DNA of 20,000 nt, taken from the IMG/VR virus record IMGVR_UViG_3300028581_001913; one strand, written 5' to 3'. A program made the position numbers and the translations under genes. The notes under the pieces were generated by a model. The model did no database searches, was not told the origin of the DNA, and saw only the letters and a list, made by a program, of their open reading frames with translations. This DNA comes from an uncultured virus (IMG/VR IMGVR_UViG_3300028581_001913). Lineage: Duplodnaviria > Heunggongvirae > Uroviricota > Caudoviricetes. Below are positions 1 to 20,000 of this stretch, in pieces (the stretch's first letter is position 1; each line of letters starts with the position of its first letter).

Positions 1-37
1 CATACTGATATTTAAACACATTTATGTTACAGTAGTG

Positions 38-190
38 TTACAATGATTTGACTTGTTTGTTCTTTTTGTCAGGGCCAAGAGACCTGGCTTCTTCCAACCG
101 GCGCTCTGTGGCGGGGGTGTTTTGGGGAGGATGATACACGTGGTGTTTTTGGGGTTCGTGTCGTCGTGGGGCTCGTTTAAACCAACTCAT
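38..190 (-). CDS. Small basic hypothetical protein, 50 aa (MSWFKRAPRRHEPQKHHVYHPPQNTPATERRLEEARSLGPDKKNKQVKSL); not in ORF track
   Basis: Translated by hand: ATG at 190, TAA at 40-38. AAGGAA SD-like sequence upstream and ATAAGTA motif at 221-215 on the minus strand. Confidence 0.6.
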   Translation of the reverse strand: MSWFKRAPRRHEPQKHHVYHPPQNTPATERRLEEARSLGPDKKNKQVKSL

Positions 191-249
191 AGGCGGTTCC
201 TTTGCAGGTCTAAATACTTATTGTGTGCGTTTGAAATATAAACTCCAGT

Positions 250-1455
250 TTAATTTTGTTGTAGCAGTTGGCGAATTGCAGCACGATGTTGACCGGTGCA
301 ATGCTGTCGCATTATGCCCATAGCTTGATCTAAATTGGTCTTGTACTCGTTTATTACTCGATCAAACAATCCATTGAAAAAACGATGTTTGTTACGCTGT
401 GCAATCTCATGCAACTTTGTATGTAACACTTGTTTAGCATCAACATCAAGATCAGCAATTCTTTTCATCTCTTGTATGATTGCTTTTAGGCGATCTTGGC
501 TGTCGGCAATTGTGTCATAAGACTCATCGATCAATTCAGCAAACGTTTCAAAACCGTAGGCCCTCAAGTATTGCAGGCTGCCAGCAGTAGCCGCCAGTAT
601 AAAAGGTTTGCCGCAGGCAATGGGTCTCAATGTTTTTTCTGTAAGGTGCCAACGGCTGTCATCAAACAGTGTCTCTAATACCACTTCTATACCAGTGGTA
701 TTGTAGTCATTGTTGTTATAGTCTGCACTAGCTGTGGCATTAGTTTGGTTTCCTGGCAGGTATTTTTCAATAAAATAATTTGAAATTTTTAAGTTATTGT
801 TTTTAAAAACATGTTGTGTGTAGTGCTGTTCATCAACTGGATTGAATGCAGTGCGGACATGATTTAACAGTTGGTGATTTATCAGTTGCTCAACAAAATA
901 CAATCGATATTCTCTCGTGCCCGACCAAGCACGGTTGTAAACTAAAAAATCTTGTTTGATGTTAGATAGATCAAAATTTAAGTTTGGGTCATGTTCAGCA
1001 TATCTAAACCAATCATGCGCAATCACTGCATGCCCCCAGTAATACACTGGCACAAATCCGTTTTTAGAGAACCATGTTACCGCTGCACTGCGTTGTTCTG
1101 AATGCAACAACATTGAAAGATCAAATTGGTTTGAGCATACCAGTGCTCCTCTAATATATTGATCAGCATGGTAATCCAATAACAAATTGCATTGCAAAAC
1201 GTCAAACCCAATGTCAAGTAGTACGTTTTTTGCAATATTTTTAATTTGATCTCTTGAATAAAAGTTGCTGATCAATGGTTCTTGATCGTGACACAACAAC
1301 GGTGGATGATTCAAAAACTTAAATTTGGAGTAATTTTTCATGGGTGTGAGATCTTCAAGTTTTTTTGAACCATGTGGTAGCCAGCGATAAATTAGTAAAT
1401 CATGGTTGACACAGTCATCCAGATAGTGGTATAATCTGTCTAAAGGAACACTCAT
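250..1455 (-). CDS. Putative glycosyltransferase-like (GT-B/GT10-like) phage protein
   Basis: 401-aa ORF. C-terminal VVLETLFDDSRWHLTEKTLRPIACGKPFI resembles the E...TEK nucleotide-sugar-binding motif of GT10-type/GT-B enzymes. Adjacent to a nucleotide-sugar dehydrogenase. Confidence 0.5.
   Translation of the reverse strand: MSVPLDRLYHYLDDCVNHDLLIYRWLPHGSKKLEDLTPMKNYSKFKFLNHPPLLCHDQEPLISNFYSRDQIKNIAKNVLLDIGFDVLQCNLLLDYHADQYIRGALVCSNQFDLSMLLHSEQRSAAVTWFSKNGFVPVYYWGHAVIAHDWFRYAEHDPNLNFDLSNIKQDFLVYNRAWSGTREYRLYFVEQLINHQLLNHVRTAFNPVDEQHYTQHVFKNNNLKISNYFIEKYLPGNQTNATASADYNNNDYNTTGIEVVLETLFDDSRWHLTEKTLRPIACGKPFILAATAGSLQYLRAYGFETFAELIDESYDTIADSQDRLKAIIQEMKRIADLDVDAKQVLHTKLHEIAQRNKHRFFNGLFDRVINEYKTNLDQAMGIMRQHCTGQHRAAIRQLLQQN
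1406..1435 (+). promoter_or_regulatory. Sigma70-type promoter for the dehydrogenase operon, embedded in the opposite-strand CDS
   Basis: TTGACA (1406-1411), 18 bp spacer, TGg-TATAAT extended -10 (TATAAT 1430-1435). AAAGGAA SD at ~1442-1448 precedes ATG 1456. Confidence 0.7.
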
Positions 1456-2697
1456 ATGGAAAAAATTGGCTTCGTTGGGATTGGAAAATTAGGATTGGAT
1501 TGTGCGGAAGTCATGGCTGAAAAGCATGAAGTGCGCGGTTATGATATTTACCCACGTTCAAGCGACTCGGTAAAAGTTTGTGACATTGCTGAATTGGTAA
1601 ACGAAAGTGAATGGATTTTTATTGCTGTGCCTACCCCACATGCTGAAGGCTATGATGGTTCGGTCCCATCCAGCCACATGGAACCCCGTGATTTCGGTCA
1701 TGACGCTGTGATTGATGCAATCAAGAATGTTAACCTTTATGCAACCACACCCAAGAAGGTTGTTTTGATTTCAACAGTGTTGCCTGGTACCACACGCCGA
1801 CACTTTTATCCACTACTGGATTCAAAACATCAGTTCCTATACAACCCGTATCTGATTGCCATGGGGTCAGTCAAATGGGACATGGTCAACCCGGAAATGG
1901 TAATGATTGGCACCGAAGACGGTAACCCCAATGCCCTAGCAGGTGAGTTGATTGACCTTTACAAAACCATCATGGCCAACGATCCACGCTATGAAATTGG
2001 TACCTGGGATGAATGCGAAGCTATCAAGATCTTCTACAACACATTTATCTCAGCCAAGGTCGGTCTTGTGAACATGATTCAAGATTTTGCCCTGCGCATT
2101 GGCAACATCAACGTTGATGTAGTCACTAATGCACTGGCACGTAGCACCATGCGCATAATGGGACCCAAGTACATGACAGCCGGCATGGGCGATGCAGGTG
2201 CTTGCCATCCACGTGACAACATTGCCTTGCGTTGGTTGGCCAAGGAATACAACATTGGCTACGACTTGTTTGACACGGTGATGCATGCACGAGAAGTACA
2301 GGCCAAGAATCTGGCCATGTACCTGTTGGACTTGAGCGTGATGCACGACAACATGCCCATCGTGATACATGGCAAAGCCTACAAACCTGATGTGGAATAC
2401 TGTATTGGTTCATATTCAACCTTGGTAGGACACTACATTGAACAAGAAGGTCGTCGGGTTGTTTACGTTGATCCCTTGGCAGATGACCCAACCAATGTTG
2501 TAGCCTCAGTAGACACACCTGCAATCTTTTTGTGGGCACACAACCGCAAGATCACTTATGAATACACTGGTGATCAGCTAGACACACTGCCCTACTGCAA
2601 CATCCAACCAGGCAGCGTTATTGTTGATCCATGGCGCGAACTCACATCAACCACTGAGGTAGAAGTCGTCCACTATGGCAACACAAGATCTCATTAA
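1456..2697 (+). CDS. ugd: UDP-glucose/GDP-mannose 6-dehydrogenase family protein
   Basis: Rossmann GFVGIGKLG, IAVPTP, STVLPGT, EAIKIFYNTF, catalytic-Cys loop GMGDAGACHPRD, and GKAYKPD. Confidence 0.9.
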   Translation: MEKIGFVGIGKLGLDCAEVMAEKHEVRGYDIYPRSSDSVKVCDIAELVNESEWIFIAVPTPHAEGYDGSVPSSHMEPRDFGHDAVIDAIKNVNLYATTPKKVVLISTVLPGTTRRHFYPLLDSKHQFLYNPYLIAMGSVKWDMVNPEMVMIGTEDGNPNALAGELIDLYKTIMANDPRYEIGTWDECEAIKIFYNTFISAKVGLVNMIQDFALRIGNINVDVVTNALARSTMRIMGPKYMTAGMGDAGACHPRDNIALRWLAKEYNIGYDLFDTVMHAREVQAKNLAMYLLDLSVMHDNMPIVIHGKAYKPDVEYCIGSYSTLVGHYIEQEGRRVVYVDPLADDPTNVVASVDTPAIFLWAHNRKITYEYTGDQLDTLPYCNIQPGSVIVDPWRELTSTTEVEVVHYGNTRSH

Positions 2698-3193
2698 ATA
2701 TCATATTCCAGTATTTTGGGATGATGAATTTAAAAGACTTGACTACGTTAACGAGCCGTTCAATGATTTAGTGAGTGTAAACCATTGGATCAGTCAAGGT
2801 TATGCCAATCGGTTCACTGGCGACATGTGTGACATGCGCGGTCAACAACCCCGGTGGAATCAAACGTTCCTAGACATTTACACCCAAATGGGTTGGAAAG
2901 CTATAGGCACCAGTTATTATAGAATGACCACCGGTACCACGCTGCCAGTGCATAGTGATTTGTATGTTCGATATATTCAATTGTGCAATTTACAGGGGCA
3001 AGAACATCGCATACGTCGAGCTGTGATATTTTTGGAAGACTGGAGATCTGGCCATTACTTTGAAGGTGCTGGGCTAGCCATAACTGGTTGGCAGGCAGGT
3101 GATGCAGTTGAGTGGGCATATAATTTGCCACACATGGCAGCAAACGTGGGAATAGACCCTAGATACACATTACAAATAACAGGATGGGTATGA
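2675..3193 (+). CDS. 2OG-Fe(II) oxygenase / cupin-fold hydroxylase
   Basis: HxD (LPVHSD), distal His (PHMAAN) and Arg (PRYTLQITG), typical of the double-stranded beta-helix fold. Overlaps the end of ugd. Confidence 0.7.
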   Translation: MATQDLIKYHIPVFWDDEFKRLDYVNEPFNDLVSVNHWISQGYANRFTGDMCDMRGQQPRWNQTFLDIYTQMGWKAIGTSYYRMTTGTTLPVHSDLYVRYIQLCNLQGQEHRIRRAVIFLEDWRSGHYFEGAGLAITGWQAGDAVEWAYNLPHMAANVGIDPRYTLQITGWV

Positions 3194-4104
3194 TATCAAC
3201 ATACAATGAATGGGATCCACTCCGACGCATCGTAGTGGGTCGTGCTGACACAGCCAATTGGCCTGTGAATGATCCGGTGTTTAAAAATGAGGGAGAAAAA
3301 ACCACTTGGAAGGAAACTCCTGTGCCACGCGGTGCTGTGCCTCAATGGATCATTGACGAAGCCAACGAAGACCTTGAAATATTGACCCGTACATTGCAAG
3401 ACTTGGGTGTCAAAGTAGAACGTCCAGATCCTTGTTTGAACTTTCAAACACATGACGGACTCTCCACTTACTGCCCTAGAGACCGATTGTTAGTATACGG
3501 GTCAACCATTGTTAATCCTGTGATGATGTATCCCTGCAGGGACATGGAATCACAGTGCTACTATGACATCATTGACGAAGCCGAACACTACTTGCACATG
3601 CCCAGAAACGAAGGCATGATATTGGAAGCGGCCAATGTTTGCAGGCTCAATGACTCATGGTTGGTATTAGAAAGTTCAGGATGCAATGCATCAGCACTAG
3701 CATGGTTGCGTGTTCAGTTTCCGGATGTCAAAATAGAATCCTGTAACTTCTATGCTGGCGTGCATATTGACTCAACCATTGTGCCCATACGTGAGGGCCT
3801 GGTGCTGTTGAATGGTACCAGGGTAAATGACGCCAACTGCCCAGAAGTGTTTCGTGACTGGGACAAGATCTATGTGAATGATGTGGTAGCACAAGGATTC
3901 CACGAGTACCCTTATGCGTCAAAATGGGTGGGCATGAACATGTTGGCCGTAAATCCAACAACTGTGATTATGGATCGGAACCAACCAGACCTAATTGCTC
4001 AACTGGAACAACGTGGGTTCACTGTAATTCCATTGGAATTGCGCCACAGCCGTACCTTGGGTGGTGGGTTTCATTGTGTCACCCTGGATCTGGAACGTGG
4101 TTAG
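3190..4104 (+). CDS. Amidinotransferase (glycine/inosamine-phosphate amidinotransferase-like, pentein fold)
   Basis: N-terminal NEWDPLRRIVVG, CPRD, HIDST and C-terminal GGGFHCVTLDL with catalytic Cys. ATG at 3190 overlaps the upstream TGA (ATGA); alternative start at 3184. Confidence 0.88.
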   Translation: MISTYNEWDPLRRIVVGRADTANWPVNDPVFKNEGEKTTWKETPVPRGAVPQWIIDEANEDLEILTRTLQDLGVKVERPDPCLNFQTHDGLSTYCPRDRLLVYGSTIVNPVMMYPCRDMESQCYYDIIDEAEHYLHMPRNEGMILEAANVCRLNDSWLVLESSGCNASALAWLRVQFPDVKIESCNFYAGVHIDSTIVPIREGLVLLNGTRVNDANCPEVFRDWDKIYVNDVVAQGFHEYPYASKWVGMNMLAVNPTTVIMDRNQPDLIAQLEQRGFTVIPLELRHSRTLGGGFHCVTLDLERG

Positions 4105-4151
4105 TGTTTTTGTAATGCTCCCGGCTGCCATCCGTTAGATTTGTATTTTTC

Positions 4152-4180
4152 TTGACAAAATATTTGGTTTCTTGTATAAT
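4152..4180 (+). promoter_or_regulatory. Perfect sigma70 promoter upstream of uvsE
   Basis: TTGACA (4152-4157), 17 bp, TATAAT (4175-4180). Confidence 0.85.
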
Positions 4181-4214
4181 ATTATTTATGTTAAACTGCT
4201 GCAAATGGTGCTAG

Positions 4215-5243
4215 ATGACAAATTTTAAGGTGGGATTCTGCTGCAAGTGGCTCAATGACCCTAGTGAATGTGGCGGCATGAAAGTCAATGCACAGGACCG
4301 TGACTTAAACGGCAGATCAACCACCATGCGATGGCTGCGCGAACATGCGGATTTGGCTGAAGAACGCCAATGGGACATAATGAATCATAACGCTCGTGCG
4401 GCCGTCCGGCTGATTGAGCGTGTGGCCACACTGCCACCTCAACGGCGTATGGTACGCCTGGGCAGTGAAATGTTACAAGGCTACACTGAAAAGGATTGGA
4501 TCAACTGGTGGCAACGCACTGAAATCCAAGATCATTGTGCAAAGATCTTTGCGCCTGTGGGCGAAACTGCAAGACGCCTGGGTGTGCGTTTATCATTTCA
4601 TCCCGGACAGTTTTGCGTGCTAGCATCAGAGTCAGACGAGATTGTGGAACGCAGTATCTTGGAGTTTGAGTATCATGCAGACATGGCACGGTGGATGGGC
4701 TATGGTGGGTCATGGCATGACCACGGTTTTAAAATTAATGTGCATTTGTCTGGTAAAGGTGGACCAGCAAAGTTCCTGAAAACACTAGGCAGACTCACGC
4801 CCGAAGCCAGGAATCTGATCGCCATCGAGAATGATGAGATGACAAATGGTTTGGACGTTACTCTTGCTGTGGCTGACAGTGTGGCTCTTGTTTTGGATGT
4901 TCATCACCATTGGATCAACACCGGCGAATACATCAACCCTGATGATTCACGTGCTCAACGGGTGGTTGAGTCTTGGCGTGGTGTGCGTCCTGCTCTTCAC
5001 TACAGTGTCAGCCGTGAAGATGTTGTTGTGGGATATGATGCCCATGTACGACCCGACCTCTCAGCCTTACTCAGTCAAGGCTACAAAAAGCAAAAGTTGA
5101 GAGCACATTCGGACTTTATGTGGAATCATGCTGTGAATGACTGGGCGTTGACCTTTGTTGATCAATGGGATATACAGGTCGAAGCTAAAGGCAAAAACTT
5201 GGCCAGTGAACAAGTCTACAAACAATGGAAGAAAAATGCTTAA
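4215..5243 (+). CDS. uvsE: UV DNA damage repair endonuclease (UvsE/UVDE family)
   Basis: GFCCK, RLGS, RLSFHPGQF, NVH, IENDE, LDVHHH, HYS, RAHSD and EAKGK motifs of the UVDE TIM-barrel family. Confidence 0.9.
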   Translation: MTNFKVGFCCKWLNDPSECGGMKVNAQDRDLNGRSTTMRWLREHADLAEERQWDIMNHNARAAVRLIERVATLPPQRRMVRLGSEMLQGYTEKDWINWWQRTEIQDHCAKIFAPVGETARRLGVRLSFHPGQFCVLASESDEIVERSILEFEYHADMARWMGYGGSWHDHGFKINVHLSGKGGPAKFLKTLGRLTPEARNLIAIENDEMTNGLDVTLAVADSVALVLDVHHHWINTGEYINPDDSRAQRVVESWRGVRPALHYSVSREDVVVGYDAHVRPDLSALLSQGYKKQKLRAHSDFMWNHAVNDWALTFVDQWDIQVEAKGKNLASEQVYKQWKKNA

Positions 5244-5529
5244 TATATTTGCGGGAATTTATGAATGGATAAAAAATGATTACCGCACGAATAATTTTAG
5301 ATTTGTTGTTGAGCTGTTGGCCTGGGCTATAAGTATCGGCTGCTCAATTACCATGGCTGCTACTGTGCCAAATCCGCCCTTGCTGATTCTGTATCCTATC
5401 TGGATTGCAGGCTGTGCCATGTATGCCTGGGCTGCCTGGACTCGAAAGAGTTTTGGCATGCTGGCCAACTACTTGCTATTGGTAACAATAGATTCAGTTG
5501 GCCTGGTCCGTATGCTGTTGTTAAGTTGA
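5236..5529 (+). CDS. Small 3-TM membrane protein (possibly PnuC/SWEET-like half-transporter fold)
   Basis: Start re-assigned to ATG 5236, overlapping the end of uvsE. 97 aa with three hydrophobic segments. Confidence 0.65.
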   Translation: MLNIFAGIYEWIKNDYRTNNFRFVVELLAWAISIGCSITMAATVPNPPLLILYPIWIAGCAMYAWAAWTRKSFGMLANYLLLVTIDSVGLVRMLLLS

Positions 5530-5862
5530 TTTCTTTTTGGCAGGTGTCCGTTTAGCCACAGCTGGCTTGGCTGTTGTTTTCTTGTCCGGTGCTGGTTTTT
5601 TAATTTTGGCAACAGCCGCTGCCTTGTTTTCAGCAGTGGCATCGGCCACTGTGGGTGCAGGTGCTTCTACTCGATCATCCGCTGATGCCCCGGGTGCAAC
5701 GTCAGCAGGTTTGACGTGAATCTTGCCCGCTGGCACTGCTTTTCCGTAGGGCCAAGGACGCTCTGAGTTAGCATCATTGTCTTTTTGGTCTGGTCGACTC
5801 ATGGTGTAAATCCAATACCCTGCCAGGGCCAAAATCGCAACTGTGATAATAATAACTTCCAT
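5521..5862 (-). CDS. Single-pass membrane protein with Ala/Lys/Pro-rich (histone H1-like) tail
   Basis: ATG 5862 with AGGAG SD (5875-5871). N-terminal TM VIIITVAILALAGYWIY; C-terminal KKPAPDKKTTAKPAVAKRTPAKKK. Confidence 0.7.
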   Translation of the reverse strand: MEVIIITVAILALAGYWIYTMSRPDQKDNDANSERPWPYGKAVPAGKIHVKPADVAPGASADDRVEAPAPTVADATAENKAAAVAKIKKPAPDKKTTAKPAVAKRTPAKKKST

Positions 5863-5884
5863 GTGTAAATCTCCTATGCGATAT

Positions 5885-6310
5885 TTAGTGACGATGTATG
5901 CTGTCTTGCACAAACCCTAAACTTACTCCAAGTTCTGTAGCAATTTTTTGCATAGTCCACCCTTGTGCCCTAAGTTCTTTAGTCCTTGTACGCTCATAAT
6001 CTTTTCCATGTTTGCTACGTGTGTTTTCTGCAATAGATACCCATCGCAAGTTGGAAATATGATTATTCACTTTGTTACCATCAATGTGGTCAACTACAAA
6101 TTTTACATCTGGACATTGGGGACCAAAATGTTCAATTTCAAGTCTATGAATAGCAGTGGTTTTTTTACATTTGTTTTCTGTAAGATTAACATACCTGTAT
6201 TGATTACTGCTTGTACCAGGATTTAGTATTTTGTCATACCTTAAAGATTTAACTTGACCACCATCACTTACAGCATAATCTGGGTACCCGTTTATAATTT
6301 TCCATTCCAT
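5885..6310 (-). CDS. NUMOD4-HNH homing endonuclease with C-terminal HTH
   Basis: MEWKIINGYPDYAVSDGGQVKS (NUMOD4-like), HRL...DHIDGNKVNNHISNLRWVS..EN (HNH_3), GWTMQKIATELGVS (HTH). ATG 6310 has an AAGGAA SD. AT-rich relative to flanks. Confidence 0.85.
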   Translation of the reverse strand: MEWKIINGYPDYAVSDGGQVKSLRYDKILNPGTSSNQYRYVNLTENKCKKTTAIHRLEIEHFGPQCPDVKFVVDHIDGNKVNNHISNLRWVSIAENTRSKHGKDYERTRTKELRAQGWTMQKIATELGVSLGFVQDSIHRH

Positions 6311-6384
6311 GTCAATTCCTTTATATTGTTCAACAACATTATTTAGTATTTGGTCACTAATTTCGCCAAAAAAGTAAAATGATG

Positions 6385-6414
6385 TTGCACCGCACAAATA
6401 AATAATGTTACAAT
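6385..6414 (+). promoter_or_regulatory. Promoter with overlapping PhaR-box-like motif upstream of phasin-like gene
   Basis: TTGCAC (6385-6390), 18 bp, TGt-TACAAT (6409-6414). TGCACCGCACAA (6386-6397) has the TGC-N3-GCA core. ATAAATA at 6398-6404. Confidence 0.55.
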
Positions 6415-6481
6415 AGATCAACAAGGCGCTGAATGGTTCGGGTCTTGTGTTCTAGAACTTGCTTAATTCAAGGAGAAAAAC

Positions 6482-6739
6482 ATGTTCAATTCCGTAATCG
6501 AAGCTGTGCAAACTGCACAAAAAACTTTTGTCAACACTGTGGTCACTAACGAAGAAATCGCCCAGCCCATGATCCGCATGATCGACAGCCAGTGCGATGC
6601 TGCCAAACTCACTGCCAAAGCTGTGCTGGATATCACCACAACTTTGGCCAGTGCTACCACTGAAAAAGTGCAAGAAGCAATGAAGTTTGACTTTACCAAA
6701 TACGCTGAAGCATTCAAGCCAGCCACTGCTAAAAAGTAA
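6482..6739 (+). CDS. Phasin-like small amphipathic helical protein
   Basis: 85 aa, Ala/Thr/Lys/Gln-rich, appears all-helical. Strong SD AAGGAG, own terminator and a PhaR-like site upstream. Confidence 0.5.
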   Translation: MFNSVIEAVQTAQKTFVNTVVTNEEIAQPMIRMIDSQCDAAKLTAKAVLDITTTLASATTEKVQEAMKFDFTKYAEAFKPATAKK

Positions 6740-6758
6740 TACTCTAGTACTACTTTTT
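6731..6758. repeat. Near-perfect palindrome AAAAAGTAATACT-CT-AGTACTACTTTTT (candidate operator)
   Basis: 13-bp arms with one mismatch. GTACTACTTT recurs twice at 14471-14493 ahead of another promoter. Confidence 0.55.
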
Positions 6759-6763
6759 GAAGA

Positions 6764-6785
6764 CCCTGCTGAGTGCAGGGTTTTT
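6764..6785 (+). terminator. Rho-independent terminator
   Basis: CCCTGC-TGAGT-GCAGGG followed by TTTTT. Confidence 0.8.
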
Positions 6786-6786
6786 C

Positions 6787-6815
6787 TTGACCGGAAATTC
6801 CCAATCTGCTATAAT
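6787..6815 (+). promoter_or_regulatory. Early sigma70-type promoter (probably leaderless transcript)
   Basis: TTGACC, 17 bp, TGc-TATAAT. ATG at 6822 is 7 nt after the -10, with no SD. Confidence 0.85.
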
Positions 6816-6821
6816 TTGGGT

Positions 6822-7055
6822 ATGAAAACAAAAATCAATGAAATATTACAGTGGTCCGGAGCGGTGTTTATCATTGCTGGTCACAGTCTCAACGCCGTGG
6901 GCCCTGAGGCCTACCCCTACAACATTCTTGCCTTTTTTGTGGGCACAATATTGTTTATGATCTGGACAATACGTGTTGCAAACAAGCCACAGTTCATGGT
7001 GAATATTGTGGCACTGTGCATTGGAGCAAGTGGATTGTTCAAGGCATTTGGTTGA
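6822..7055 (+). CDS. Small 3-TM membrane protein
   Basis: 77 aa hydrophobic ORF (MKTKINEILQWSGAVFII...). Start re-assigned from the promoter position. Confidence 0.7.
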   Translation: MKTKINEILQWSGAVFIIAGHSLNAVGPEAYPYNILAFFVGTILFMIWTIRVANKPQFMVNIVALCIGASGLFKAFG

Positions 7056-7080
7056 CCAGAATTAACCGATCTGCTATAAT
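7052..7080 (+). promoter_or_regulatory. Early sigma70-type promoter
   Basis: TTGACC (contains the upstream TGA stop), 17 bp, TGc-TATAAT. Confidence 0.85.
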
Positions 7081-7110
7081 TTGGACATACAAAGAAAAAA
7101 GGAGAGAGAT

Positions 7111-7323
7111 ATGGAAGCATCGATTACAGTAGCAGACATGATGGCGGCATTGAGTGCATTGCCCCCAGACGCACGACTGGTAGTGACCGAAAGCGGTTAT
7201 TACAGTTATGGTGAGTTGGCCCGTGTGGGCTTGCCAGAAGCCTACACCATGGACGGCGACGAGGATGACATCCCTCGTGGCACTGTGGTGTACCGTATTG
7301 GTCACAGCCACCAAAGTTATTGA
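7111..7323 (+). CDS. Hypothetical phage protein
   Basis: ATG 7111 after AAGGAG. MEASITVADMMAALSALPPDARLVV resembles a common phage small-protein N-terminal pattern. Confidence 0.7.
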   Translation: MEASITVADMMAALSALPPDARLVVTESGYYSYGELARVGLPEAYTMDGDEDDIPRGTVVYRIGHSHQSY

Positions 7324-7337
7324 ACAAGGAGAACAAC

Positions 7338-7538
7338 GTGACTACAGTAAAACAACGTGGTGCTACCAGCACCGTGACAGGGCCCAATGGTGTGTACAAA
7401 GTGCGCCGACACCCTACCAAACGTGGTAAGTGGCAGATATTTCGGTTTGAAGAAAATCGAACACGGTTGGTTATGAATTGGGATTGGGGGCGCAACGAAG
7501 CCGTGTTCAAAGCCTATGGGTTGGCATCAACCCATTGA
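7338..7538 (+). CDS. Hypothetical basic protein
   Basis: GTG 7338 after AAGGAG SD; 66 aa; stop lies inside the next -35 box. Confidence 0.65.
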   Translation: MTTVKQRGATSTVTGPNGVYKVRRHPTKRGKWQIFRFEENRTRLVMNWDWGRNEAVFKAYGLASTH

Positions 7539-7563
7539 CCAAAAAAGATCATTCTGCTATAAT
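7535..7563 (+). promoter_or_regulatory. Early sigma70-type promoter (probably leaderless transcript)
   Basis: TTGACC (contains TGA stop), 17 bp, TGc-TATAAT. ATG at 7570 is 7 nt downstream, with no SD. Confidence 0.85.
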
Positions 7564-7569
7564 TACAAC

Positions 7570-7719
7570 ATGAAAACACTCGCCTTCACTATACAACTGC
7601 CCCGACAACGCCGCCGTGCGGTGGAGTTGTACAGTCGTGACACTCCGTTCCGACCCAAAGTTGAACAAAACCGCACAGTGTACAACCGCAAAGTCAAGCA
7701 TCGGAGCCGTGATGAATAA
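7570..7719 (+). CDS. Small Arg/Lys-rich protein (49 aa)
   Basis: MKTLAFTIQLPRQRRRAVELYSRDTPFRPKVEQNRTVYNRKVKH; start inferred from the promoter. Confidence 0.6.
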   Translation: MKTLAFTIQLPRQRRRAVELYSRDTPFRPKVEQNRTVYNRKVKHRSRDE

Positions 7720-7960
7720 ACTGTTGACCGCATTATTGGCAGTGACCCTGGTGGGCTGTGCAAGCCAGCCCTATCGCCCGCCCTTGGATGTGTCTACCAT
7801 TCCCAATGACTGCGGCAACAAAAATTCTATCATTACCTGGCTGGATCGTCAGGCTGCAATTCCCCCACAACCCATGGAATCAAAGGAAGACTATGCAATC
7901 AGTCGTGGACAAATTCGCTCGCGTATTTGGAGCCTGCGCTATACTTGTCAGCCTGTGTAG
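7712..7960 (+). CDS. Putative lipoprotein
   Basis: MNKLLTALLAVTLVG-C lipobox; GGAG SD; two further Cys. Confidence 0.75.
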   Translation: MNKLLTALLAVTLVGCASQPYRPPLDVSTIPNDCGNKNSIITWLDRQAAIPPQPMESKEDYAISRGQIRSRIWSLRYTCQPV

Positions 7961-8192
7961 TGGATGCGCTTCAGGTGTGCCCAGTGCAACACCCATGCAT
8001 GCCAAAGAACTGAACTATTTTCAAGTTGACTGCAGAATTGCCAACCAACAAAGAGCCATGCTGGAGAGCATGCGCCCTACTCCGGAAGAAATTGCCGTGA
8101 ACAAACTCAATCCGTTTGCTGACAAGCACGGTGATGTAACGACTCAGATCAACCGCAACCTGTTTCTATTAAAGTACTGTAATCAACCATGA
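7893..8192 (+). CDS. Putative lipoprotein, probable paralog of the preceding gene
   Basis: ATG 7893 after AAGGAAG. Signal ...AILVSLCSG-C. Shares the DC and L(R/K)Y..QP pattern with 7712-7960. Confidence 0.65.
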   Translation: MQSVVDKFARVFGACAILVSLCSGCASGVPSATPMHAKELNYFQVDCRIANQQRAMLESMRPTPEEIAVNKLNPFADKHGDVTTQINRNLFLLKYCNQP

Positions 8193-8749
8193 AAAGATTA
8201 CTTGCTCTTGCCCTGATCCCTGCCACTGTGTTAGCGTCTGAATGTGTGCTACAAGATCGCACAGTGAGTCGATCAGCTGTGACCATTCTAGAACGTAGCA
8301 AAATCACTCCCGAGGTTGTGCCCAGCGTCAACAACGGTCGCAAGTGCATGGTCACATTTCGTGTGAGAATTGGCACAGATTGGCACAGTGCTCACGGCGA
8401 GTATGAATGGGCAGGAGATCGCCCCAGAGAAGAAGCCTGTGCTGTGGCAGTGAGTCGTGCTGAAGATGAAGTACGTACCCGAGTAGGCCGAACTCAAACT
8501 GTGAGTGAAAAGATCTTGGTGTGCTCGGATCGTCCAGACCTGGATGCACTACGTAGCACCAATCCTGGAACCGTGGCGGAACTACATCAATTCAGACCGC
8601 ATCCAGACTTTCCGCGAGAATTTTGGCACAATGGCGCACCTTGCAGATACTTTTTGGACAGTGCTTATGTGCGATCGGATGTGCGCACCTTTCAAGGAGT
8701 GATCTGCAAAATCCATGACTCAAAATGGGTCGTGGTGGACAAATGGTAG
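8189..8749 (+). CDS. Secreted Cys-rich hypothetical protein
   Basis: MKRLLALALIPATVLA signal peptide; six Cys in the mature part; ATGA coupling. Confidence 0.7.
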   Translation: MKRLLALALIPATVLASECVLQDRTVSRSAVTILERSKITPEVVPSVNNGRKCMVTFRVRIGTDWHSAHGEYEWAGDRPREEACAVAVSRAEDEVRTRVGRTQTVSEKILVCSDRPDLDALRSTNPGTVAELHQFRPHPDFPREFWHNGAPCRYFLDSAYVRSDVRTFQGVICKIHDSKWVVVDKW

Positions 8750-8778
8750 TTGACCAATTATCAACTGTGTGTTAAACT
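8750..8778 (+). promoter_or_regulatory. Sigma70-type promoter
   Basis: TTGACC directly after the TAG stop, 17 bp, TGt-TAAACT. Confidence 0.7.
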
Positions 8779-8809
8779 TGCGTTATTGTAAATTGTTCAA
8801 AGGAACATC

Positions 8810-9523
8810 ATGAAAAAAGTGTTAGTAATTCTTCCCTTGGTAGCTCTTGTGGCATGTGGTTCAACCAAGCCTGCTCCTGCGACTGCTATTGCTCCTGTCA
8901 GCAACGCACCTGTGCTACCCACAGAGCAGTACGACAATCGTGCCGCAGTGGTGCAAATTGATCGTGAAGCACAGGTCAACCGATCTGTCGCTCAGGCACC
9001 AGACTGGATGAGCAAACTGCCGATCAGCAACAACGCAGTTTATGCCAATGGCTCAGCAGTGAGCTCGGACATGAGCATGGCTGATTACAAGGCCAAACTG
9101 TTTGCTTTTGGCAAGATCTGTATGGCCGCAGGCGGCAAGGTTGACCAGCAAAGCAAGATTTTCATGCAGGACACTGCTGTTGCCAGCACTGAATTTTCAG
9201 AGCTGGCCATCAAGAGCATGTGTCCCAGCGTAGACATCACTGGCGTAGAGATCAAAGACGTCAAACGCATTGCTGAAGGCAGCCGTTTTCGTAGTTATGT
9301 GTTGGTAGCATTGCCCACAGGCGACGCCAATGCCCTGCAAAAGCGCAAAGATCAGTTGACACTGAACAATCGTGCAGAGCAACGCAGTGGGGAAGCGTTC
9401 AAAGAAATGGAAAAGAATGCTGAATCGGTTCCAGCACCCGTAAAAACCACACCAACTGTACAGTTATTCCCTGACACTACCCTGTCCCCAGGCGAGCAGG
9501 TGATAAAGAAAACCATAAACTAA
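8810..9523 (+). CDS. Lipoprotein, LPP20-like
   Basis: MKKVLVILPLVALVA-C lipobox; APDW...YANGSAVSSDMSMA..KA pattern typical of LPP20-like proteins. Confidence 0.7.
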   Translation: MKKVLVILPLVALVACGSTKPAPATAIAPVSNAPVLPTEQYDNRAAVVQIDREAQVNRSVAQAPDWMSKLPISNNAVYANGSAVSSDMSMADYKAKLFAFGKICMAAGGKVDQQSKIFMQDTAVASTEFSELAIKSMCPSVDITGVEIKDVKRIAEGSRFRSYVLVALPTGDANALQKRKDQLTLNNRAEQRSGEAFKEMEKNAESVPAPVKTTPTVQLFPDTTLSPGEQVIKKTIN

Positions 9524-9532
9524 TAAACGGCG

Positions 9533-9540
9533 TATAAATA
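9533..9540 (+). promoter_or_regulatory. T4-like late promoter TATAAATA
   Basis: Exact match to the T4 gp55 late promoter consensus, intergenic, upstream of the ClpP-like gene. Confidence 0.6.
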
Positions 9541-9563
9541 AAAGCGGCTTTCGAGCCGCTTTT
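9540..9563. terminator. Terminator hairpin with UUCG loop (possibly bidirectional)
   Basis: AAAAGCGGCT-TTCG-AGCCGCTTTT. Confidence 0.8.
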
Positions 9564-9573
9564 CTCACTTTAT

Positions 9574-10143
9574 ATGACCACAGAAACCGAAACTACACAA
9601 ACTCACAGTCAGGCTCTGCATGAAAATGGCATGTATGTTTTCATGGGCGAAGTCAATAACGAAAACATTTTGCCCATTGTGGAGTGGATCTTGCATGAAA
9701 ACTTTGTGGCCAAGAAAAAACGCAAAGAACTGCTGTTGATGATCTGCTCGGAAGGTGGCGACATGGGTGCTGCCTTTGCTCTGATCGATGTAATGAAGAG
9801 CAGTCTCATACCCGTCAAAACAGTGGGTCTGGGCATGATAGCCAGTGCAGGCTTGTTGATCTTTATTTCTGGCACTCCGGGCAGACGTGTGCTCACACCC
9901 AATACCAGTATCCTAAGCCACCAATTCTCATGGAGCAATGAAGGCAAGGCACACGAACTGTTTGCCACCATGCGCGAGTTTGAACTCACACAACAACGCA
10001 TGTCAGCTCACTATCAACTGTGTACTGGATTATCTGAAAAAGAGATCAAAAAGCACTTGTTGCCACCACATGACATTTGGTTATCAGCAACAGAAGCCTT
10101 GAGTCTGCATGTGTGTGACCACATTTCAGAACTGGCACGTTAA
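9574..10143 (+). CDS. clpP: Divergent ClpP-family peptidase (S14)
   Basis: SEGGD, GMIASAG (Ser), SHQ (His), HDIWLSATEAL (Asp); triad appears intact. Confidence 0.85.
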   Translation: MTTETETTQTHSQALHENGMYVFMGEVNNENILPIVEWILHENFVAKKKRKELLLMICSEGGDMGAAFALIDVMKSSLIPVKTVGLGMIASAGLLIFISGTPGRRVLTPNTSILSHQFSWSNEGKAHELFATMREFELTQQRMSAHYQLCTGLSEKEIKKHLLPPHDIWLSATEALSLHVCDHISELAR

Positions 10144-11324
10144 CGGCGTTTTTCTCTACCCAAGGTAGCTGTATCAGTTTTGGGGTTGTTTTTCTTTTTA
10201 GCGGCCTTGGCACCAGGTCCAGTCAAACGTTTATCGGCCACAGCATCCAAGTCATCATTATCTAATTCGTCATCGGGTTCAATTTTGTCAGCTGATTTGC
10301 GTTCTACAACATTGCCATCTTTGTCAACTAGGATAACATCCTTGGTACCTGCTTTGCCAATACCACGTGTGAGGGTTACTCCCATGATACGAATGCCAGG
10401 CAATCCCAATGACGTACTGTTGCGATTGCTGTCATTACGCAACAACCATACCATAAGATGACTTTCGGGAATATCTGCCTTGCTGGCAATCACAGCATGT
10501 GCTTCAATAGTGACATCCTGGCCAGTTTGAACAAAATGCTCAGGTTTGAATGTTTGGATAACCACGCCGCCCTTGGGATTGAGGTCACTGCCAAAGATGG
10601 CATTCATTGCTTCTGCTTCAGTGGGCTCTACCACAATCTCTTTGCTGAGTGCATACACTGGAGACCCATTGCGAGTCTTTTCTAATTTGTTTAATTTGAC
10701 TTGTTTGTCTCGAACCAAGTCATCAATGATACCACGAGCCTTTTTACCAAACAAATTGTCGGCGCTTTCCCAAGCTTCGGCGTTGAGTTTTTTAATGGAT
10801 ATAGGCAAACTGCGTTGAGGACTCTGTAACACCACGTCAGCTTTTTTGCGTCCGCCTGTGTCACGTCCGGCAACGTCAACTGAATTACAATCATTGATTA
10901 CCAACTGCTTGCCACGTGAATCAACGAAGGTGGCATTGACACTGCCATACCGATCAATCACGCTCTGCAACAAACTAGCCATTTCAATTTCGTTAGCAAC
11001 ACCTGCACTTTGATCACCTTGTATTCCAGAATCTTTTACCAAAATTTTGACCTGACTATCCACAAATTCAATTCCACCAATACTGCTGAGTCTAGGATCC
11101 ATGCTCAAACTGGGTTGATTTTGGGGAAAATTCTTTTTCATCAGGCCTAGAATTTCTTGGAGGATTGCGGATCTAAACTGGTCTTTTTTCTCACCATCAG
11201 GAATTTGTACCAGCACACCTATTTTGTTTCCAGACAATTTGAGATCAGTGTAACCTGCTCGATTTAACACTGATTCGATGTCAGGTTTGCTCAAGTTTTC
11301 GATTAAATTGATCAAATCGCGCAT
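10140..11324 (-). CDS. PD-(D/E)xK restriction-endonuclease-like protein, possibly virion-packaged
   Basis: ANE...KKADVVL...ISIKK fits an E...D...(S)xK nuclease-like core. N-terminal [16 protein letters not shown] motif upstream (11355-11349). Confidence 0.5.
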
Positions 11325-11352
11325 TGGTATTTTCCAGGAATTGTGTTATACT
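11324..11352 (+). promoter_or_regulatory. Sigma70-type promoter for host-like clpP
   Basis: TTGGTA (11324-11329), 17 bp, TGt-TATACT (11347-11352). Overlaps the minus-strand ATAAGTA motif. Confidence 0.5.
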
Positions 11353-11375
11353 TATGCAATCACCAAGGAGACCCT

Positions 11376-11966
11376 GTGCCAAATTTAGTACCAATAGTTT
11401 TAGAAAACACTGCCAAAGGTGAACGCAGTTATGATATCTACAGTCGCCTGCTCAAAGACCGTGTGATCATGCTGGACACAGAAGTTTCAGAGCATTCAGC
11501 CAGTTTGATTGTGGCGCAGTTGTTGTTCTTGGAAGCAGACAATCCCGACAAAGATATTAGCCTGTACATCAACAGCCCAGGCGGTGTGGTCACAGCAGGC
11601 ATGGCCATTTATGATACCATGCAGTTTATCAAACCCGATGTGCATACCATTGTGATGGGACAGGCCTGCAGCATGGGGTCGTTGTTGGCACAAGCAGGTG
11701 CCCCGGGCAAGAGATTTATGTTGCCCAATGCACGTCACATGATTCATCAGCCGTCAGGTGGCGCACGTGGACAGGCCACAGACATGTTGATTCAAGTGGA
11801 AGAGATTCTTGCAATGAAGAAAAATTTAACAGGTATATACGTGAAGCATAATTCAGCAGGCCGGACCTTTGATGAGCTCACAGCAGACATGGAACGCGAC
11901 AATTTCATGAGTGCTGAACAAGCAGTTGACTATGGGCTTGCTGATCGAATTGTGCAGAACCGTTAA
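11376..11966 (+). CDS. clpP: ATP-dependent Clp protease proteolytic subunit (bacterial-type)
   Basis: GTG 11376 after [51 protein letters not shown]. Confidence 0.95.
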
Positions 11967-13087
11967 TGTTTTTCCACATCTCAAATCAACCTCAAGAAAA
12001 CTATCCTGACCATTGGCAGTTGGGTGGTTTTTGTGTGAGCACTGATAGTGGCTGGCAACTTGAACAAGTTGGCACGGCTCAGGTGTTGTACAAAGGTTAT
12101 GCTGATCGAGCTGGATTAACGGACTTGTTGATGGATGTGGTATTGCAAACCACTCCGCACATCTTGGGCAATTTTTGTGCCATGGTTATGGTAGACAACA
12201 GTCTGACCATACAAACAGATCAGTACAGGAGCTTTCCAATTTATATTGGAAATGGCACTGTCAACAACTTAATCCCCACAGACCATACTGCTTGGACCGA
12301 TAGCATAATCACTGTGCATGCAGATCTAGCAGTTACTGAACACAAGTTTGATGTGATAGGTGGCACCGATCTCTCAGTTAGCACTGTGAATCAAATTGAT
12401 GAATTGTTGATCAACAAAATACAAAGATTTCTTTCACACAATAAACGGCCACTGCGTGTGTTTCTCAGCGGCGGAGTAGACACACTGTTATTATACAGTT
12501 ATGTTTATCGGTTGGAAGCCGAGTATGAGCTGGTGTGGAATCTGCACACCGATTTGGACGAGTTCTATTTGGCCAACAGTTCAGATATCAAAAAGCACTG
12601 GGGCTATCGACAAATACACCACTGGCAAATGCCATGTGTGCTGGCATCAGGTGCCCCTGGTGATGAATTCATGTTGCGCAGTCCTACCACAGCCAATCAA
12701 TACTTGCTGAGTCATGGTACCAGCATACCAGAACAACTACAGCATCATCCTGATTGTTTGCACAGAGATTACTTCTCACAGTACACAGCCTTGTTGCTCG
12801 ATCAACAGGCTGGAACCACAGCCGAGCTGTGCAACACTGTGCTCAACGACTGGCAACACTGGCACTTGGGCAACACCCTGACCTGGACACCACTTAGGGA
12901 TTTAGAACTGTTCAAACTGTTCTTGGCCCTGCCATATGACCAGGTTATAGGACAAATCATGAACAGTGATGTTAGTCTCGAGTTGATTGAACGCAATGTA
13001 CCAGGACTCTCACAGGTACTAAGTGATCAAAAGAACACAGGCAATGCTATGCGAAATCTACGGGGTTTGCTGAAGACAGAACGCTGA
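11966..13087 (+). CDS. Asparagine synthetase-like (N-type ATP pyrophosphatase) protein
   Basis: PP-loop VFLSGGVDT and SGAPGDE motif. The N-terminal region lacks the Cys2 nucleophile of a glutaminase domain. TAATG coupling to clpP. Confidence 0.7.
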   Translation: MFFHISNQPQENYPDHWQLGGFCVSTDSGWQLEQVGTAQVLYKGYADRAGLTDLLMDVVLQTTPHILGNFCAMVMVDNSLTIQTDQYRSFPIYIGNGTVNNLIPTDHTAWTDSIITVHADLAVTEHKFDVIGGTDLSVSTVNQIDELLINKIQRFLSHNKRPLRVFLSGGVDTLLLYSYVYRLEAEYELVWNLHTDLDEFYLANSSDIKKHWGYRQIHHWQMPCVLASGAPGDEFMLRSPTTANQYLLSHGTSIPEQLQHHPDCLHRDYFSQYTALLLDQQAGTTAELCNTVLNDWQHWHLGNTLTWTPLRDLELFKLFLALPYDQVIGQIMNSDVSLELIERNVPGLSQVLSDQKNTGNAMRNLRGLLKTER

Positions 13088-14165
13088 TGCGTTTGACCTG
13101 GTCCATTTTGGCAACAAATTCACGCAGTTGACCAAACTGCTCAGCATTAAAGTTTGGTTGTTTTAAATTGGCAATCACAGCGCCAAGTGCGTTGGCAGCA
13201 TTTTGCTGTTGGCAAATTTCAATGTTGGCCGCCAACAACTGATCCACAGCCGTTTGTAATTGTTGAATCAATTCAGGCCTTTGTGCCGGCGGCACTGCAA
13301 CTTCTGTGAGATATAATTGTCTTGGTTGCCCAAAGCTGACCACAATGGGCCATTGTGGTATCAACAGGTTGATCACATCCGGAATTAGATGATAGTTGTA
13401 CACTGACATGGTGATGTTCACCCGCAGTTCGATCTTGGCATGCGCTTGTGCTCTACGAAAATTTGCCAACACCACAGGCCAATCAGTGCCATAGCGCACA
13501 TATTCTGCAGCCGGACCCACAGCGTCAATACTGAATACCATGGTGATCCGGCCTGGATATGCATCAACCCAGTTCCAGTCCACATGTGATCCATTGGTAA
13601 ACATGATGATTGAGGCTTGTAAATTTTCACGTGTCCAGGCCAGAAACTTGCCACAGCTGGGATCATAAAATGGTTCCCCACCTAGTAATACAACATGTCG
13701 AATACGATCAGCAATGGGCTGCAAGAAGTCAAAATCAGTTATGCTGTCACTGTTGATGTTTTTGATATCAATCAACCCTGCCTGGTGATGATACTGTGCC
13801 ACACGTGAACTGGCAGCAGGCCAGCAGGTTTGGCAGGCAAAATTACAAACCGATCCTGGTCGGATTTCCAAAGTAATGTCTTGAGCGACATAGTCAGCAT
13901 AGGCATGATTGCCATTGCCTCGCATGCTGTCTTGACGACCGTTTTGTTCTACTTGTGCGCACAACTGGCATGCTGTGGGCCAGGTGCCTTGAGACAATTG
14001 GTCTCGTATTTGAATTACTTGTGTGCTTTGGTGCCAAGTTTTCAAATCAACTTGACTGATATGGTTTTGTTGATTCCATTGGGAATCTTGAATCCACTCG
14101 CAACATGGTTTGACCACATGATCGTAGCCAATGGCAATGCCATGTTCAAGGAATTTGCATTTCAT
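13047..14165 (-). CDS. Radical SAM enzyme with N-terminal Cys-rich (SPASM/Twitch-like) domain
   Basis: CNFACQTC (CxxxCxxC), GGEPF, TNGS, FSID; N-terminal C...PCC...CQLC. Confidence 0.88.
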   Translation of the reverse strand: MKCKFLEHGIAIGYDHVVKPCCEWIQDSQWNQQNHISQVDLKTWHQSTQVIQIRDQLSQGTWPTACQLCAQVEQNGRQDSMRGNGNHAYADYVAQDITLEIRPGSVCNFACQTCWPAASSRVAQYHHQAGLIDIKNINSDSITDFDFLQPIADRIRHVVLLGGEPFYDPSCGKFLAWTRENLQASIIMFTNGSHVDWNWVDAYPGRITMVFSIDAVGPAAEYVRYGTDWPVVLANFRRAQAHAKIELRVNITMSVYNYHLIPDVINLLIPQWPIVVSFGQPRQLYLTEVAVPPAQRPELIQQLQTAVDQLLAANIEICQQQNAANALGAVIANLKQPNFNAEQFGQLREFVAKMDQVKRISVLSSANPVDFA

Positions 14166-14173
14166 GCACCTAC

Positions 14174-14266
14174 TTAGTAGTAGTTGCGATAGCCCTTGCG
14201 ATATGCGTCGGCATGATATTCACGGTTTCGGATCATGGCTGCCACAACGGCTCGTAAAAATTTCAT
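14174..14266 (-). CDS. 30-aa micro-ORF MKFLRAVVAAMIRNREYHADAYRKGYRNYY (not in ORF track)
   Basis: Translated by hand. ATG 14266 overlaps the upstream TGA (ATGA), strong GAGGAG SD at 14276-14271, TAA at 14176-14174. Confidence 0.65.
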   Translation of the reverse strand: MKFLRAVVAAMIRNREYHADAYRKGYRNYY

Positions 14267-14424
14267 ACCACTCCTCTTTGTTGATCTTCAAAGTACCGGC
14301 GTTCCCAATGTTCTACATCAGCAGTGCATTGTGGATGATGACTTGCAATGTATTGTTCCAGTCTGCTTTGATAGTCAGACCTGGGAAACATTTCCGCCAG
14401 TCTTTCTAGTAAGTTTGCTAACAT
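14263..14424 (-). CDS. 53-aa small protein, DUF3563-like
   Basis: ATG 14424 after AAGGAA; MLANLLERLAEMFPRSDYQSRLEQYIASHHPQCTADVEHWERRY. Family call is from memory of the pattern. ATAAATA upstream at 14454-14448. Confidence 0.55.
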   Translation of the reverse strand: MLANLLERLAEMFPRSDYQSRLEQYIASHHPQCTADVEHWERRYFEDQQRGVV

Positions 14425-14500
14425 GATTTTTCCTTTTGTTGTACAGATATTTATCTCATGGTTTATACTGAGTACTACTTTGGTACTACTTTTGGGGCGG

Positions 14501-14529
14501 TTGACCAATAATTCGTCAAATGCTATAAT
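14501..14529 (+). promoter_or_regulatory. Early sigma70-type promoter
   Basis: TTGACC, 17 bp, TGc-TATAAT; preceded by tandem GTACTACTTT (14471-14493). Confidence 0.85.
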
Positions 14530-14560
14530 TGTGGCATACAAACAAATAAAGGAACATTGT

Positions 14561-14785
14561 ATGAATCTCAAAGTCAAAGCAGCCGCAATCATGGCAGGTA
14601 TTTTTGCAGGCACCATTGCGGTGCAAGGTGTGTTGGTACTGGCCGCAGAAAAATATGGCCCTCAAGCAATTGTTAATACTTTTGTAGGCGGTATACTGGT
14701 GTTTTTGATCTATCAAATGTATACTTTAATACTAGCAAATTTGGAAAGCAAAGAAGCAATCAAAAAGATGTCTGAACGCGGTTGA
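14561..14785 (+). CDS. Small 2-TM membrane protein
   Basis: ATG 14561 after AAGGAA; 74 aa; two hydrophobic helices. Confidence 0.7.
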   Translation: MNLKVKAAAIMAGIFAGTIAVQGVLVLAAEKYGPQAIVNTFVGGILVFLIYQMYTLILANLESKEAIKKMSERG

Positions 14786-14810
14786 CCAGATATTGCCCAA
14801 ATGCTATAAT
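14782..14810 (+). promoter_or_regulatory. Early sigma70-type promoter
   Basis: TTGACC (contains TGA stop), 17 bp, TGc-TATAAT; flanks nearly identical to the promoter at 7052. Confidence 0.85.
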
Positions 14811-14839
14811 ATGGACATATTGTAACAAAAGGAGTTGAG

Positions 14840-15109
14840 ATGCGTAAACAGCGACTGATTCAAGGCATGAACAACAGCCAAAAAATCCGCTTCATTGTGG
14901 ACGGTGTTGGCATGTACTGTCGTATCGCAGACGTGGAAAACTTTGCCACCTACTCCGCCCAGCAGGCTGTGATCACAGCCCTGCAAAACTTACAATACAG
15001 TCGTGAACTGGCCTTTGCAACCTGCAAGGCACAGCCCACTGGCTGGGGTACCAACAGCGTGTTTGCTGGTGTTCAACACAATGTTCAAGTTGATTTACTC
15101 AAGGACTAA
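14840..15109 (+). CDS. Hypothetical protein
   Basis: 89 aa; AAGGAG SD. Confidence 0.7.
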   Translation: MRKQRLIQGMNNSQKIRFIVDGVGMYCRIADVENFATYSAQQAVITALQNLQYSRELAFATCKAQPTGWGTNSVFAGVQHNVQVDLLKD

Positions 15110-15110
15110 T

Positions 15111-15281
15111 ATGAACTACAAAGTCAATCCCCAACCGCATACAGTTTGGCAACCCGTGGTGCCGTACACTGTGCCCACCTTGGGCGTAAAGGTGTCTGTC
15201 ACAAACACACCGCAATCTGAACCCGAACTCATGGACCTTGCCCAGGCTCGTGCAGTGTTGAAACGGATCATGGCGCTATGA
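15111..15281 (+). CDS. Hypothetical protein (56 aa)
   Basis: ATG 15111 after AAGGA, immediately after the upstream stop. Confidence 0.6.
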   Translation: MNYKVNPQPHTVWQPVVPYTVPTLGVKVSVTNTPQSEPELMDLAQARAVLKRIMAL

Positions 15282-15571
15282 TGCAAGATTTTTATTTTGA
15301 AAAGACCCGTGACAGTGTAGATGATGACTGGCCTGAGAGTTTTACTTTAAACGACCTTGCCAAAGCATTGAATGTGGAACGGGTTAGTTATAGAATCTAC
15401 TATAGTAAGGACAATCTCACATTGCGATTATTTGTGTTTCGTGCTCACTGTACGCCTACCGAAATGGAAACAATGGCAAGCATGGGGTTTGTGTTTGCTA
15501 ATGATGGTGATACAGAAAATATCCCTGACCAACCTATTGAAGAAAAAATTGAAGAAGGTGTTGAACTATGA
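15278..15571 (+). CDS. Acidic hypothetical protein
   Basis: 97 aa; ATGA overlaps at both ends. Confidence 0.65.
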   Translation: MMQDFYFEKTRDSVDDDWPESFTLNDLAKALNVERVSYRIYYSKDNLTLRLFVFRAHCTPTEMETMASMGFVFANDGDTENIPDQPIEEKIEEGVEL

Positions 15572-15918
15572 AATGGTTTGCTGAAACTACAGAATGGCCG
15601 GATGCCAAGTCGGACAATCATATCTACTTGTTGGACGACTCAAAGAGCAAGATGTTTGCTTATGTCAAGCATGGTCGGGGACTGCCCGAAAAGTTCAGAA
15701 AACCCATTCGTATTGACATCCGTGGACGCAAGTTCCGACTCAATCCCGAGCAGTTCGCAATTGACGTTGAGGCCGAAGTGCCAGAAGGACGTGTGACCGA
15801 AGTGCAAGGCAGCCGAGGTGATGTGTACAAGGTCACTGAATTGCGTGGCGAATGGTCATGCACCTGTTCAGGATTCAAATTCCGTGGCGACTGCAAGCAT
15901 ATCAAAGGTGTGCAATGA
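15568..15918 (+). CDS. SWIM zinc-finger protein
   Basis: GSRGDVYKV...WSCTCSGFKFRGDCKH (CxC...CxH). Confidence 0.8.
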   Translation: MKWFAETTEWPDAKSDNHIYLLDDSKSKMFAYVKHGRGLPEKFRKPIRIDIRGRKFRLNPEQFAIDVEAEVPEGRVTEVQGSRGDVYKVTELRGEWSCTCSGFKFRGDCKHIKGVQ

Positions 15919-16256
15919 TTGATTGGCGAAACAAAGACCTGCGCAACATAGGCATGGAACTGTCCTTGGAAACGCAAGAGAGCATGGAAAATTATTTGCT
16001 ACGTGGCTGGGCTCCAGGCGGCTATGTAGAAAGCATGCTGGCGCATGATTATGAACGTGCGTTTTTTGTGGCAGACATTGGCAACCGACAGACCATTTGG
16101 GCATTATGGCGTTGGATTACAGAAGGTGCACCTGCCCTGTGCCACGGCAGTTATGAGGCTGTTGGCATGTGGCGTTATGATCTTGGTGGCCGCAGAACGG
16201 ATTACGTAAAAGATTTGGAACAGCAGGCAATCTGGCAAAAGTTGTCAACAGTTTAG
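15915..16256 (+). CDS. Hypothetical phage protein
   Basis: Start re-assigned to ATG 15915 (ATGA overlap, AAGGTG SD); 113 aa. Confidence 0.7.
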   Translation: MIDWRNKDLRNIGMELSLETQESMENYLLRGWAPGGYVESMLAHDYERAFFVADIGNRQTIWALWRWITEGAPALCHGSYEAVGMWRYDLGGRRTDYVKDLEQQAIWQKLSTV

Positions 16257-16266
16257 CCAAAACTTG

Positions 16267-16295
16267 TTGCATAGCATTACAGACCCGTGTATACT
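16267..16295 (+). promoter_or_regulatory. Sigma70-type promoter
   Basis: TTGCAT, 17 bp, TATACT. Confidence 0.6.
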
Positions 16296-16340
16296 TGTGG
16301 AATGCTGTATGTCACAGCTATTTTTTAAAAGGAACTTTTT

Positions 16341-16607
16341 ATGACAATCAATCCAGGAACCAAAACTTACAAGTTGTTCTCTGCTCTCAGCAACGGCGAG
16401 CGTGTCTCCGCCAGCCAAGCCCACAAGCGTTTTGGCATCAAAAACATTTCGGCTGAAGTCAGCCGTGTTCGTCAAGCAGGTTTTGCTGTGTACGCAAACA
16501 CACGCAAAGCTGGCAATGGTGTTCAAGTGACCGAGTATCGCATTGGTGCTCCAAGCCGCAAATTGGTTGCCGCTGGTTACCGAGCAATGGCCTTGGGCCT
16601 CGTTTAA
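16341..16607 (+). CDS. Winged helix-turn-helix DNA-binding protein
   Basis: Basic 88 aa: VSASQAHKRFGIKNISAEVSRVRQAGFAVY followed by a beta-wing YRIG. Has its own promoter and terminator. Confidence 0.7.
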   Translation: MTINPGTKTYKLFSALSNGERVSASQAHKRFGIKNISAEVSRVRQAGFAVYANTRKAGNGVQVTEYRIGAPSRKLVAAGYRAMALGLV

Positions 16608-16632
16608 TACTCCGTTCGGTGGTATTTTCCTC

Positions 16633-16656
16633 AAGCCGGTGCAATGCCGGCTTTTT
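16633..16656 (+). terminator. Rho-independent terminator
   Basis: AAGCCGG-TGCAATG-CCGGCTT plus T-run. Confidence 0.8.
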
Positions 16657-16657
16657 C

Positions 16658-16686
16658 TTGACCATTAATTCCATATCGTGTATAAT
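16658..16686 (+). promoter_or_regulatory. Early sigma70-type promoter (probably leaderless transcript)
   Basis: TTGACC, 17 bp, TATAAT; ATG at 16692 is 6 nt downstream, with no SD. Confidence 0.8.
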
Positions 16687-16691
16687 ACACT

Positions 16692-17156
16692 ATGATTAAA
16701 AAACTCTTGGAACGTTGGAATCGGCACCGTGTGATCATGGATAGGGTGAATGGCGAGCCGTACCTGGAACGCTACTATGTGTTTCTCAGGCACAGAAATC
16801 GATTTCCATTCAACATCTTTGTGCATAAATTTTTGAAGTCTGACCCAGACGATGTGCATGATCATCCCTGGCCTTACTTTACCATCATATTAAAAGGTGG
16901 TTACTGGGAGTGGATTCCGGTGTTCAATATTCGTGGTGCCAAAATACATGAGTATTGTGTGTGGCGCAGGCCCGGCAGTTTTAGATTTGCACGAGCTGAC
17001 TCGTATCACCGAATTGAATTGGACCCTGATGTGGAATGTTGGACCTTGTTCATGCCCGGTGTCAAACAACGTGACTGGGGTTTCCTGGTCCAAGATCAAT
17101 GGGTGCAGTGGCAAGAATATTTGACACAGCGTAAAAGTCAACAAAACTTAAAGTAA
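16692..17156 (+). CDS. Cupin-fold metalloprotein
   Basis: DVHDHPW...GGYWE...YHRI, the HxH/E/H cupin pattern. Confidence 0.7.
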   Translation: MIKKLLERWNRHRVIMDRVNGEPYLERYYVFLRHRNRFPFNIFVHKFLKSDPDDVHDHPWPYFTIILKGGYWEWIPVFNIRGAKIHEYCVWRRPGSFRFARADSYHRIELDPDVECWTLFMPGVKQRDWGFLVQDQWVQWQEYLTQRKSQQNLK

Positions 17157-17160
17157 ATAT

Positions 17161-17568
17161 ATGACAGACATAGGACAGGCTCTCATGGAATTTGGCGACT
17201 TTTTGATTTGGTTTGGCATTTGTTGGGTAATCACCAACCTGGTATTGGGTCTGTTGGCATTCTTGTTTCGTCGACACATCGAACATTCAATGGAGTTGGA
17301 ACTAGCCGGGGTGAGTAAGGCCTTGGATGAAGAACGACTGATTGCACTTACTGTAGAAGTTGACCACAATCAGTATTTCTGTTATAATAGTATTACCAAG
17401 GACTTTGTGTGTCAGGGTTCGGACTTGACGGAAATACGCAAACGGTTTAGGGCTAGATACCCCGACAAAGATGCGGCTATTTACGATGGTGACGAATCCG
17501 CAGTGGCTACATTGAAATTGCAACTGAAAGAACTAAAGAAACAAAATGAAAATAGCATTGGCGTCTGA
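17161..17568 (+). CDS. Membrane-anchored hypothetical protein
   Basis: N-terminal TM segment; 135 aa. Confidence 0.65.
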   Translation: MTDIGQALMEFGDFLIWFGICWVITNLVLGLLAFLFRRHIEHSMELELAGVSKALDEERLIALTVEVDHNQYFCYNSITKDFVCQGSDLTEIRKRFRARYPDKDAAIYDGDESAVATLKLQLKELKKQNENSIGV

Positions 17569-18379
17569 CATACACCTGGAATTTGGTGACCTAGACTTTG
17601 ACAACGACAGCGGTGCTGACGTGTTGATCCTGGGTGGTGACATCTGTGTGGCCTCGGACATCACACAACGCGACACTGCCAACATCATGGGCGAACAATA
17701 TCGTAACAATCGTTTCCATGATTTCTTCCAGCGATGTTGTGATCGTTTTCCACATGTGATTTTCATTGTGGGCAATCACGAACACTATCACGGCGATTTT
17801 GCCAAGACTGTGCCACATTTCAAAGATGTCTTGGGCTATTTGCCTAACTTGCACATTTTGGAAAAAGAGACCTGGGTACTGGATGACATCACGTTCATTG
17901 GCGGTACCTTGTGGACTGACATGAACCGGCGTGATAACAGAACCTTGCATGATATTTCACGCATGATGAATGATTTTCGTTGTGTAGACAACAGTGCCAA
18001 AACTGAAGATCATCGTGGTTGGCCAGGGCGTTTTACCACTACAGATGCAGCCAATGATCATGACGCCATGGTGACATTTATTGACCAAACCATTGCAGCC
18101 AATCCTGCCGGACGCTATGTTGTGGTGGGGCATCATGCACCTAGCAAACTGAGTACTCATCCAAGATATCAAGACCAGTTCATCATGAATGGTGGCTACA
18201 GTAGTCAACTGGATGACTTTATTCAGGATCATCCACAGATCCGATTGTGGACACATGGTCACACACACGAGGATTTTGATTACCGGATTGGCTCATGTCG
18301 AATCCTGTGCAACCCAAGAGGCTATGTCAACTATGAAGAAAGGGCAGACACATGGCGACTGAAAACAGTGGAAGTTTAA
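17546..18379 (+). CDS. Calcineurin-like metallophosphoesterase
   Basis: SDIH, GGD, GNHE, GHHAP and HGHTH motifs. Confidence 0.92.
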   Translation: MKIALASDIHLEFGDLDFDNDSGADVLILGGDICVASDITQRDTANIMGEQYRNNRFHDFFQRCCDRFPHVIFIVGNHEHYHGDFAKTVPHFKDVLGYLPNLHILEKETWVLDDITFIGGTLWTDMNRRDNRTLHDISRMMNDFRCVDNSAKTEDHRGWPGRFTTTDAANDHDAMVTFIDQTIAANPAGRYVVVGHHAPSKLSTHPRYQDQFIMNGGYSSQLDDFIQDHPQIRLWTHGHTHEDFDYRIGSCRILCNPRGYVNYEERADTWRLKTVEV

Positions 18380-18561
18380 AAAATTGGTTGCGTTATTCAG
18401 GATTTAGTGTTATAATCTTAGGCAATCCCTGCCATTGGAGTCTACTGCCCTGGGCACGGCAGGAAGCCAATGACGGATGGCCCAGTCCCAACAGTCGCAC
18501 ATGGTGTGTGGGTTGGATGTTTTTAACCGTAAGAATGTGGATTGATGATGGAAGCTGGTAA
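18352..18561 (+). CDS. Trp-rich hypothetical protein
   Basis: 69 aa, fills the gap between neighbours with overlaps. Confidence 0.5.
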   Translation: MATENSGSLKNWLRYSGFSVIILGNPCHWSLLPWARQEANDGWPSPNSRTWCVGWMFLTVRMWIDDGSW

Positions 18562-18754
18562 AACAAAAACTCGTTTTGACTTTGAACAAGAAATCTTGCA
18601 TGCATGGCAAGTGCTGGAGGATATCAAAATGTTGAGTGCCCGTGCAGGCACCACACAAGAAGACTGGGACGCAGTGTATCGACTGTATCAAATTCGTTTT
18701 GAAACCCTGTTTGAAACATTTGAAAACTTGATTCGCGACAGCAAGATACTGTGA
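18545..18754 (+). CDS. Hypothetical phage protein
   Basis: RFDFEQEILHAWQV...LYQIRFETLFETFE, helical. Start at ATG 18545 or 18548. Confidence 0.65.
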   Translation: MMEAGKTKTRFDFEQEILHAWQVLEDIKMLSARAGTTQEDWDAVYRLYQIRFETLFETFENLIRDSKIL

Positions 18755-18948
18755 GCAAGTCCATAACGTTGACACGTGAGCAAGTGTCAAAGATCACCAC
18801 ATGGGTGGCCTTGAATGAATATGTGACACAGATACGCATTGTGGAAAAGTTCACCACAGGCATTGGCCCAGATGTCATGGTGTATTTCATGGACAAAAAT
18901 CAACGTGTGTGGAATGAAATGGACATAACTGATGTGTCAACTTGGTAA
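18751..18948 (+). CDS. Hypothetical protein
   Basis: GTG start overlapping the upstream TGA; C-terminal DITDVSTW. Confidence 0.6.
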   Translation: MSKSITLTREQVSKITTWVALNEYVTQIRIVEKFTTGIGPDVMVYFMDKNQRVWNEMDITDVSTW

Positions 18949-18957
18949 GGAGCAACC

Positions 18958-19047
18958 ATGATCGAAGCAATTGTTATCACAGTAATTTTAGTGGCGGTGA
19001 TTTATTTCATTATCACAACCATAGAAAAAATGAAGGATGACGAATGA
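18958..19047 (+). CDS. 29-aa single-TM microprotein MIEAIVITVILVAVIYFIITTIEKMKDDE (not in ORF track)
   Basis: TAAGGAG SD, ATG 18958, TGA overlapping the next ATG. Confidence 0.65.
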   Translation: MIEAIVITVILVAVIYFIITTIEKMKDDE

Positions 19048-19256
19048 ATGAAAAGTTTCGACTGTTGGCCTTGGAGGCCAAGATGGGCACTGCTGACTTT
19101 GATGCAGGATCATACTATGTGGCCACGCCAGCAATGATGCAACAGTTGTGCGAATTGATTGTGCGGGAATGTGCCAAGGTTGCTGACGAACCTACAAGTG
19201 AACCCCATAGTTCCTATGGCTTGAAAATTAAAAAACATTTTGAGGTTGAACAATGA
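19044..19256 (+). CDS. Hypothetical phage protein
   Basis: MNEKFRLLA...ELIVRECAKV...IKKHF pattern; ATGA coupling. Confidence 0.7.
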   Translation: MNEKFRLLALEAKMGTADFDAGSYYVATPAMMQQLCELIVRECAKVADEPTSEPHSSYGLKIKKHFEVEQ

Positions 19257-19978
19257 AGATTTACATCAGCGGATATAGAGATCACTGGATCTCACCTTAC
19301 ACCATGTTGGACTATGTGTTCTTTTGGACTGACTGGTCAAAGTGTTCTCGATGGACTGTGGAACAAAGTCTTGAAGATCACCGCCGAGAAAAGTCTTTGT
19401 TTGTGGAACGTCCTGACTGGTGTGAAAAGTGGGCTGACCGTCTTACACCCATCAGCCGGGGCATCATGTGGGTGTTGGATCTTGTACATCCTGCCATCAA
19501 GTATGTGAAGATTGACCGCTATGATACCTGGAGCATGGATCATACTCTTGCTGACATTGTGTTGCCCATGCTGAAGCAATTGAAAAAAGACAAGCATGGT
19601 GCCCCGTTTGTGGATGATGAAGATGTGCCCGAACACCTGCGTAGCACTGCCGCCCCGCCCAAAGAAAACGAATATGACACTGATGCCAACCACTTTGCTC
19701 GTTGGGACTGGGTCATGGATGAAATGATCTTTGCGTTTGAGTGCAAGGTAGATGACTCCTGGCAAGATGCTTTCCATGAAGGTGAGCATGACCTGCTTTG
19801 GGTGCCAGTGGACCGAGACGGCAATGAAGTGCCCAAAGGTGAACACAAGTACTATCAAATGGCACACGGTCCCAAGGACACCTACAAGTGCGATTATGAT
19901 GGCATGCGAATGGTAGAAACACGCATTCAAAACGGCTTTCGACTGTTTGGAAAATATTTTTCGGCGCTTTGGGATTAG
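19253..19978 (+). CDS. Hypothetical phage protein
   Basis: 241 aa; KIDRYDTWSMDHTLA, WDWVMDEMIFAF, GFRLFGKYF; ATGA coupling. Confidence 0.8.
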   Translation: MKIYISGYRDHWISPYTMLDYVFFWTDWSKCSRWTVEQSLEDHRREKSLFVERPDWCEKWADRLTPISRGIMWVLDLVHPAIKYVKIDRYDTWSMDHTLADIVLPMLKQLKKDKHGAPFVDDEDVPEHLRSTAAPPKENEYDTDANHFARWDWVMDEMIFAFECKVDDSWQDAFHEGEHDLLWVPVDRDGNEVPKGEHKYYQMAHGPKDTYKCDYDGMRMVETRIQNGFRLFGKYFSALWD

Positions 19979-20000
19979 TCCCACAATGTTAGATAGATAA

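Follow-up and report, generated by a model that had tools for sequence, protein, structure and literature searches.

A candidate PhaR-type operator over the −35 region of a phage promoter for a small amphipathic, distantly phasin-like protein

A stand-alone gene for an 85-aa protein in an uncultured Caudoviricetes virus (IMG/VR IMGVR_UViG_3300028581_001913) is, judged from its sequence, a probable host-PhaR-gated phage gene, a variant of the known PhaR–phaP circuit with which the phage probably ties production of this protein to the carbon store of its host. PhaR, a repressor in Alpha- and Betaproteobacteria, senses granules of PHB, on which many aquatic and soil bacteria rely as a major store of carbon and energy. 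In the window, that is, the whole 20,000-nt stretch of DNA analysed here, the promoter of this gene carries a box whose sequence, symmetry and promoter position are those of published PhaR operators from Bradyrhizobium, Ralstonia and Sinorhizobium. The complete explanation, in which the PhaR-type operator gates a phage phasin-like granule-binding protein according to host PHB, builds largely on analogy, and we regard it as slightly likelier true than false. The first-pass annotation had described a box over the −35 of a promoter for a stand-alone 85-aa amphipathic helical protein with a strong SD and its own terminator, and all of these elements are present at the locus:

6382..6398, no strand assigned: putative PhaR-type operator ATGTTGCACCGCACAAA, containing the 12-mer (6386–6397) and the 15-mer (6383–6397)
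6385..6390, + strand: −35-like hexamer TTGCAC, read from the sequence, 3/6 to TTGACA
6398..6404, + strand: ATAAATA in the spacer, kept in relatives and near-invariant in class-A promoters
6406..6414, + strand: extended −10 TGT-TACAAT, read from the sequence, after an 18-nt spacer from the −35-like hexamer
6421..6481, + strand: 5′ UTR with two hairpins by RNA folding, hairpin I at 6421–6448
6482..6739, + strand: ORF for the 85-aa amphipathic all-helical protein, of a virus-restricted, distantly Phasin_2-like family
6759..6790, + strand: intrinsic terminator, a hairpin at 6759–6785 (−16.9 kcal/mol) followed by a U run

The 12-mer TGCACCGCACAA at 6386–6397 overlaps the −35-like TTGCAC and matches the Bradyrhizobium PhaR consensus TGCRNYGCASMA at 12 of 12 positions; this consensus, as given in the first-pass annotation, agrees with the published one (PMC6201568). 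The window box also matches the Ralstonia palindrome YTKNTGCRNYGCANMAR (PMC12849132) at 16/17 positions and its inner part, TKNTGCRNYGCANMA, at 15/15. Together with the YGC-RNY-GCR core, TGCRNYGCASMA and YTKNTGCRNYGCANMAR make up three published PhaR consensus forms that the site fits. The operator covers the −35 region and ends, on its 3′ side, 10 nt before the −10, an arrangement like that of the B. diazoefficiens phaP4 site, which also overlaps the −35 (PMC6201568). The window box is a degenerate palindrome, while many relatives carry a perfect one, and its promoter spacer is 18 nt long versus 17 nt in relatives. Counts within the window confer no significance on the 12-mer, found once against 0.56 expected and at least once in 84/200 shuffles, or on bare TGCRNYGCA, found four times against 3.73 expected. 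The 15-mer core of the Ralstonia palindrome occurs once against 0.10 expected (19/200 shuffles). Because the window count alone is not significant, the weight of the box comes from its position, its conservation and its cross-genome context.

The −35 region of this promoter is atypical for the phage, since the nine other strong promoters in the window all read TTGAC[AC]-N17/18-TATAAT. The extended −10, in turn, is invariant across 32 distinct class-A promoter strings. The spacer element ATAAATA, with 4 occurrences in the window versus 2.12 expected, shows no enrichment there; it bears some resemblance to a T4-late-like element. A sigma-54 reading of TTGCA was discarded on sequence grounds, with no GG element ∼12 nt upstream. 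A transcript of the 85-aa gene is present in lake RNA libraries: contigs from four runs in four studies start at 6427, 6428, 6429 and 6444, and, as they are contigs holding small shares of the stretch (0.06–0.13), neither expression level nor strand nor the exact 5′ end can be read from them. The starts at 6427–6429 lie 13–15 nt past the −10, and none of the contigs covers the operator. At the other end of the unit, the terminator is kept in 9/9 aligned loci.

The box is widely conserved upstream of homologs. Upstream sequence of at least 125 nt was available for 61 of 65 loci, which reduced to 48 distinct sequences, 41 of them with the promoter directly upstream. Among these 41, the 15-mer is exact in 21 and the box lies within one mismatch of the Ralstonia palindrome in 33. 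The left arm and the inner R and Y positions are kept in all 41, including relatives whose protein is only 32–40% identical, while the centre base varies. The relatives carry ATGTTGC-RNY-GCAACAT at the same place, with near-invariant arms around a variable centre; nine different centre triplets occur between invariant arms. By itself, conservation of the arms is weak evidence because close relatives show high conservation across the entire promoter and UTR. Moreover, the right half-site is lost in about a quarter of the relatives’ promoters. The TGCACTGCCAGG allele, in which it is destroyed, occurs in 8/32 distinct class-A promoters and in the operon form L005, with no fewer than two kinds of sequence upstream of it, and three further promoters carry one change each within TGC or GCA; many lineages can thus dispense with the box. 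Promoters of classes B and C mostly have GCC where GCA is expected. A scan of five related phage contigs for TTGCRNYGCAA returned nine sites versus none for the control, six of the nine intragenic, and showed no wider PhaR-box regulon in these contigs.

Scans across genomes connect the box with phasin genes. We used the relatives’ perfect 17-mer, ATGTTGCRNYGCAACAT, as the query, sampled 80 bacterial and 80 viral loci among the matches listed, and took as the adjacent gene the longest ORF starting within 300–350 nt. In the bacterial sample, 14/80 loci adjoin a Phasin_2 gene above the Pfam cut-off, with its start 19–92 nt away, and 4/80 adjoin an SDR gene. Five such bacterial genomes contain 15 occurrences of the 15-mer, against none for a reversed control, and the PhaR N-domain was found in three of the five. 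The relatives’ exact 17-mer thus marks real phasin genes in bacteria, PhaR-bearing ones among them. In the viral sample, 18/80 loci adjoin a member of the 85-aa family; the remaining 62 adjoin other ORFs, mostly small ones of unknown function.

The 85-aa gene has an AAGGAG SD at 6470–6475, an ATG at 6482 and a stop codon at 6737–6739. Its AlphaFold2 model (mean pLDDT 75.5) has helices at residues 2–20, 24–67 and 72–77. The helices have hydrophobic moments of 0.49 and 0.36, values equalled or exceeded in 0.3% and 0% of 2000 shuffles, respectively. Model and moments together predict a small amphipathic alpha-helical protein, the type to which Phasin_2 proteins belong. Homologs number 135, with 67–96% identity among the best 120 listed, and the family comprises 137 representative clusters. 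The Atlas labels it virus-only and places Phasin_2, PHB_acc and PHA_synth_III_E, at 0.84–0.86, as the nearest named clusters. Neither the DNA of the locus nor the 85-aa protein had a match in a cultured-phage collection.

The description of this protein as phasin-like is weakly supported; it draws on a sub-threshold, subfamily-dependent similarity to phasins together with the amphipathic helices. The window protein has no phasin family match in Pfam or NCBIfam even at E 10. Phasin_2 (PF09361) is nonetheless the sole recurring Pfam family among remote relatives (6/136 and 5/18, all below cut-off), and the best phage-family members score 22.3 and 22.0 bits against a cut-off of 24.9 bits that none reaches. 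In hhalign comparisons, profile A4 of the phage family aligned with one alphaproteobacterial phasin subfamily at 79.5% (E 1.5e-5, 41 columns), a post hoc figure as this subfamily was the best scorer among 15; the same profile gave 5.6% against a mixed set of 14 phasins, and the narrow family profile A2 gave 1.4%. A phasin HMM scored the phage family at a median of 7.6 bits versus 0.9 for shuffles, with maxima of 18.9 and 10.2. Foldseek found no PDB match at E ≤ 0.001, long helices being uninformative in such a search; a profile search of PDB sequences returned designed helical bundles only and was set aside. Like Phasin_2 proteins, the phage protein is small, alanine-rich and all-helical with amphipathic helices, and its residues 27–67 align over the 41 columns with the AK.LQEL(I/L)DLQ..F.K region of the alphaproteobacterial subfamily. 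Unlike them, it has a family-specific N-terminal segment of 26 residues and, at 85 aa, about half the usual length. These comparisons suggest that the 85-aa protein is probably a very distant relative of phasins, and the sequence-based case for phasin homology of the family as a whole is weak.

At a score below the Rfam threshold, the 5′ UTR shows a likeness to short RNA thermometers of the ROSE type. The window matches Rfam ROSE_3 (RF02523) at 6420–6487 with 27 bits (E 0.0016 over 551 nt), and relatives score 37.9, 36.8, 34.8 and 24 bits; all of these matches span the full model and none reaches the gathering score of 43 bits. ROSE_3, which was presumably built from the short ROSE-like elements of Pseudomonas ibpA, was not found in five bacterial genomes or in 14 control genomes. 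In hairpin II, UUGCU (6459–6463) faces the SD bases AGGAG (6471–6475), and L005 has UCGCU. According to PMC3669281, the imperfect pairing of U(U/C)GCU with the SD is a hallmark of the Pseudomonas ibpA thermometers, which have a two-hairpin form of 61–62 nt. The phage UTR, ∼61 nt long with two hairpins, shares with those elements the ∼60-nt length, the placement of UUGCU across from the SD within the 3′ hairpin, and an unpaired AUG. It differs in its sub-gathering score and in the gene downstream, which is phasin-like where the bacterial thermometers precede a small heat-shock gene.

Taken together, these features suggest a mechanism. The 85-aa gene would form a monocistronic unit that the host RNA polymerase reads from an extended −10 promoter. 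An operator of the kind recognised by PhaR appears to have taken the place of that promoter’s −35 region. In a host with no free granule surface, PhaR would occupy 6382–6398 and block the promoter; once PHB granules are present, PhaR would be drawn onto them and the gene switched on, by analogy with phaP genes. The most likely role of the product would be to bind the PHB granule surface and alter its coat, with an effect on PHB that could run in either direction, mobilising the polymer or blocking its synthesis. The ROSE-like UTR, with UUGCU paired to the SD, would probably add a layer of translational control.

The repressor in this scheme would come from the host. The PhaR N-domain was not found among the window ORFs or in five related phage contigs, which are only 13–65% complete, and a search beside the 85-aa gene turned up no candidate regulator, PhaR-like or otherwise. 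A tblastn search with two neighbouring genes reached only genes of 27–43% identity in jumbo phages of Vibrio, Stenotrophomonas, Erwinia, Dickeya and Aeromonas, which allows no usable host call; the cultured phages closest to the window infect Vibrio, Erwinia or Dickeya. A PHA-producing proteobacterial host is a reasonable expectation.

Other readings of the locus deserve consideration. The palindrome may be the operator of another dimeric regulator, phage-encoded or a non-PhaR host factor, in front of a protein unrelated to PHB (perhaps a transcription, virion or membrane protein), with its likeness to a PhaR box coincidental. A phage with no assigned host, a protein that misses every phasin family threshold and the other, mostly unknown small ORFs at 62/80 sampled viral 17-mer loci are all compatible with this, and a phage-encoded regulator could have been missed in contigs that are 13–65% complete. 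Nevertheless, the identical 17-mer stands before Phasin_2 genes in 14/80 sampled bacterial matches, three independently derived PhaR motifs are fitted down to their R/Y degeneracy, and the search beside the gene yielded no candidate regulator; we consider a different regulator unlikely. A coincidence of another kind, in which the box is simply part of an unusual promoter (a −35 of TTGCA plus a conserved spacer) that matches PhaR sites by chance, appears very improbable. In its favour are an expectation of 0.56 12-mers per window and a promoter region conserved as a whole among close relatives; however, sigma-70 contacts do not explain the ATGTTGC/GCAACAT symmetry, and both the enrichment beside bacterial phasin genes and the count of 15 versus 0 for the reversed control speak against it. 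Moreover, an extended −10 promoter does not require a conserved −35 or spacer sequence.

The broken half-sites raise the question of whether the box is a relic. An ancient capture of a host phasin gene with its native operator could have left a decaying box whose regulation is no longer useful, in front of a protein kept for some other reason. The TGCACTGCCAGG allele, common as it is (8/32 class-A promoters plus L005, on at least two backgrounds), the degenerate site in the window itself and the prevalence of GCC for GCA in classes B and C would all follow from such decay. The persistence of the left arm and the R-N-Y centre in 41/41 promoters, even at 32–40% protein identity, is harder to reconcile with it, as are the nine centre triplets between invariant arms. 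Likewise, a family that is virus-only in the Atlas means that any capture is very old, and the box is still there. We judge a relic to be rather improbable. The PhaR-gated reading remains the one that we prefer.

The circuit to which we compare the locus, PhaR (also AniA or PhbF) acting on phaP, is described for Bradyrhizobium diazoefficiens (PMC6201568), Ralstonia eutropha H16 (PMC12849132) and Sinorhizobium meliloti (PMC12542648). The phage and bacterial cases share an operator class (TGC-RNY-GCA, arms that are AT-rich or ACA, one base at the centre), a box over or beside the −35 and a small amphipathic helical protein downstream. The phage case differs in lying in a large lytic-type phage genome with no phaR nearby and in having its binding predicted from sequence. 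It also has one site where two or three are typical of phaP promoters, and the protein downstream cannot be recognised as a member of Phasin_2. A full-text literature search combining phasin with phage and viral terms listed no paper that describes a phasin encoded by a phage or a PhaR box in one; one apparent phage-phasin paper (PMC10136805) proved to contain the word ‘phasing’.

Phage handling of PHB is essentially unstudied. The cyanophage genes pstS and phoA, with host PhoB boxes, are reportedly wired to a host nutrient regulator. In both systems, placing a host sensor’s operator in a phage promoter would make an auxiliary gene respond to host nutrition; the cyanophage input is phosphate, acting through activation, whereas the PhaR box would respond to stored carbon, at the PHB granule surface, through repression and titration. 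If the PhaR-gated reading is true, a promoter under the control of the host granule sensor would represent a new way for a virus to sense host state, and the PhaR box would become a sequence marker linking uncultured phages to PHB-storing hosts. It is tempting to extend this reading to a freshwater jumbo-phage ‘carbonosome module’, although we think so elaborate a scheme doubtful. Here, a virus-specific PHB-granule coat protein with dual input, from PhaR at the promoter (granule surface) and from a ROSE-type switch at the RBS (temperature or stress), would displace host phasins and open the polyester to depolymerases, fuelling replication, and the operator-intact and operator-broken alleles would represent alternative strategies.

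The source of the window is a large uncultured freshwater phage, and lake metagenomes and metatranscriptomes contain the family in abundance.

The 85-aa gene forms a self-contained unit, since it has its own promoter and terminator and the next promoter (TTGACC-17-TATAAT) begins within the U run of that terminator. Its elements are as follows.

6382–6398, candidate PhaR-type operator, ATGTTGCACCGCACAAA
6386–6397, 12-mer singled out by the first-pass annotation, TGCACCGCACAA, inside the operator
6385–6390, −35-like TTGCAC
6406–6414, extended −10, TGT-TACAAT
6470–6475, Shine-Dalgarno (SD) sequence AAGGAG
6482–6739, plus strand, 85-codon ORF
6759–6785, terminator hairpin with U run, −16.9 kcal/mol

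The −35 and −10 elements are separated by an 18-nt spacer that includes ATAAATA, and the 5′ UTR is ∼60 nt long. The sequence confirms what the first-pass annotation described here: a motif over the −35 and a stand-alone 85-aa gene with a strong SD and its own terminator. Nine further promoters in the window, all on the plus strand, follow the pattern TTGAC[AC]-N17/18-TATAAT with 11–12 of 12 matches (at 1406, 4152, 6787, 7052, 7535, 14501, 14782, 16658 and 17360), and look like the phage’s standard host-polymerase promoter. Most of these have a TG before the −10, and several begin in the U run of the preceding terminator. The −35 hexamer of the 85-aa gene promoter matches at only three of six positions, and the promoter depends on its extended −10. 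By this comparison its −35 region is not of the phage’s own type, and established promoter knowledge suggests that sigma-70 contacts would not account for the conserved symmetric sequence found there.

PhaR is a host repressor of phasin (phaP) genes that senses PHB granules, and its operators have been described in several bacteria. Footprinting of B. diazoefficiens PhaR on phaP1 and phaP4 is reported to yield TGCRNYGCASMA, with the phaP4 site overlapping the −35 (PMC6201568). The consensus given in the first-pass annotation agrees with the published one, and the window site matches it at 12 of 12 positions. The motif given for R. eutropha H16 is a palindrome with a one-base centre, YTKNTGCRNYGCANMAR (PMC12849132); the window site agrees with it at 16 of 17 positions overall and at 15 of 15 in the inner part. 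It also fits the YGC-RNY-GCR core of the S. meliloti motif, which is described as having AT-rich arms and as losing its gel shift upon point mutation (PMC12542648). Within the window alone, a PhaR-type motif is not beyond chance: the expected count is 0.56 for the 12-mer consensus, which is present once (84 of 200 shuffles contain at least one), 0.10 for the 15-mer core of the Ralstonia palindrome, also present once (19 of 200 shuffles), and 3.73 for bare TGCRNYGCA, present four times. The case for a PhaR box therefore rests on position and comparison.

Searches with the 85-aa protein returned 135 homologs at E ≤ 0.01, the best 120 of which are 67–96% identical and all metagenomic, the longest contig reaching 353 kb. 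We compared upstream sequences from eight IMG/VR loci, 56 metagenome loci and the window (65 in all); 61 of these have at least 125 nt upstream, and they yield 48 distinct sequences in four classes.

Class A, 32 sequences, long UTR as in the window
Class B, 6 sequences, short UTR
Class C, 3 sequences, proteins only 32–40% identical
Class D, 7 sequences, 85-aa-family gene second in a two-gene operon

The first gene of the class D operon encodes a paralog of 101 aa (96% to the family by hhalign). At L005, the one class D locus inspected, the same promoter lies upstream of this paralog (2703–3008), which is followed by the family gene (3001–3264).

Among the 41 sequences with the promoter directly upstream, TGCRNYGCA is intact in 23, and 30 match the Bradyrhizobium 12-mer with at most one mismatch. 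The inner positions are a purine and a pyrimidine in 41 of 41, and all four bases occur at the centre. The arms ATGTTGC and GCAACAT are otherwise invariant around nine different centre triplets, although the whole promoter and UTR are so highly conserved among close relatives that arm conservation alone proves little. The palindrome is perfect over 17 bp in many relatives (e.g., ATGTTGCATTGCAACAT), and variants such as ATGTTGCGCCGCAACAT have both inner positions altered together, just as a PhaR motif with R/Y degeneracy permits. The expectation that the box would be kept upstream of homologs holds in part: TKNTGCRNYGCANMA is exact in 21 of the 41 and present within one mismatch in 33, but the right half-site is lost through TGCACTGCCAGG in eight of the 32 distinct class A strings and in L005. 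Three further strings carry single changes in TGC or GCA, and GCC replaces GCA in most of classes B and C. The TGCACTGCCAGG allele, found at loci L001, L014, L017, L031, L034, L040, L041, L044 and L005 with two or more distinct upstream backgrounds, may represent a constitutive form or be bound by some other factor.

We scanned one genome per bacterial or archaeal species for the 17-mer of the relatives, ATGTTGCRNYGCAACAT, which matched at least 120 stretches, and considered 80 loci among the matches listed, of which ∼60 are from Pseudomonadota, mostly Alpha- and Betaproteobacteria by record title. On each side of a locus, the longest ORF with its start no more than 350 nt away was taken as the adjacent gene, and the resulting 147 ORFs were scanned against Pfam. 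Phasin_2 (PF09361) scored above its curated cut-off next to at least 14 of these 80 listed loci, a lower bound given the crude choice of adjacent ORF, and the 14 phasin genes start 19–92 nt from the palindrome. Short-chain dehydrogenases adjoin four further loci of the 80 and patatin-like lipases two. Because a genome encodes just a handful of phasin genes, this adjacency would represent a very large enrichment. Five phasin-linked genomes contain 15 sites for the 15-mer and none for a reversed control; ascertainment accounts for one or more of these sites in each genome. One extra site lies upstream of a second phasin gene. The PhaR N-terminal domain was found in three of these five genomes, the other two being fragmented.

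The corresponding scan of IMG/VR matched at least 120 stretches, and 80 viral loci among the matches listed were considered. At 18 of these an adjacent ORF belongs to the 85-aa protein family (hmmsearch with the broad family profile A4, E ≤ 1e-3), 13 of them at E < 1e-13 and one on the contig of L004, a relative with a perfect palindrome. The other 62 listed loci have mostly unknown small ORFs alongside, with no Phasin_2 next to any of them; among these 62, three 17-mers fall inside a DNA polymerase gene, and a ClpP gene follows two others. In the relatives’ 17-mer form the box is identical with sites at real phasin genes, and it recurs beside the 85-aa protein family in phages, a pairing that, judged by these profile matches, extends to diverged phages. 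Its identity as a PhaR-type operator is well supported by computation.

The protein itself is harder to place. It has no match in Pfam, NCBIfam or PHROGs, and a profile search of 1.84 billion representatives recovered 137 clusters of small proteins of 49–195 aa. The first-pass annotation had proposed a phasin-like amphipathic helical protein: AlphaFold2 bears out the helices, predicting three that are strongly amphipathic, but similarity to Phasin_2 stays below the cut-off. Phasin_2 is the only recurring family among 136 relatives, matching six proteins, all under the cut-off (best 22.3 bits, E 1.6e-4; cut-off 24.9). Among the 18 operator-linked viral members in the matches listed, five have such a sub-cut-off match (best 22.0 bits). 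With hhalign, A4 scored only 5.6% against 14 mixed phasins and 79.5% (E 1.5e-5, 41 columns) against a homogeneous alphaproteobacterial subfamily, an optimistic figure because that subfamily was picked as the best scorer of 15; the narrow profile A2 scored 1.4%. Residues 27–67 of the family align with the AK.LQEL(I/L)DLQ..F.K region of alphaproteobacterial phasins, and a phasin HMM gives the family a median of 7.6 bits versus 0.9 for shuffles (maxima 18.9 versus 10.2). In the ESM Atlas the protein falls in virus-only clusters; Phasin_2, PHB_acc and PHA_synth_III_E are the closest clusters with a name (0.84–0.86) and count as leads only. Foldseek with the protein model was uninformative. These comparisons hint at a weak phasin kinship, of a protein that appears distantly phasin-like and not a Phasin_2 member.

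Together, these data partly support a putative PhaR-gated, phasin-like gene. Host PhaR would bind the operator and repress the promoter, PHB granules would relieve this repression, and the 85-aa protein would in turn bind granules. The PhaR N-domain was not found in five related phage contigs (13–65% complete) or among the window ORFs, so any PhaR would have to be supplied by the host, for which the obvious candidate is a proteobacterium that carries PhaR. At ∼45%, the window’s GC content would be in keeping with freshwater Betaproteobacteria of low GC, for example Polynucleobacter. Read from sequence, this would place the known PhaR–phaP circuit in an unexpected setting, a large phage; our literature search found no publication describing such a circuit in phage.

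Small shares of the stretch occur in 23 runs recorded as RNA. We compared contigs from four metatranscriptome runs of lake or freshwater origin, from four studies, each run providing one short contig that lies entirely within the predicted transcript and is 90–99% alike to the window. These start at 6427, 6428, 6429 and 6444 and end at 6589–6703, none extending to the operator; their ends fit, as a weak hint, a start near 6421, seven bases past the −10. The Rfam model of a ROSE-type RNA thermometer, ROSE_3 (RF02523), matches at full length at 6420–6487 with 27 bits (E 0.0016, 551 nt), below its gathering score of 43. The same model gives 37.9, 36.8 and 34.8 bits for relatives (31-kb search) and 24 bits for the UTR preceding the L005 paralog; the relatives’ UTRs are nearly identical and so do not provide independent support, and no clear compensatory changes were seen among them. 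The UTR is predicted to fold into two hairpins with UUGCU (6459–6463) opposite the SD, and L005 has UCGCU in its place. Two hairpins and U(U/C)GCU opposite the SD are described as hallmarks of short ROSE-like thermometers (PMC3669281), and the window UTR shares them. Translational control is plausible, possibly by an RNA thermometer before a phage gene.

The window appears to be a segment of a large phage, with genes for a UvdE-like endonuclease, UDP-glucose dehydrogenase, an HNH/NUMOD4 endonuclease, a radical-SAM protein, a metallophosphoesterase and two ClpP-like proteases. Several ORFs match PHROG families; no near relative was found among cultured phages. On one side the 85-aa gene unit borders the HNH gene (minus strand), on the other a small membrane-protein gene (plus strand).

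5521–5862, minus strand, conserved divergent small protein, hydrophobic helix at the N terminus and basic tail rich in Ala, Lys and Pro (also in L004, L005, L006 and L057)
5885–6310, minus strand, HNH/NUMOD4 endonuclease, between the operator and the divergent gene
6822–7055, plus strand, 77-aa membrane protein, next 3′ of the 85-aa gene, with its own TTGACC promoter
9574–10143 and 11343–11966, two ClpP-like proteases 1.2 kb apart, one strong (264 bits) and one diverged (92 bits)

No family match was found for the divergent membrane protein, and the 77-aa protein scores 26.8 bits with DUF6552, just under the cut-off of 27. The HNH gene looks like a homing-type insertion, since in relatives such as L004 and L006 the divergent gene starts only ∼100 nt from the operator. 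The palindrome reaches 25 bp in some relatives (ATTTATGTTGCA-T-TGCAACATAAAT), and the box may accordingly serve both divergent genes. Near the end of one related contig (L025:1–160), the sequence 5′ of the gene repeats the promoter and UTR exactly in inverted orientation, with the palindrome as the mirror point; this is probably an assembly fold-back rather than biology. A second box, TTGCACTGCAACAGATAAAT, occurs on the contig of L007 (L185:1501–1511), 54 nt before a 271-aa ORF and resembling the operator and ATAAAT arrangement; the remaining extra box matches in related contigs are intragenic.
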